Source: Methanoregula sp.
GTDB taxonomy: Archaea > Halobacteriota > Methanomicrobia > Methanomicrobiales > Methanospirillaceae
Reading direction: 5' to 3'
Assembly (NCBI GenBank): GCA_039698055.1
Contig: JBDKTL010000048.1
Location: 47,188 to 111,187 of the forward strand
DNA length: 64,000 bases
In this document: positions 1 through 64,000 of the stretch, one piece after another
How positions within the stretch are numbered: position 1 is the stretch's first letter
Layout of the letters: each line of letters opens with the position of its first letter
The notes under the pieces: generated by a model
What the model was told of the DNA's origin: nothing
The model's input: only the letters and a program-made list of their open reading frames with translations
The model's database searches: none
Position numbers and translations under genes: made by a program

Positions 1-319
1 CAGTATTTGTTGGCAGGTATGTCACATTATTCAGGTTAACCTGATGGCTGACATCCTTAAATAAGCCTGATGGAATGAATGTCTTGATAGTGATTGTACC
101 ACCACTGATGGGATCACCACCGTTGTGATCAATATAGATTGATTCATCATTGTGCGCTTCCAGACCGATGTTTATCTGAGGTGTTTTTGATGTTGTCTGC
201 GCCATTCCTCCGGAAAACGCACTTACAACCGCAGCGATGATGATGGTCACAACGAGCATCAGCATCACGCCAACAACAGGTGACACAGCCATTTCATGGG
301 TATCGTTTTTTTGCATCAT
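1..319 (-). CDS. Archaeal type IV pilin (DUF1628-like), runs off left edge
   Basis: Manual translation MMQKNDTHEMAVSPVVGVMLMLVVTIIIAAVVSAFSGG...; class III signal peptide nearly identical to the neighbouring pilin; ATG overlaps its TAA stop. Confidence 0.85.
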   Translation of the reverse strand, partial: MMQKNDTHEMAVSPVVGVMLMLVVTIIIAAVVSAFSGGMAQTTSKTPQINIGLEAHNDESIYIDHNGGDPISGGTITIKTFIPSGLFKDVSHQVNLNNVTYLPTNT

Positions 320-1086
320 TACATCTCCACAAGAATATCTTTACTGTAAATGGTTGAGCCGGATTTCAAATCGATCAGCTTGACATTAACAATGTCATTG
401 GCCGTGAGCAGGTTTCCGTCTTTTATAATCGGCGTAGCTCTGTTCTGGGCATCTCCCGTGCCTGCTACCGTGTTATCATTGTCTGCCTTGATGGAGTCAC
501 CCGGACGCAGGACATAATTTCCAAACCAGAGACTGGTCTCTTCACCAGCATTATCCGCAGGCATGTCTCCTGCAACCATGAGATACGGTGCATTGTAGTA
601 AATTTCTCCGCCAGGTGAATCATACCCGTCAACAGCTAAAGTTTTAGGTGTCGCAATATAGTGGGTATTGAGTGAAGAGAGCACATAGTGTGCTGTAGCA
701 GTTGTGCCATCAGACTTGTCATAATATAATTCGGTTCCGGTGCCATTGTACTTCGGAGCGGTTGTCGATTGAATATGATATTCCCCGGTAGCATTTGCCC
801 AGCTTGTTACCAGTTTTACATCTTTTGTATTGATGGGGTCACCACCCAGATGTTTCATCGTAAACTGCGGGCCTGAGGTTCCCGTATACATCGCATCACC
901 CCAGGTAATATGACAATCCAACGAAGCCTGCGGCGCTTTTTCCTTACCAGCGGCTAGTCCACCGGAGAATGCACTGACTACCGCCGCAATAATAATCGTC
1001 ACAACAAGCATCAGCATCACACCGACCACCGGTGAAACTGCATATTCCTGTACGTTTCTCTTAGTGTGTTTCATTTTCATCTCCAA
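319..1086 (-). CDS. Archaeal type IV pilin (DUF1628 family)
   Basis: AVSPVVGVMLMLVVTIIIAAVVSAF class III signal peptide followed by hydrophobic helix; HLGGDPI motif. Confidence 0.9.
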   Translation of the reverse strand: MEMKMKHTKRNVQEYAVSPVVGVMLMLVVTIIIAAVVSAFSGGLAAGKEKAPQASLDCHITWGDAMYTGTSGPQFTMKHLGGDPINTKDVKLVTSWANATGEYHIQSTTAPKYNGTGTELYYDKSDGTTATAHYVLSSLNTHYIATPKTLAVDGYDSPGGEIYYNAPYLMVAGDMPADNAGEETSLWFGNYVLRPGDSIKADNDNTVAGTGDAQNRATPIIKDGNLLTANDIVNVKLIDLKSGSTIYSKDILVEM

Positions 1087-1290
1087 ATCCTTGCCATCAT
1101 GCGATGGGTAAAGACACCCGTGAAAGTATCAGTAACCACATGGTCCACCCGTAGATGACACGATCAACTCAGGTTGAATTAAAACTATTTAAATTGATCA
1201 TTTTTAATTGAATTAAAACAAATAGACTTTTGTCGATGCAGGTAGCATACACTGGTTATCGTCGAATCATCAGAATCATGGGGTACCACT

Positions 1291-2118
1291 ATGCCAATTA
1301 ATTATGAACGCAAACAAAAACCGGAAAACGGCCAAGAAAAAGCCATATACATTTTTTTCCTCATATCTCTGGTATTCATCTCAGTTGGTGCCTCCGGTTG
1401 CATCAAACTCATGCAGCAATCTTCCGGAAGCGGCAACACCCAGACTCTTGAGGTTCTGAACCCGGATCCCACAAAAACCATTCCCACTACAGCCCCCGTC
1501 ATCGCTGCACGGGAAAATCTCCCCACTCACCCAATCCTTTCCGCCACCACCACAACACCCAACCTGGTTACGGACGCCCCACCCATCCTCCCCCCGGATC
1601 TCTATCCCATTCAACATGGAACACGGATCAATACAACACCGGAAAGTAATCTGCTTGACAGGCCCCCTGAATTCACCAGAACATATACCCTCAACGATAA
1701 TGCCACAGGTATGATCGTGAACGTGGCAAAAGGCCCCCTTATCATTTCATTCGATGTCAATCCTTTGTATGACTGTATCGAAAACCCGGACTCCTGCCGG
1801 GGAACTCTGGCAAGATCAGTCAACCTCCCATGGATGACAATTACCGTACGGGATAACCAGACACGCGGGATCGTCGCGGAGGAGGGATATGCACGGGAAT
1901 ACAGCTCGCAAAAAAACAATCGCACGATCAAAATATTTGGTGAAGGCCAGTACCACATCACCCTGGCTGGTGCTTATCTCGATGTCACCATCTCCCTTAT
2001 CACCGGCGCCGCACCATCCGTTCCAGATGCGCAATCACCCTCTGCAAGTCCGGCCCATGGTAAGACATTGTCACCAGAATACCTTCGCTATCTCAGGCAG
2101 TCCCGGGGTGGTGTATGA
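1291..2118 (+). CDS. Hypothetical lipoprotein-like exported protein of the pilus operon
   Basis: Hydrophobic N-terminus ending in ASGC lipobox-like motif, Pro/Thr-rich linker; ATGA overlap with the ATPase gene. Confidence 0.7.
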   Translation: MPINYERKQKPENGQEKAIYIFFLISLVFISVGASGCIKLMQQSSGSGNTQTLEVLNPDPTKTIPTTAPVIAARENLPTHPILSATTTTPNLVTDAPPILPPDLYPIQHGTRINTTPESNLLDRPPEFTRTYTLNDNATGMIVNVAKGPLIISFDVNPLYDCIENPDSCRGTLARSVNLPWMTITVRDNQTRGIVAEEGYAREYSSQKNNRTIKIFGEGQYHITLAGAYLDVTISLITGAAPSVPDAQSPSASPAHGKTLSPEYLRYLRQSRGGV

Positions 2119-4031
2119 AAATCCGTAAAAGATGGTCCATGCTTGCCTCAACCATTTCAGCAGGTGTGACCGGGTTATTACCTTCAATGAGTATGGAACG
2201 AAACTTTCCTGCTGATACTGTTACAGAACAGTCAGGAGATAACCAAGCCTATACCCGATATCTCTTTTTTGGGAATCTATCTGCATCAATTCGCCGCCTG
2301 CCCCACACATTGGGTAACCGCACGGATCATGGAGATCTCCTTATCCTCGCGGTATGCCTTATCGCAGTTGTTACCGGTTATGCCGCACTCTTAATCGATT
2401 TCCCACCGGTTGTATTAGGCATCCTCGGTGCGGTCTCGCTCTCTGCACTCGCACTCGTCTCCAGTGCAGTATGGTACCGGTTGCATCATTCCGTTGCAAA
2501 ATCCATGGAACCTGCACTGATGGGAACGATTTCTCCACAGACTCTCAGGCACACCCCCACCCCCGGGAACGTCCCTCATACACATGATATGGATGTACCG
2601 CTCCCGGAAGAGCGGGCGGTTGGAACCCTTGACACCTACTGGATTGAAGCCCCCGATGTCTATATAAAAATTATCCGTAAGGGAAACCAGGGATTTACCT
2701 ACACGGTTGTCGAACCCACGATCACCCGAAGGGAACAGGTCGTGTTGCGGGAAACTTCCATTCACTTGCGTAAAGTGATCGTCTACGACGATCCCGATAA
2801 ACCTCCGGTGCACCAGCTCAGCAAGGAGTCGGTCTATCGCATCATACGTGAATTCCATCCGGATATAACTGACGACCGGCTCGCCATCCTCTCCTATTAC
2901 CTGCGGCGCGATCTCTCGGGGTTTGGCCCGCTCGAAGCCCTCATGCATGATCCGGCTCTTGAAGACATCAGCTGCAACGGAGACAACATGCCGGTCTTTG
3001 TCTTTCACCGGACCTGGGGCAGCCTGCCCACCAGTGTCCTCTTCCGGGAGGGCGAACTCGACCAGTTTGTCCTGAAACTTGCACAGAAAGCCAACAAGCA
3101 GATCTCCCTGACAACCCCGATGGTGGATGCAACCCTCCCGGGAGGCTCACGAGTCCAGGTCACGTACAGCAATGTCGTATCCCTGCGGGGCAGCTCGTTT
3201 ACAATCCGTAAGTTTCGCACCGAGCCGATGACACCGCTTGACCTGATCCGGTTCGGGACGTACAACGCCGAGATTCTCGCGTTCCTCTGGCTGGTTATCG
3301 AGCACCGCAGGAGCCTGATCATTGCCGGGGGTACTGCAAGCGGCAAGACCTCGACAATGAATGCAATCTCGCTTTTCATTCCGCAGAACGCGAAGATCGT
3401 ATCCCTTGAAGATACTCACGAGATCCAACTCCCTCACAGTAACTGGCTTGCCACCCAGACACGGGAACTCAACACGCACGGGGTCCAGGGCGACATCGAT
3501 CTCTTCTCGCTTTTAAAATCCTCCATGCGACAGCGCCCCGAGTACATTATCGTCGGGGAAGTGAGAGGAAAAGAGGCCCAGACGCTCTTCCAGGCAATGA
3601 ACACCGGGCATGCCACCCTGTCCACAATCCACGCGGGCAGCGTGCAGGAAACAATCAACCGGCTCACCCATGAGCCCATCAGTGTGCCCCCGGTCATGTT
3701 TACCGCGCTCGATCTGGTAATCAACCAGTCGATCTCCACGTACGGCAACCGTCGGATACGCCGCTGTCTCGCCATCCATGAAATAACCGTGGATGGGCAA
3801 GGCACCATCATCCCCCATAAATTGTATGAATGGGATGTTCACGGAGATTCTTTCCGGAAAGTGTCTTTGTCCTCCCGGGTGCTCGAAGAAATTGCAACCA
3901 TGCGGGGATGGACACAGGAGCAGGCCAATGAAGCCCTTAAAAAACGTGAGGAGTTCCTGAACATCGCCCTCGATGTTCCCATACCGGACATTCGCGATCT
4001 CGCCAATGCGATCCACGATCTCGGTGAATGA
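2115..4031 (+). CDS. Type II/IV secretion system (pilus assembly) ATPase
   Basis: Walker A GGTASGKT, Asp box SLEDTHE, Walker B YIIVGEVRG, His box TGH...TIHA. Confidence 0.95.
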   Translation: MKIRKRWSMLASTISAGVTGLLPSMSMERNFPADTVTEQSGDNQAYTRYLFFGNLSASIRRLPHTLGNRTDHGDLLILAVCLIAVVTGYAALLIDFPPVVLGILGAVSLSALALVSSAVWYRLHHSVAKSMEPALMGTISPQTLRHTPTPGNVPHTHDMDVPLPEERAVGTLDTYWIEAPDVYIKIIRKGNQGFTYTVVEPTITRREQVVLRETSIHLRKVIVYDDPDKPPVHQLSKESVYRIIREFHPDITDDRLAILSYYLRRDLSGFGPLEALMHDPALEDISCNGDNMPVFVFHRTWGSLPTSVLFREGELDQFVLKLAQKANKQISLTTPMVDATLPGGSRVQVTYSNVVSLRGSSFTIRKFRTEPMTPLDLIRFGTYNAEILAFLWLVIEHRRSLIIAGGTASGKTSTMNAISLFIPQNAKIVSLEDTHEIQLPHSNWLATQTRELNTHGVQGDIDLFSLLKSSMRQRPEYIIVGEVRGKEAQTLFQAMNTGHATLSTIHAGSVQETINRLTHEPISVPPVMFTALDLVINQSISTYGNRRIRRCLAIHEITVDGQGTIIPHKLYEWDVHGDSFRKVSLSSRVLEEIATMRGWTQEQANEALKKREEFLNIALDVPIPDIRDLANAIHDLGE

Positions 4032-4032
4032 T

Positions 4033-5865
4033 ATGACCCTTCATTCCATCCTTAAAAGGACCGGCACGAGGCTTGAAAATTTTGAGATGATCCTCTTGGG
4101 CACGCATCTCAGCCGGGATCTCCAGTCTGCCCACCTGCCGGTTACCGCAGAGCAGTACCTGCGCACAACACGGATCAATCTTGCCGCATCCGCTGCACTA
4201 TTTCTGGGTTTTTTTGCACTGGTATCGTTGACCGGCTTCGACTTTGGACTTTTTATGTTCATCCCACCGCCCCTCTTCTGGATCCTCGTATTTCTCGGCA
4301 TGGTGCCCGGGTTGTACCTGTTCCAGGTGTATTATCCGGTCATTATTGCCCGGGGAAGGAAAACCCGGATCGATCTCGAACTTTCCTATGCAGTCTCGTA
4401 CATGCAGGCACTCTCCACCACGATGTCCCCGTTCGAAGTTATCCGGCGCATCTATGAAGAAAAGGCGATGTTTGGGGAAGTGTCCTGCGAGTTTGGCCAG
4501 ATTGTAAGGGATGTGGAAATATTTGGCGACGATCTGCTCACGGCCTTGCGAAACCTCCAGCAGACCACGCCCTCGCCACTCATGCGGGATTTTCTCAATG
4601 ATTTGGGCATCGTCTTTGAGAGCGGGGGTGACATTACCGCTTACCTTTCGTCAAAAACGGATTACTTCCATGAACAGGCACGGCGTGAACTTGACGTGGT
4701 GCTTAAAACGATCGAGATCATGGCCGAGGTGTATGTCTCGGCGTTTGTTGCCGGGCCGATCGCGTTGATCATCATGATTGTTGCACAGGGCATGACCAGC
4801 AAGGGAACGATGGCATGGCTCCTGCCATTCATGTATCTCTGCATACCGGCAGGTGCAATTCTCATGATCTGGATCCTCTCCCTTATGTTACCTTCGGAAA
4901 ACCTTGAGATCAGCAGGCACGGGATCAGGGAGTTTGATTCCAGTTCAGGTGTTCCCATACTGGCGGGTAATACCCCGGGCGATCGTGAGTTCTACCAGCA
5001 TATCGAAGCAAAGAAAAAACGGTTCCGGATATACGACCAGCTGCGTCACCCTTTCCGTACTTATATTTCCCATTACACGTACGGGATAATCGCCGGCAGT
5101 ACCTGTGCCGGGTTGTTCGCGGTTCTTCTCCTCACCGGTTCACTTGAAAAACTGTTCCCGAAAACTGCGTTCGAGGCGAGTGTCTGCATGCTCGTCATCG
5201 GCTTTGTGGCACCAATTTCGCTCGCGTATGAAGGGCGCCGGTGGTATGTCAATAATATCGAGGAGCATATTCCGGAATTCCTGCGGGAACTCTCCGATAT
5301 GAAAGAGATCGGGCTTACACTCCCGGATGCCATCCAGCGGATTTCATCTGCCAAACTGGGTCTTTTGAGCTTGGAACTCTCGCACGTATCCCGGGATGTC
5401 GGTACCGGTGCCTATGTGAATTTCGCCCTTATCCGGATGGAAGAACGCATCGGGCTTATATCGGTCAAACGGGCGATCTCGCTGCTGGTCAAGGCAAGCG
5501 AGATCACCTCCAACCTGAGCCAGATACTCCTGATTGCCATTGCAGACTTTGAACACTACCTCCGGATGAAGCGCGAACGGTCCAATACGGCAATCGTCTA
5601 TGTCATGATCATTTACCTGTCTTTTGGCATTTACCTCTATACGGCGTACCAGCTCAACGGACCCTTCATGTCGAGCTTCCTGACGTACAATATCAATTTC
5701 AATCCTGCCCAGAACGTTACCGATATGTTCAGGATCGGCATCATCCTTGGCCTGTTCTCCGGTATCATGGCCGGACAGTTCAGTTCGAACAGCATTCTTG
5801 CCGGGTTCAAGCACAGTATTGTCCTGCTCGCAGCGGCGGTAGCGATGTTTGTATTTATCATCTGA
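4033..5865 (+). CDS. Type II secretion system F family (TadC/ArlJ-like) membrane platform protein
   Basis: Two T2SSF-like repeats (FGEVSCEFGQIVRDVEIFG; IPEFLRELSDM), multiple TM helices, follows the ATPase. Confidence 0.92.
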   Translation: MTLHSILKRTGTRLENFEMILLGTHLSRDLQSAHLPVTAEQYLRTTRINLAASAALFLGFFALVSLTGFDFGLFMFIPPPLFWILVFLGMVPGLYLFQVYYPVIIARGRKTRIDLELSYAVSYMQALSTTMSPFEVIRRIYEEKAMFGEVSCEFGQIVRDVEIFGDDLLTALRNLQQTTPSPLMRDFLNDLGIVFESGGDITAYLSSKTDYFHEQARRELDVVLKTIEIMAEVYVSAFVAGPIALIIMIVAQGMTSKGTMAWLLPFMYLCIPAGAILMIWILSLMLPSENLEISRHGIREFDSSSGVPILAGNTPGDREFYQHIEAKKKRFRIYDQLRHPFRTYISHYTYGIIAGSTCAGLFAVLLLTGSLEKLFPKTAFEASVCMLVIGFVAPISLAYEGRRWYVNNIEEHIPEFLRELSDMKEIGLTLPDAIQRISSAKLGLLSLELSHVSRDVGTGAYVNFALIRMEERIGLISVKRAISLLVKASEITSNLSQILLIAIADFEHYLRMKRERSNTAIVYVMIIYLSFGIYLYTAYQLNGPFMSSFLTYNINFNPAQNVTDMFRIGIILGLFSGIMAGQFSSNSILAGFKHSIVLLAAAVAMFVFII

Positions 5866-5878
5866 TTGAGAGGGACCC

Positions 5879-6313
5879 ATGCACACAAACGGCAATAACG
5901 GCACCGCAGTTTCTGAAGTGGTCGGGGAAATGCTCATGATCGGGATTGTGCTCATCCTCGTTTCCGTCTTTTCCGCATCGCTCCCCAATTACCTCCCCTC
6001 AGAGCGCAGCCCGACGGTTACCATCATGATGAGCAACGATACCGGGGGAAATATAACTCTCTGGCATAAAGGTGGGGACTGGGTAAAGACCGATATACTG
6101 AAGATCATTGTCTCGGACAAAAACGATCATATGACAACCTATACGCTGAAGAGTACCCCCCCATTCATTCCTGTACCCGGCACCCGGGCGTTTGACCTCG
6201 ATGGAAACCTTACTATAATCCCGGGGTATCCATTGGATGGTAACGAGAGCGTTGTCCTTGCCACCGATCGTGCAGTCATCTTCTCCGGTACCGTGGGGCG
6301 CGGGTCACCATGA
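5879..6313 (+). CDS. Type IV pilin-like protein
   Basis: AVSEVVGEMLMIGIVLILV signal, LWHKGGD motif. Confidence 0.85.
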   Translation: MHTNGNNGTAVSEVVGEMLMIGIVLILVSVFSASLPNYLPSERSPTVTIMMSNDTGGNITLWHKGGDWVKTDILKIIVSDKNDHMTTYTLKSTPPFIPVPGTRAFDLDGNLTIIPGYPLDGNESVVLATDRAVIFSGTVGRGSP

Positions 6314-7275
6314 AGGACGACGCGGTAGCACCGGTGATTGCCGTGATGCTGATCCTTGCGGCCATTGTCACATTCCTGTCGGTCTGGAACGCGGTTTATA
6401 TCCCGTCCATGAAACAATCGGCCGAAGTCGGACACCTCCAGAATGTGGAATCTGCGTTTCTGCACTTCTCATCGGATATCAGGAGGGCCACATCGACACG
6501 GGAGGATTTCCTGACCTTAAGCGAACCAGTACAGCTGGGGGGAGGGGATTTCTTCTTCAATACACTCAGATCCGGCGGATCGATATCAATCCAGGACGAG
6601 CAGAAACCGATCTATTACATGTGGCTTGACGATGACTATGAACCCGACGCGGTTGGCACCCTGGTAAATATTTCGTACGAACCACAGGGAAATTTCTGGC
6701 AGGACCAGGGATACCGCTGGCAGTACGGTTACCTCAATGTGACCAAACGCAGCACCCTCCAGTCTCCGCTAAACTATTACAACATGACCAATGTGAACAG
6801 CGAGTTCATGGGTACGGGTTCGCTTGCGACATTTGCCGGCTCTTTTGGGGATGTAGAGTATACCCTTAACCAGACACTCTTTTTGGACACCGATTCCAAC
6901 GGGACTGTTGTTTCCTATTCCCCGCGGGAAGGCAACTGTTCCGGTATCAATCTCTGGGTGACAAATCTATCGGCTTCACCCGATCACCAGTTTGTCAGCA
7001 GCAATGGTTTTGGGACGCTTGAACTGAAGTCAACGGTAACTTCTGTTCCGTATTATGGGGTTTTGAATATCACGATTGGTTCTGACCAGGAACCCTTCGG
7101 GAATGCGACGTTCAGGAACTGGAATTCAGGTTTCACTGCGCTTGCCGGAGCATGTCCAAGCAATATACATCTGGCAGATTCTCAGGACGGTTATATATCC
7201 TACACCGTATTACAGCAGGTCAGCCCGGTCAATGTCACGCTTAATGTGGCAAATATTATAATCGGGGCGTACTGA
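6310..7275 (+). CDS. Pilin-like protein with class III signal peptide
   Basis: MKDDAVAPVIAVMLILAAIV N-terminus; many N-x-S/T sequons; ATGA coupling. Confidence 0.8.
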   Translation: MKDDAVAPVIAVMLILAAIVTFLSVWNAVYIPSMKQSAEVGHLQNVESAFLHFSSDIRRATSTREDFLTLSEPVQLGGGDFFFNTLRSGGSISIQDEQKPIYYMWLDDDYEPDAVGTLVNISYEPQGNFWQDQGYRWQYGYLNVTKRSTLQSPLNYYNMTNVNSEFMGTGSLATFAGSFGDVEYTLNQTLFLDTDSNGTVVSYSPREGNCSGINLWVTNLSASPDHQFVSSNGFGTLELKSTVTSVPYYGVLNITIGSDQEPFGNATFRNWNSGFTALAGACPSNIHLADSQDGYISYTVLQQVSPVNVTLNVANIIIGAY

Positions 7276-7396
7276 CGTACGACCCGGCACCTAAAAAAGA
7301 GAGTTTCACTTCAGCGATACAGTTGTGGTGGCCGTGATGCCGGTATCCTATAAGTACAGGACGGTTCAATAAAAAATCAGACAGGAGTGAGAAGAG

Positions 7397-7969
7397 ATGC
7401 GCAAAGTTTTATTGATGAATGGAAGCCCGAGGCCTGATGGGAACACGGCATTCGCATTAAAAGAATGTGCCAAAGCCATCGAGGCTGCCGGTGTTGAGAC
7501 AGAGACCATATCGCTTGCCGGAAAAAATATCCAGTCCTGTACTGCCTGCATGAGCTGCTTTGAGAATAAAAAATGCGCCATTGACGACGGGCTCAACGAA
7601 ATCATCGACCAGATCAAAGAATCGGACGGTTTTATTGTGGGTGCACCGGTCTATTTTGGGACCCCCCGGGGAGATGTATTGTCGGCGCTCCAGCGGATCG
7701 GCTATGTCTCTCTTGCATCGGGAGGATTTTTATCCCGCAAGGTGGGCGGCCCGGTTTCCCTTGCGGCTAATGAGGGTATTCTGGCATCCAACCAGGACAT
7801 GCTGGTCTTTTTCCTGGCAAACGACATGATTGTCCCGGGAACCGACCTGATGTGCGGGGCAAAAGGGCAGAAGCCGGGCGACGTCGCCCATGACGAACGG
7901 GGGCTTGCGAATATCCGGAAGTTTGGCGATAACGTCGCGTTCCTCATCAACCTGTTGGGGAAGAACTAA
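7397..7969 (+). CDS. Iron-sulfur flavoprotein (Isf)/flavodoxin family
   Basis: NGSPRPDGNT FMN loop, CTACMSCFENKKC (Cx2Cx2Cx5C), APVYFG. Confidence 0.9.
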   Translation: MRKVLLMNGSPRPDGNTAFALKECAKAIEAAGVETETISLAGKNIQSCTACMSCFENKKCAIDDGLNEIIDQIKESDGFIVGAPVYFGTPRGDVLSALQRIGYVSLASGGFLSRKVGGPVSLAANEGILASNQDMLVFFLANDMIVPGTDLMCGAKGQKPGDVAHDERGLANIRKFGDNVAFLINLLGKN

Positions 7970-8029
7970 AAAACCAATAATCTCTTTTGAGGATTTATTG
8001 TTTTTAAAAAATGATGGGAATGAAATCTC

Positions 8030-8216
8030 TCACACCCCCATCCCCGTAATAATACCCACCACCTGCTGCACCGTCACCAGATCCACCACCCGGGCCAGCA
8101 CGACGACCAAGCTCCGGAACACCTTCTTCACCTGCTCGTTCTTCCAGAGCGCGGTAAGGATCGCATCTGTGTCCGCCTTCATTGCCCGCTGGATCAATTT
8201 GGGCAGGAATAAAAAT
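8030..8216 (-). pseudogene. 3' fragment paralogous to the membrane protein at 22311-22895
   Basis: Translates FLFLPKLIQRAMKADTDAILTALWKNEQVKKVFRSLVVVLARVVDLVTVQQVVGIITGMGV*, matching the C-terminus FVFLPKLIQRAMKADVNE...VVLARVVDPVTAQQIVGAVMGMGV*; no recognisable N-terminal part. Confidence 0.8.
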
Positions 8217-9135
8217 GATCAACCGGCTGGGATATTCCCCCATTTCCGCATCAATTGAATCCGGACTGTAGTTCAGGAATATTCGGATCGCCACCCGAAT
8301 CCTCATTCTCTTCGGCCATCCTTGATCATGACCTAACAAGAGAGAAGTGTATGGCAGACCATGAAAGAAACGCACCACACACATGGATCTGCAGGAAACA
8401 ATGTCATGAACATACTATCAAGCGAGATATTCGGGACCAGAAGTTCCATCAGGGGCTTTTGGTCCCCCGCCAGCAACCCTCCTGACGAGCCGTGTCGCAG
8501 CTACAGGCACGGTTCATGGAAGAATAACAGAAATATCAGGGGAGGTGAACCGGGAAACCCGCTGCCATGCAAAAAAAGTGAATTATCCTCACTAACCTCA
8601 TAGGAACAGGCGTCATGCCACACACCGTCTGCTCATATGCAATCTCATTTCAATTTCGCAGCGGGAACGCTAACCACGCTGCGATCAGAACTTTCGACAC
8701 CAAAAACACATTTTTATTGTCTTTTAACCTGGGGTACTCTGTTTCATCATGCTACCATAATGCCATGTCCCCGAGAGATAACCAGGCTTACCCGGTCACA
8801 CCAGACCCCGTTACATCCCCTTGGCAGGGATTTTTTAACGGGATCGCAGATCGGAGAGCGAATTACACGGATCAAGGAACATAAAAACACTTAAACCCCA
8901 ATCCTGGACCAGCACTGCAGTACCGATCTCACCGGCATATGCAGGGTCAGTTCGGTATTACGGGGTGTCTCTCCATGTTACGCAATCTTCATTCTTGAAA
9001 TAATAGGATTTGCGCACCCATCCACGGTATTATCTGGTAGTTATCAGGGTAGTCCTCACCAGATTCGGTTTTCCAGCGAATTAAAAACGGTTATGGCAGC
9101 CAGACACACTAACAGACGGCTACCATGATTCTTAT

Positions 9136-9579
9136 TTAATTCGCCCTGGCTTTTCTGATACGGGAATACGCATCAAACGAATTAATCTCTGTGGAGATCT
9201 GGGGATGTTCTTTGATGAACAAGAGAAACATCCGGAACTGTTCGATGGTCTCCGGGTGGAGCTCGTGCTCCATCATACAGGCATCCTTCTCCGCGATATC
9301 ATGAGATACATTCATGATCTCAAGAAATGATCGGAGCGTGACATGGCGATCCCGGATAACTTCGGCGATCTTGCGCCCCTCCGGAGTCAGCGTAACCCCT
9401 TCGTACTTCCGGTACGTGATCATCCCCATCTTAGCGAGTTTCTGGACCATTTCGACAACTGTGGGGGGCTGGATGCAGAGTTCCCGTGCAATATCCTTGG
9501 TGCGTGCATACCCCTTCTCAAGCGAGGCGTTCAAGATCGCTTCCAGGTAATCCTCCGCTTTCCGGCTGAGTGCATGCAT
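9136..9579 (-). CDS. DtxR/MntR family metal-dependent transcriptional regulator
   Basis: EDYLEAI, PPTVVEMVQKL HTH, DACMMEHEL metal site; divergent from feo. Confidence 0.93.
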   Translation of the reverse strand: MHALSRKAEDYLEAILNASLEKGYARTKDIARELCIQPPTVVEMVQKLAKMGMITYRKYEGVTLTPEGRKIAEVIRDRHVTLRSFLEIMNVSHDIAEKDACMMEHELHPETIEQFRMFLLFIKEHPQISTEINSFDAYSRIRKARAN

Positions 9580-9607
9580 GATCGATCTTGGTTCCTGGGG
9601 ATATATA

Positions 9608-9627
9608 AATTTAGTACAACCTAAATT
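9608..9627. promoter_or_regulatory. Candidate DtxR-type operator
   Basis: Palindrome AATTTAG-N6-CTAAATT next to a TATA-like tract between dtxR and feoA. Confidence 0.6.
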
Positions 9628-9747
9628 CAGTTGTCCGCGCTGGAATTTTGGATCAGAGCGAATATCCTAATATTTTTTGATGACTTGCCAGATACCCGAA
9701 CATTGTTCGGGCACCCGTTATCTCACCCGAATATCTGATATTCCTGC

Positions 9748-10029
9748 ATGGAAATAACAGAATCAAAACCGGAAGGTGTTTCCTTAAGCGGGGATATTAC
9801 CACGCTCGACCGGATAGCACCCCCGGACACCTGCCGCGTGGTCATGGTGCCGGCCCGCGGCCCGGTCCGCCAGCGGCTGCTGGCTCTCGGCTTTGTCCCG
9901 GGTGCAATCATTGAAGCAGTACGGGCAGCCCCGCTTGGCGACCCGATCGAATACAAGGTGAAAGGTGCCTGCATCTCGCTCAGGAAAGAGGATGCACGAC
10001 TCATCTCCGTGATCCCCGGGGGTGCATGA
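9748..10029 (+). CDS. feoA: Ferrous iron transport protein A
   Basis: RQRLLALGFVPG...APLGDPIEYKVKG..ISLRKEDA. Confidence 0.92.
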   Translation: MEITESKPEGVSLSGDITTLDRIAPPDTCRVVMVPARGPVRQRLLALGFVPGAIIEAVRAAPLGDPIEYKVKGACISLRKEDARLISVIPGGA

Positions 10030-10277
10030 TGACACAGACCATCCCCCTCTCATTCCTCACACCCGGGACAGAAGCCACGGTTGCCGATGTCCGGGCAGGC
10101 TGCGGCATGCTTCGCCGGCTCGCGGCCATGGGCATTCACCCCGAGAGCCGGGTGACCGTGATCTGTTCCGACCGGGGTTCGCTGATCGTATCGGTTGCCG
10201 GAACACGGTATGCCCTCTCAAGAGGTATGGCCATGAAGATCCTCGTCGGCACAGCGGCCGGAATGGGGGCAGTATGA
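10026..10277 (+). CDS. feoA: Ferrous iron transport protein A (second copy)
   Basis: RRLAAMGIHPES...RYALSRGMAMKI; overlaps both neighbours by ATGA. Confidence 0.88.
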   Translation: MMTQTIPLSFLTPGTEATVADVRAGCGMLRRLAAMGIHPESRVTVICSDRGSLIVSVAGTRYALSRGMAMKILVGTAAGMGAV

Positions 10278-12277
10278 AAAAGACGATCCGGATCGCGCTT
10301 GCCGGCAACCCGAACGTGGGCAAGAGCACCATCTTCAATGCCCTGACCGGCTCCCGCCAGCATGTGGGCAACTGGCCCGGTGTGACTGTCGAGAAGAAGA
10401 GCGGATTTGCCAAATGCCAGGACTACGAGATCGAGATCGTGGATCTCCCCGGCACCTACAGCCTGACCGCGTACTCAATCGACGAAGTGGTGGCCCGCGA
10501 TTATATCATCGATGAGAAACCCGATGTCGTCGTTCATGTCGTAGATGCCACCAACTTCGAACGGAACCTGTACCTTACCACCCAGCTCATGGAACTGGGG
10601 GTGCCGCTCGTCATGGCCCTCAACATGTCGGACATGGCAGAAAAGGCCGGTACCGCCATCGACCGGGCGTCCATGAAGAAGTTCTTCGAGATCCCGGTGG
10701 TCAGGACCGTTGGCAGCAAAGCAGAAGGTCTCGACGAACTCCTCCGGACCGCGGTCCACGAAGCCGAAACCTCGCCCCACCACGAACACGCCATCGGGTA
10801 TGGCGACGCGATCGAACGCACCATCTCCGATCTCGTTGCTGCCTTGGGGAATGATCCCGCCCTTGCTGCCCGGTACCCGCCCCGCTGGCTGGCCATCCGC
10901 CTGCTGGAAGGCGACGAGAATGCAAAGGACAAACTCGCCGGCAGCCCGGCGCGGGCACCAGTACTGACCCTGCTTGAAAAAACAGACCTCGCCGAGACCG
11001 AAGCCGCCATGGCGGACCGGCGGTATGATGTTATCGCCGCACTCCTGCCGCAGGTCTGTACCACCTGTGTCAAAGAGATGAACTCCTCGGACCTGATCGA
11101 CCGGGTGATCACCAACCGGTATCTCGGTATCCCGATCTTCCTTGCCCTGATGTGGGGGGCATTCCAGCTTACATTCGCTGTTGCCACTCCATTCATGGCA
11201 GCGATCGATGCGCTGTTCGGGTACTGTGCCGGGCTCCTCTCATCGGGAAGCGTGGAACCGGCGTGGCTCGGGTCCCTTCTTGGCGACGGCATCATCGGAG
11301 GCGTAGGATCGGTAATCATCTTCCTGCCCAACATCTTCATCCTCCTCTTCATCCTCTCGCTCCTGGAAGACAGCGGGTACCTTGCCCGGGCCGCGTTCGT
11401 CATGGACCGGCTGATGTACGCCATCGGCCTGCCGGGCAAGTCTTTCATCCCCATGCTGATCGGGTTCGGGTGCAATGTGCCGGCGATCATGGCAACCCGG
11501 ACGATCGAGGATCCAAAAGATCGGCTGCTCACGATCCTGATCAACCCGTTCATGTCCTGCAGTGCACGACTGCCGGTGTACGTCCTCTTTGCCGGCGCAT
11601 TCTTCCCGGCGAATGCGGGAACCGTGGTCTTTGTGTTGTACGTGCTCGGGATCGCCGTCGCGATCGGCTCCGCATGGCTGTTCCGAAAAACCATTCTTCC
11701 CGGAAAGCCGGCACCGTTCCTCATGGAGATGCCGCCCTACCGCCTGCCCACCCTCTTTACATCGGTACGGCACATGTGGGACCGTGGTTCGATGTACATC
11801 CGGAAAGCCGGGGGTATCATCCTGTTTGCCAGCATCATCGTCTGGGGGCTGGCCACGCTTCCTTACGGGGTCGAGTACGGAAGTGCAAACAGTTATGCCG
11901 GCATGCTCGGGCATATTATTCAGCCGGTCTTTGCCCCGCTTGGGTTTGACTGGAAGATCGCCGTTGCGCTCCTCTTCGGCTTTGTTGCAAAGGAGATCGT
12001 GGTCGGTTCGCTCGGTGTCCTTTACGGGACCGGGGAAGACGGTGGGTCGCTCCAGAGCGCCCTGCTGGCGGATCCGTCGCTTGGACCGGTCACCGCCTTT
12101 GCCCTCATGGTGTTCGTGCTGCTCTACCTTCCCTGCCTTACTGCCTTTGCGGTCATCCGCAAGGAGACCGGTTCCTGGAAATGGACACTGTTCTCGGTAG
12201 GCTATGGCATTGGCGTGGCGTATCTCCTCGCTCTCATTATTGTGCATCTTGCCCCGGTTGTCCTCGGGAGGATCTGA
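10274..12277 (+). CDS. feoB: Ferrous iron transport protein B
   Basis: GNPNVGKS, GNWPGVTVEKK, DLPGTYSL, NMSD; gate motifs FGCNVPA, MSCSAR, YLPC; start placed at ATG 10274. Confidence 0.97.
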   Translation: MKKTIRIALAGNPNVGKSTIFNALTGSRQHVGNWPGVTVEKKSGFAKCQDYEIEIVDLPGTYSLTAYSIDEVVARDYIIDEKPDVVVHVVDATNFERNLYLTTQLMELGVPLVMALNMSDMAEKAGTAIDRASMKKFFEIPVVRTVGSKAEGLDELLRTAVHEAETSPHHEHAIGYGDAIERTISDLVAALGNDPALAARYPPRWLAIRLLEGDENAKDKLAGSPARAPVLTLLEKTDLAETEAAMADRRYDVIAALLPQVCTTCVKEMNSSDLIDRVITNRYLGIPIFLALMWGAFQLTFAVATPFMAAIDALFGYCAGLLSSGSVEPAWLGSLLGDGIIGGVGSVIIFLPNIFILLFILSLLEDSGYLARAAFVMDRLMYAIGLPGKSFIPMLIGFGCNVPAIMATRTIEDPKDRLLTILINPFMSCSARLPVYVLFAGAFFPANAGTVVFVLYVLGIAVAIGSAWLFRKTILPGKPAPFLMEMPPYRLPTLFTSVRHMWDRGSMYIRKAGGIILFASIIVWGLATLPYGVEYGSANSYAGMLGHIIQPVFAPLGFDWKIAVALLFGFVAKEIVVGSLGVLYGTGEDGGSLQSALLADPSLGPVTAFALMVFVLLYLPCLTAFAVIRKETGSWKWTLFSVGYGIGVAYLLALIIVHLAPVVLGRI

Positions 12278-12279
12278 TT

Positions 12280-12717
12280 ATGGCATCCCAAGGAAAAACC
12301 CTCTTCGCCGCAGTGTTCGGCACCCTGTACCTGCTCTTTGGGATCGTCATGATCCTGTCAGCGGCAATCCCGTACCTTGCGGAGCTGGCCGGGTCATACC
12401 TCATCCCCTCCGATCCCGCTGCCGGCTTTGTGCTCTGCGTAGTGGGAATGGTCTTCCTGTTTGCCTGCCAGAGGCTGGCAACGGGTTCAGCCAACGGGCA
12501 CGCATTCCTCTATGTCGGCATGGCGCTGGCCCTGATATTCGGGATCGTTGCACTGCTCTCCCTGCTGGCGCAGGGCGCCGAGATCGTCATCTTTGGGGAC
12601 GGCGAGCCGTGGGACCCGGTCCAGCTCCTGGTCCCGATGGTATACCTTGCTCTGGTGCCGGCCATCGGGCTGTATGCCTGGGGCCGGGAATTCATCAGCA
12701 ACCTTGCCGGGGTGTGA
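12280..12717 (+). CDS. Hypothetical 4-TM membrane protein in the feo operon
   Basis: Hydrophobic ORF tightly packed between feoB and the feoC-like gene. Confidence 0.75.
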   Translation: MASQGKTLFAAVFGTLYLLFGIVMILSAAIPYLAELAGSYLIPSDPAAGFVLCVVGMVFLFACQRLATGSANGHAFLYVGMALALIFGIVALLSLLAQGAEIVIFGDGEPWDPVQLLVPMVYLALVPAIGLYAWGREFISNLAGV

Positions 12718-12719
12718 GC

Positions 12720-13007
12720 ATGGGAGGAACGCTCCAGTCCATTGCACGGATTATCCGTGACGGCAATCTTACCATGACGGAATGCGCCCAGCGTCTCGGG
12801 ATCTCGCGGGACCAGCTGGAGAACCGGCTTTTCCTTATGGAGCGACAGGGTTACCTTGCCCGGCAAAAAGATCCGGCTCCCGGCCCGGACTGCGGCTGCG
12901 GGCACTGCTGCTCATCGTGCAGTAACGGAGAAGGTGCACCCGTTCCGGTCCTTTATACTCTGACTCAGAAAGGGGAGCGGCTTGCACAGGATTCCGGGAG
13001 TGCCTGA
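12720..13007 (+). CDS. FeoC-like winged-helix, Cys-rich protein
   Basis: HTH (LTMTECAQRLGISRDQLE) plus CGCGHCCSSC cluster, at the end of the feo operon. Confidence 0.8.
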   Translation: MGGTLQSIARIIRDGNLTMTECAQRLGISRDQLENRLFLMERQGYLARQKDPAPGPDCGCGHCCSSCSNGEGAPVPVLYTLTQKGERLAQDSGSA

Positions 13008-13111
13008 TTTTCCGGGTGTGATTCTGCTCTGGCTCCCTTTTTGCCTCTGCGGTAACGACATATCAGTTGACAATAGTTTTTGTGTCTGAATGAATTCGTA
13101 ATGAGCGATTT

Positions 13112-13492
13112 TTACCTCTTACCTGAATTGCAGATATGAATCGGGCAGCCAGGCATCTCATGTCCTCCATGTTCGGAAACCCAGAAAAGCAGCGGGATAA
13201 GTTTTTCCCGGAGATCTTCCCCGTCCGGCGTCAGGGAATATCTGACGGTGGGTGGCGAGGTTTTGAGGATTTTCTTGTGAACGAGTCCAATCCTCTCAAG
13301 ATTCTTCAGAGTGTCCGAGAGGGGCTTGGGACTGATGCATCCCAGTTCTTTCTTGAGCTCATTGAATCCTTTCTCACCTTCATTGCCAAGGATTGCAATG
13401 ATAAGGAGAGCCCATTTCTTTGCAATGATATCGAGAATTCCCAGCAGCGGGCAAAAACAGATCTCTTTTTTTTCCGTTTGCGGTATCTTCAT
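13112..13492 (-). CDS. HxlR-family transcriptional regulator
   Basis: CPL..ILDIIAKKWALLII, FNELKKEL, SPPTVRYSLT. Confidence 0.92.
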   Translation of the reverse strand: MKIPQTEKKEICFCPLLGILDIIAKKWALLIIAILGNEGEKGFNELKKELGCISPKPLSDTLKNLERIGLVHKKILKTSPPTVRYSLTPDGEDLREKLIPLLFWVSEHGGHEMPGCPIHICNSGKR

Positions 13493-13540
13493 GAATACTA
13501 CCTATCCCTTGCCGTACTTTTTGGATTATTAACTATTAAA

Positions 13541-13557
13541 CCGATACTATCTATCGG
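13541..13557. promoter_or_regulatory. Candidate operator palindrome between hxlR and the P1B-ATPase unit
   Basis: CCGATA-CTATC-TATCGG inverted repeat just downstream of a TATTAAA element. Confidence 0.4.
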
Positions 13558-13586
13558 AATTTAATCACCAATTTTATGAGGTTCCT

Positions 13587-13715
13587 ATGACGAAAAAAGT
13601 CCTGTATATCCAATACGATGGTACCAATGAAACATGCAACAACTGCAGGGCCATTGTACTTTTCCGGTTGAACGCAAAATCAGATGCCGCAGAACCCGGT
13701 GAGGTGCCTGTATGA
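13587..13715 (+). CDS. 42-aa CxxC peptide (possible metal chaperone or HMA remnant)
   Basis: GAGGT RBS; MTKKVLYIQYDGTNETCNNCRAIVLFRLNAKSDAAEPGEVPV*; ATGA overlap with the ATPase start; below the ORF track cutoff. Confidence 0.55.
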   Translation: MTKKVLYIQYDGTNETCNNCRAIVLFRLNAKSDAAEPGEVPV

Positions 13716-15625
13716 GTTCCTGCTCCTGCTGTTCGAAGAAACCGGCCCGTACGGGCTACCGGGAATTGTTGCGGGAGCCGGGTACCATCTTTACTCTTGT
13801 AAGCGGTTTTCTGCTCGCCATTGCGGTCATCGCCGATCCCGGGATGATGCTTGATGAAACCGTCACTTCCGGGTCCGGCAGTATCCTCTATCTGATTGCG
13901 GCTCTAACGGGTTCATCTTATATCTGGTACTCTGCACTGCAGGGAATCCGGAACCGGGATTTCACTACCGATATCCCGGTCTCGCTTGCCACGCTCACCG
14001 CAATTGCCATCGGCCAGTACCCGGCAGCAGCGGTTGTCGCGGTGCTTCTCCTCGTCGGCGGCATGCTGGAAGCGTACGTGGCTGCCCGGGCAGGCAATGC
14101 CATGGAGGCGCTCGCCGCACTCCTGCCGGACCGGGTCACGGTGCGGCGCAGCGGCAGCGATACCCGTGTCCCGCTGGAAGAATTGAGTGCCGGGGACATT
14201 GTGCTTGTGAGGTCCGGTGAACGGATACCGGTCGACGGGGAGGTTATTTCCGGAACGGCATCCGTCAACCAGGCGACCATTACCGGAGAGAGCACTCCCA
14301 TAACCCGGATGTGCGGGGATACTGTCTATGCCGGGACATTCAATGATTGTGGGGTGCTTGAGATCCGTACCGTTAAGACCGGGGAGATGACCCTTCTCGG
14401 GAGGATACGGGATCTTATTGAAGATGCAAAAAACCAGAAGCCTCCAGTTGAACGGGTACTTGACCGGTACTCCCGGTTATACACACCGCTGGCACTTCTG
14501 TTCGGCGGCCTCGTTTGGTTCCTGAGCGGGGATGTCCTGCGTGCCATTACCATGCTCATCGTCTTCTGTCCCTGCGTGATCATTCTTGCCACGCCAACCG
14601 CACTCGTTGCAGCGATCGGGAACGCCGCCCGTCACGGAAACCTTGTCAAGACCGGGGAAACCATCGAGAAAATGGCAGCGGTGGATACCGTGATCTTCGA
14701 TAAAACAGGAACCCTGACGACAGGAAAACCGGTCCTTGCCGATGTAAGACCGCTCCGGAACCTGACAGAAGACGATGTCATTTTTGCAGCAGCAACCATA
14801 GAAAAATTCAGCGAGCATCCTTTAGGAAAAGCAATTGCTGCGGAAGCATTGCGGCGCCATATTGTTGTTCCGGATCCGGAATCATTCGAGGTTTTACCGG
14901 GCCGCGGGATCTCTGCTGTCATTCATGGAAAAACCGCGCTCCTTGGAAACGAATCTCTCATGGCGGAGTACAGGGTTGAGATCGATTCCTGCGCCACGGC
15001 CTCTGCCCGGTCCTGCGCAGCCGATGCCCGGACCATTTCCTATCTTGCAATCGATGGCCGGGTCGCAGCGGTCCTGACGTTTGCGGATGCACTGAGGAAT
15101 AATGCCGGAGAGGTCGTCTCCAGGCTTCAGGCTGCCGGAGTGCATTGTGTCATGGTAACCGGGGACCAGCCGGGTTCGGCATCCTCTGTGGGACGCGCCC
15201 TCGGGATTACGGAAATCCATGCAAATGTACTGCCGCAGGATAAAGTTGCGATTGTCCGGAAGATGCAGTCGGAAGGCTGGCATGTTGCCTTTGTCGGCGA
15301 CGGGGTCAATGACGGGCCGGCACTTGCAGCATCCGATGTCGGGATTGCGATGGGGCTCTCCGGCACCGATGTTGCCATTGAAACCGCCGATATTGCTCTC
15401 CTCTCCGATGACCTTGCCTCGCTGCCTCACCTGCATTCGCTCTCCCGGGTCGCCCTCAGCACTATCCGGAACAACCTTGTCTTCTCGGTAGGGGTTCTGG
15501 TCGTTGCCGTGATGCTCACGATCCCCGGTATCCTGCACCCGGTTACCGGTGCCCTTGTCCATGAGATCTCATCGCTGCCGGTGATTGCCAATTCGGTGCG
15601 CCTGATCGCATACCGGAACGGATAA
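13712..15625 (+). CDS. Heavy-metal translocating P1B-type ATPase
   Basis: TGES, CPC, DKTGTLT, SEHPLG, GDGVNDGPAL. Confidence 0.95.
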   Translation: MSSCSCCSKKPARTGYRELLREPGTIFTLVSGFLLAIAVIADPGMMLDETVTSGSGSILYLIAALTGSSYIWYSALQGIRNRDFTTDIPVSLATLTAIAIGQYPAAAVVAVLLLVGGMLEAYVAARAGNAMEALAALLPDRVTVRRSGSDTRVPLEELSAGDIVLVRSGERIPVDGEVISGTASVNQATITGESTPITRMCGDTVYAGTFNDCGVLEIRTVKTGEMTLLGRIRDLIEDAKNQKPPVERVLDRYSRLYTPLALLFGGLVWFLSGDVLRAITMLIVFCPCVIILATPTALVAAIGNAARHGNLVKTGETIEKMAAVDTVIFDKTGTLTTGKPVLADVRPLRNLTEDDVIFAAATIEKFSEHPLGKAIAAEALRRHIVVPDPESFEVLPGRGISAVIHGKTALLGNESLMAEYRVEIDSCATASARSCAADARTISYLAIDGRVAAVLTFADALRNNAGEVVSRLQAAGVHCVMVTGDQPGSASSVGRALGITEIHANVLPQDKVAIVRKMQSEGWHVAFVGDGVNDGPALAASDVGIAMGLSGTDVAIETADIALLSDDLASLPHLHSLSRVALSTIRNNLVFSVGVLVVAVMLTIPGILHPVTGALVHEISSLPVIANSVRLIAYRNG

Positions 15626-15737
15626 ACTGTGAAGATGACCCGGATCCGGTTTTAACCAGTGCCGGTTTACCGGGTCAATCCTCCCAACGTCCTTTTTAAC
15701 TCTGGAAAATGGAACCGGAGCACGCATGGGGCTTGTT

Positions 15738-16940
15738 TTATCTCGTATCCCTACAACCGTCTGTCCCCATAAAACAGAAAGGATCTTCCGCCAGGAAATC
15801 CCCTTCCACAGCATGTGCCCGGACCCGGCACCCGCCGCCGCAGAGATCCCGATACCTGCAGATTCCGCACCGGCCCCCGAAACGGGCATCCTTTTTTCGG
15901 AACCGGGCGAGAACGGGGCTGGCATCATCCGCCCAGAGCCTGCTGAACGACCGGTCCCTGACATTCCCCACGAGAAATTCCCGGGAACGGGCGAACTGGC
16001 AGGGGTACACGTTCCCCCGGGTATCAATATTGGCCACCCGGGTGCCGGCGCTGCACCCACCCTTCAGTGATTCGAGCAGCCCCCGGGCATCGGCCAGGTC
16101 CTCCGATCCGTCTTTCTCCATGGAAGCAAGCAGGTGGATGCAGTCCTGCGGGGCATCGACCGTCAGGAACTCCATGGTTGCAGGATCCGTCTCCTTTGCT
16201 TTCCGGTAGAGAAGATCAAGAGCCCCCTTTACCTCGTCCTTGTCCAGTTGCAGCCGGGCGTAGGAATCACTTCCCCGGCCTGTTGGCACAAGCCAGTACA
16301 GGCAGAAGCGGGAGGCGCCGAGGGAAATGGAAAGATCGACGAGCGCTTCAAGTTCGTGGCAGTTCTCTTTCGTGAGAGTAACCCGGACCCCGCACCGGAG
16401 CCCGGCTTCCGTGCATGCCGCAAATGCCTTTATCGTCTGCTCAAACGCACCAGGGGAATTCCGGAACCGGTCGTGAGTCTCAGCTTTCGCACCATCAAGC
16501 GATATGCCGGCATATTCGATCCCGCTCTCTTTGATCCGCCGGGCAATGTCGGGGGTGATAAGTGTTCCGTTGGTGCTGAGCGCCAGCTTGAGACCACGGT
16601 TGCCGGCATGACGTGCCAGTTCCCAGATATCCTCACGGAGAAGCGGTTCCCCGCCGGTGAACAGGATGAGCGGCACACCCATAGCTGCGAGATCATCGAT
16701 CACTCCTAGCGCTTCAGCAGTGGACAGTTCTCCTTCCGTTGTACGTCCCGGTCCTGACCTGCTGTAGCAATGGGCGCAGCTCAGGTTGCAGCGGTCCGTG
16801 AGGTTCCAGAAGACCACCGGCCGGTACATCCCAGAGAATGCCAGATAACCGCTGGGCACATCGGTCTGCGGTTTATGCCGGTGCCGCATCACGCTGCTGA
16901 CGGTTCCCCGGCCGTGCATGCATTGAGTAATCCTGTTCAT
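15738..16940 (-). CDS. ahbC: Radical SAM Fe-coproporphyrin synthase (AhbC/NirJ1-like)
   Basis: RPVVFWNLTDRCNLSCAHC, SPASM Cys motifs, within the ahb cluster; C vs D assigned from the N-terminus. Confidence 0.8.
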   Translation of the reverse strand: MNRITQCMHGRGTVSSVMRHRHKPQTDVPSGYLAFSGMYRPVVFWNLTDRCNLSCAHCYSRSGPGRTTEGELSTAEALGVIDDLAAMGVPLILFTGGEPLLREDIWELARHAGNRGLKLALSTNGTLITPDIARRIKESGIEYAGISLDGAKAETHDRFRNSPGAFEQTIKAFAACTEAGLRCGVRVTLTKENCHELEALVDLSISLGASRFCLYWLVPTGRGSDSYARLQLDKDEVKGALDLLYRKAKETDPATMEFLTVDAPQDCIHLLASMEKDGSEDLADARGLLESLKGGCSAGTRVANIDTRGNVYPCQFARSREFLVGNVRDRSFSRLWADDASPVLARFRKKDARFGGRCGICRYRDLCGGGCRVRAHAVEGDFLAEDPFCFMGTDGCRDTR

Positions 16941-17422
16941 GGGCTCCCTCCATTCTCGTTCATCCGGACATTCGGCACACGCTTGAACTCGCGGGTACTG
17001 AAGAGGATGGTATAATCCGGGCATTGGATCGTTTCGGCAACCGCCTTCACTTCGTCCACTACCTTCTCTCTGCTGTACCCGTGGTGGACGGTATACAGGG
17101 TGTACTCCCACCTTCCCGGGACCGGTGTGCGTTCATAGCAATGGGTCACCTGGGGAAATGCTGCCAGCAGTTTTCCCGTATCCATCTCTTTGCCCCGTGC
17201 CGGTTTCCATGCCACGAGGGCATTCGCGGTGATCCCAATCTTCCGCTGGTCGATCCGGGCCCGGAATTTCCGGATCACTCCTGCCTCATTCAGGTGCCGG
17301 ATCCGGGCCACTACGTCATCGCCGCTCAGACCCAGCCGGTTTCCTATCTCTTCAAACGGTGCCGGGACAAACGGGAGACCCCGTTCCAGTTCCCGGAGCA
17401 GGTGCATATCTGTTGGGTCCAT
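16937..17422 (-). CDS. ahbB: Siroheme decarboxylase beta subunit (Lrp/AsnC-like)
   Basis: GITANALVAW, VTHCYER, W.YTLYTVHH. Confidence 0.85.
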   Translation of the reverse strand: MDPTDMHLLRELERGLPFVPAPFEEIGNRLGLSGDDVVARIRHLNEAGVIRKFRARIDQRKIGITANALVAWKPARGKEMDTGKLLAAFPQVTHCYERTPVPGRWEYTLYTVHHGYSREKVVDEVKAVAETIQCPDYTILFSTREFKRVPNVRMNENGGSP

Positions 17423-17928
17423 TAGGTATTCTCTCCGGATTGTGCGGGCAAAAAGGCGAACCGCACATCGATTTTGATCTTTCTTACGGTCGGCAGGTCA
17501 AGGACATCGGAGTCCGGAATTCCCGTCCTCTCCAGGATCTCGTCCAGCACCTTTCGGATCCCCTCCCCGTTCTTCGCAGCAATCGTGAACCAGAGGGAGT
17601 AGTAATGGTCCCGCTGGAAATTGTGCGACACTTCCGGGTAACTGCTGATGATGGCCGCAATCTCGTCCACGCTCTCCTCAGGTACATGGATGGCAACGAG
17701 GGTCGCCGCATGCAGGCCAAGGTGCCGGGACTCCAGCACCGGAGATATCCCCCGGATAATGCCTGCCTCTTCCATCCGTTTCATGCGATCGATCAGCCCG
17801 GTTTCCGTCATCCCGAGCCGGTCTGCAATCGCTTTCCATGGCCGGGACACCAACGGGAGATCATCCTGCAGGGCATTGAGAATGGCCAGATCGGTCTGGT
17901 CCGGAACGAAGCAGGAGCGGGTGTTCAC
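17422..17928 (-). CDS. ahbA: Siroheme decarboxylase alpha subunit (Lrp/AsnC-like)
   Basis: LQDDLPLVSRPW, YPEVSHNFQR, YSLWFT; GTG start overlapping the ahbD stop. Confidence 0.85.
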   Translation of the reverse strand: MNTRSCFVPDQTDLAILNALQDDLPLVSRPWKAIADRLGMTETGLIDRMKRMEEAGIIRGISPVLESRHLGLHAATLVAIHVPEESVDEIAAIISSYPEVSHNFQRDHYYSLWFTIAAKNGEGIRKVLDEILERTGIPDSDVLDLPTVRKIKIDVRFAFLPAQSGENT

Positions 17929-18989
17929 GGTGTCACCCCGCCGGGCTGGTACGGGCACCACGGATCCTCCCCGCAGCACTCGCCGTTAAGTGTTTCCGGT
18001 GTTGCAAGACCGTCACACCAGAGCGGGGAAGCCGCGTCTTCCCGCCGGTATGCCCGGGCCCGGCACCCGCCACAGGTGGTTCTGAATTCGCACCGCCCGC
18101 ATTTTCCCGTGAGCAGGTCAGGATCGCGGAGTGCGATAAAGAGCGGGGAACTGTTCCAGATCTCCGCAAACGGAGTGGTCCGCACATTCCCGGCACTGAC
18201 CGGCAGGTACGGGCAGGGTGTCACATCCCCGTTGGCAAAAATCCGGCAGTAGGTGATGCCGGCAAGGCAGCCGCGTCCCCATGCAGGATGTGCGATGCCA
18301 AGACTGTCCGCGATCCTGCGGAACTGCGGGGCACACGTTGGGCGGATATTGAGATCGCTGTCACGGTACCGGATGAGGATCTGCCGGATCAGCTCCTCGT
18401 ACTCCTCCGGGCTGCGGGGCTCGATCTGCCGGGCCCTTCCGGTCGGGATCGGGAAGAAGAGCTGGTAATCGCGAACACCGAGGGAAGTCCCGAGGCCGAT
18501 TACGTTCTCCACATCGCTGATGGCGGACCGCATCACGGACATGTTGATCTGAACATTCATCCCTGCCTCACGACAGTACCCGATGGCCGCAACAGCCCGC
18601 TCCCACACGCCGTCAAGACCCCGGAACGAATCATGGGTCGCTGCATCGTTCGCGTCCAGGCTGATGGCCACAGCCCGGATTCCCGCATCCCGGAGTTTTG
18701 ACGCAACCGCTTTATCGATGAGGTACCCGCTGGTACCCATGACCATACGGAGTCCCTGCTCCGTGCCGTACCGTGCAATTTCATAGATATCTTCACGGAG
18801 GAGCGGTTCGCCGCCGCTCAGCACGACGACCGGCGTACCCGTGGCCCGGATCTGGTCGATAACGGAAAATGCCTCCTTTGTTCCGAGCACTCCTTCTGCT
18901 TCCTCAACACCCGCGTCCACGTAACAATGGGAACACTTCAGGGGACACCTGAGCGTGATGTTCCACGAGATGATACGCGGTGCGTTCAC
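17925..18989 (-). CDS. ahbD: Radical SAM heme b synthase (AhbD/NirJ2-like)
   Basis: PRIISWNITLRCPLKCSHC, RPTCAPQF, GRGCLAG, CGGCRARA; start is GTG 18989 or TTG 19001. Confidence 0.8.
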   Translation of the reverse strand: MNAPRIISWNITLRCPLKCSHCYVDAGVEEAEGVLGTKEAFSVIDQIRATGTPVVVLSGGEPLLREDIYEIARYGTEQGLRMVMGTSGYLIDKAVASKLRDAGIRAVAISLDANDAATHDSFRGLDGVWERAVAAIGYCREAGMNVQINMSVMRSAISDVENVIGLGTSLGVRDYQLFFPIPTGRARQIEPRSPEEYEELIRQILIRYRDSDLNIRPTCAPQFRRIADSLGIAHPAWGRGCLAGITYCRIFANGDVTPCPYLPVSAGNVRTTPFAEIWNSSPLFIALRDPDLLTGKCGRCEFRTTCGGCRARAYRREDAASPLWCDGLATPETLNGECCGEDPWCPYQPGGVTP

Positions 18990-18997
18990 TGCACCGT

Positions 18998-21229
<2,232 letters not shown>

Positions 21230-21518
21230 TCAGGTGGACATCCACAAAGGACACGGCCACGCTGCCCTGCCATGAGAGATTCTGGTTGTCAGCAACCGGG
21301 ACTCCCACGGCTGCCGTGAGGGTTGTCCTGGCCATGATCTCTTAAAGGTAAAATTACCACGGTCATATTTAATAAGATAGGGTTCCGGGCACACCCTCCC
21401 CTGTACCTTGATTCTTCGACAGGTAAGAACATGGCATGACAGAAAATGTTCGTGCTTCGTCGTGTTTTTGCATAATAAAAGAGGATGGTTGATATCAGAC
21501 TACCACAGAATAAAAATT

Positions 21519-22298
21519 ATGAGCGATATTGAAATCATTGATCTTACACCAGACAATATTGCCGACTATGGGGTCTGCGGATATAAGGATGTCAGGAAGC
21601 ATGCGGAACTCAGAAAAAAAATCGACTGGTTCAACCGGTATTATCCAAAAGGATTGCGGATAAAAGTCCTGTTTTCCAAGAGCGCCGGTTACCAGGGCAT
21701 GCTTGAATATATCCCGGGAAAATATGCCCACCGCCCTGTGGATGCAGACGGTTATATGTTCATCCATTGTATCTTCGTCGGTTTCAGGAATGAGTTCAAG
21801 GGAAAGGGATATGCCTCGTCCCTGATCGACACCTGTATTGCCGACGCAAAACTGGCCCACATGGATGGTGTTGCCGTTGTAACAAGGAAAGGCCCGTTCA
21901 TGGCAAATAAAGAAATTTTTGTGAAAAAGGGATTTGTTGTTACGGACAAGGCAGCTCCCGACTTTGAACTGCTTGGCTTAAAATTCCATCGGGATGCACC
22001 CGATCCCAAATTCAAGCCCTCTCTGGCAAAGAGCAGGGAAAAATATGCAGACGGTTTAACCGTCCTGCGCTCGGCCCAGTGCCCGTATTCCGAGAAGAAC
22101 GTTGCTGCCATTATGGAGACCGCAAAGAAAAAGTTCGGCCTGAACGCCCGGCTGGTTGATCTGGAAGGCGCGGCCGCTGTTCAGGGATCTCCCTGTGCAT
22201 TCGGGACATTCTGCATCGTGTACAATGGCGAGGTCATCAGCCATCACCCGATCAGCAACACGAGATTTGAGAATATCATGAAAAAGATGAAAAAATAA
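21519..22298 (+). CDS. GNAT acetyltransferase with YoaP-like C-terminal domain
   Basis: FKGKGYASSLI acetyl-CoA motif; QCPY and YNGEVISHHPIS C-terminus. Confidence 0.85.
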   Translation: MSDIEIIDLTPDNIADYGVCGYKDVRKHAELRKKIDWFNRYYPKGLRIKVLFSKSAGYQGMLEYIPGKYAHRPVDADGYMFIHCIFVGFRNEFKGKGYASSLIDTCIADAKLAHMDGVAVVTRKGPFMANKEIFVKKGFVVTDKAAPDFELLGLKFHRDAPDPKFKPSLAKSREKYADGLTVLRSAQCPYSEKNVAAIMETAKKKFGLNARLVDLEGAAAVQGSPCAFGTFCIVYNGEVISHHPISNTRFENIMKKMKK

Positions 22299-22310
22299 AA
22301 TGCATGTCTC

Positions 22311-22895
22311 TTACACCCCCATTCCCATAACCGCCCCGACAATCTGCTGAGCTGTCACCGGGTCCACCACCCGGGCCAGCACAACCCCGGCCATTGCAGC
22401 AAACACCGCCCAGAATACTTTTTTCACGTGTTCGTTTTTACCGAACTCCTCAATCACTTCGTTCACATCCGCCTTCATTGCCCGCTGGATCAGCTTCGGC
22501 AGGAACACGAAGAGTGGCAGAAACAAAACCGCAGCACCGATGAACGCAAGCGTGATCTCAGCCCGGCCTGCAAGAAAGATCCCGACCGGGATCGCAAACA
22601 CCCCGGCCAGCACCGAAGCCATCCCGACCTCCCCGAACCAGAAGTAATGCCTTTTATCGGCATAGTTTAGTTTCTCCGGATCAGTCAGCGCCGAAAGATC
22701 GAAGATCCCAAGCGTGTTCAGCATCCCGTACCAGACCGCGTGCGTCTCCTCCGGGTCTGCAACGATACCGAGAAAGAGCACCGCGACCGGCACAACGAGG
22801 AGGATGTGGGGAAGACCGGCCAGCACCATGACCAGCCCCAGCAGAATCCCGGTCCCGCAGATGGCGCACCGGGTCTGCACTTCATTCTCGAACAT
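22311..22895 (-). CDS. Hypothetical multi-pass membrane protein
   Basis: 4-5 hydrophobic segments; ATG 22895 overlaps the 3' end of the upstream 41-aa ORF; partial paralog at 8030. Confidence 0.75.
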   Translation of the reverse strand: MFENEVQTRCAICGTGILLGLVMVLAGLPHILLVVPVAVLFLGIVADPEETHAVWYGMLNTLGIFDLSALTDPEKLNYADKRHYFWFGEVGMASVLAGVFAIPVGIFLAGRAEITLAFIGAAVLFLPLFVFLPKLIQRAMKADVNEVIEEFGKNEHVKKVFWAVFAAMAGVVLARVVDPVTAQQIVGAVMGMGV

Positions 22896-23007
22896 CGGCC
22901 AACTCCACAATCCGGATCGCAAAGACCGGTTTTTTGTGCTTGCCGTCACTTCCCCGGTAGAGAACAGCCACGGTTCCGGTCGGCTGCATTGAGGTTTTAG
23001 TTGCCAC
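22882..23007 (-). CDS. 41-aa hypothetical protein
   Basis: GGAGGAG RBS before GTG; MATKTSMQPTGTVAVLYRGSDGKHKKPVFAIRIVELADVRE; overlaps both neighbours. Confidence 0.5.
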   Translation of the reverse strand: MATKTSMQPTGTVAVLYRGSDGKHKKPVFAIRIVELADVRE

Positions 23008-23161
23008 GGTACTCCTCCCGGCGATGCTCGTGCTCAACCTGGAGTTTCCTGAACTCCTCGACGACCTCATCATATTTGCCAATCTTCTGGTAGATCGCAA
23101 ACAGCAGGGGATAGAGTGGGAGCACGGCCCCAAGGACGATCCCCGCTAGTTCTGTTTCCAT
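22997..23161 (-). CDS. 54-aa single-TM plus charged-helix protein
   Basis: GGAGG RBS; METELAGIVLGAVLPLYPLLFAIYQKIGKYDEVVEEFRKLQVEHEHRREEYRGN. Confidence 0.6.
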   Translation of the reverse strand: METELAGIVLGAVLPLYPLLFAIYQKIGKYDEVVEEFRKLQVEHEHRREEYRGN

Positions 23162-23178
23162 AACAGTCCTCCCGCACC

Positions 23179-23239
23179 TAAAAAAAAAGAGCCGGAAGAG
23201 AGGTGACGGTTTGGTCCGCCGCCCCTTCCGGATCTTTTT
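23179..23239 (-). terminator. Long hairpin followed by poly-T
   Basis: Minus strand AAAAGATCCGGAAGGGGCGGCGG-ACCAAA-CCGTCACCTCTCTTCCGGCTCTTTTTTTT directly after the stop of 23251-23754. Confidence 0.65.
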
Positions 23240-23250
23240 ACCGGCCGGTT

Positions 23251-23754
23251 CTAGGCAAGAGCGGCCACCGAGTCCGCCCAGGTCTCGACCTTTGTCCGGA
23301 TTGCGTCGTCTTCATACGATGACAGGACAACCTGGCTCCGGTTGAAGGTGACGTAGAACTGCTCACCGCCCTCGTCATTGCACTTGAGGGTCGCCGAAAA
23401 TGTGTCATTGGCAACATCATGCACTGCCGTGCCGCCGTGAGCGGCGCTGGTTGTCGCATCGGCAAGCCGGGCGGCGATGCCGGTAGTATAACCGTCCATC
23501 GTGTTGTAGGTGTCCGATGCCCTGCCAACGTTTTTTGCATCGACATTCTCGTAGACCAGCTTTGCGACATAACTCTCCCGGGTCTTTTCTACCGGCGCAT
23601 GGATGATGCCGGCGGTCATGTATTCTACACAGGCAAACGGGTTTGTTGCAATGACCGACTGAACGATTGCATCGAACGCTGCCACGTCTGCTATCGGGTC
23701 CGCAAGGGTGCGAACCGCGCTTTTGATGTTTGCTTTCTGTACGAAATCTGCCAT
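23251..23754 (-). CDS. Hypothetical 167-aa soluble protein
   Basis: Clean ORF with purine-rich leader (AAGAAGGAAACAAAA) and downstream hairpin/poly-T; no recognised motif. Confidence 0.8.
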   Translation of the reverse strand: MADFVQKANIKSAVRTLADPIADVAAFDAIVQSVIATNPFACVEYMTAGIIHAPVEKTRESYVAKLVYENVDAKNVGRASDTYNTMDGYTTGIAARLADATTSAAHGGTAVHDVANDTFSATLKCNDEGGEQFYVTFNRSQVVLSSYEDDAIRTKVETWADSVAALA

Positions 23755-24051
23755 TTTTGTTTCCTTCTTGTGTTGTTTTTTTCCTCTGGTGTCTCGGGGC
23801 CCTTTGACATATTCTTATAGGATGTGGGGGGTGATGTGCTTTGATTATGAAAAAAATTGAGAGGAAAACGGCGGCTGATCATGGGGTTGTTTGGTGATTG
23901 GGGAACGGGAACGGGAGATTGGGAAGGTACAAAAAAATCCGGGGGGGTGGCTATGCCATGGGGGAATGAAAAAAAGTCGTACAGAACGCCGTAAACTCGT
24001 GGCGTGGGACGTATGATGCAGGGTGCAAATTACAGGAATACAAGACAGGGA

Positions 24052-24192
24052 TTTGCCGACCCGGCAGACAAAGCCCGCCACGACCACATGGTTGCGCTCG
24101 TCACCCGGATGCTCGATTTGAATAAGCGGGTGTCCGCGCTGTACTGGATGACGGAAGAGGAAATACTGATCGTCAAAGGCATAAAGGAATAA
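24052..24192 (+). pseudogene. Remnant of a type IIG restriction-modification enzyme C-terminus
   Basis: FADPADKARHDHMVALVTRMLDLNKR...LYWMTEEEILIVKG resembles the typical ADKARHD.MV.LV..ML.L.K...LYGLT.EEI.IVE tail with an internal deletion. Confidence 0.65.
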
Positions 24193-24282
24193 TCTTTTTT
24201 ATCGCGATATGATTTCTTTTACAATTTTTTATAATGAGGTTATTGCATTTTCGCGGGATACAGACCAGATAACGACAATCTC

Positions 24283-24773
24283 AAAACAAGCCTTTTTTGG
24301 TTCCAACAGTGTATTGGCCATCCGGGAAGCGATCGTCCATCCAATCGCTTCTGTTAGCGTACATTTTCCGGCCCGTAACACAGCTCGTTTGCCTCAAATA
24401 TGGCCAAATCGTGGGATTTGAAAAATCATGTGCCGGAATTCGACCATTTTTATAAGATAATGGATCGAAAATGACCAATCCGGGCTCGTACCGGGCACTG
24501 ATTTCACCATCCGGGATGCAGCCCTCCACCAGTCCGGGGATCACGTCATTGAAAAAAAGACCAGAACCAAAAACAGCCCTTTTTTCATTCCCAACAGTGT
24601 ATTGGCTATCCGGGGAGCGATCGACCGTCCAATCGCTTCTGTTAGCGTACATTTTCCGGCCCGTAACACACCCCGTTGGCCTCAAATATGGCCAAATCGT
24701 GGGATTTGAAAGATCATGTGCCGGAATTCACCATTTTTCATAAGATAATGGATCGAAAATGACCAATCCGGGC
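24283..24773. repeat. Two-copy imperfect direct repeat (~200 bp unit, 288 bp period)
   Basis: ~24283-24485 vs ~24569-24773 share CCAACAGTGTATTGG, CCAATCGCTTCTGTTAGCGTACATTTTCCGGCCCGTAACAC, GCCTCAAATATGGCCAAATCGTGGGATTTGAAA, ATAAGATAATGGATCGAAAATGACCAATCCGGGC. Confidence 0.92.
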
Positions 24774-24909
24774 ACGCAGGGGGCCTGGATAGGGGGTATG
24801 AACACCTCCTCAAAATGAAGGGATATCCTCATTCACTCACCGGGGTGAAATGTTCGCTGGCACCGGTTGCCGGCAGCAGCACATCCCGGGACACCCGGCC
24901 TGGTACCGA

Positions 24910-25272
24910 TCAATCGGTGCCCGGCATACGCGAGCCATCAGGCAGTATCCCGTTAATGGTGTCCGGTTGGATCAAAAAAAACTGCCAGACCCCCCGGGGC
25001 GATCGCAGCCAGAGCTCGCGGGCAACAATACCCGTTACAGGCACAGTACGGATAGGGGAAATTTCACGTTTGCAGCACTGCATGATTTCCTGCGGGTCAT
25101 CGTAATGCGTAACGATCCGTTTCACCCGGACAAACGCCGTCTGCTGTTCCGTGCAGATAATCAGGTCAAAATATGCATTCCGCCGGGCAGGCATCAGCAA
25201 TACCTTCCCGCGCCGGGCCGCAATATCGGCTGCCTCGCGGAGTGCAATAAGCGGTCGCCGTCCCCGGGTCAT
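24910..25272 (-). CDS. Hypothetical protein, possible PD-(D/E)xK-like fold
   Basis: FDLII...AFVRVKR pattern like Hjc/YraN-type nucleases; ATGA-coupled to the upstream ORF. Confidence 0.65.
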   Translation of the reverse strand: MTRGRRPLIALREAADIAARRGKVLLMPARRNAYFDLIICTEQQTAFVRVKRIVTHYDDPQEIMQCCKREISPIRTVPVTGIVARELWLRSPRGVWQFFLIQPDTINGILPDGSRMPGTD

Positions 25273-25511
25273 TTCCCCTCACTCCCATACCCGGTACCAT
25301 CCGGCACATATTTTCCTGACGGAATTGTCCCTGGTCTCTGCTCCCGGTTAATGGTCCGGGTCCGGATACTGATATTGTAGTAATGCTGTCCGACTTTGCG
25401 CACGATCACCCGCTCAAGATCATCACCATACGCTCTGACACCCCGCATGACGATGTGCGGGACAAGGAACAGCGGGATCTGCCTTTGGGTCGTCGCCGGT
25501 TTGCGGGACAT
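25269..25511 (-). CDS. Hypothetical 80-aa basic protein
   Basis: Middle gene of a translationally coupled trio. Confidence 0.6.
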   Translation of the reverse strand: MSRKPATTQRQIPLFLVPHIVMRGVRAYGDDLERVIVRKVGQHYYNISIRTRTINREQRPGTIPSGKYVPDGTGYGSEGK

Positions 25512-25771
25512 CAGGACCGCCCCTGGAAATAGTATCTCATGAGTATTTGTATCATGATGATGGTGAGCCGGTTTTTCACCACGATCTGTTCGCGGTTTTT
25601 GGTCGCACGATCCATTATCCGTATACCTGGTGTTCCATATCCACCGCCAGCTGTGTCCGCATACACCGGCACAAAACCCGTACGGTTACGTACCTGCCGG
25701 CCTGTTTCTGGTAGTTCGCTGATCGACTCACCGGATTTTCTGGACCCGGTATTTTTTTCGTTTATTTCCAT
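25511..25771 (-). CDS. Hypothetical 86-aa protein
   Basis: First gene of the coupled trio (TGATG overlap). Confidence 0.55.
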   Translation of the reverse strand: MEINEKNTGSRKSGESISELPETGRQVRNRTGFVPVYADTAGGGYGTPGIRIMDRATKNREQIVVKNRLTIIMIQILMRYYFQGRS

Positions 25772-26661
25772 TCACATCACGTTTCATTTTGTATAGTCTC
25801 CTGCACTGCCCGCGAACATAGAGCCTGTCCCCCCTTTTTTTCGCGATTAAAAAAATTAAAAAACCGACACCAGTCCGGCGGGAGCCATGGCTCATGCACA
25901 CGTTCCCGTACTACCGTGAAAACGCAGGAAGGTATCCTCGCAAACCACATCAACACGGGACTACACACGCCGGACCGGCGTCTAACTACGTATAAGAGAA
26001 AAGTCAGATACAGCGTACCCGGCCCGGGCACCCAAACGATATATCCCGGAACCGGTAGTCAGCGGATACTGCGATGCGGACGGGAGAGAGAGCACTCCCA
26101 TCACGGCACAGACAAGCAGCATGGATGCAAAGAAAAACCGGGCGTAAAAAAGTGCAACCGATCGTGCATAGCCCAGTTTACGGATCTTCCGCGCTGTTTG
26201 TGTGCAGAAATTTTCAAACATTTGTGTAAATAAACCAAGCAGTGACAAGCATATAAGATGCACGGAACCGCGAGGTTAGCTCAATGGATTCCGGGGAAAT
26301 CCGGGGCAATCACGGCCTCCGATGCGTCAGACAATCGTGCAGGAATTATCCTGACGCACCGGAGATTGGGAAAACCCAATTTGCGGCCCGGATTGTGCCG
26401 GATTTTTATGGATTATGCCGGGGGTGCCGCACATGATGCCATTAAAAAAAACAGAGGGGCGCACCCATTTTTGTGCGGGAAAAAAATGCAGGAATTTTTC
26501 TCCGGGAAAAATTTGAACCATACTTTTTTGCTCCCGGACAAGCATCCCGAACCACCAATCACGTTCCTGTGGGCAACCCTTGACTCAATCCCTGCAATTC
26601 TGGTATTTTCTTAACCTATAGATCCTTTTTACCTTTTATTCATCTTCACCGTTTAACAGGT

Positions 26662-27765
26662 TCAATGCGAATGCTTCGGCAGCCCGTCATGGTTATGTTC
26701 CGCAACATGGTGGTGATCCGGCCCTGAAGCCGTTGCAGGATCGACGTGAATGGTGGCATCGGAAAGATACCGGAGATGATGGAGGAGTTCGTGCCGGAAC
26801 TTCTTTGCAATAGCATGGCCGGATTCCACGGAGAGCAATGAATCGACCGTGATATTGATCTCCGCATGGAGCCGGTGACCCAGCCACCGGACCTTGATAT
26901 CAGTAATCTCCATTACCCCCTCAACATGATCGGCGGTATGGCGAATCTCATCAGTGATCGCCGGGTCAACGCCGTCAAGGAGCCGGGTGAAGATGGTCTT
27001 TGCCGAATCCCAGACAATCCAGAAGATCATAATCGTGATGATAAGACCGATCGCCGGATCGGCAAGCGGGAACCCGAAATAAACCCCTGCTGCTCCAATC
27101 AGGACCGCAAGGCTCGTCCATCCGTCTGTCCTTGCATGATAGCCGTCCGCAACGAGCGCGGCGCTGCCGATCTCCTTTCCCACCCGGATGCGGAGCTGTG
27201 CCACGGCCTCGTTCCCGATAAACCCGACCAGCGCTGCGGCTGCTACCGCCCAGAGAAAGGTTACTTCCTGCGGGTGAAAGAGCCGGTCGATGGAAACGTA
27301 ACCGGCAATGATCGCAGAAATCAGGATCATCAGCACAACGAAAACGCCCGCAAGGTCCTCGACACGGCCATAGCCGTAGGTAAACCGCTTGTCTGGTTTC
27401 CACCGGGCCAGCATGAACGCGAACAGGAGCGGGATGGCCGTGAGGGCATCACCGAAATTATGGATAGTATCAGCGAGCAGCGCAATGCTGCCGGAATAAT
27501 AGACGATGATTATCTGGAAGATTGCAGTAACGAACAGCCCGGCAAACGACCACTTGACCGCCCGGATGCCCCGTTCAGTGGTGAGGATTGTCGAATCGAC
27601 AATACCATGTGTGTGGGTATGGCCGTGAGGGTGATCCGAATTTTCATGGGATTTGTCACGGTCTTTTTTATGATCGTGACCATGGAACCGGTCACGATTA
27701 TGATCTGCCTCTTCAGGGAGATCAGGGTTTTTCTCGTGAAGGATCATCCTCTTTGCCCTCATCAT
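26662..27765 (-). CDS. Cation diffusion facilitator (CDF) transporter, His-rich termini
   Basis: SGSIALLADTIHNFGD, FTYGYGRVE, ALVADGYHARTD, TIHVDP. Confidence 0.93.
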   Translation of the reverse strand: MMRAKRMILHEKNPDLPEEADHNRDRFHGHDHKKDRDKSHENSDHPHGHTHTHGIVDSTILTTERGIRAVKWSFAGLFVTAIFQIIIVYYSGSIALLADTIHNFGDALTAIPLLFAFMLARWKPDKRFTYGYGRVEDLAGVFVVLMILISAIIAGYVSIDRLFHPQEVTFLWAVAAAALVGFIGNEAVAQLRIRVGKEIGSAALVADGYHARTDGWTSLAVLIGAAGVYFGFPLADPAIGLIITIMIFWIVWDSAKTIFTRLLDGVDPAITDEIRHTADHVEGVMEITDIKVRWLGHRLHAEINITVDSLLSVESGHAIAKKFRHELLHHLRYLSDATIHVDPATASGPDHHHVAEHNHDGLPKHSH

Positions 27766-28954
27766 TTATACGGCCCGTTCCCGGAGCCGGGTTTGTGATG
27801 TTCAGCGGGATAACCGCGATGGTATTACCGCTCTCCTTACAGTACTCCTCGACCCGGACAGCGACCCGGCCAACCATGCTGCCGGTTGTCAGGATTAAGG
27901 AGTCCTGCCCCCGCAGGGCACGCAGGATGCATTTATCGATAACCCCGTAGGTGAACTCAAGGGCCAGCGATTCCTGGCTGGCACGCTGTTTCGCACGGGT
28001 ACCCATGGCCCCGACGGCCAGGTCATTACGGGATGAGATCCACGCTGCAAGCGGCGTATCGTTCTCCTCCTCGACATTGCAGACAGAAATGGTGCCGGTC
28101 CGGCACGTGCCCGGTGACTGGACGAGCAGGTTCTCGATGATGTGGATCATATCGAGCACGCTGCGGGGCTTTCTCTCCGGCTGGGCAAACCCACGCCGCC
28201 CGAGTTCCTGCGAGAGTTCAAGGAGGGTCGGTACCGAGAGGTGCGCCATGCGGACATGATCGGGATTCCCAAACGCCACGTCCGGCACGTCTTCCTGCAG
28301 GATTTGGCCATCCAGCATAAGGATTGCCCGGTCAGCCCACGGGTAGGCAAGTTCGACATCGTGGGTGGAGATGATCACGGTTTTGCCGTCATGGTTCAGT
28401 TCGTCGAGCAGTTCCATGAGATCTTCGGAACCCGAAGGGTCAAGGCCGCTCGTGGGCTCGTCAAATACCAGCACGTCCGGGTCCATTGCCAGCACGCCGG
28501 CAATGGCAACCCGTTTCTTTTCCCCACCCGAGAGATGGTGAGGCGGTCGCCGTTCAAATCCCTCAAGGCCGACCTGCCGGAGCGCAAGAGCGACTGCCTG
28601 CCGGATCGCCGGCTCATCGTACCCGAGGTTTGCCGGGCCAAAGGCAACGTCCTGGTACACGGTCGGGGCAATGATCTGCCGGTCCGGGTTCTGGAGCACA
28701 AAGCCGACCCGTTTGCGGATCTGGCGGAGGGAAGGGGTATCGTACCGGATCGGTTCTTTATCAAAGAGCATGGTACCGGAAGTCGGGCGGATCATGCCGT
28801 TGAACATCTGTAACAGCGTGGACTTGCCGGCGCCGTTTGGTCCCACGAGCGCGATCTTCTCGCCCGGGCGGATATGAAAACTGATCCCTTTGATCGCATC
28901 CGGGCTTCCCGGGTAGTGGTACCTGATATCCCGTGCTTCAAGAATGATCTTCAC
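27722..28954 (-). CDS. cbiO: ECF cobalt/nickel transporter ATPase with C-terminal extension
   Basis: GPNGAGKST, LQNPDRQ, LSGGEKKRV, DEPT; in the cbiMNQO operon. Confidence 0.92.
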   Translation of the reverse strand: MKIILEARDIRYHYPGSPDAIKGISFHIRPGEKIALVGPNGAGKSTLLQMFNGMIRPTSGTMLFDKEPIRYDTPSLRQIRKRVGFVLQNPDRQIIAPTVYQDVAFGPANLGYDEPAIRQAVALALRQVGLEGFERRPPHHLSGGEKKRVAIAGVLAMDPDVLVFDEPTSGLDPSGSEDLMELLDELNHDGKTVIISTHDVELAYPWADRAILMLDGQILQEDVPDVAFGNPDHVRMAHLSVPTLLELSQELGRRGFAQPERKPRSVLDMIHIIENLLVQSPGTCRTGTISVCNVEEENDTPLAAWISSRNDLAVGAMGTRAKQRASQESLALEFTYGVIDKCILRALRGQDSLILTTGSMVGRVAVRVEEYCKESGNTIAVIPLNITNPAPGTGRINDEGKEDDPSREKP

Positions 28955-29745
28955 AAAAACACCCCGACTCCCGTTGTCACCATCATCAGGATCCCGCCAA
29001 GCCCGGCAAGGTATACCATGACCGGGACAAGCGACCGCACCCGAACGGGTTCCGCAGAATCCAGCGACGGCATGATCCCGTTATAGCAGCGGCAGTCCAT
29101 CGCACGGACAAGGTCTTCTCCGGCAATCCAGCTGGAGATAAAGAGCATCCCAAACATCATGGATACGGACCGGATGGATTCCCGTGGCCGGCTGTAGCCA
29201 AGGCGCATCACCTGCGCCTGCCAGATCTCGACTGCCTGATCACAGATGATGAAGATGTACCGGTAGATGATCATCATCAGGTCGATCAGTTCAAGGGGAA
29301 TCCCGATACGCTTCATCCCGTTGAAGAGATCGGTCATGGGCGTTGTCAGGGTAATAAAGAACAACGAGATCGAACAGCCAAACACCCGGCACAGGACAAG
29401 CCAGCTCTGCATAACGGCCCCGGTGGTGATGGTAAGGTTGATCCACGAGACCGGGTTGAACCGCCAGATCACGTCCCCGCCGCCGAGCATGAAGAGGAGG
29501 ACAACCGCGCTCATAATCGCAAAAAAGGCCGGGGCAAGCAGGAGCTCCCCGTACAGGAGAGGAGATACCCGGCCCGGCACGATAAGGACAAGACTGAGAA
29601 CGATACCTGAAACCAGCGGCACGACCGGGGACGGGGATATGAGGCAGATGATAAGGGAGCCCAGTGCAAGAAGGAGTTTTGTCCCGGGATGGATATGCCG
29701 GAACACACTCTGTTGTGCGACGTAGTCGAGGTTTGTTTCAAACAT
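28951..29745 (-). CDS. cbiQ: ECF cobalt transporter T component
   Basis: IYRYIFII, AQVMRLGY, RAMDCRCY. Confidence 0.9.
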   Translation of the reverse strand: MFETNLDYVAQQSVFRHIHPGTKLLLALGSLIICLISPSPVVPLVSGIVLSLVLIVPGRVSPLLYGELLLAPAFFAIMSAVVLLFMLGGGDVIWRFNPVSWINLTITTGAVMQSWLVLCRVFGCSISLFFITLTTPMTDLFNGMKRIGIPLELIDLMMIIYRYIFIICDQAVEIWQAQVMRLGYSRPRESIRSVSMMFGMLFISSWIAGEDLVRAMDCRCYNGIMPSLDSAEPVRVRSLVPVMVYLAGLGGILMMVTTGVGVFL

Positions 29746-29751
29746 AAAAAA

Positions 29752-30060
29752 TCAGGTAGGTTGTGAGGACTTTTTCTGCCCCAGCCAGTACCCGAACACG
29801 AGCCCGAGAACGAGTCCTCCAAACGATGCCTGGAGCGCAAAGAGCGTTGATTCAATCTCCCCGCTTGGAGGTTCATACTGGGGAATGAGCGGTGTGAAGA
29901 AATCAGCCGGATGACCGGTCAGTTCGGCAATTTTTTCCGAACCGACATCGTCAGACCCGCTGAACTCATGGGTCCCGCCGGCGCTGACCAGAAGGAATAC
30001 CGCGACAAAGGCAAGAATAGCAACCACGGTGATAATTTCGAGTTTGTAGTCCCTGATCAT
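29752..30060 (-). CDS. cbiN: Cobalt transport protein CbiN
   Basis: FSGSDD, PPSGEIESTLFALQA. Confidence 0.93.
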   Translation of the reverse strand: MIRDYKLEIITVVAILAFVAVFLLVSAGGTHEFSGSDDVGSEKIAELTGHPADFFTPLIPQYEPPSGEIESTLFALQASFGGLVLGLVFGYWLGQKKSSQPT

Positions 30061-30779
30061 GATCGTCCCTCTGGTGCGGGAGCTGCCCCGTCGTGCAGTC
30101 GTGCACCGGTGATCTGTTGTTCTGAGAATACATTGAGTTTTATGAGGATTTCAGGTTTGAGGGCGACAATGTACTTGAAGACGAGCGCCAGCACGCAGCC
30201 TTCGACAATCGCGAGAGGTACCTGCGTAATGGCGAAGATCGCAAAGAATGCTTCAAACGAGGCAAGGATCCCGCCAACCTGCGCGGGATACGCGAGTGCA
30301 AGCTCAAAGGACGTGATCACATAGGTCACCAGATCGGCGACGGCCGTTACGAGAAATACCGTGACATAAATATTGACCTTCGTGTCTTTGAGGAGGCGGT
30401 AGAGGGCGTACCCGGCAATGGGGCCGCCAATCGCCATCGAGACCATGTTGGCACCCATGGTGGAGAGCCCCCCGTGGGCAAGCAGGAGCGCCTGGAAGAG
30501 CAGGACGATCGCACCGACGACTGATGTGATGAATACGCCAAAACACATGGTCGAAAGACCGGTACCGGTCGGGTGGGAACAGCTGCCGGTGACCGAGGGG
30601 AGCTTGAGAGCGGACAGTATGAAGATGAACGCCCCGCAGACGCCCAGCAGCGGCAGGTATTCCCGGTCTTTTCTCATCATTGCCCGCAGTTCAAGCACTC
30701 CCATGACAAGGAACGGGATGGCGATCAGCCACCACACGAGACACCATTGCCAGGGTAAGAAACCTTCCATGATATGCAT
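30057..30779 (-). CDS. cbiM: Cobalt ECF S component CbiM
   Basis: MHIMEGFLP N-terminus, GSCSHPTG, LAHGGLSTMGAN. Confidence 0.95.
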   Translation of the reverse strand: MHIMEGFLPWQWCLVWWLIAIPFLVMGVLELRAMMRKDREYLPLLGVCGAFIFILSALKLPSVTGSCSHPTGTGLSTMCFGVFITSVVGAIVLLFQALLLAHGGLSTMGANMVSMAIGGPIAGYALYRLLKDTKVNIYVTVFLVTAVADLVTYVITSFELALAYPAQVGGILASFEAFFAIFAITQVPLAIVEGCVLALVFKYIVALKPEILIKLNVFSEQQITGARLHDGAAPAPEGRS

Positions 30780-30793
30780 GATTGTCTATCAAG

Positions 30794-30812
30794 TTTACTT
30801 GCTTTAAGTAAA
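30794..30812. promoter_or_regulatory. Palindrome immediately upstream of cbiM
   Basis: TTTACTT-GCTTT-AAGTAAA about 15 bp before the cbiM start. Confidence 0.45.
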
Positions 30813-30960
30813 TAAAATTTGCTAAAATGAACCAAAAAAGAGATTGGCGGGCTACGAAATGTTAAAAGGGCCTGAAGTATTATTAAAGTTTAAATATATT
30901 CATGGACAGGCATATTTATAGTTTACTTCAGTACATGTAGTATCAGAAGAATTGGAAAAA

Positions 30961-32187
30961 ATGCAGTCCCCTTCGCAGCCCCTGCACGTCCTCTATGTTG
31001 ATGATGAACTGCCGCTCCTTGAGCTGGGCCGGGCATTCCTCGAACAGATGGAGAATTTCCGCGTCGAAACCTCATCGTCCGCACGCAACGCGCTCTCCCT
31101 TCTTGGCCATACCGGTTTTGACGCGATTGTCTGCGATTTCCAGATGCCCGGCATGGATGGCATGGAATTTTTACGGGAAGTCCGGACCATCCACGGGGAT
31201 ATTCCTTTTATTTTGTTTACCGGGCGGGGACGCGAGGAGATCGTTATCAGGGCAATCACGAGCGGCGCTGATTTTTATGTCCAGAAGGGTGGCGAGCCGC
31301 GATCGCAGTTTGCGGACCTTGCCCACAAGGTAAAACAGGCAGTCCGCCGGAGAAAAGCGGAGCAGGACCTGAAATATTCAGAGGACCGGTTTTCAAAAGT
31401 TTTCCATGCAAGTCCAATCCAGGAGCTTATCCTTGAATCCAAAACCAGGCAGATCGTTGATGCCAACGAATCGTTCCTTACCGGCACGGGATACAGCCGG
31501 CAGGACGTGATCGGCAGGACGATTGACGAGCTGGGCTTGGCGGTCAAATCGCGTGAAGGAATATCGCTGACGGGGATCCTTTCCCAGAAACATCAAATCA
31601 GCAACGTGGAGGTGCAGGTCAAAATCAGGTCCGGGGAGATCCGAACCGTTCTTATTTCCCTGCGGCACATCACCGCTGCCGGGCATGACCTGATCGTATC
31701 GCAGGCCATCGATATTACCGAACAGATCGAGACGCAGAGAATACTCCGGCAAAAGACCAGTGAACTCATGGGCGCGTATGAGCACCTTGCAGCCATCGAA
31801 GCGGATATGCAGGAAAACCTCAAAGTGCTTGCCTGCCAGCGGGAGGCGCTGCAGAGCACCCGGGCCGATGAACGGACACTTCTTGACGCATCGCTTGATT
31901 ATGTCTGCCTGTACGACCGGTCCGGCACGATTTTTGCGATCAATGAACGGATGGCAAAAGAGATCAAAAAGCCGGTCATGCATCTTATCGGGGAAAATTT
32001 TTTCGATGCGCACAGTTCTTTTTCACCGGATATGATCCGATCGCTGAGCGAACATGCATTCTTTACCCAAAAAACTGTTGAAAAAACCATCCGGCTGGGT
32101 GACCGCACCTGTGAAATCCGGGTCGTCCCGGTGATGGATACAAACCACCCGGTAAACCGGGTTGCGTTTATTGCCCGGGTGTTGTGA
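30961..32187 (+). CDS. Response regulator receiver plus PAS domains
   Basis: VLYVDDE, IVCDFQMPGMDG, FTGRG, YVQKG; two PAS-like segments. Confidence 0.9.
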   Translation: MQSPSQPLHVLYVDDELPLLELGRAFLEQMENFRVETSSSARNALSLLGHTGFDAIVCDFQMPGMDGMEFLREVRTIHGDIPFILFTGRGREEIVIRAITSGADFYVQKGGEPRSQFADLAHKVKQAVRRRKAEQDLKYSEDRFSKVFHASPIQELILESKTRQIVDANESFLTGTGYSRQDVIGRTIDELGLAVKSREGISLTGILSQKHQISNVEVQVKIRSGEIRTVLISLRHITAAGHDLIVSQAIDITEQIETQRILRQKTSELMGAYEHLAAIEADMQENLKVLACQREALQSTRADERTLLDASLDYVCLYDRSGTIFAINERMAKEIKKPVMHLIGENFFDAHSSFSPDMIRSLSEHAFFTQKTVEKTIRLGDRTCEIRVVPVMDTNHPVNRVAFIARVL

Positions 32188-32362
32188 GCGCGGGGAGGCA
32201 ACCCGTCAGGGCAAAGAGCCATGGATCAAAGAATGAATTTTTTTGTAATTTTTTCGTTGTGCACGCGAGATGACCCATCGTCATTCATCGTGACAGGCAA
32301 AAATGCCCCCGGTTCTCCCGATTTCCCAAGGTGTTGCTGTACGTTCCCGGCAGATTTTTGCT

Positions 32363-33721
32363 TCACACCCTGCTTTTGATCTGCTTTTTCTGCCGCATCG
32401 CCTGATCATGTCCCGGGTTGAGCGCAAGCACCCGGTCATATGCCGCGATCGCATCGGTATCCCGCTGGACTTTTTTCAGGATAAAACCTTTATAGAGCCA
32501 TGCTTCGACGGATTTTTCGTCAAGCGCGGTTGCACGGTCGCACGCGGCGATAGCCTCTTCGAATTCTCCCAGCATGACGAGATTCTTGGCGCAGCTTATC
32601 CAGGCGCCGGGGTTTTTGGGAGCGATCGCAAGCGACCGTTCATAGGCAGACAGCGACTCGTCATATATCCCGGATTTTTTCTTCGCATCGCCAAGAGCCC
32701 GCCACACATCGGCATTGCCGCTGTTGATGCCGAGATATCGTTCAAACGAACCGGCTGCTTCCCGGTATCTCCCGGTCTTCATGTAGAGATGCCCAAGGAT
32801 ATGCCAGCGGTCCGGGTCCGTGACCGTATCCGGGATCTGTTCCAGTTCGCGGATCATCTCTTCGTACGAACTGCCCGGTGACACGTGAACTGACGGGACA
32901 GGAACCGGTTCTTCCGTTGCCGGAGACATCCGTGACGGATGGTCCTGCACAACCGGGTTCACGCGATCCGGCACGGCCGGAGGAATGTTTTTTGCAGCCG
33001 ATGCAATCGGGGCAGGTGCCGGTTTCCCGTCATGGGTTCCCGGTGATGCCGGTACAGGTACCGGGCGTTCAGGAACAACCACCGGGTAAGAAGACGGGGA
33101 TTTTTGGGCCACGGGCACAGGAGCCGGAACCGGCAGGCTGGTGGCAGGTTGCGGGGATCTTGGATCTGGTGTGACAGGGAGATCTTCTTTGGGATGTTTG
33201 ACGAGAGGTTTGTCCTTAGTGCCGGCCTGGTACCGTTTTCTTGCAACGCTGATGCCGGTGAGGGCATCCATATGTTTTGGATCAAGGCTCAGGACTTTTT
33301 CGTACGCGAGGATCGCCTCGTCATACTTTTCCTGGATGGCAAGGGTAAGTCCTTTGGCATACCATGCCTTGATGAAATCGGGATGGATGGCAAGTGCCCG
33401 GTCATAAAGTGCAAGCGCGAGGGAATATTTACCATATGTTAAATAAATGAGGCCCTTGTAAACAAGCGCATCAGGAAGATCGGGATCGATACCAAGCGCC
33501 CGGTCGAAATATTGCAGCGCCTCGTCAAAGGACCCGATCTGGTACAGGGCATAGCCTTTCAGCTGCGAGGCCCGGGGGCGTCCGGGCTCGATGGCGGCAA
33601 CTTTGTCAAGGATCTCCAGGGCATCGGCATAATATCCCTTGCGGCAGAAGGCTTCTGCCCGGAGGTACATGGACTCCGGATCCATCGCCGGATTCTTCAG
33701 GATTGTTTCAAAGATACCCAT
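32363..33721 (-). CDS. Tetratricopeptide repeat protein with Pro-rich linker
   Basis: Repeated AW..KG..L...A..AYDRAL..P units at both ends. Confidence 0.9.
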   Translation of the reverse strand: MGIFETILKNPAMDPESMYLRAEAFCRKGYYADALEILDKVAAIEPGRPRASQLKGYALYQIGSFDEALQYFDRALGIDPDLPDALVYKGLIYLTYGKYSLALALYDRALAIHPDFIKAWYAKGLTLAIQEKYDEAILAYEKVLSLDPKHMDALTGISVARKRYQAGTKDKPLVKHPKEDLPVTPDPRSPQPATSLPVPAPVPVAQKSPSSYPVVVPERPVPVPASPGTHDGKPAPAPIASAAKNIPPAVPDRVNPVVQDHPSRMSPATEEPVPVPSVHVSPGSSYEEMIRELEQIPDTVTDPDRWHILGHLYMKTGRYREAAGSFERYLGINSGNADVWRALGDAKKKSGIYDESLSAYERSLAIAPKNPGAWISCAKNLVMLGEFEEAIAACDRATALDEKSVEAWLYKGFILKKVQRDTDAIAAYDRVLALNPGHDQAMRQKKQIKSRV

Positions 33722-34429
33722 AAAAACCTCACCCGGGCATTCCTGATCGGTTCACCTGTTTTTTTCTCTGACGGTTCCCCGGGTTTGCCGGCCTTGAATG
33801 TTTCTTCTCGTTACGATGAGTCGTTCCATGCAGGATGCCCGGCAGTGTCCAACTATCGGGTCTCCACATACGCTGTACCTCGTTACCTGCATACTCATGT
33901 TCAACAGTATATAGAATAGCATCCCTATAATATAGTTTTTCAATTTGTTCTCTATATACATTGGATTTATAAAAATATTTTTCCGGTTTACACTGTGCCG
34001 CAGGAGTTGGATGTGGTTACCGAAGATTGGCGTGGCTTGGACAAATGAACAGGAAACTTTTCCCGCACGGCAATGCCCGGGTTTTCCCGGATCGCTTCGT
34101 CTCATCAAATCAATATTTTCAAAACAATTATATAGAGATTGTGCCAAGTCTATTGTGTCGCTTTTTCGAAAAAACCAGGGGGCCGACTCCCGGACCATTC
34201 CAGGTCGTGCGCCCCCGCCCGCAGTGAAACCTCCCATCCACGAGAAAAATCCTGCCGGCAGGTGGGATGGCAAAGGTTTGCCGGTATCGTGGCTGCCCCT
34301 GTTCATCCGGACCGGCAGTCTCTTCCTTGTCCCAAAATGCATCAGCACGCTGTACGGGATGCCCGTGAAAAAATTATTCCGGAATACTACCAGTTCCCCG
34401 TGTCGTGAGGATGACACAGGATAAAAGCC

Positions 34430-35215
34430 ATGAACGTCGATTTCCACGTTCACACCAACCGGTCCGTTGACGGCGTCCACAGCCCCCGGGCGATGGTGAA
34501 ATGTGCACGGGCCGCCGGGCTCGACGCCATCGCTATCACAGATCACAACCGGCTCTTTCCCTGGATCGAGGCACAACGGCTCGCAAAAGAGTTCGGGGTT
34601 CTCGTGATCCCGGGCATCGAGGGAGGGGATATTGCCATCCAGAAACACTGGCTCGCGCTTGGCATTATGGTGCCGCCAGCCGGATGGGCAATCAAAAGCG
34701 TCCTGCGCCGCATCAGGAACCAGGGCGGGCTTTGCGTTGCCCCCCACCCGCACACACGCCTTGGCTATGGCAACTATGCCGCGCTCGGCTTTGACGCAGT
34801 CGAATCCCTCAATGGCGCGGAGCCGGGTTCCAACCGGCAGGTCAGGAACGTTACCCATATCCCGGAAGTAGCCGGCAGCGATGCCCATGCAGGCCCGATG
34901 CTTGGGACAGTATGGACTGAAGTTGATGCGGAAGGCACGGCAGAGGACGTCCTTGAAGCAGTGCGCCACGGGCGGTGCACCCCGGCCGGAACGACCATCC
35001 CCGGACGGGATATTCTCAACTATTATTACCTCTACGCCGTGCACCGCGTAATCCTCAGCCCGCTGGACGCTTTTGCGTCCCTGCGACTGGTCATCAGGAA
35101 TATGAAAAAAGCACATGCGATCGAAACATCGCGCTCCAACCGTTTACCGCAAGAAGTACCAGGTGATTCACATTCATTCAGATGCAGTCCCGCAGATCCA
35201 CTGGATTGGCATTGA
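34430..35215 (+). CDS. PHP-domain metal-dependent phosphoesterase
   Basis: DFHVHT..S.DG, IAITDHN, PGIE, APHP, AGSDAH. Confidence 0.9.
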   Translation: MNVDFHVHTNRSVDGVHSPRAMVKCARAAGLDAIAITDHNRLFPWIEAQRLAKEFGVLVIPGIEGGDIAIQKHWLALGIMVPPAGWAIKSVLRRIRNQGGLCVAPHPHTRLGYGNYAALGFDAVESLNGAEPGSNRQVRNVTHIPEVAGSDAHAGPMLGTVWTEVDAEGTAEDVLEAVRHGRCTPAGTTIPGRDILNYYYLYAVHRVILSPLDAFASLRLVIRNMKKAHAIETSRSNRLPQEVPGDSHSFRCSPADPLDWH

Positions 35216-35963
35216 TCTCAACACCACCGGCTATGCCGTTGTCGTTGCCGATCCCGCCACCGGCCATGTACTGAAACTGGGAAAACAACCGTCCCGCATC
35301 CCGGGCCGGACATGCACGAACTGTACGAAACTGTACAGGGAAGGAAAGATGTGGAAATTAAAAAAGATGAAAACAAGGGAACGCAAGAATTTCCGGTCCA
35401 CGCTCAATACCATCGTCTGGCAGATTGTTTCCTTTGCAGAATCTTCGTGCGCCGGCATCAAGTTCGAAAAACTTTTCAGCCACCATTACCCGGGCCGGAA
35501 AAAGGAGATTGGAGAATATGAATTCTCGTTCCAGAACACCTCGTTTCCCCACCTGCTGCGGCTCGTGGAGAAACATGCATCGGACCGGGGGATCCCGGTC
35601 GATTACGTGAACCCGAACAACACATCGAAAATCTGCAGCCGGTGCGGGGGCCTCGGGCGCCGGGTGCGCAAGCGGTTCGAATGCCCCCACTGCGGTGCGG
35701 TTGTCCACGCGGACGTGAATGCGGCATTCAATATCGCGGCAACTCCTGTCTTTACCAGCAAGGTTGAGGCAGAGCGCATAAAATCCCTCAAAAAGCAGAT
35801 GCGGAGGCTTGCACGCCAGGAGCGGGCCCGGGCCGGTATGCCGCTGCAGGAGGGCGTTTTGGTCGCCCCGTCAGAACTGCCTGCCCGCTGGGACATGACG
35901 GGCACATGGGCGGCGAGATTGGGAGAGGGTTTGCCGGCGACTGCAACGGGCTCGCGACCATGA
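35115..35963 (+). CDS. TnpB/Cas12f-like RuvC plus Zn-ribbon protein lacking the N-terminal lobe
   Basis: RuvC-I IGIDLN, RuvC-II IKFEKL, VNPNNTSKICSRCG...FECPHCG, RuvC-III HADVNAAFNIA; start uncertain. Confidence 0.85.
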   Translation: MRSKHRAPTVYRKKYQVIHIHSDAVPQIHWIGIDLNTTGYAVVVADPATGHVLKLGKQPSRIPGRTCTNCTKLYREGKMWKLKKMKTRERKNFRSTLNTIVWQIVSFAESSCAGIKFEKLFSHHYPGRKKEIGEYEFSFQNTSFPHLLRLVEKHASDRGIPVDYVNPNNTSKICSRCGGLGRRVRKRFECPHCGAVVHADVNAAFNIAATPVFTSKVEAERIKSLKKQMRRLARQERARAGMPLQEGVLVAPSELPARWDMTGTWAARLGEGLPATATGSRP

Positions 35964-36232
35964 TTCTCGAAGTGGTGACCATCACGGTGACCTGCCCCCA
36001 CTGCACGCAGAGGTTTACCAAAAAGGTCTGGTTCCCGATTCACCGGGCGCTTGAAGACCCTGCCTGCATGCAGGCTGACGAATGGGTCATGGCAACCTGC
36101 CCGGCATGCGGATGCACGTCATGCATCAGTGTACAGGCAGGCACCGCCAGGAAAAAAACCGGGACCGGGGGTTGTCCCGTCACACTGCACGAACGATCCG
36201 GGCTGCCCGCTGACAGCGAGGACCTCGGTTGA
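35960..36232 (+). CDS. Small Cys-rich Zn-ribbon protein
   Basis: ATGA overlap with the TnpB-like stop; ITVTCPHC...TCPACGC. Confidence 0.6.
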   Translation: MILEVVTITVTCPHCTQRFTKKVWFPIHRALEDPACMQADEWVMATCPACGCTSCISVQAGTARKKTGTGGCPVTLHERSGLPADSEDLG

Positions 36233-36410
36233 GAAAGAAACGATGACGGGAGTAACGGATCGGGCAAACATTTTTTTTATCTGCACCGTTTGCAAAAATC
36301 CCACAATTCTACAACAATCTTTTTTAATTCCGGTATAAAAATGAAGCCGCATCTCAAAAAGTTGGGCTCATACCAAAAATATATGACTGCAAACGTTCCA
36401 TGAACTGGAT

Positions 36411-36869
36411 ATGCGGGCGGAAAGCGAGATCGATCTCTCGCCGCGAAAGGCTGCGTACGTCAAATACCTGTACGAGCAGGGGGGCCGGGTGAGGACGACA
36501 GATATTGCCGCACGGTTTGTTGTCGATCCATCCACGATCACAAAAACGGTTGCGGAACTCGCGGAGACCGGCCTTATCGCGCACGAACCGTACCGGGGCA
36601 TCTTTCTGACCGAGAAGGGAAAACGGCACGCCGGATACCTCGTCAAGCGCCACCGGATCCTGAGCCTGATGCTCACGCATTACGGGCTTACCCCCGAACA
36701 GGCATGCGAAGAAGCGGCGCGGTTCGAAAGCCTCGTATCCCGGGACACCATCGACCGGGTCTGCGCCGCGATGGGACACCCGCGCCTTGGGGTCTGCGGC
36801 GAGATCACCCACGACGACGGCTGCATGAATCATGTAAAAAAGAGCAGGAAGGCAGAGGGTAAACCATGA
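36411..36869 (+). CDS. DtxR/MntR-family metal-dependent regulator
   Basis: VDPSTITKT HTH, PYRGIFLTEKG, KRHRIL, EAARFES. Confidence 0.9.
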   Translation: MRAESEIDLSPRKAAYVKYLYEQGGRVRTTDIAARFVVDPSTITKTVAELAETGLIAHEPYRGIFLTEKGKRHAGYLVKRHRILSLMLTHYGLTPEQACEEAARFESLVSRDTIDRVCAAMGHPRLGVCGEITHDDGCMNHVKKSRKAEGKP

Positions 36870-36909
36870 TCCTGCCTGCACAGGCCAGGTGGCGGTTATG
36901 AGCCGGGCG

Positions 36910-37710
36910 ATGGTCTCTGAACATATACCGGATCTTGACCTGATCACGTTCTATGCAGAGAAACACCGGTCCCCGTTTTCAGAAGTGAGCCCGTGGACAA
37001 AAATTGCGCTGCTGTTCCTCATCATCACACTTATCACAGTCACCCGGAACATGGCACTGCTCGTTGCCACCTACGCGATCGTACTGGGTTGTTTTGCCTG
37101 TGCAGGATTGCCGGTAAAAAAACTTTTTTACTGGTATACCATCCCCATGATCTTTGTCGTATCGCTGGTGGGAATCATGATCTGGAGCGAACCGGGAGTT
37201 CCCCTGTTTACCCTTCCCCTGCCCGGGTTCCCGCTCACCCTGACCGACCAGGGACTCATTCTCATCGTGACCCTGGTGGTCAAGGCCCTCATTTCCATCA
37301 CGTACTCGATTTTTATTCTTATGACCACCCGGTACGAATATCTATCAGGAGTTATTTCCCGGGTATTTCCCTCCCCGCTCGACCAGATCTTTCTTATGGC
37401 CTACCGGTTCCTCTTCCTCACGCTGGCAATGACCGGCCAGATCATCAAGGCGTTCCGCTCGCGGGGCGGCGGGGTCATTGCAAGCATCAGGACGCAGTGG
37501 AGAATGTTTGCCGGGATATTCGGCCTTGTCTTTATCCGCTCCTTTGAACGGGCCGAACGGGTAAACAAGGCGATGCAGGCCCGGGGATTCAACGGAATCT
37601 ACTCGACAAATGCCACGATTCCGGCCCCGGGATTTGGAGGATATGCCATGCTTCTCTTCCTGTCCATCTTTGTAGTCGCGATCGCGATCCAGTCCAACAA
37701 CCTGTGGTGA
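36910..37710 (+). CDS. ECF transporter T component (CbiQ/NikQ-like)
   Basis: MAYRFLF, FRSRGG, RSFERAERV.KAMQARGF. Confidence 0.9.
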   Translation: MVSEHIPDLDLITFYAEKHRSPFSEVSPWTKIALLFLIITLITVTRNMALLVATYAIVLGCFACAGLPVKKLFYWYTIPMIFVVSLVGIMIWSEPGVPLFTLPLPGFPLTLTDQGLILIVTLVVKALISITYSIFILMTTRYEYLSGVISRVFPSPLDQIFLMAYRFLFLTLAMTGQIIKAFRSRGGGVIASIRTQWRMFAGIFGLVFIRSFERAERVNKAMQARGFNGIYSTNATIPAPGFGGYAMLLFLSIFVVAIAIQSNNLW

Positions 37711-37714
37711 AAAT

Positions 37715-38596
37715 ATGACGACCAGTGCAGATGCAGACGATTCAATATACCGGTGCCATACCGGTACCCATACGGATGAACTGATTCACGTGGACTGTGC
37801 AAGCCATACCTATCCCGACGGCAGTGTCGGCATCCACGAGATGTGTTTCTATGTTTTAAAAAAGGAGATCGTGGTGCTGTGCGGAATAAACGGTGCCGGC
37901 AAATCCACGCTGATCGAACACTTAAACGGCTTGCTGACCCCGTCGCTGGGGCGGGTGATCGTAAGCGGGCAGGATATTACCAAAGGGGCCAACCGGACCC
38001 TCTGGAAAGAGGTCGGCGTCGTATTCCAAAGTTCCGACGACCAGCTCTTTGCCCCGACCGTGCTTGACGATGTCATGTTCGGGCCGCTCAACCTGGGTAT
38101 GACAAAAATGGAGGCAGAAACCACCGCCAGAAATGCCCTCGAAGCGGTCCGGGCCGCAGATCTTGTCGGGAAACTTCCGGATTACTTAAGCGGCGGCCAG
38201 AAGCGTTTGATCTCTATTGCCGGTATCCTTGCCATGAAACCACAGATCATCGCGATGGACGAACCGACATCAGACCTCGATCCGGTGCACGCGGAAACCG
38301 TTGAACGGCTGATACGGAGTTTCCGCGACGAATCGGGCATCAGTATCGTGATTGCAACCCATGACCTCGATTTTGCTGCACGGATTGCAGACCGGGTCTG
38401 CCTTGTCAAAAACGGTTCGGTCTTTGCAGAAGGTACACCGGCAGATATTTTTTACAACGACAATCTCATCAGGCAGGCAGGGCTCAGGGCTCCCCAGATC
38501 GTACGGATATACCAGGAGTACTGCCGGGCAAAAGGCATCGTGCCGGACAAGCGCCCGGTAAGCCTTGAAGAACTGATACCCGCCATGATCGGCTGA
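37715..38596 (+). CDS. ECF transporter ATPase (CbiO/NikO-like)
   Basis: GINGAGKST, LSGGQKR, MDEPT, ATHD. Confidence 0.92.
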   Translation: MTTSADADDSIYRCHTGTHTDELIHVDCASHTYPDGSVGIHEMCFYVLKKEIVVLCGINGAGKSTLIEHLNGLLTPSLGRVIVSGQDITKGANRTLWKEVGVVFQSSDDQLFAPTVLDDVMFGPLNLGMTKMEAETTARNALEAVRAADLVGKLPDYLSGGQKRLISIAGILAMKPQIIAMDEPTSDLDPVHAETVERLIRSFRDESGISIVIATHDLDFAARIADRVCLVKNGSVFAEGTPADIFYNDNLIRQAGLRAPQIVRIYQEYCRAKGIVPDKRPVSLEELIPAMIG

Positions 38597-38746
38597 TGCA
38601 GCACATTTTTTTCGCAGGCAAAAGAAACGATCCGGGATTTTTGGGGAGACTCCAACTTCTTCAGAGTATTTTTATCCCGGTTCGTCCAACCACATCTTTG
38701 AAATCGCACCATCTTTGATTAAATTCGGGGATTGGGGAGTCGTGGC

Positions 38747-39388
38747 ATGGCACATATACATCTCGAAGATGGTTCATTTACCCTGTTCTGGGTTCTTGCC
38801 TGGTGGATTATCGCACTGGTGCTTATCGGCATTATCCTTTTCTGGCTTCGTTTGGTTAAAAAAACGGATAACCGGATGATCACGATTGCGGCATTTTGTA
38901 CTGCTGCATCATTTGCAATTTTCCAGGTAAGCATCCCCATCGCCGGGGGCGTGCACATGAACCTGACGCCGTTGATCGGCATCCTGACCGGGCCGTTTGT
39001 CGGTGGCCTGATTATTTTTATCGTCAATATTTTGTCTGCTGCCATCGGTCACGGCGGCTGGGGCATGATCGGCGCAAACACGCTGGTCAATGCAACGGAA
39101 GTGGTGGCCGCATATCTCATCTACCGGGGATTGAAATCGGCGGGTGTCGGCACGTTCTCCCGGACTGGTATTGCCACGATCGCCGCGCTGTTCATCGGGA
39201 ACCTCGTGATGATGGGAATTATCATCTTGTCCGGTATCCAGGGTTCGAGCCTGACAGCCGATCAGACGTTGGGGGGATTGTCCCTTCTTGTTGCCGTGAA
39301 CATGGCAGTCGCTGTTGTCGAAGCCGTGGTGACCGCATTCATCGTCACCTATATTGAACGGCGCCGGCCCGATATGCTGGGGGCGTAG
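38747..39388 (+). CDS. ECF S component (CbiM/NikM-like)
   Basis: MAHIHLEDG N-terminus, GGVHMNL, GHGGWGMIGAN. Confidence 0.88.
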   Translation: MAHIHLEDGSFTLFWVLAWWIIALVLIGIILFWLRLVKKTDNRMITIAAFCTAASFAIFQVSIPIAGGVHMNLTPLIGILTGPFVGGLIIFIVNILSAAIGHGGWGMIGANTLVNATEVVAAYLIYRGLKSAGVGTFSRTGIATIAALFIGNLVMMGIIILSGIQGSSLTADQTLGGLSLLVAVNMAVAVVEAVVTAFIVTYIERRRPDMLGA

Positions 39389-39390
39389 TC

Positions 39391-39666
39391 ATGGCAATCG
39401 AAAAAGAGACCGGGGGCAAAATCCTGTTTGCCGCACTTATCGTCATTTTCCTGGCATGCGCCATTCTTGCCTATACACAAACCGGGCCCATGGACATCGA
39501 GGGCCGGTTCATGCATGCGGTCGGGCTTGAAGATGCGGGTTCGTCACCCGGTGAAGACGCAGGGGAGCCCGGGTTCTCCCTTGAAGGAAACCCGGTCGCG
39601 TACATCATTATTTTCCTCATCCTCATTGCCGTATGCTGGATTGCGTACCGGCGTTTCAGGCCATGA
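39391..39666 (+). CDS. Small 2-TM accessory protein (CbiN/NikN-like)
   Basis: Two TM helices flanking an acidic loop, directly after the S component. Confidence 0.65.
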   Translation: MAIEKETGGKILFAALIVIFLACAILAYTQTGPMDIEGRFMHAVGLEDAGSSPGEDAGEPGFSLEGNPVAYIIIFLILIAVCWIAYRRFRP

Positions 39667-39681
39667 CACAGGTTTTTCTGG

Positions 39682-40833
39682 TTAATAAAAAAAGGACCTG
39701 ATGCCGGCTGCGAGCAGCGGCGAAAGCCATCGCAGGAGTGCAGGTTTTTTCAGCAGCATGCCGACAAGTTTTCCCGGCCGGTCCATATCGCCGTACTGCA
39801 CGATCGCATCAAGAATATCCTTGTTGCCAAATGCCTTTATCATCCCGTCAATGTCTTCTGATGTGAGGTCCTGGCGCATGCGAAACAGCCTGAACCCGAG
39901 CGAGAGTTCCCGTCCGATATCCGCCTGCCAGCGTTCCTCGTAGCCTGACAGCAGGGCATCGTCATACCGGTCCAGCTCGCAGGCCAGCACCGCAATATCT
40001 GCCGCGTGCCGGGCGGAGCGGATGCCGGTATAGACACCGCCGCCGGACGTGGGTTTGGGAAAACCTGCTGCGTCGCCGACAAAGAGCGTGCGCCGGCCAT
40101 AGGTCACCGGCATCACGCCAATCGGCAGCGTCCCGGTGACAACGTGAACGGACGAATCCCCACCCATCCGGTGCACAAACTCCCTGAACCGTTCCTGCAC
40201 CTGTTCTTTTCCGCACAGGCCGACACGCACTCTTCCCTCACCGGTTGGGATCGTCCAGCCAAAAAAATCCGGGGAAGCGTCCGGGTAAATTTCCACAAAC
40301 CGGGGATCGCGATCCAGCACCATATCGGCCTGGATACCGGAAAGAAACACCGGTGCCCGCTGCATCCCGTAGCACCGTGCGATCGTGCTCCGTGGGCCGT
40401 CAGCCGCAACCAGGATCTTAAACCCGTGCTGCTGGTGGCCGTATGCCCCCCGGGTGAGCACCTGCCCGTCGCGGATGCCATACACGGACGTTTTCACCAG
40501 GTACTGGGCACCGGCACCGGCCGCCGCCTCCGCCATCTCCCGGTCAAGCATGCCCCGGTCGACAACCGACGCTTTTTTCTTTTTGGCATCAAGGAGAATT
40601 GAACTGCCCCAGCCGGAGAATACCCGGGCGCCCTGGACAGTATTTTGCACACACCGATCGGACACCCCGCATTCGGCAAGCGCCGCATTGGAGAGGAGCC
40701 CGGCGCACTGCACCGGGTAGCCGATGGTGCCGTGCTCTTCGATACAGAGCGTGGATAAACCCTTGCGTGCGCACGCGTGTGCCGCTGCGCTTCCGGCAGG
40801 TCCGGCGCCGACAACGATCACATCATAGGTCAT
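39682..40833 (-). CDS. Geranylgeranyl reductase family FAD oxidoreductase
   Basis: VVGAGPAGS, PVQCAG, VAADG, VGDAAG.PKPTSGGGV. Confidence 0.92.
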   Translation of the reverse strand: MTYDVIVVGAGPAGSAAAHACARKGLSTLCIEEHGTIGYPVQCAGLLSNAALAECGVSDRCVQNTVQGARVFSGWGSSILLDAKKKKASVVDRGMLDREMAEAAAGAGAQYLVKTSVYGIRDGQVLTRGAYGHQQHGFKILVAADGPRSTIARCYGMQRAPVFLSGIQADMVLDRDPRFVEIYPDASPDFFGWTIPTGEGRVRVGLCGKEQVQERFREFVHRMGGDSSVHVVTGTLPIGVMPVTYGRRTLFVGDAAGFPKPTSGGGVYTGIRSARHAADIAVLACELDRYDDALLSGYEERWQADIGRELSLGFRLFRMRQDLTSEDIDGMIKAFGNKDILDAIVQYGDMDRPGKLVGMLLKKPALLRWLSPLLAAGIRSFFY

Positions 40834-40875
40834 TGCCGTGTGCGCTCCATGGGGGTAAAAAAGATTTTTTTTAGG

Positions 40876-41451
40876 TTATGGTTCTTTTCTGTTGAACAAC
40901 TTGCAGGTATTTACTTTGATGATCGGCAGTTCCGGGGCTTTTTGATCGGGGTCGCTGATTGACCAGCCCATCAGGATGGATAAAACACCAAAGACTAATG
41001 CAAAGATGCCGATGACCAGGAGAATCGGGTTGCCGGTCATTGCAGGCACGTACCGGAACATGAAAATCAGGAACAGGATACCGACAACAAACGTCCCGCC
41101 GATCAGGAAATATTTTGTTTTTGGCTTAGCAAGCGCAAGCGAGATCCCGGAATAACCGGAATAAAACGCAAGCGCCGCGACCGCCAGGAGAAAGAGAATC
41201 GCGACAACCCAGGTGAAGATAAATGACACCACGCCCATGACAAGAAATCCTGTGGCAAAAATAAACCAGAACAGTGACTCCTCCCCGGGCGATGTGATGG
41301 CAAGGAAAATACACACCAGAACTCCTGCCGCCACGAGCACCCAGAACACGGCAAGGAAGGTCGTGAGCGTGAGATCGGGAACCAGTATTGCCACGCTGCC
41401 AAAAACCACCCCGATTAACCCCTTGATGAGGCATGACAACTTCGCATCCAT
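40876..41451 (-). CDS. HdeD/DUF308-like membrane protein
   Basis: Six hydrophobic helices, KGLIGVVFGSVAILVP start. Confidence 0.7.
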   Translation of the reverse strand: MDAKLSCLIKGLIGVVFGSVAILVPDLTLTTFLAVFWVLVAAGVLVCIFLAITSPGEESLFWFIFATGFLVMGVVSFIFTWVVAILFLLAVAALAFYSGYSGISLALAKPKTKYFLIGGTFVVGILFLIFMFRYVPAMTGNPILLVIGIFALVFGVLSILMGWSISDPDQKAPELPIIKVNTCKLFNRKEP

Positions 41452-41723
41452 AAAAATACCTCTTTTGTCCTTCTGGATAATAGTTTCGTATGCTGTACTG
41501 ATGAGGTTTACGGGTGATGCCTGTCACCGGCACGGGACGATCTTTTTATCTTTCGGAAAAAAACCTCGTTTATCAATAAAAATGCACTTTTTAAAACCGG
41601 ATGCATGCATCGGGAACATTTTACCGGTTCTGCAAGTGAGTGCATGTGCCTTTGAGTCCGGGTTAAAAAAATTATAAAAAAAATAATCGGGGAGAAGAAA
41701 GGCACACCCCGGCTTGCAGGGTA

Positions 41724-41951
41724 TTACTCGTTACGCCCGAACCCGAAAAATTCGATCCCCAGCAATTTTTCTATCGCATAGAGCACGGCAAAGAAAATTG
41801 CCGCATACAGGATGAAATTTACGAGGAACCTTACCGTTCCGGTCATCCCCGCCATGCCGACAATCAGGTTTGCCAGTGCATCGGCAATGATGATTGCACA
41901 GAGAATGCCGGCAAAGAAGATCAGCCATTTCTTGACAACTGCAAAATCCAT
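41724..41951 (-). CDS. Small 2-TM hypothetical protein
   Basis: 75 aa, two hydrophobic helices. Confidence 0.65.
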   Translation of the reverse strand: MDFAVVKKWLIFFAGILCAIIIADALANLIVGMAGMTGTVRFLVNFILYAAIFFAVLYAIEKLLGIEFFGFGRNE

Positions 41952-42128
41952 ACTATCACTACGCTGCGTGACTATAAAAAATCATAAAATCACGGCATAA
42001 GAAACTGCATGTTTTACCCCATCGTTACCGGCATGTCATCGGGTCCTTGCATCAGAAAAAAATGATAACCCCATAATTTGTTCTTTTACTCACAAAAAAA
42101 CCGGATCGAAAAAAGGTGGCAAAAAAAA

Positions 42129-44192
42129 TTACAGCAGACCCGGTGCTTTTACCCGGAACTTCTGCCAGAGCACACGGCCCATCACACGGTAGGTGAAATC
42201 GAGCTCGTCGAAACTGGGGATGCTGTGCTCTTTTAACATCTCGCGGCCGACATTCATCGAGTCGCCGCCAAGGAGTGTCGCGATCAACCGGTTCTCTGTT
42301 CGCTCCGAGAAGTGGAGGATACGCTTTGCGAGCTGTTCTGAAGTGAGCACGAGGTTGGGGAAGCCGATAATAAACGCCATATCCCAGATATCCGGGTGTT
42401 TTGCGAGGACCTCAAAGGTCTTCTCAAACCGTTTCTCCGTTGCATCGCCAAGCAGATCAATCGGGTTGCCCTTGTTCCAGAACTCAGGGAGGAACTCATT
42501 AAGCTCGTCGACCACCTCTGCCGGTAAATCAACCAGCTCGATACCGTACCGCTCAGCGTAATCCGATGACAGCACGGCAAACCCGCCGGCGTTGGTGATA
42601 ACAACTGCCCGTTTCCCTCTCGGGTATCGTTTCGGGTGGGCAAGCATCTGCGCTGCAAGGAAAGCACCGGTAAGAGTGTGGACGGCGATGACCCCGGATT
42701 TGCGGAATGCTTCCATGTACACATCATACGAACCGGAGAGTGACCCCGTGTGCGAAGCGGATGCTGCCTGGCCCCGGCGGGATGACCCGGACTTAATCGC
42801 GATCACCGGTTTTGTCTTTGCCACGTCCGCGACGACTTCCATGAACGTTTTGCCATCGGTGATCTGCTCGATGTACATGATGATCGCTTTTGTCTTGGGA
42901 TCTTTTTCGACATAGCGGAGATAATCGAGGAAATCAAGATCCGACTGGTTACCGACCGAGATGACGTTGGAGAAACCAATGTTCTTTGCCAGGCTCCAGT
43001 CCACGACGGTGTTGATAATGGCCCCACTCTGGGAGATAAAAGCAATGTTGCCGGGTTTTGGCGACTGGTGAACATAGGTCGTATCGATCCCCCGCGGAGG
43101 AACGATGATCCCCAGGCAGTTTGGCCCGATAATCCGGGTGCCGTGGCCCTTTGCGATTGCAACGACCCGTTCTTCGAGCGCTTTTCCCTGTTCGCCCATC
43201 TCCTTGAACCCGGCCGTAATGATAATGACCATCGGGACACCCTTGGCACCGCACTCTTCAACCACGGACGGGACCTGGATCGCGGGCACGGTAATTACCG
43301 CAAGATCGACCGGGGCCTGGATCTCGGTAATCGTGTGGTATGCCTTGAGCCCCTGGATTTCCGAGCGCTTGTTGTTGACCGGGTAGAGCTGGCCGGGGAA
43401 ATGCAGGAGGTTGTGCATGACCGCATACCCCATCTTCGTGGAGTCCTGCGATGCTCCGATGACGGCGATCGAACGGGGGGTGAAATATTCCATCGGTACC
43501 GGGATGCGCACTTTCTTTTCAACGTTTACCACTGAATCTGAAACAATAACACGGGCATCTACAGCGCATGCACCTGATTCATACAGCCTGAGGGGATTGA
43601 TATCGAACTCCACGATCTGGTCATTCTCTTCAAAGAACCGGCAGACATTTTTGATAATCTGGACAAGGGTCTCCTCATCCCGGGGCTTGGAACCGCGGTA
43701 ACCGGCTATAAGGGGATACGCGTTGATCTCGTGGATCATCTGGCGGATCTCCTCGTCAGTCACCGGCAGGATGCGCAGCGTCACATCTTTCATGAGCTCG
43801 ACCATCGTGCCGCCCATACCAAAGGTGATGACCTTGCCAAACGCCGGATCGGTCCTGCCCCCGATAATGAGTTCGAGGCCCGGCTCTGCCTGCTGCTCGA
43901 CGATCACACCGTCAATATCGGCCTCGGGGTTGTACGCTTTTGCGCTGTCGATAATTTTTGTAAATGCGCCAAGTGCGGCTTTCCTGCTGCCGATACCAAC
44001 AATCACACCGCCCGCGTCGCTCTTGTGGACAATCTGCGGCGACATGATCTTCATCACCACGGGGCAGCCCATTTTCTCCGCTGCAAGTGCCGCATCCTCG
44101 CCGTTCTTCACGATACGGTATTCCGGGACAGGGATGTCGTACTTCCGTAAAATGTCATATCCTTCCGCTTCAGAGAGCATATTCTGGGTCAT
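42129..44192 (-). CDS. Acetate--CoA ligase (ADP-forming), fused beta-alpha order
   Basis: N-terminal ATP-grasp (IVHKSDAGGV, DINP), CoA-binding (IAVIGAS, IGPNCLG), phospho-His ASHTGSL. Confidence 0.92.
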   Translation of the reverse strand: MTQNMLSEAEGYDILRKYDIPVPEYRIVKNGEDAALAAEKMGCPVVMKIMSPQIVHKSDAGGVIVGIGSRKAALGAFTKIIDSAKAYNPEADIDGVIVEQQAEPGLELIIGGRTDPAFGKVITFGMGGTMVELMKDVTLRILPVTDEEIRQMIHEINAYPLIAGYRGSKPRDEETLVQIIKNVCRFFEENDQIVEFDINPLRLYESGACAVDARVIVSDSVVNVEKKVRIPVPMEYFTPRSIAVIGASQDSTKMGYAVMHNLLHFPGQLYPVNNKRSEIQGLKAYHTITEIQAPVDLAVITVPAIQVPSVVEECGAKGVPMVIIITAGFKEMGEQGKALEERVVAIAKGHGTRIIGPNCLGIIVPPRGIDTTYVHQSPKPGNIAFISQSGAIINTVVDWSLAKNIGFSNVISVGNQSDLDFLDYLRYVEKDPKTKAIIMYIEQITDGKTFMEVVADVAKTKPVIAIKSGSSRRGQAASASHTGSLSGSYDVYMEAFRKSGVIAVHTLTGAFLAAQMLAHPKRYPRGKRAVVITNAGGFAVLSSDYAERYGIELVDLPAEVVDELNEFLPEFWNKGNPIDLLGDATEKRFEKTFEVLAKHPDIWDMAFIIGFPNLVLTSEQLAKRILHFSERTENRLIATLLGGDSMNVGREMLKEHSIPSFDELDFTYRVMGRVLWQKFRVKAPGLL

Positions 44193-44537
44193 GAATTCAC
44201 CTCGGTTTCGTATCAGGCAATTCCCTGATTCATTTTTTTGTTAAGAGAAAATGCACACCGGCATTTTTTTTTTTTGAAAAAAAACATGGCCGGGTATCAT
44301 GCTGAATACAGGTCCACGTTTTTTTGTCTGCAGAAAAAACTGGCCGCAAAAATGCGGAACCATTCTGCCCGTTCACAGATTTGATCAGAGTTTGGCGAGA
44401 CACAATTTAAATTTGCTGAATTGTATGCATTGCCCGCCGTAAGTGAAAATAACGCGAAAACGACCGATTTTATGCAATCCAACCACAAGAATTAATTAGA
44501 ATTCATCATTATTGATAATGTAGAATTGAGGTACTTT

Positions 44538-46433
44538 ATGGAAGAGAGCGCACAATCCCAACCGGAGCCAAAGTACTATACCCCCAACCCGTCCTACCGG
44601 GAGAAAAGCTGGATGGGGGATTACAGCTGGACGTATAATGAATTTTTAAAAGATCCTGAACAGTTCTGGGACCGGATCGCAAAAAAACTCCACTGGTTTT
44701 CCGAGTGGGACAAGGTAAAGGAATGGAATTATCCGCACGCAAAATGGTTTCTCAACGGCAAGACCAACATCACCTACAACTGCCTTGACCGGCACGTGCT
44801 CGGGGAGCGCCGCAACAAGGTTGCCCTGATATGGAAAGGCGAGAGCGCCGATGAAGAGCGTGTCTTCACCTACCGGCAGTTATACCGGGAAGTCATGCGG
44901 TTTGCAAACGGTTTAAAAAAACTCGGCGTCGTCAAAGGCGACCGGGTCTGTATCTATATGCCGGTCATTCCCGAACAGGTTATCGCGATGCTCGCGTGCG
45001 CACGCATCGGAGCGGTACACAGTGTTGTGTTCGGGGGATACGGTGCCGCAGCACTCAACCAGCGGATTGTCGGCGCCGGGGCAAAAATTGTCATCACTGC
45101 CGATATGGCAATCCGCCGGGGCAAATCAATTCCGCTCAAGCACGTAATCGAGGAAGCGATCATCGGTGCACCCACCGTTGAACACCTTATCATCCTGCGA
45201 AGGGAGCTCCGGACACCGGTCGAGATCCACAGCGAGATGGAGATTGACTTTTATGAGGTCATGACCGATGTGGAACCGGACTGCCCGGCTGAAGTAATGG
45301 ATTCAGAAGACCCGATGTTCATACTCTATACGAGCGGCACTACGGGAGCGCCAAAAGGAATTGTCCATACCTGCGGCGGTTACATGGTGGGGGCGTATTA
45401 CACAACCCGGTATATCTTTGACGTCAAGGAAAGCGACGTGTACTGGTGTACCGCTGACCCGGGCTGGATCACCGGGCATTCTTACGTGGTCTACGGGCCG
45501 CTGTCGGTAGGCGCGACGATCCTGATCGCTGAAGGTACGCCGGATTACCCGGACGCCGGCATCTGGTGGAAGATGGTCGAAGAGTACGGGGTCAGCATCC
45601 TGTACACTGCGCCGACCGCAATAAGGATGTTTATGAAGATGGGCCGGGAATGGCCGGACAAATACAACCTCTCATCGCTGCGCATCCTTGGATCGGTCGG
45701 GGAACCGCTCAACCCGGAGGCGTTTGAATGGTTCTACCATGTGATTGGCAGGGCAAAGTGCCCCATTGTGGATACATGGTGGCAGACCGAGACCGGCATG
45801 CACATGATCACCACCGTTCTTGGCGAACCGATGCGCCCGGGTTTTGCCGGGAAATCCATCCCCGGCGTGGTTGCTGACGTTGTCGATAAAGAGGGTAAGA
45901 GCGTCCCCCCCGGCACGAGCGGTTTTCTGGTCATTAAGGAACCCTGGCCTGCGATGATGCGGACGGTCTATAACAACGAGGAGCGGTACCTCAAGTACTG
46001 GGAGACGATTCCCGGGTGTTACACGGTAGGCGACCTTGCCATAAAAGGTGAGGACGGTTATATTATGGTCATCGGCAGGTCAGACGACCTGATCATCGTC
46101 TCCGGGCATAACATCGGGACTGCGGAAGTGGAAAGCGCCCTTGTATCCCACAAGGCAGTGGCGGAAGCCGCAGTCATCGGCAAGCCCGATCCCCTTAAGG
46201 GAAATACCATCAAGGCATTTGTGACACTCAGGAACACGCATACCCCCAGCGACCGGCTCAAGAATGAACTCTTCTATCACGTGAGGATCACGCTTGGGCC
46301 CATTGCGATGCCGTCCGAGATCGAGTTTGTCGATTCGCTGCCAAAAACCCGGAGCGGCAAAATCGTCCGGCGTGTTCTGAAAGCAAAAGAGATGGGCCTT
46401 GACCCGGGCGATATCTCCACACTGGATGAGTGA
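44538..46433 (+). CDS. acs: Acetyl-CoA synthetase (AMP-forming)
   Basis: [32 protein letters not shown]. Confidence 0.97.
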
Positions 46434-46487
46434 TACCCCCGGTCACCCACCCAACTATTTAAATACTGTTTTGTGGCATTTATAAAT

Positions 46488-47051
46488 ATGAAGGTCAGAC
46501 CAGAGGACTCTTTAAAGATTGAAAATATTGTCGCTTCTGCCAAGGTGACCGATTATCTGGATCTACCTGCAATTGCAGAAAAAATCCCCGGTGCAGAATA
46601 CAACAAAAAGCGGTTCCCCGGCGTTGTACTCCGCATGCAGGACCCAAAAATCGCCGCACTGGTATTTGGTTCCGGCAAGGTCGTATTGACCGGTGCAAAG
46701 AGCATCGACAGCCTGTCCAAGGGACTCAATATCCTCGGGAACAAACTGCGGGCGCTCGATATCGCTATCCCGAAAAAATTAACCTACAAGATCCAGAACA
46801 TTGTCACGTCCGCGGACCTGGCGACGCCGATCAACCTGAATAAAATTGCTGTCGGTTTCAACCTTGACCGGATTGAATACGAACCGGAACAATTCCCGGG
46901 CCTCGTCTACCGGCTCGAAACCCCAAAAGTGGTCGTGCTCCTCTTTGGTTCCGGCAAGCTGATCATTACCGGTGGAAAAGAACCCGAAGATGCAAAAAAG
47001 GCGGTCATCAAGATCCTATCCGATCTCCGTGGTCTCGGACTGATGACGTAA
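46488..47051 (+). CDS. tbp: TATA-box-binding protein
   Basis: Two repeats ENIVAS...FGSGKVVLTG and QNIVTS...YEPEQFPGL...FGSGKLIITG. Confidence 0.98.
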   Translation: MKVRPEDSLKIENIVASAKVTDYLDLPAIAEKIPGAEYNKKRFPGVVLRMQDPKIAALVFGSGKVVLTGAKSIDSLSKGLNILGNKLRALDIAIPKKLTYKIQNIVTSADLATPINLNKIAVGFNLDRIEYEPEQFPGLVYRLETPKVVVLLFGSGKLIITGGKEPEDAKKAVIKILSDLRGLGLMT

Positions 47052-47245
47052 ATTTTCTGCCGGGTCCCATGATACCTGTAACCATACATCGCTTTTTTAT
47101 GATGGCCGTACACGTGGATAGACGGAAAAATCCATTATAATATATAATTTGTTGTCCTATTGCCGACCAATACCATTGCATATATATCAATGATTAGATA
47201 TTAGCTACCATAAACAGAAATCAGGAATATTTTGGATGTGATAGT

Positions 47246-47620
47246 ATGAGAACTGAAAATGTAATGTATTTCACCGATAAGGAGGAAGAGTTTGCAAATC
47301 TTCTTATCGAGATCGGAACCAAGCGCAATGTGGCTAAAGTCCTTGTATTTCTCGCAAACACTCCTGAGGCAACGTCACGGGCAATCGAGCGGGGCACGGA
47401 TCTCCGCCAGCCTGAGGTCAGCATAGCGATGCGCTACTTAATGGAGCAGGGCTGGATCTCGAGCCGCGAGAGCAAGGCCGAGAGCAAAGGCCGCCCGGTC
47501 AAGATCTATGAACTTTCAAAGCCCATCACGGAAATAATGGACAGCATTGAAAAAGAGAAGAAGAACGAGGCGAACAACCAGCTCGCCATGATACAGAAAT
47601 TACGGGATTACATCCGGTGA
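47246..47620 (+). CDS. Winged-helix transcriptional regulator
   Basis: TSRAIERGTDLRQPEVSIAM, KGRPVKIYEL. Confidence 0.85.
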   Translation: MRTENVMYFTDKEEEFANLLIEIGTKRNVAKVLVFLANTPEATSRAIERGTDLRQPEVSIAMRYLMEQGWISSRESKAESKGRPVKIYELSKPITEIMDSIEKEKKNEANNQLAMIQKLRDYIR

Positions 47621-48313
47621 TGTAATCACCCGGCACTTTTTTTCATCCCCGACAATGACCATGGTTTTGTCGGTAAAACCGGTAAACAGCCCGCTTTCCA
47701 CAATTCCCGGGATCATCGCGATCGACGCTTCAAGAGCACGGGGATCGGCGATCCGGTCAAACCGGCAGTCAACGATGATATTTCCATTGTCCGAGATTAC
47801 CGGCCCGTCTTTTTTTACGGCTTCCCTTACCAAAGGAACGCCGCCCAGTCCCCGCAGCTGCGCCATCACGGGCCTTAAGGAGAACGGGAGAACCTCGAGG
47901 GGCACCGGCCCGCTCAGCTGCGGGACCTTCTTTGCCTTATCCACGACCACGATAAACCGGAAGGCAGCAGCCGCAACGCATTTTTCCCGGGTATGGGCGG
48001 CACCGCGTCCTTTGATCAGGAACAAATTCAAATCAACCTGATCCGCACCATCGATTGCCAGATCGAGCACGGGATTGTCGTCAAGTGTCGTTAAGGGAAT
48101 GCCATATTCCCGCGCACGCATTGCGGTCTGGTAAGATGTTGGGACGCCGGCGATTTTCATGCCGTCCCGGACTTTTTTTGAGAGCCGGTCGATCATATAA
48201 AAGACCGTAGAGCCCGTGCCAAGGCCAATGACCATCCCATCCTCAACCAGTTCCGCGGCATAATGGCCTGCCGCCTGCTTTTCTGCGACGATTGCCTGTG
48301 AATTGTCAACCAT
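47600..48313 (-). CDS. rpiA: Ribose-5-phosphate isomerase A
   Basis: GLGTGST, AIDGADQV, KGRGAAHTREK, ISDNGN. Confidence 0.96.
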   Translation of the reverse strand: MVDNSQAIVAEKQAAGHYAAELVEDGMVIGLGTGSTVFYMIDRLSKKVRDGMKIAGVPTSYQTAMRAREYGIPLTTLDDNPVLDLAIDGADQVDLNLFLIKGRGAAHTREKCVAAAAFRFIVVVDKAKKVPQLSGPVPLEVLPFSLRPVMAQLRGLGGVPLVREAVKKDGPVISDNGNIIVDCRFDRIADPRALEASIAMIPGIVESGLFTGFTDKTMVIVGDEKKCRVITSPDVIP

Positions 48314-48378
48314 TAAAGTGTACGATATCAATGCTGGAATAATTAAAACTGGTGACGGGATTTGATTGAAAAAGAAAC

Positions 48379-48595
48379 ATGGGGCATCAGATTGATGGGG
48401 GCTGATGCCCCCATACCCCCAATTGCGATAAGCCCCGCCGCCCCTGAAGGGGCGCCCCCGCGGCAGTTTTAAATCGGTGTATGGTATATCCGATCAAAAA
48501 CATCCATTTTTGTAAAAATGAAAAAAAAAACGTTTTGCCCAGCGAGGGGTCGACGAGACCCCTCAAGCGACCCCGAAGGGGTGGGAAGAATCGCA
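48379..48595. repeat. GC-rich multi-hairpin intergenic element (MITE/REP-like or ncRNA)
   Basis: GGGGCATCAG/CTGATGCCCC, GCCCCT-GA-AGGGGC, GAGGGGTC-GACGA-GACCCCTC, ACCCC-GAA-GGGGT; shares a core with 55975-56135. Confidence 0.55.
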
Positions 48596-48741
48596 AAATA
48601 AATTAATAGTCAACTTCTGACGTCATTTGATGAAGAAATACTCATATCATTATTTCTTCACTAAAATTTACGAGTGCCGCACGTTTTTGTAACTGTTTAT
48701 CGGTTACATATGCGCTGCAACAAAACTCCACAAAAAAAATT

Positions 48742-49524
48742 TCACCGGCAGAATATCTGTTTTGCTTCTTCTTCTGCTGCATGAGCGGTGCAATCCAGCG
48801 TAATCGGGGTGATCGATACGTTTCCTTTCCGGATCGCGTGCACGTCGGTTCCTTCTTCCGCATCCTCAATGAGCGGGCCGTTGATCCAGAAATAGGGCCG
48901 GCCACGGGGATCGAGCCGTTTTTCCACACCGGTGTGGAACAGCTTCCTTGCCAGCCGGGTTACTTCATACCCGCCTTTTACCACCGACGGAATATTTACG
49001 TTGATCACGTCGGCATGCGGGCATACGCCATGTTCAAGCACCCGTTCCACCACGTCCCGCACGATTTTTTTTGCGGCATCGAAATTCTGGAGCGGGCTGC
49101 TTGGGTCATCGAATTTTTCGCCCTGGTCTTCCACCTGGAGCGAGAACGCTACTCCTTTTGTGCCCTGGTTTGATGCTTCGAGCGCGGCACCCATCGTGCC
49201 CGACGTCATGATCGATTCATAGGAAAGATTTTCCCCGATATTGATCCCACTCACCACAAGCGTGGGTGCAAGTTTGAGCGCGTACAGCCCGATAATCACG
49301 GCGTCGGTGGGTTTGCCGGCAACAGACCAGACCCGGGTGCCGTTTAATGTGATCTGGTTTGCCCGTATCGGCTCAAAGATTGAAATCGACCTGCCAACCG
49401 CACTCTGCTGGGTTGCAGGAGCCACAATGGTCACATCGGCAACAGGTGCAAGTGCTTCGTAAGCGGCCCATATCCCCCCAGAGGTTACGCCGTCGTCATT
49501 GGTGAGCAGGATGGTGGGTTTCAT
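48742..49524 (-). CDS. surE: 5'/3'-nucleotidase SurE
   Basis: ILLTNDDG, VVSGINIGEN, SGTMGAALE, DPRGRPYFW. Confidence 0.96.
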   Translation of the reverse strand: MKPTILLTNDDGVTSGGIWAAYEALAPVADVTIVAPATQQSAVGRSISIFEPIRANQITLNGTRVWSVAGKPTDAVIIGLYALKLAPTLVVSGINIGENLSYESIMTSGTMGAALEASNQGTKGVAFSLQVEDQGEKFDDPSSPLQNFDAAKKIVRDVVERVLEHGVCPHADVINVNIPSVVKGGYEVTRLARKLFHTGVEKRLDPRGRPYFWINGPLIEDAEEGTDVHAIRKGNVSITPITLDCTAHAAEEEAKQIFCR

Positions 49525-49606
49525 GTCAATATACCCTTGCGCGTCACCAATCAAATAATGCACTGATCGGATAGGGTAATTTTACTTGACGGCGCATATA
49601 TCCGGG

Positions 49607-50494
49607 ATGAAAGTCCTGCTCGCCGAATATACCGCTGCCCGTGATCCTGCGCTTGCTCCCGAAGGGGCGGCGATGCTTGATGTCCTCAAAAAGAGTTTTG
49701 CCCGGTGCGGCGACGAGGTTGTCCTGCCCGGCGCGGGGGATTTTGGCGATGAGATCCGCCGTCTTGCCCCGGACTGCGACATGGGGCTGGTGATCGCGCC
49801 GGATCAGCTTATGTCAAAATACACCGCGATCCTCGAACAGTACACCCATAATCTCGGCTGCGGCAGTATGAACGCTGCCGTCTGCGCAAACAAGGTCCGG
49901 TCGGCAAAGATCTTACAGGCCCACGGGATCGCGGTACCCGGTGAGGCGCCTGCCGGGCGGCACGTGGTCAAACCTATCTCCGGCTGCGGGGCACAGGGGG
50001 TCCGGCTGACCAGTGCAGCACCGGGCAACGGGGAGTTTGCGCAGGAATACCTTGAAGGCGAGAATTATTCCGTCAGTCTTATCGCGACCCGTGTGGTCGG
50101 CGAAGCCTGCCTGTATTATACCGGTGACCCGGCGCTTGTGCTCGCGGTGAATCGCCAGTTCATTGAAATTGACAATGACGGTGCATTCCAGTACTGCGGC
50201 GGCGAAACACCGGTCCACCCGGCCCGCGAACAGGAGATGATCGATGGTGCCGTCAAAGCGGCGACCGTTCTTGGCTGCCAGGGTTACTGCGGTGTGGATA
50301 TCGTCGCTGCCGATAAAATGTATGTCGTGGACGTGAACCCCCGCATCACGACAAGCCTTGCCGGAATTGCGGCATGCATGAAAGAAGAGATTGCGAGCCT
50401 CATCGTACAGGCATCCAAAGGGACGGTCCCGGAAGAGATCCATCTCACCGGGTCAGTCCGTTTTGACACGCACGGAAAGGTTATGCCGCAATGA
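49607..50494 (+). CDS. ATP-grasp protein, MfnD-like (tyramine--glutamate ligase, methanofuran synthesis)
   Basis: EGAAML, LVIAPD, VVKPISGCG, GVDIV, VDVNPRITTS; paired with the MfnF-like gene. Confidence 0.8.
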   Translation: MKVLLAEYTAARDPALAPEGAAMLDVLKKSFARCGDEVVLPGAGDFGDEIRRLAPDCDMGLVIAPDQLMSKYTAILEQYTHNLGCGSMNAAVCANKVRSAKILQAHGIAVPGEAPAGRHVVKPISGCGAQGVRLTSAAPGNGEFAQEYLEGENYSVSLIATRVVGEACLYYTGDPALVLAVNRQFIEIDNDGAFQYCGGETPVHPAREQEMIDGAVKAATVLGCQGYCGVDIVAADKMYVVDVNPRITTSLAGIAACMKEEIASLIVQASKGTVPEEIHLTGSVRFDTHGKVMPQ

Positions 50495-51426
50495 TCGGGA
50501 TCGATGTGGGAGGAGCCAACGTAAAACTTGTGGACGATGACGGCGTCCACCTGCACTACTGCCCGCTCTGGGAAGGCGCCCCGCTCGCCGAATTATTGCG
50601 CACGCATAAAAAACCGGGACATGACCGGGCAACGGTCGTGATGAGCGGGGAACTTGCGGATTGTTTTTCCGGGAAGGCAGAGGGGATCCGGTTCATCGTC
50701 AACGCGGTTAAATCCGTGTTCCCGGATGCATGGTTCTACGGCATGGACGGCCAGTTTCACCGGGATGCGGTGCCGGAACTTGCCGCGGCAAACTGGCTTG
50801 CATCGGCAGATTTTCTGCGGGAGCGTTACCCGTCATCGGTCCTGCTCGATATCGGGAGCACGACCGCAGATATTATTCCGCTTGCCGGTTTTCACCGTCT
50901 CCTTGGCCTGACGGATCTCAAACGCCTCCAGAAAGGATATCTGGTGTATACGGGCATGCTGCGGACACCGGTCGCCACGCTCATTTCATCGGTCAGCCTT
51001 GACGGGACCCGGACTCCGGTCAGTACGGAATACTTCGCATCGACAGCTGATGTGCATCTTGTCCTCAACCATATCACACCAACAGATTACGTGTGCGATA
51101 CCGCTGATAAAAAAGAAAAAACACGAGTCAGCTCCCTGCGAAGGCTCGCCCGTGTCGTCTGCGCAGATCTCGAAGAGATTGGCGAGCAGGGAGCAGTGCA
51201 GATCGCAGAACAGTGCTGGGAGCGCCAGAGGGCACTCATCTGCGACCAGGTGCAGCAGGTGGCCACAGGCTCCGGGGCGGCGGACGTAATTGTTGCCGGC
51301 ATCGGCGCCCCGCTCTTTGCCCGGGCCTGCAGGGGCAGGGACCTCACGCAGGAACTTGGAGCGGCTGCCGATGCACTTCCCGCGTACGCGGTGCGGGAAA
51401 TTTTCAAAAGAGCCGGGCGCTCATAA
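50491..51426 (+). CDS. Hydantoinase/oxoprolinase family, MfnF-like
   Basis: GIDVGGANVK, VMSGELADCF, AAANW, DIGSTTADIIP, YTGMLRT. Confidence 0.85.
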   Translation: MIGIDVGGANVKLVDDDGVHLHYCPLWEGAPLAELLRTHKKPGHDRATVVMSGELADCFSGKAEGIRFIVNAVKSVFPDAWFYGMDGQFHRDAVPELAAANWLASADFLRERYPSSVLLDIGSTTADIIPLAGFHRLLGLTDLKRLQKGYLVYTGMLRTPVATLISSVSLDGTRTPVSTEYFASTADVHLVLNHITPTDYVCDTADKKEKTRVSSLRRLARVVCADLEEIGEQGAVQIAEQCWERQRALICDQVQQVATGSGAADVIVAGIGAPLFARACRGRDLTQELGAAADALPAYAVREIFKRAGRS

Positions 51427-51448
51427 AAAAAATCACCCGTGGTGAAGA

Positions 51449-51727
51449 ATGATGGAATCACACAGGCTTGGAATTGTCCTCTTTGCCGGGTCGGTCATTG
51501 TCACCGGCATCATGTGGCTTATCCACGTGCCGTTTTTCTTTGTATTCCTGTTCATCCCCCTCATCCCCTTTTTTGGTTCCCGCAGGCAGGTGAAGCGGTG
51601 CCCGGTATGCGGATGGGAAACCACAGGCAGCGAGAATTTCTGCCCCCATGATGCTGCTCCCCTCACCCGCAGTGGTGGCAAGGGTAGAGAGGGTGAACAC
51701 GGAAACAGGGATCCGGATACCAAATAA
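51449..51727 (+). CDS. Small membrane-anchored Zn-ribbon protein
   Basis: GGTGA RBS; two TM segments then RCPVCGW...NFCPHD. Confidence 0.65.
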   Translation: MMESHRLGIVLFAGSVIVTGIMWLIHVPFFFVFLFIPLIPFFGSRRQVKRCPVCGWETTGSENFCPHDAAPLTRSGGKGREGEHGNRDPDTK

Positions 51728-52150
51728 ATCCGTGGTCGGGACGTGGGGAAATTCTTTTTTTGCGTAGAGCCGGCACGTAGTCCGGTCAAGAATAATGCCC
51801 ATGGCTGCCGCGTACGATGCCACGCGGTTGGGAGGCATTTCCGCAAAAAGCGTGATCGCCAGATCGACAACCGGCGAGCCCATGCGGGTTTTAGGATAGA
51901 AAGGCTCGTTCGCATAGCAGAGCGTGTTGCAGTCCCGGCAGTAAAACCGTTTTACGTAAACATACAGCGTCCGTGTCGCAGTTCCCTCCCGCAGTACGGC
52001 AAACTGTTTTTTCTTTGTATCGTAACCGGCAAGTGACGTGCCACCGCAGGCCGGGCATGCAGAATGCTCCGCGAACACGACGCCATCTGCCGCGGACAAT
52101 GCCACATTCACGATAGTGGAAAGCATCGGGTGGATGCGGGGAGGTTTCAT
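51458..52150 (-). CDS. Hypothetical Zn-finger protein
   Basis: CPACGG...FYCRDC, EPFYP; likely start MKPPRI at 52150. Confidence 0.7.
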   Translation of the reverse strand: MKPPRIHPMLSTIVNVALSAADGVVFAEHSACPACGGTSLAGYDTKKKQFAVLREGTATRTLYVYVKRFYCRDCNTLCYANEPFYPKTRMGSPVVDLAITLFAEMPPNRVASYAAAMGIILDRTTCRLYAKKEFPHVPTTDLFGIRIPVSVFTLSTLATTAGEGSSIMGAEILAACGFPSAYRAPLHLPAGTKKGDEGDEQEYKEKRHVDKPHDAGDNDRPGKEDNSKPV

Positions 52151-52357
52151 GTTTCCCTGCGCCCATATGCGCGCAAATGCCAAAACCGGAATAATCTGCC
52201 GGCTTTTTGCAGGAAAAAATATTTACTTTTTTTCATAGTTCACAACAACCGTTTACTGCCGAAAAATTTAAACCCATCGATATTCATCACAAATCAGCTG
52301 ATTTTCAGCACATTTATATAGCGTTGGATAAGACCTCCTTGTGTTCGAGGAGAGAAC

Positions 52358-54418
52358 ATGGAGTTTAGTTACGTACCAACCACCTGCCCCTATTGCGGGA
52401 CAGGATGCGGATTCAACCTTGTCATCAAAGACAAGAAGGTTGTCGGCGTTGCGCCGTGGCACCGCAACCCGGTCAACGAGGGCAAGCTCTGCCCCAAGGG
52501 CAATTATGCATGGGAATTCATCAACAGCCCCGAACGGCTGACCACCCCGCTCATCAGGAAGGATGGCAAATTCGAGGAAGCCAGCTGGGACGAGGCATAC
52601 AAGTTGATCGTTTCCAAATTCAAGTCCTACAAACCAGATGAGATGGCATGTCTCTCATCGGCACGGGTCTCAAACGAAGAGAACTACCTGATGCAGAAGT
52701 TTGCCCGGGCAGTCCTCAAGACGCCCAACATCGACCACTGCGCCCGGCTCTGCCATGCATCCACGGTCGTCGGGCTTGCCGGAGCATTCGGGTCAGGTGC
52801 AATGACCCAGTCAATTGCAGACATTGCCGAATCAAAATGCCTCCTTGTCATCGGCACCAACACGTTCGAGCAGCACCCGCTGATCGGGCGGCGCATCATG
52901 CAGGCAAAGATGAACGGCGCAAAGATCATCTACGCCGACCCGCGTCTCACGCCAACAGGGAAGATCGCTGACCTGCACCTGCAGTTCTACTCAGGTACCG
53001 ATGTGGCATTGCTGAACTGCTTTATGCAGCTGATCCTCAAGAACGGCTGGGAGAACAAGGACTTCATCAAGAACCGGACCAAGGATTTCGAGAAGGTCAA
53101 AGAGCTCGTGATGAAGGATACCTACAGCCCCGAGAACGTTGCGAAGATCACCGGCGTTCCTGCAAAGGACATCATCACTGCAGCAGAATGGTTTGGCAAA
53201 TCCGGCCAGTCTGCGGTCCTCTACTCGATGGGAATCACCCAGCACACGACCGGCGTCGACAACGTCAAGTCGGTTGCAAACCTCCAGATGCTGACCGGCA
53301 ACCTCGGCAGGCCCGGCACGGGCATCTGTGCACTGCGTGGCCAGAACAATGTGCAGGGCGCCTGCGACATGGGAGCCCTTGCAAATGTGTACTCCGGGTA
53401 CCAGTCGGTGCTTGTCCCCGAGATGAAGAAGAAGATGGAAGACGCATGGGGCTGCGATATTGCCGAGGGCAAAGTCGGCCTGACGGTCACCACGCTCATC
53501 AATACCCTTGCCGATGAGCCCGGCAAGGTCAAGTGCGTCTATATCATGGGTGAGAACCCGATGCTCTCCGACCCTGACCTCCACCACGTCGAAAAGGGAT
53601 TAAAGAACGCCGAGTTCATCGTCGTCCAGGATATCTTCCTGACAGAAACTGCACAGCTTGCAGATGTGGTTCTCCCGGCGACCTGCTTTGCCGAAAAGGA
53701 CGGCACCCAGACCTCAACCGAACGCCGTGTCCAGAAGTGGAGAAAGGCACAGGACCCGCCGGGACAGGCAAAGGCTGACTGGAAGATCATCTGTGAACTC
53801 GGGGCGGCAATGGGATACGAAAAACAGTTCCCGTTCAAGAGCGCCGAAGAGATCTTCACGGAAATTGCAAAGGTTACTCCCTCGTATGCCGGCATGGATT
53901 ATGTACGCCTCGAGAAACCCGAAGCACTCCACTGGCCCTGCCCGACAAAGGAGCACCCGGGTACACCCATCCTCCACAAGGAGAAATTCTCCCACCCGGA
54001 CGGTCTTGGCATATTTACCCCGATCGAGTGGAAACCCCCGGCAGAAGTTCCGGACAACGAGTACCCGCTCCTGCTGACCACCGGCCGCTGCATCTGGCAC
54101 TGGCACACCGGTTCGATGACCCGCCGCTCTGTCGATCTCGAACGCGAGGAGCCAACCGGCTGGGTCGAGATGAACCCGGCGGATGCTGCCGCACTGGGCA
54201 TCAGGGACAAGGAGATGGTCAGGGCGATCTCCCGCAGGGGAGAGATTACGATTGGCGCCCGGGTGACCGACACTATCAAGAAGGGTGTCGTCTTCATACC
54301 GTTCCACTTCGTCGAGTGTGCGGCAAACCTCTTAACGCACAATGCACTCGACCCTGTCGCAAAGATCCCCGAGTTCAAGGCCTGTGCCTGTAAAATCGAG
54401 AAGATCAAGGAGGCCTGA
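52358..54418 (+). CDS. fdhA: Formate dehydrogenase alpha subunit (Cys-type Mo/W-bis-PGD)
   Basis: CPYCGTGC...LCPKG, DHCARLCH, LRGQNNVQGACD, PEFKACA. Confidence 0.97.
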   Translation: MEFSYVPTTCPYCGTGCGFNLVIKDKKVVGVAPWHRNPVNEGKLCPKGNYAWEFINSPERLTTPLIRKDGKFEEASWDEAYKLIVSKFKSYKPDEMACLSSARVSNEENYLMQKFARAVLKTPNIDHCARLCHASTVVGLAGAFGSGAMTQSIADIAESKCLLVIGTNTFEQHPLIGRRIMQAKMNGAKIIYADPRLTPTGKIADLHLQFYSGTDVALLNCFMQLILKNGWENKDFIKNRTKDFEKVKELVMKDTYSPENVAKITGVPAKDIITAAEWFGKSGQSAVLYSMGITQHTTGVDNVKSVANLQMLTGNLGRPGTGICALRGQNNVQGACDMGALANVYSGYQSVLVPEMKKKMEDAWGCDIAEGKVGLTVTTLINTLADEPGKVKCVYIMGENPMLSDPDLHHVEKGLKNAEFIVVQDIFLTETAQLADVVLPATCFAEKDGTQTSTERRVQKWRKAQDPPGQAKADWKIICELGAAMGYEKQFPFKSAEEIFTEIAKVTPSYAGMDYVRLEKPEALHWPCPTKEHPGTPILHKEKFSHPDGLGIFTPIEWKPPAEVPDNEYPLLLTTGRCIWHWHTGSMTRRSVDLEREEPTGWVEMNPADAAALGIRDKEMVRAISRRGEITIGARVTDTIKKGVVFIPFHFVECAANLLTHNALDPVAKIPEFKACACKIEKIKEA

Positions 54419-54420
54419 AC

Positions 54421-55671
54421 ATGACAAAGAAAGGCGATATGCTCTACGCATGGACCAATGACGCAGATATCAAGAAGAAAGCAGAACTCGGCGGTGCAGT
54501 CACCGCACTCTGGAAATACGCGCTTGAGTCAAAAGCCGTCGATGCAGTCCTTGTGATCACCAAGGGAACCGACCTCTACGATGCAAAACCGGTCCTTATC
54601 ACCGACCCAAAGGAGATCGCAAAGACCGCCGGTTCGCTCCACTGCGGAACACTCCTTCTTCCCAAGCTTATCAAGAAGTACTTTGACGGCGCCGCAACGA
54701 TGAAGATCGGCGTGACCGTCAAGGGCTGCGACGCGATGGCATTCTACGAACTGGCCAAGCGCAAGCAGGTAAACCTTGACAATATCATCATGATCGGGGT
54801 CAACTGCGGTGGATCGGTCAGTGCCGTTCCCGCCCGGAGAATGATTGCCGACAAATTCGGTGTCGACCCCGATGCAGTCCACAAGGAAGAGATTGACAAG
54901 GGCCAGTTCATTATCGAGTACGAAGGCGGACACAAGGGCATCTCGATTGATGAACTTGAAGAGGCAGGTTACGGCCGTCGTTCCAACTGCCGGCGCTGCA
55001 AGATGAAGATCCCCCGGCAGGCAGACCTTGCCTGCGGTAACTGGGGAGTCATCGGCGACAAAGCCGGGAAAGCTACCTTTGTTGAAGTATGCTCCGAAAA
55101 GGGAGCAAACCTTGTAGCAGGCGCAGTAAAAGCCGGCGTTCTTGCAACCGAAGCAGCAAACCCCAAGGGGCTTGAGATCCGGGGCAAGGTTGAAGGCGCC
55201 ATGATGAAGCTTGGCGAAAAGTGGCGCAAGCATGATTTCGAAGGTCTTGGCGAAGGCAAAGACCGGTTAAAGAAGATCATGGAAGAGACCTCCCGGTGCA
55301 TCAAGTGCTACTCCTGTATCGAGGCCTGCCCGATCTGCTACTGCGTGGACTGCACCACCAAGAACCCGACCTATGTGAAGCCCGGCGAACTCCCGCCAAA
55401 TTTCATGTTCCACCTGATCCGGTTTGCCCATATCGCAGATTCCTGCGTGAACTGCGGCCAGTGCCAGGAGCTCTGCCCGGCAGAGATCCCCAATGCACTC
55501 TTCATGCATGCCCAGCAGGTTGAACTCGAAAAGATGTTCGGCCATGTCCCGGGTGTCAGCATGGAACTGCCGCTGATGGCCTATGTCGAGGAAAAAGAAG
55601 AGCGGGCCAGGCTCGGTAACACCGGCAGCGACATGATCTACGAGAACGTGTTCAACCCGGTGAAAAAATAA
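54421..55671 (+). CDS. fdhB: F420-dependent formate dehydrogenase beta subunit
   Basis: GGAVTAL, GSLHCG, KGCD, RRSNCRRC, two ferredoxin motifs. Confidence 0.95.
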   Translation: MTKKGDMLYAWTNDADIKKKAELGGAVTALWKYALESKAVDAVLVITKGTDLYDAKPVLITDPKEIAKTAGSLHCGTLLLPKLIKKYFDGAATMKIGVTVKGCDAMAFYELAKRKQVNLDNIIMIGVNCGGSVSAVPARRMIADKFGVDPDAVHKEEIDKGQFIIEYEGGHKGISIDELEEAGYGRRSNCRRCKMKIPRQADLACGNWGVIGDKAGKATFVEVCSEKGANLVAGAVKAGVLATEAANPKGLEIRGKVEGAMMKLGEKWRKHDFEGLGEGKDRLKKIMEETSRCIKCYSCIEACPICYCVDCTTKNPTYVKPGELPPNFMFHLIRFAHIADSCVNCGQCQELCPAEIPNALFMHAQQVELEKMFGHVPGVSMELPLMAYVEEKEERARLGNTGSDMIYENVFNPVKK

Positions 55672-55974
55672 TACCATCCATCACGCATCTTTTTTTTTTA
55701 ACAGTTCTTTGTGGGCGCATGACGATTCCCGCCCGGTAAAGGTTTTTTAGCCCGTGCATCTTTTTTACCGGAGCCGCACGAACTATAAAAATTTCAGGAT
55801 GAAAGCCATGCTCCTTTATCACGTGAAGCCGGCGCCCCGCCCAAACGATCCCGGCCCGGCGAATTTTTGTTACATCGCCATAAACACAAAAACAATTCCT
55901 GCCATAAAAAAATTAGGTGATTGTGTAACATCCACCAAAAATTCGATAAACCTGAAACAAAATTTTCATTGCCG

Positions 55975-56135
55975 CTCTTGGGGGCTCCGGCAAGCCTCCG
56001 CCCCCGCCGCTCGGGCATCCCCCAGTTGTGATAGTGCCGTATTACCTGTACCTGTGTGTGCCCCCGATACAGATAATGCCGAGGCATCGCAGTGCGCCCC
56101 GTCCCCCTCGGGGGACTGGCGGCGCAAGAGGGGGG
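55975..56135. repeat. Second GC-rich hairpin element related to 48379-48595
   Basis: CTCTTG...CAAGAG ends, GTCCCCC-TC-GGGGGAC hairpin, core CATCCCCCAGTTGTGATAG. Confidence 0.5.
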
Positions 56136-56285
56136 CTGCATTTTTTGTGTTCTCCGGAGTGCAGATCTAAAAAAAATCCTGAATTGATTCAATACTAACC
56201 ATGGGTTAGTGGTGGACTTTACCTAATCACCAAAAATTTTAGCGCGATGGAATATGCATCCATCATCTCTTTTATAAAAAAAAGA

Positions 56286-56468
56286 TCAGGGATTGGCTGT
56301 ATCGAATCGTTCGAGGTAACATTCATCATACGCCAGCTTTTCACCGGGTCTGAGTGCGAGAAGAAGGCCATCTGCATGGTCCTCGCAGACACAGGCAACA
56401 CAACACCCGAGTGACTGGATCCCGATTGCATCCTTCTCGCAGTGTTCGCACTTTGGTTTAATTACCAC
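56286..56468 (-). CDS. Small Zn-finger protein, copy 2
   Basis: KCEHCEKDAIG...VCEDHADGLLLALRPGEK; AGGAG RBS. Confidence 0.75.
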   Translation of the reverse strand: MVIKPKCEHCEKDAIGIQSLGCCVACVCEDHADGLLLALRPGEKLAYDECYLERFDTANP

Positions 56469-56523
56469 AGATCGTTTCTCCTGGATTTTTTTTACAGATT
56501 ATTCTGGCGATGATGAACAGGGA

Positions 56524-56694
56524 TCAGTTGTATCGTTCGAGAACACAAACCCCGTACACTTTTTTTTCGCCGGGTCTGAGCGCAAGAAGGAGGCCGTCTG
56601 CATGGTCCTCGCAGACAAAGGCAAAACCGCCCTCAAGCGACTGGAACCCGATCGCATCCTTCTCACAGTATTCGCACTTTTTTCGTTCAGCCAT
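56524..56694 (-). CDS. Small Zn-finger protein, copy 1
   Basis: KCEYCEKDAIG...VCEDHADGLLLALRPGEK; GAGGT RBS. Confidence 0.75.
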   Translation of the reverse strand: MAERKKCEYCEKDAIGFQSLEGGFAFVCEDHADGLLLALRPGEKKVYGVCVLERYN

Positions 56695-56814
56695 GATTAC
56701 CTCATTTTGTTTTTTCATTAATACAGTTTTTTAATTTTTTTTTAAGATATCACTGCTCTACGACTCACCATCATGGTAGGATAACCTGATTCTGAAATGA
56801 TCGCCCTGTATGCG

Positions 56815-57012
56815 TCAGGCAAATGTCATGCCACGAACCCGGGTTGCATACCAGACGCCAAATCCGCTTGCGGTGGCAAAAAGAATGGTAATGACAAAGG
56901 TCAGGGCAGGCTGCTTTGCCGGATGCGCCACCATATTGAGGTAGATCGCCAGTCCCTCCACGAGGGCAAGGAGAACAACCATGATTATCAGGTTATGTTT
57001 CTTTTGCATCAT
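56815..57012 (-). CDS. Small 2-TM hypothetical protein
   Basis: Two hydrophobic helices, 65 aa. Confidence 0.55.
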   Translation of the reverse strand: MMQKKHNLIIMVVLLALVEGLAIYLNMVAHPAKQPALTFVITILFATASGFGVWYATRVRGMTFA

Positions 57013-57154
57013 GATCTCTTCAACCTGCAATACCTGCGCTGATTTTAAAAGACTTCAGTATCTCGTCCTGTCCCGGGGGTTATGGCGTTCATGTATATCA
57101 CGGTCAGCCCGCTTCAGGTACGCGTGCGATACCCCGCAGAGAACCAATTCCCGG

Positions 57155-58195
57155 TCATACCAGCCCGTGCAGATTTTGCAGCCGGGCAACCCGGGACCGG
57201 GTTTCCGCTGACGGCGGGGGAAGCGGGCGCGATGTCCGGGCGCCCTGCAAAGCGTCGATGATCCCGGCAACTGCTTCGGGCTGGGACGGGCCGTACCCTC
57301 CCTCAAGCGTGAGCGCGAGCGGCAGGTCAAGGGAATCGTGGAGCAGCCCGGCAAAATACGCAAAATCCTGGGGGAGAAGCGCCATATCGCCGACCGGATC
57401 ATCGGACAGGGCGTCCTGCCCCGAAGAGACCAGTACCAGATCCGGTTTTACCCGTTCGAGGAGCGGCAGGAACAGGTCGGTAAACACCAGCGAGTAATCC
57501 CCGACCGTGGATGCTTTCTGAAGCGGTGCATTCACGGTCCATCCGGCGGCGCCACCGGTACCGGTTTCCAGTGCAGTGCCGGAGTTTGGGAAGATACCTT
57601 CTTCGTGAACCGAACAGTACAGCACCCGGTCATTGCCAAAAAAGATATCCTGTGTCCCGTTGCCATGGTGCACGTCCCAGTCGACAATTGCAACCCGGTC
57701 AACGAGGGTCAGGGCCTTTGCCGCGGCAATCGCCACGTTGTTGATCAGGCAAAATCCCATCGCCCAGTCGGCTGCCGCATGGTGGCCCGGCGGGCGGACA
57801 AGCGCAAAACAGTTCTCGCCATCAAGGGCCCGCTCCATTGCGGCAATCGCGGACCCGGCCGCATATGTCGCAACCTCGTAAGAATAGGGATTGATGTATG
57901 TATTGGCGTCAAGAAACCCCGGGACAAACATGTTCTGCTCAAAATACCCGCCCACGCACCCGCATTCGTCGATGACCTGGTAACCGGCATGGCGTTCGCA
58001 CTGCCGGTGCAGCCATGCCAGGTACCCCGGGTGGTGAACACGCTCGATATCCTCACGAGTCGCCGCCGTGGGCGCATGGATGACAAGGGAACCCGGCAGC
58101 CGGTCGACAATAGCGCGGAGACGATCATAGCACTCGATATGGCCGGCACGGTTATGCTGTTCAAAGACCGGGCCGGTGATGGCGGAACATTTCAC
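57155..58195 (-). CDS. Histone deacetylase/AcuC family protein
   Basis: RPPGHHA, GFCLINN, DWDVHHGNGTQ, SSGQD, LEGGY. Confidence 0.93.
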   Translation of the reverse strand: MKCSAITGPVFEQHNRAGHIECYDRLRAIVDRLPGSLVIHAPTAATREDIERVHHPGYLAWLHRQCERHAGYQVIDECGCVGGYFEQNMFVPGFLDANTYINPYSYEVATYAAGSAIAAMERALDGENCFALVRPPGHHAAADWAMGFCLINNVAIAAAKALTLVDRVAIVDWDVHHGNGTQDIFFGNDRVLYCSVHEEGIFPNSGTALETGTGGAAGWTVNAPLQKASTVGDYSLVFTDLFLPLLERVKPDLVLVSSGQDALSDDPVGDMALLPQDFAYFAGLLHDSLDLPLALTLEGGYGPSQPEAVAGIIDALQGARTSRPLPPPSAETRSRVARLQNLHGLV

Positions 58196-58390
58196 GGGGT
58201 AACATCACCAGTCTGCTGCATAGGTACTCGGGTTAATTACCTGATGAATATTATGGAACAGCTCTTTTCAGAGCTCACCGCCGTAATCTGTCCCAGCGAT
58301 CCATGAACCGGACAAATTTAGTTCTCCGACGTAAAACAACCAGAAAGCATTTAGGAAGGTATTAATATCGACAAATCCGAGTATTTGTTT

Positions 58391-58481
58391 GGCCTATACC
58401 GAGCACAAAAAAGAGTCCCAAAAGGACTGGCAACGAAGAATAATCTTATTTGCCCGTATAGGTTGAAACGTTTCAGAGGTG
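58391..58481 (+). promoter_or_regulatory. Structured 5' leader of fdhC
   Basis: GGCCTATAC/GTATAGGTT stem enclosing AGTCC/GGACT and AAGA/TCTT hairpins; TGAAACGTTTCA palindrome abutting GAGGTG RBS. Confidence 0.5.
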
Positions 58482-58490
58482 TGTTAAAAA

Positions 58491-59369
58491 ATGGTGTTTC
58501 ATCCCCCGGTAGCAATTACTGCAAAGGCAGGAGATGCCGGTAAGTATAAGGTAGGTTTGCCCGCATGGAATATGCTCCTTCGCGGGTTTATGGCAGGAGC
58601 ATATATCGCCATGGGTGCGGCACTTGCAACAATGTGCAGTACCGGTATCCAGGCGAGCGATGCCGCACTGCGGTATGGTACTGCCAGTGCAGGTTTCTCC
58701 CAGCTGATTTTAGGATCGGTCTTCCCGGTCGGGCTTATTATCATCGTCCTGACTGGTGCGGAACTCTTCACCGGTGACGCAATGCTCGCCCCGATGGCAG
58801 CATTCATCCACAAAATCAGCTGGATGCAGGTCATCAACCTGTGGATCTTTGTCTACATCGGCAACCTGATCGGCTCTATTGTCTTTGCCTACATCATGGC
58901 ATACGGGCCATTTGTCTCGTTCGATGCCGCAGGAACCGCAACCGTCACGGCGTTTGGTTCCCGTGCGATTGCCATTGCAGGTGCAAAAGTCAGTTATGTT
59001 GGAATGATGGGCATGTGGTCTGCATTCCTCAAGGCTATCGCTTGTAACTGGCTCGTCAACCTCGCTATCCTGCTCGGTATCTGTGCTGACGATGCAGCCG
59101 GCAAATTCTTTGGGATCTGGTTCCCGATCATGGCCTTCGTTTCCAGCGGATTCGAACACTGTGTCGCGAACATGTATTTCATCCCCGCCGGTATCTTCAC
59201 ACAGGGATTCATCACCGACCCGACCAAGATCAATGCCGGACTCAACTGGGTCTCCATGTGGACGGCAAACATTATCCCCGTTACTATCGGTAACATTGTC
59301 GGTGGATTGTTCTTTGTCGGCGTCCTTTACTGGGTTGCATTCCGCAAAGAGATTGCAGCACTCAAGTAA
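58491..59369 (+). CDS. fdhC: Formate/nitrite transporter family channel
   Basis: FPVGL...GAELFTGD, GNLIGS, ACNWLV, GFEHCVANMY, TIGNIVGG. Confidence 0.93.
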   Translation: MVFHPPVAITAKAGDAGKYKVGLPAWNMLLRGFMAGAYIAMGAALATMCSTGIQASDAALRYGTASAGFSQLILGSVFPVGLIIIVLTGAELFTGDAMLAPMAAFIHKISWMQVINLWIFVYIGNLIGSIVFAYIMAYGPFVSFDAAGTATVTAFGSRAIAIAGAKVSYVGMMGMWSAFLKAIACNWLVNLAILLGICADDAAGKFFGIWFPIMAFVSSGFEHCVANMYFIPAGIFTQGFITDPTKINAGLNWVSMWTANIIPVTIGNIVGGLFFVGVLYWVAFRKEIAALK

Positions 59370-59809
59370 AAATTTTCCATAATCTTTTTTTATAAAAAAA
59401 TATCAATTGCCGCGTTTTCCCCGGTCGCGAAATGCCGGGAAGTGTCGTGTTTTTTTTTTTAATTTAGTCCGGTTTTAACCCATCTCCCGACTCATCCAAA
59501 GAGGCCCCTTGTTCACGGGAACATCCCGTCATTTTTACCATCGGGACCGTTTCTCCTAAAAACCAGAATGTCATCCCTGCCGTAAACAGGCATCTGCACC
59601 GGTTTAAGAGACGGTAAACCCCGCAGATTTTTTATAAAAAACCGGGCCAAAAGAAGAGCGGGATCGGGAGCGTGAAGATCTTTCATCGCCGGTATCGCGA
59701 TAAAATCGTGCACACCTAAATAGTAGGATCATCTTAATAAATCTGGATAGTCCGCAGAACAATAGCAGGGCTTTATCCCTAACAAGCCCGACTTAGAAAA
59801 AAACTGCAC

Positions 59810-61603
59810 ATGTACCGATACAGCCGCCTGATCGATCCCTATAAGCGTGTCCTTTTCATCGCGATAGTTGTCGGGATTATTTCCGGTTTTGGCTCGCTTC
59901 TGTTTTATGAAGGACTCAAGTGGGGCTCCCGTTTTTTCATGGGATACCTGCTCAATTACCAGATGCCATTTGAAGGCGAAAGCCCGGCGCTCATTTCCCA
60001 GTGGTCGGCGCCCGGCAATATTTTTCTCCTGCTTCCCATCATCTGCACCGGGGCGCTGGTCTCGGGACTGCTTATCACCTACCTTGCCCCCGAGGCAGAG
60101 GGCCACGGGACCGATGCGGCAATAAAAGCATTCCACTCCGATGGAAAGATCCGCCGGAGAGTGCCGTTTCTCAAGGCAGTAACCGCCATCCTGACCATAT
60201 CGACCGGGGGAAGCGCCGGGAGGGAGGGGCCTGCCGCCCAGATCTCCGCGGGTTTTGGCTCGATGGTTGCGGATTATTTCCACCTGTCGCCAAAAGAACG
60301 CAGGCTGGCGCTCACGACCGGGATCGGGGCCGGGATCGGGACAATCTTCAAGGCGCCGCTGGGTGGCGCTGTCCTTGCCGCTGAAATATTATACATCCGG
60401 GATTTCGAGGCCGAAGCGATCATTCCCTCGTTTCTTGCATCGATTATCGGGTACTCGATTTTCGGGCTGTACGAAGGGTTCGACCCGATATTTGCCCTGA
60501 TGCCGGTATCGTGGAACATCTGGCAGCTGCCCTTTTTCCTTGTCCTTGGGATCTTCTGTGCCCTTGTCGGTCTCCTGTACATCTCGTTTTTCTACGGGAC
60601 ACGGGATGTGTTTGCACATTTTTTCAAGGATCACAACCTGCCGCCTTATTTAAAACCGGTCAGCGGGGCACTCATCCTTGCCGGCATCGTCATCATGCTC
60701 TATTTCATTTCCCCGGATATGCAGATGCTGGGCCTTGCCGGCCTTGGCACCGGCTATGGTTTTGTCCAGCTCTCGCTGTACACGATGGTTCCCCTCATCG
60801 TCCTGCTGCTGCTCCCGTTCATGAAAATTCTTTCAACCTCCCTCACTCTTGGGTCCGGTGGGAGCGGCGGGGTGTTTGCACCGGGCCTGACCATCGGGGC
60901 TGCAACCGGAGGAGCGGTCGGCATGATCTTTCACCTCCTGTACCCGGAACTTATCCCGCTCCAGACCGTCCCGGTTTTTGGCATTGTCGGCATGATTGCA
61001 CTTTTCGGTGCCATAGCCAACGCCCCGATTGCCGTCCTGATCATGGTCGTTGAGATGATGGGAAATTTCTCGCTCCTCGTGCCGGCGATGGCAGGTGTCG
61101 GCATCGCGTACATGATCACCGGGGGCAGGACCATTTACCGGGAGCAGGTGCCGACCAAGGCACAGTCAGAAGCCCACCGGCACGAATACGGGAAACGGGT
61201 GCTCGAACAGATCCAGGTCCGCGAGGCGATGATCCCAAGAAACAAGGTGATCGTCCTGTCCCCGGACGATCCTGTCCAGAAAGCAAAGGATATCGTCGAG
61301 CAGACAGGGCATACCGGTTTTCCGGTTCTTGAAAATGACCGGCTCGTGGGAATTCTTACCGTGTCCAATATCCCGTATCACCAGAATGACGAAACCATGC
61401 TGACCACAGTCCGGGACGCGATGACAAGAGACATCATCGTTGTTTCCCCTCTTGATACGATGGAAATGGCGATGAAGACGATGATGATCCACGATATCCA
61501 CCATATACCGGTTGCCGACCCCGATCACCCGGAACAGATGCTGGGTTTCCTGACCCGGACCGATATGATGAAAATCTATTCCCGGGCCTGCCACATTATC
61601 TGA
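59810..61603 (+). CDS. ClC chloride channel/transporter with CBS pair
   Basis: APEAEGHGTD, GSAGREGP, GGVFAP, C-terminal CBS domains. Confidence 0.94.
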   Translation: MYRYSRLIDPYKRVLFIAIVVGIISGFGSLLFYEGLKWGSRFFMGYLLNYQMPFEGESPALISQWSAPGNIFLLLPIICTGALVSGLLITYLAPEAEGHGTDAAIKAFHSDGKIRRRVPFLKAVTAILTISTGGSAGREGPAAQISAGFGSMVADYFHLSPKERRLALTTGIGAGIGTIFKAPLGGAVLAAEILYIRDFEAEAIIPSFLASIIGYSIFGLYEGFDPIFALMPVSWNIWQLPFFLVLGIFCALVGLLYISFFYGTRDVFAHFFKDHNLPPYLKPVSGALILAGIVIMLYFISPDMQMLGLAGLGTGYGFVQLSLYTMVPLIVLLLLPFMKILSTSLTLGSGGSGGVFAPGLTIGAATGGAVGMIFHLLYPELIPLQTVPVFGIVGMIALFGAIANAPIAVLIMVVEMMGNFSLLVPAMAGVGIAYMITGGRTIYREQVPTKAQSEAHRHEYGKRVLEQIQVREAMIPRNKVIVLSPDDPVQKAKDIVEQTGHTGFPVLENDRLVGILTVSNIPYHQNDETMLTTVRDAMTRDIIVVSPLDTMEMAMKTMMIHDIHHIPVADPDHPEQMLGFLTRTDMMKIYSRACHII

Positions 61604-61712
61604 TCGCTCTCATCAGGCACGAGATTTGGCAGGGTGCCACACCGGGGGTTCACGGATTATTAAAACTGAGATCGCAGGACTGAAGTAGATAAACGGCACA
61701 TAGTATTTTTTA

Positions 61713-62228
61713 ATGAAAATCGGAAAGGTAGACGTGAAGGTTTCCATCGTCGCGATAGCGGTGTTTGTGTTCTTTACGATCTTTTTACTCATTGCATCCG
61801 TGTACAGCCCGGTGATACGGTCGCAGCTCACCGTGCTGATCCCGGTCCTGTTCATGCTTCTTGTCATTCCTATTGCACTCAACTACATGAGCCGCAGCCA
61901 GTACGCCGGCATGGAGCCGATCTACGCGGCCGAGGCAAAGACCGTGCGGGTCAAACTCATCAACGAGAACATGATCGGGAACCCGGTACGGATCGAGGGC
62001 GTCGTGGAGCGTGTGTATTTCCAGTTCCTCAACCGTCCCCAGTTCCTTGTGGCAGACCGTTCCGGCGCGATATCGGTCAAGATGTTCACGACGCCTGCCG
62101 AGGACATCAAGGTCAACGACGTTGTTGAAGTGCTGGGCATGGTCATCCACCGGTACATGGTGAGCGGTGACCCGGTCATCAACTGCGTCTCGATCAAAAA
62201 ACTTAAAAAATCCGGAAAAGATCAATAA
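61713..62228 (+). CDS. Membrane-anchored OB-fold protein
   Basis: Two TM helices then VRIEGVVE...VADRSGAISV...VEVLG. Confidence 0.75.
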   Translation: MKIGKVDVKVSIVAIAVFVFFTIFLLIASVYSPVIRSQLTVLIPVLFMLLVIPIALNYMSRSQYAGMEPIYAAEAKTVRVKLINENMIGNPVRIEGVVERVYFQFLNRPQFLVADRSGAISVKMFTTPAEDIKVNDVVEVLGMVIHRYMVSGDPVINCVSIKKLKKSGKDQ

Positions 62229-62305
62229 TTTCCTGTCAGGGAACCGGTTTTTGGGTAACAAAAAAAATAAAAAAATCTTTTTCTTTTTAAGGCAGCCTGG
62301 TGTTC

Positions 62306-63133
62306 ATGTCCGCAGATACTACAAAAAAAACCGATGAAATAAATAAGACCTTAGAATATGCGGTGCCCGTGCTCGGGTTTGGCGGGGCGCTTTCAGGGAT
62401 TATCGTCTGGATGCTCAATGTCGCGGTCGATATCCGGATCTCGATTATCGGGTGCGTATTTGCGTCGTGGGTGCTTGCCTACCTCGCGTGGATACGGCCA
62501 AAAAAAGATATCGTGGCCCTTTCAACCCCGATTTATTCGCTCATTTTCCTTGGATTTCCCGTGGACAATTTCTCGTCGGTCGTTCTTGAACTGCTGTATG
62601 CCGCAAGCCTGACGATCCTGCTCGTGCGGCTTAAGCTCCGGTTTGGTGCGCCCCGTTCTGCGGTCATTGATAAAAAAATACTTGCAGGACCCCTTGGTTC
62701 CTATGCTGAAAAGATCCGGGAGCAGTGCGTTGTCCCCGGCCCCGGGCCCCTGCATTCCGCCGCAGTGGTTTTTGTCCGGTTTGCCGAGGGAGAATTTCGC
62801 GCTGCGGCACAGGCGGCCGGGTTTGCGATCGCGCAACTATGCGATGAAACTGCGCCACGCTGCCTGCAGGACGCGTTTGCGATCGTTCAGGAGCAGGCAG
62901 ACCGCCTTGACACGTCGCTTCCCCGGCCGGAAACGTTCCATGTCTTTTCTCCTGAAGATGCCGGCATGCTGGCAAAGACGCCCGACCCGAAGTATGGCAG
63001 GCCCGAAGAATACGATACGGCGCTTGAAAATGCGCTGCTCCTCTTATTTGCCGTCGCGTGGAACTGGTCGGACGACGACCTCATACATCTCGCAAAATGC
63101 CGGGCGTTTGCCGAGCAACTGGTTGCGCCCTGA
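62306..63133 (+). CDS. Hypothetical membrane protein
   Basis: Four N-terminal TM helices and a helical soluble C-terminus. Confidence 0.7.
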   Translation: MSADTTKKTDEINKTLEYAVPVLGFGGALSGIIVWMLNVAVDIRISIIGCVFASWVLAYLAWIRPKKDIVALSTPIYSLIFLGFPVDNFSSVVLELLYAASLTILLVRLKLRFGAPRSAVIDKKILAGPLGSYAEKIREQCVVPGPGPLHSAAVVFVRFAEGEFRAAAQAAGFAIAQLCDETAPRCLQDAFAIVQEQADRLDTSLPRPETFHVFSPEDAGMLAKTPDPKYGRPEEYDTALENALLLLFAVAWNWSDDDLIHLAKCRAFAEQLVAP

Positions 63134-63154
63134 TACGTGGTTGCAAATCAGTCC

Positions 63155-63796
63155 TCACGCAGCCTTTTTTACCGGGTCTTTCCAGTAGAGCACAACCATG
63201 AGGAGCGGGGCGAGCAGGAAGACCACGACGCTCCACGGCACCTGGAAAGCGGCAATGGCGATCCCGGCAACAGCGAGGAGGGGAAATACAAGGGCCCAGA
63301 GGATCTCGCGGTGGATCCAGGCAGCGCCAAGCTCCGGGACAAGGTCTGCGCCATGCCTGCGGATATAGATCCACTGGAAAAAGGCAATCATGCCGATGAC
63401 AAGGATGTTGAGCTCGAAGATGATCGCGCCAAATATGTCGAGCGGGTAATCGCCGGCAACGTTTGTTGAGAAGGGTATCAGGCAGACAAACGCAAGGCTT
63501 GCGATGTTGAGGCAGAGGAGCGGGCGGTCGAGGTGCGTGAGGTACCGGAAGCGCTGGTGTTCGAAATACCAGAAGGTCGCAAGGAGGACAAACGCGATAA
63601 AATAGTGGAGCAGGTCCGGGATGATGGACGTGACGATCTCGTGGACCGGGGCGACCTCCTTTACGTGGTTGTATTTCGAGGGGATGTCAACCGTAATCAC
63701 GAGCAGGGTCATGGAGAAGGCATAGATCGAATCGATCAGGGTGCCGACACGGTCCTTGGGGATGATGTGATGAAGCGGGATCTGCGGGGATGTCAT
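63155..63796 (-). CDS. TMEM175 (DUF1211) family potassium-channel-like protein
   Basis: DRVGTLIDSIYAFSMTLLV, FW..EH...F, LIPFST. Confidence 0.85.
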   Translation of the reverse strand: MTSPQIPLHHIIPKDRVGTLIDSIYAFSMTLLVITVDIPSKYNHVKEVAPVHEIVTSIIPDLLHYFIAFVLLATFWYFEHQRFRYLTHLDRPLLCLNIASLAFVCLIPFSTNVAGDYPLDIFGAIIFELNILVIGMIAFFQWIYIRRHGADLVPELGAAWIHREILWALVFPLLAVAGIAIAAFQVPWSVVVFLLAPLLMVVLYWKDPVKKAA

Positions 63797-63871
63797 GGTT
63801 TCCTTCTCTTGTTCCTTAAAAAAAGAATGGGCGATGGTGGTATTTAATCTGGATACACAGGGGGTCGTGGA

Positions 63872-64000
63872 TTAGAATCCTGACGAGAGCCCGTCACGGA
63901 TATCCCGCTTCTTCTCCTTGTTGAGCCCGGCGATATAGTCCTCGTAGTAGTGGATCCGGGTGCTGACGGGGAACGGGATGCCGATCGTGGAGATGATCGC
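63872..64000 (-). CDS. C-terminus of a gene running off the right edge
   Basis: Open frame AIISTIGIPFPVSTRIHYYEDYIAGLNKEKKRDIRDGLSSGF*. Confidence 0.55.
   Translation of the reverse strand, partial: AIISTIGIPFPVSTRIHYYEDYIAGLNKEKKRDIRDGLSSGF

What the first reader, a model, noticed from the sequence alone, without database searches (positions are those of the whole stretch)
34430..36232. PHP phosphoesterase + 'headless' TnpB-like RuvC nuclease + Zn-ribbon protein: possible domesticated nuclease module
Seen: the 282-aa ORF keeps all three RuvC acidic residues (GIDLN, IKFEKL, HADVN) and the CSRC/CPHC zinc finger. RuvC-I lies only ~30 aa from the start, so the REC/WED lobe that TnpB/Cas12f use for guide RNA and TAM recognition is missing. 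It has an extra CTNC after RuvC-I and a basic/helical C-terminal tail. It overlaps an upstream PHP gene by ~100 bp and is ATGA-coupled to a downstream CPHC..CPAC protein that occupies the place where an omegaRNA/right end would sit. There is no TnpA transposase nearby and no frameshift. Established: TnpB has been domesticated repeatedly (Cas12, Fanzor, TldR), and PHP domains remove 3'-phosphates and occur in repair and defence systems. Inference: an exapted guide-independent (or trans-guided) nuclease working with an end-healing phosphoesterase, rather than a decaying IS.
Basis: partly seen in the sequence, partly recalled or inferred. Interest (0 to 1): 0.78.

Follow-up and report, generated by a model that had tools for sequence, protein, structure and literature searches.

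The report
Domesticated headless TnpB nuclease operon
A methanogen keeps a transposon-derived nuclease that has lost its guide-RNA-binding half as an ordinary inherited gene, here placed in a small operon with a phosphoesterase and two tiny proteins, which makes it a candidate for studying what such cut-down nucleases do.

Summary
ORFs 34430-35215 (PHP), 35115-35963 (TnpB-like) and 35960-36232 (4-Cys zinc ribbon) exist. The TnpB-like protein matches only the RuvC/zinc-finger half of TnpB.

It is not a decaying IS. It belongs to a family of about 250 aa found in 44 of 121 Methanomicrobiales genomes, usually at fixed chromosomal sites. 97 of 104 loci keep the D-E-D and CxxC..CxxC motifs, and core dN/dS is about 0.12-0.14. 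A conserved GTG (window 35163) leaves only 13 residues before the RuvC-I motif.

The window copy belongs to a paralogous clade of 16 loci, seen only in records labelled Methanoregula or Methanoregulaceae. It is nested inside the resident family, whose usual neighbours are DUF2070 and a K+ channel gene.

Only this clade carries PHP upstream (intact in 11 of 16) and the zinc ribbon downstream (intact in 9 of 16). All 15 loci with enough upstream sequence share an invariant TATA + CTATTGTGTCGC block. That block opens a previously unnoticed, probably leaderless ORF of 72-97 codons ending at the PHP start.

RuvC-only, non-mobile TnpBs are already in print for Halobacteria (PMC10691335). The PHP/zinc-ribbon/orfX operon was not found in print. 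The mechanism (a guide-independent endonuclease plus a phosphoesterase) is inferred, and the partners are often lost.

The parts
34120..34135 (+). A-rich stretch plus TTATATA (34128-34134): promoter-like BRE/TATA block
   Evidence: TATATA columns invariant in 12 of 12 aligned clade-B upstream regions; sequence read. Its promoter role is inferred from the archaeal TATA consensus (established knowledge).
34150..34164 (+). Invariant motif CTATTGTGTCGC(A/T)TT. Its GTG (34155-34157) lies 27 nt downstream of the first T of the TATA box, so it is the likely transcription start and leaderless start codon.
   Evidence: Invariant in 12 of 12 aligned loci. Among the 143 loci held, exact 12-mer hits fall in 14 distinct clade-B loci (17 locus records, 3 of them re-fetches of L001 or L004) and in no other locus; L035 has one mismatch. 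The exact 11-mer occurs once in the own genome, and 1-mismatch hits are at control level.
34155..34424 (+). orfX: 89-codon ORF from the invariant GTG to a TAA 5 nt before the PHP ATG
   Evidence: The frame is open for 72-97 codons in 13 of 13 loci examined. In 8 of the 10 of those loci with an intact PHP it ends as ATGA/GTGA on the PHP start, as it also does in L042 (same frame) and on the remnant PHP start in L040. In every one of the 11 loci tested, at least one of the other two frames holds stops, and both do in 10 of 11 (L055: 2 and 0). Shuffles stay open in 2-12% per locus. dN/dS is 0.36-1.16, so the amino-acid sequence is barely constrained. Translation has not been shown.
34430..35215 (+). 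PHP-family metal-dependent phosphoesterase (domain about residues 1-200; unconserved tail to the stop)
   Evidence: Pfam PHP + PHP_C. NCBIfam CehA/McbA domain 80.5 bits against a cut-off of 80. Metal-ligand columns H6, H8, H39, E64, H106, D151, H153 are invariant or nearly so in 44 sequences. dN/dS 0.16. Nearest solved structures: TM0559 (2anu), 3e0f, 5'-3' exoribonuclease 7ug9.
35115..35963 (+). Headless TnpB-like RuvC nuclease (282 aa from the ATG; 266 aa from the conserved GTG at 35163)
   Evidence: It aligns to residues 126-309 of a 348-aa full-length relative (41% identity). The AF2 model has pLDDT 81.4 and its best Foldseek hits are the RuvC halves of Cas12f/TnpB.
35163..35165 (+). Conserved GTG start, 39 nt before the W codon of WIGIDLN, inside an SD-like AGGTGAT
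   Evidence: GTG at -39 in 13 of 16 clade-B loci and at -45 in the other 3. In clade A an in-frame stop lies 1-2 codons upstream of it. The PHP stop overlaps it as GTGA in L032, L033 and L039.
35214..35216 (+). RuvC-I aspartate D34 (GAT)
   Evidence: Invariant; sequence read.
35466..35468 (+). RuvC-II glutamate E118
   Evidence: Invariant in 56 sequences.
35634..35693 (+). TNB zinc finger C174-x2-C177 ... C190-x2-C193
   Evidence: All four Cys invariant; PF07282 matches residues 146-207.
35712..35714 (+). RuvC-III aspartate D200
   Evidence: Invariant in 56 sequences.
35754..35834 (+). Basic C-terminal helix (residues 214-240), followed by a disordered tail
   Evidence: AF2 helix 214-240; pLDDT is below 50 for residues 253-273. 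Tail dN/dS is 0.45 against 0.14 for the core.
35960..36232 (+). Small 4-Cys zinc-ribbon protein (CPHC...CPAC), CpXC-like, ATGA-coupled to the nuclease gene
   Evidence: The four Cys and both Pro are invariant in 9 of 9 orthologues. Pfam CpXC E 0.0077, below its cut-off. Atlas feature hits to CpXC clusters at 0.90-0.91. dN/dS about 0.42.

Best explanation
The 282-aa ORF (probably 266 aa, starting at GTG 35163) is a domesticated TnpB derivative. It keeps only the RuvC nuclease fold, the TNB zinc finger and a basic C-terminal helix. The whole WED/REC lobe, about 125 residues in its nearest full-length relatives, is gone.

Shown here:
- The cut-down form is a conserved gene family in Methanomicrobiales. 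It is single- or two-copy, sits mostly at fixed chromosomal sites, and is under purifying selection with an intact D-E-D/4-Cys site.
- The window copy belongs to a later duplicate ('clade B'), seen only in Methanoregula/Methanoregulaceae-labelled records. Clade B sits in a compact same-strand gene string: invariant promoter, small orfX, PHP phosphoesterase, nuclease, CpXC-like zinc ribbon. The gene junctions overlap (ATGA/GTGA) or lie a few bases apart.

Inferred, not shown:
- The protein acts as a metal-dependent endonuclease without a guide RNA of its own, cutting DNA or RNA to 5'-phosphate/3'-OH ends.
- In clade B the co-translated PHP enzyme trims or degrades those ends or products, for example as a 5'-3' exonuclease or phosphatase.
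- The zinc ribbon and orfX act as dispensable accessory or regulatory subunits.

The cellular role (repair, nucleic-acid turnover or defence) is open.
For: Truncation:
- The guided_TnpB profile is matched only from position 188 of 389.
- Residues 22-208 align to 126-309 of a 348-aa relative.
- The PDB sequence match 82-226 aligns to 270-415 of a 415-aa TnpB.
- The AF2 model (pLDDT 81.4) hits Cas12f/TnpB RuvC halves, best 8dzj_A at E 6.7e-10.

Conserved family:
- 420 database proteins matched. 117 of the 120 listed are 227-307 aa.
- 44 of 121 genomes of the order have a match, and 8 of 9 further genomes of the own genus.
- 97 of 104 short-family loci keep all four motifs by regular expression.
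- Core dN/dS is 0.137 in clade B and 0.115 in clade A.

Immobility:
- Flanks are syntenic.
- DUF2070 lies upstream in 57 of 109 loci, and a K+ channel gene lies nearby in 37.
- G000 has two short copies and no full-length TnpB or Y1 TnpA.

Clade B module:
- Its 16 loci form one clade with SH-like support 99.
- PHP is intact in 11 of 16, the zinc ribbon in 9 of 16, and all three genes in 6 of 16.
- PHP dN/dS is 0.16 and its metal ligands are conserved.
- One in-frame PHP-nuclease fusion protein exists (P0015).
- The promoter motif and the orfX frame are conserved.

Expression: short contigs from RNA libraries of two studies lie on the PHP, nuclease and nuclease/zinc-ribbon junction regions. This is a weak hint only.
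Against: - No activity, RNA-binding or complex data exist.
- The partners are dispensable. Five of 16 clade-B loci lack an intact PHP and 7 of 16 lack an intact zinc ribbon, yet the nuclease stays intact.
- Clade A and the other Methanomicrobiales lineages have none of these partners.
- Close PHP relatives (47-57% identity) stand alone in other genera.
- Of the two fusion proteins, P0008 holds only the C-terminal half of PHP and looks like decay. No longer fusions were found (weak evidence).
- orfX shows almost no amino-acid constraint.
- dS is saturated (about 1.5), so the dN/dS values are rough.
- Loss of WED/REC does not by itself prove guide independence.
Confidence: 0.6

Rival explanations
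1. The PHP, zinc-ribbon and orfX neighbours are only neighbours. The nuclease works alone, as its clade-A paralogue must, and the adjacency is a lineage-specific gene order without a shared function.
For: Partners are missing or degraded in many clade-B loci while the nuclease persists. The other 93 of 109 loci have no such partners. The PHP subfamily exists alone in other genera.
Against: The start/stop overlaps at three junctions recur in diverged lineages. One shared invariant promoter is present even where PHP is lost. PHP is under purifying selection in this context. One in-frame fusion exists.
Confidence: 0.22
2. A toxin-antitoxin-like or defence module: the RuvC nuclease is the toxic effector, and the small coupled proteins (zinc ribbon and/or orfX) restrain it.
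For: Small ORFs are translationally coupled to a nuclease. Clade B is patchy within the genus, found in 3 of 10 genomes of g1 (G000, G076, G119). Altae-Tran et al. proposed a TA reading for another archaeal non-mobile TnpB clade (PMC10691335, section 11, read).
Against: Seven of 16 loci lack an intact zinc ribbon yet keep an intact catalytic nuclease, which is hard to reconcile with an antitoxin. The loci sit among housekeeping genes (pst/phoU, or the DtxR/ECF transporter in the window), not in defence islands. PADLOC gave only Cas12 hits to the RuvC half and a weak PHP hit.
Confidence: 0.1
3. It is still RNA-guided, using a trans-encoded or leader-derived RNA despite lacking WED/REC.
For: RuvC and the C-terminal parts of TnpB/Cas12f contact guide RNA in solved complexes (established knowledge). 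A long conserved upstream region exists in clade B.
Against: No full-length TnpB, and hence no omega-RNA donor, was found in G000. No Rfam match at E <= 1 in 33000-37000. Leader folds are no better than shuffles, z from -1.1 to +1.4 in 10 of 10 loci. The leader is kept as an open reading frame. No conserved downstream non-coding block appears in 49 clade-A loci.
Confidence: 0.06
4. A decaying IS200/IS605 remnant, that is, a pseudogene fragment.
For: It is a 5'-truncated TnpB homologue. A few family members are broken (7 of 104 lack a motif; G081 carries an internal deletion).
Against: The truncation point and start are conserved, the loci are syntenic across genera, core dN/dS is 0.12-0.14 and the catalytic residues are invariant.
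Confidence: 0.02

Closest known systems
Non-mobile 'RuvC domain alone' TnpB branch of Halobacteria (~220 aa; example WP_004214924.1), Altae-Tran et al. 2023, PMC10691335 (section 11 read)
   Same: A very short TnpB derivative without the guide-binding lobe, with an apparently active RuvC site. [quoted passage not shown]
   Different: A different class (Methanomicrobiales, not Halobacteria), and about 250 aa with a conserved C-terminal helix. Common descent was not tested, because the named accession could not be fetched. The paper's main text does not mention PHP (0 occurrences), a zinc-ribbon partner or an upstream small ORF. Its supplementary tables could not be read.
GATase-TnpB of Sulfolobaceae (~280 aa, WED + RuvC), same paper
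   Same: A small, catalytically intact, non-mobile archaeal TnpB next to a fixed enzyme gene, with no room for a downstream RNA gene.
   Different: That form keeps the wedge domain and sits beside a glutamine amidotransferase. The form here has only 13 residues before RuvC-I, and its partner, where present, is a PHP phosphoesterase.
Canonical TnpB / Cas12f (for example ISDra2 TnpB 8h1j, AsCas12f 8dzj)
   Same: RuvC fold, D-E-D triad, TNB CxxC..CxxC finger.
   Different: No WED/REC lobe, no omega RNA or IS ends detected, single-copy and syntenic. Below the NCBIfam family cut-off (77 against 100 bits).
TldR / Cas12f-derived transcription factors (PMC10705468, PMC13472631; seen only as search listing and abstract)
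   Same: Domesticated TnpB/Cas12f derivatives fixed next to host genes.
   Different: Those are nuclease-dead and keep RNA guidance. Here the active site is intact and the guide-binding half is missing.
TrpH/YciV-type PHP phosphoesterases (PDB 7ug9 5'-3' exoribonuclease; 2yb1) and TM0559 (2anu)
   Same: PHP + PHP_C architecture with conserved metal ligands.
   Different: Scores are far below the NCBIfam equivalog cut-offs for RNase RNM (31 against 375) and nucleoside bisphosphate phosphatase (41.9 against 400). The substrate is unknown.

Membership tests
TnpB (RNA-guided endonuclease, NF040570 / PF07282) | RuvC-I/II/III acidic triad | tested here: met
   D34, E118 and D200 invariant; all motifs present in 97 of 104 family loci.
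TnpB (RNA-guided endonuclease, NF040570 / PF07282) | TNB zinc finger CxxC..CxxC | tested here: met
   PF07282 73.6 bits against a cut-off of 26.3; four Cys invariant.
TnpB (RNA-guided endonuclease, NF040570 / PF07282) | N-terminal WED/REC lobe that holds the omega RNA and reads the TAM | tested here: not met
   The profile is matched only over positions 188-388 of 389, at 77 bits against a cut-off of 100. The protein aligns from residue 126 of a 348-aa relative. The N-terminal 130 aa of that relative find nothing in G000 (a search without a positive control).
TnpB (RNA-guided endonuclease, NF040570 / PF07282) | Adjacent omega RNA / IS ends; multi-copy mobility | tested here: not met
   No Rfam hit. 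No terminal repeats. No conserved downstream block in 49 clade-A loci. Loci are syntenic and single-copy.
Non-mobile RuvC-only TnpB derivatives (Altae-Tran 2023) | Short protein made of the RuvC part alone, intact site, fixed in a lineage, not mobile | tested here: met
   Median 252 aa, counted from 13 residues before the RuvC-I W to the stop.
Non-mobile RuvC-only TnpB derivatives (Altae-Tran 2023) | Same phylogenetic branch as the Halobacteria clade | not tested
   The named protein could not be fetched. In the phylum scan, all 12 matches at E <= 1e-68 outside the order, in 9 genomes, had open frames of 328-444 aa (9 of them 335-358), apart from one 209-aa copy in G176, that is, full-length forms.
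TldR (nuclease-dead TnpB repressors) | Inactivated RuvC site with retained guide RNA | tested here: not met
   The triad is intact and no guide RNA was detected.
PHP phosphoesterase (PF02811 + PF13263) | PHP domain with His/Asp/Glu metal ligands | tested here: met
   Both Pfam models over their cut-offs; ligand columns conserved in 44 sequences.
RNase RNM / 3',5'-bisphosphate nucleotidase equivalogs | Score over the NCBIfam equivalog cut-off | tested here: not met
   31 against 375 bits and 41.9 against 400 bits.
CpXC small zinc-ribbon proteins (PF14353) | Two CPxC motifs; score over the gathering cut-off | tested here: inconclusive
   Both CPxC motifs are invariant in 9 of 9. Pfam gives 16.7 bits against 25.4, and 4 of 9 members match at E <= 0.1. 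Atlas feature score 0.91.
Type II toxin-antitoxin pair | Toxin never kept without its antitoxin | tested here: not met
   Seven of 16 clade-B loci have an intact nuclease without an intact zinc ribbon. The role of orfX was not tested.

The most novel reading that the evidence does not exclude
A guide-lobe-less RuvC nuclease, fixed in methanogens since before the Methanomicrobiales families split, was duplicated in a lineage labelled Methanoregula. The duplicate was built into a new four-gene, translationally coupled system: a leaderless orfX, a PHP exonuclease/phosphatase, the RuvC endonuclease and a CpXC zinc ribbon. The system acts as a protein-targeted (not RNA-guided) nucleic-acid processing or defence machine. 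That would be a route of TnpB exaptation opposite to the Cas12 and TldR routes.
Probability: 0.3. Interest if true: 0.7.

Novelty: new variant of a known kind. Interest (0 to 1): 0.55.

Why it matters
Every characterised descendant of TnpB (Cas12, Fanzor, TldR) kept RNA guidance, whether or not it kept cleavage. This family did the reverse. It discarded the guide-binding half and kept an intact catalytic core under purifying selection in several families of methanogens.

It therefore makes one question testable: what can a bare TnpB RuvC/TNB core do, and how is it targeted? The clade-B operon offers candidate partners for biochemistry (PHP, a CpXC zinc ribbon, a small leaderless ORF). It also offers natural 'knock-outs', since related loci have lost one partner or another.

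The family is also a practical annotation point. Database sources name its members 'transposase' or 'zinc ribbon domain-containing protein'.

Tried and rejected
- Complex prediction (PHP 1-245 + zinc ribbon 1-70 + nuclease 17-250, with the nuclease as partner) scored 0.00 against a mark of 0.32. That is no verdict, and it is not used for or against binding.
- The search for homologous proteins with lengths 'longer' found no fusion of 495 aa or more. The tool itself rates this as weak evidence.
- Rfam on 33000-37000 at E <= 1 gave no match.
- Folding the first 120 nt after the invariant motif in 10 loci gave z-scores from -1.1 to +1.4, so a structured leader RNA was dropped.
- A conservation scan of 49 clade-A loci found conserved blocks only just upstream (TATA-like, AGGAGG, SD-like AGGTGAT) and at the C-terminal codons. 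Nothing resembling an omega RNA lay downstream.
- Repeat search around the locus gave only 14-20 nt chance-level pairs.
- RNA-library contigs: X1 and X2 cover 34736-34938, 35447-35645 and 35920-36161 at depth 2-6. X3 and X4 cover nothing, and the leader/orfX region is uncovered. Uncovered parts are not evidence of silence, and DNA carry-over cannot be excluded.
- The 'extra CTNC' motif was rejected as a feature.
- The protein-representative search: 21 of the best 150 clusters look headless (profile start and protein start both <= 20, length 200-300). However, a cluster look-up of 10 short representatives, 9 of them among those 21, showed that at least 3 clusters also hold members of 333-387 aa. 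Some are therefore fragments, and the count is not used as a family size.
- The cluster look-up gave almost no taxon names, so the link to the Halobacteria branch stays untested.
- PADLOC gave only Cas12 models on the RuvC half and a weak PDC-M49A hit on PHP.
- The supplementary tables of PMC10691335 (S1, S5), which may list this clade, could not be read.
- Literature searches for 'TnpB' + 'PHP domain' (0 papers) and 'TnpB' + 'phosphoesterase' (4 papers; the 3 listed are unrelated by title and abstract) are the basis for 'not found in print'.
Full report
**What is there.** Three same-strand ORFs occupy the stated coordinates.
- 34430-35215 encodes a 261-aa PHP + PHP_C protein.
- 35115-35963 encodes a 282-aa protein. 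It matches the Cas12f1-like TNB domain at 73.6 bits (cut-off 26.3). It matches NCBIfam guided_TnpB only from profile position 188 to 388 of 389, at 77 bits, below the cut-off of 100.
- An ATG at 35960 overlaps the TGA of that ORF and opens a 90-aa protein with two CPxC pairs.

Against solved structures, the sequence aligns only to the C-terminal halves of TnpB and Cas12f. The best match is 9nzp_A: query residues 82-226 on chain residues 270-415 of 415, E 1.8e-14. An AlphaFold2 model built on 56 sequences (pLDDT 81.4, pTM 0.68) shows the RuvC strands and helices, the zinc ribbon and a long helix at 214-240. Foldseek places it on Cas12f (8dzj_A, E 6.7e-10), TnpB (8h1j_A, E 1.3e-5) and, far lower, bacterial RuvC (7w8d_B, E 5.8e-3).

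**Is it a broken IS?** No.
- A protein-database search gave 420 relatives. 117 of the 120 listed are 227-307 aa long, at 53-67% identity.
- In 121 genomes of the same order, 44 have a match at E <= 1e-10. So do 8 of 9 further genomes of the own genus.
- Reading the open frames shows the same architecture everywhere. The motif WIG(I/V)DLN lies within about 15 residues of an upstream in-frame stop or start.
- A GTG 39 nt before the W codon is present in 13 of 16 loci of the window's clade; the other three have a GTG at -45. In the sister clade it is the first possible start, because a stop lies one or two codons upstream. In the window this GTG is 35163, so the mature protein probably has 13 residues before RuvC-I.
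- The nearest full-length relatives are small TnpBs of about 347-369 aa, multi-copy in some genomes (four copies in G039; eight matches in G176). The window protein aligns to residues 126-309 of one of them at 41% identity.
- The N-terminal 130 residues of that relative find nothing in the window's genome (no positive control). The assembly (93% complete) has no full-length TnpB and no Y1 TnpA, while both family searches rang in control genomes.

**Inheritance and selection.**
- DNA comparison of flanks and a scan of one genome per species (115 confirmed relatives, 80 kept) show most copies at the same chromosomal place. A DUF2070 membrane-protein gene lies upstream in 57 of 109 loci examined, and a K+ channel gene lies nearby in 37.
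- Other Methanomicrobiales families have their own syntenic sets.
- By regular expression, 97 of 104 short-family loci keep RuvC-I, II, III and the CxxC..CxxC finger. The seven exceptions include frameshifts, an in-frame stop and two probable motif variants.
- Nei-Gojobori dN/dS for the core is 0.137 (clade B, 67 usable of 78 pairs) and 0.115 (clade A, 67 of 91). It rises to about 0.45-0.49 in the C-terminal tail. dS is about 1.5 and partly saturated, so these values are rough. They still argue clearly against neutrality.

**The window's copy is a paralogue with its own operon.**
- G000 holds two copies. One is the window gene. The other lies on contig 30 at the DUF2070/K+ channel site, at 59% identity.
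- In a FastTree of 104 rows (99 distinct), rooted on four full-length relatives, the window gene falls in a clade of 16 loci with SH-like support 99. That clade is nested among DUF2070-linked copies from Methanoregula/Methanoregulaceae-labelled records.
- Ten assemblies hold both a clade-B and a clade-A copy (contig names; G000 and G076).
- Within the own genus, clade B was seen in 3 of 10 genomes: G000, G076 and G119. It is accessory, whereas clade A is near-core.

- PHP is intact upstream in 11 of 16 loci, fragmentary in 3 (L038, L040, L043) and absent in 2 (L003, L055).
- The zinc-ribbon gene is intact downstream in 9 of 16, a pseudogene in 2 (L004, L042) and absent in 5.
- All three genes are intact in 6 of 16.
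- The junctions are tight. The PHP stop overlaps the GTG as GTGA in three loci and runs into the RuvC-I codons in six. The zinc-ribbon ATG overlaps the nuclease stop in four loci, including the window.
- Many clade-B loci lie between pst/phoU genes and a sensor gene. The window and its two closest relatives lie elsewhere, near a TPR gene. In the window a DtxR-type regulator and an ECF transporter lie downstream. Clade B therefore relocated a few times but is not multiplying.

**The partners.**
- The PHP protein keeps the metal-ligand columns (H6, H8, H39, E64, H106, D151, H153) in 44 sequences and has dN/dS 0.16.
- It is a specialised paralogue. A second PHP gene, about 40% identical, is present in 40 of 41 genomes of the family, including G000. 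Close stand-alone relatives (47-57% identity) occur in three other genera without an adjacent nuclease.
- Its nearest solved relatives are TM0559, a Bifidobacterium phosphoesterase and a 5'-3' exoribonuclease. It fails the equivalog cut-offs for RNase RNM and the bisphosphate nucleotidase.
- RuvC-type nucleases leave 3'-OH and 5'-phosphate ends (established knowledge). A 3'-phosphatase 'healing' role is therefore not what the pairing suggests. A 5'-end-dependent exonuclease or phosphatase acting on RuvC products fits better. This is inference.
- Two database proteins fuse PHP_C to the nuclease. P0015 is an in-frame fusion of a nearly whole PHP. P0008 holds only the C-terminal half and looks like decay.
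- The zinc-ribbon protein keeps both CPxC motifs in 9 of 9 orthologues. It resembles CpXC proteins below threshold and evolves fast (dN/dS about 0.42).

**The 'leader'.** Aligning the region upstream of PHP revealed an invariant block in 12 of 12 aligned loci. An A-rich stretch plus TTATATA is followed 20 nt later by CTATTGTGTCGC(A/T)TT (window 34128-34134 and 34150-34164).
- Among the 143 loci held, the exact 12-mer falls in 14 distinct clade-B loci and in no other locus; L035 has one mismatch. It also occurs once in the own genome.
- It is present even where PHP is absent (L003, L055), about 250 nt before the nuclease start.
- The GTG inside it lies 27 nt after the first T of the TATA box, the spacing expected for an archaeal transcription start. 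It opens a frame of 72-97 codons in 13 of 13 loci examined.
- In 8 of the 10 of those loci with an intact PHP, that frame ends as ATGA or GTGA on the PHP start, as it also does in L042 (same frame) and on the remnant PHP start in L040. In the window it ends 5 nt before the PHP start.
- In every one of the 11 loci tested, at least one of the other two frames of the same stretch holds stops, and both do in 10 of 11. Shuffled sequence stays open in only 2-12% of trials per locus.
- Amino-acid constraint is weak (dN/dS 0.36-1.16). Short conserved pieces are the VSHLE/VSLF start and an HLxRTGS(F/L) block.
- The RNA folds no better than shuffles, and Rfam finds nothing.

I read this as a promoter plus a leaderless small ORF (orfX, window 34155-34424) whose translation feeds into PHP. 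It has not been shown to be transcribed or translated.

**How it most likely works.**

Shown:
- an intact, selected RuvC/TNB core without the guide-binding lobe;
- no donor of an omega RNA in the genome;
- no conserved structured RNA beside either clade;
- in clade B, a tightly coupled four-ORF string under one conserved promoter.

Inferred:
- the protein is a guide-independent, metal-dependent endonuclease;
- the basic C-terminal helix, or partner proteins, supply substrate binding;
- in clade B, PHP processes the ends or products;
- the small proteins are dispensable accessories.

The frequent loss of partners with the nuclease retained keeps a real rival alive: the neighbours may not be functionally required. 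It also argues against a toxin-antitoxin reading with the zinc ribbon as antitoxin.

**Expression.** Support is weak. Three short contigs from RNA libraries of two studies lie on PHP, on the nuclease, and across the nuclease/zinc-ribbon junction.

**Comparison with what is known.** Altae-Tran et al. 2023 (PMC10691335; abstract, 'find' passages and the second part of section 11 read) already describe non-mobile, catalytically intact short TnpBs. [quoted passage not shown] The other is a Sulfolobaceae clade of about 280 aa (WED + RuvC) next to a glutamine amidotransferase.
- The kind is therefore known.
- The Methanomicrobiales family, its duplication, and the orfX-PHP-nuclease-zinc-ribbon operon were not found in that main text ('PHP' 0 occurrences). 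Two full-text searches also found nothing relevant.
- The supplementary tables could not be read and may list the clade.
- The protein is not a member of TnpB in the functional sense, because the WED/REC lobe, omega RNA and mobility tests are not met. It is not a TldR, because the active site is intact.

**Verdict.** The three-protein module is real but lineage-restricted and often incomplete, and it turns out to have a fourth, upstream element. The mechanism is inferred. I rate it a new variant of a known kind, of moderate interest.

Noticed in passing
window 34120-34424: An invariant TATA + CTATTGTGTCGC block, with a 72-97-codon frame starting at its GTG and ending at the PHP start. It appears in all 15 clade-B loci that have enough upstream sequence (L035 with one mismatch). 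Probably a leaderless small ORF (orfX) that nobody has annotated. Its amino-acid sequence is barely constrained.
   Followed up: yes
G000 contig 30, 32926-33624 (L002:1486-2277): A second headless TnpB-like gene in the same genome (263 aa, 59% identical), at the DUF2070 / K+ channel site shared by most relatives. This is the resident, near-core copy.
   Followed up: yes
L002, L005-L010 and other clade-A loci, last codons: Clade-A proteins end in a conserved (E/G)NLLAVLE motif, conserved even at the DNA level. Clade B instead ends in an (E/M)L(L/P)xxW(D/S/N/T)-type tail, seen in 12 of 15 clade-B rows aligned. These may be different partner-binding peptides.
   Followed up: no
G000:C30:32845-33528 (L152): The guided_TnpB profile match of the clade-A copy extends back to profile position 146 across an in-frame TGA. 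The 5' untranslated region may therefore still carry a degenerate remnant of the lost WED part.
   Followed up: no
window 35161-35167 and clade-A loci: The conserved GTG start sits inside AGGTGAT(C/T), a perfect Shine-Dalgarno-like string. It is unclear whether this acts as the start, as a ribosome-binding site, or both.
   Followed up: partly
G000:C16:104469-105062 and 39 other genomes of the family: A housekeeping PHP paralogue of about 225-235 aa, about 40% identical to the window's PHP, is present in 40 of 41 genomes. The operon's PHP is a specialised extra copy.
   Followed up: partly
L003:1399-2415 (minus strand): In this PHP-less relative the orfX frame runs straight into the nuclease frame, giving one 338-aa ORF from the invariant GTG.
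   Followed up: partly
window 36411-39388: Downstream lie a DtxR-type metal-dependent repressor (Pfam), a membrane protein, an ABC-type ATPase and a further membrane protein. I read the last three by eye as CbiQ-, CbiO- and CbiM-like, an ECF-type metal transporter; this was not tested. They appear unrelated to the nuclease module.
   Followed up: no
L021 (G039, four copies), G176 (eight matches): The nearest full-length relatives are small (about 335-369 aa), multi-copy TnpBs in other Halobacteriota genomes. They presumably represent the active IS lineage from which the headless family arose.
   Followed up: partly
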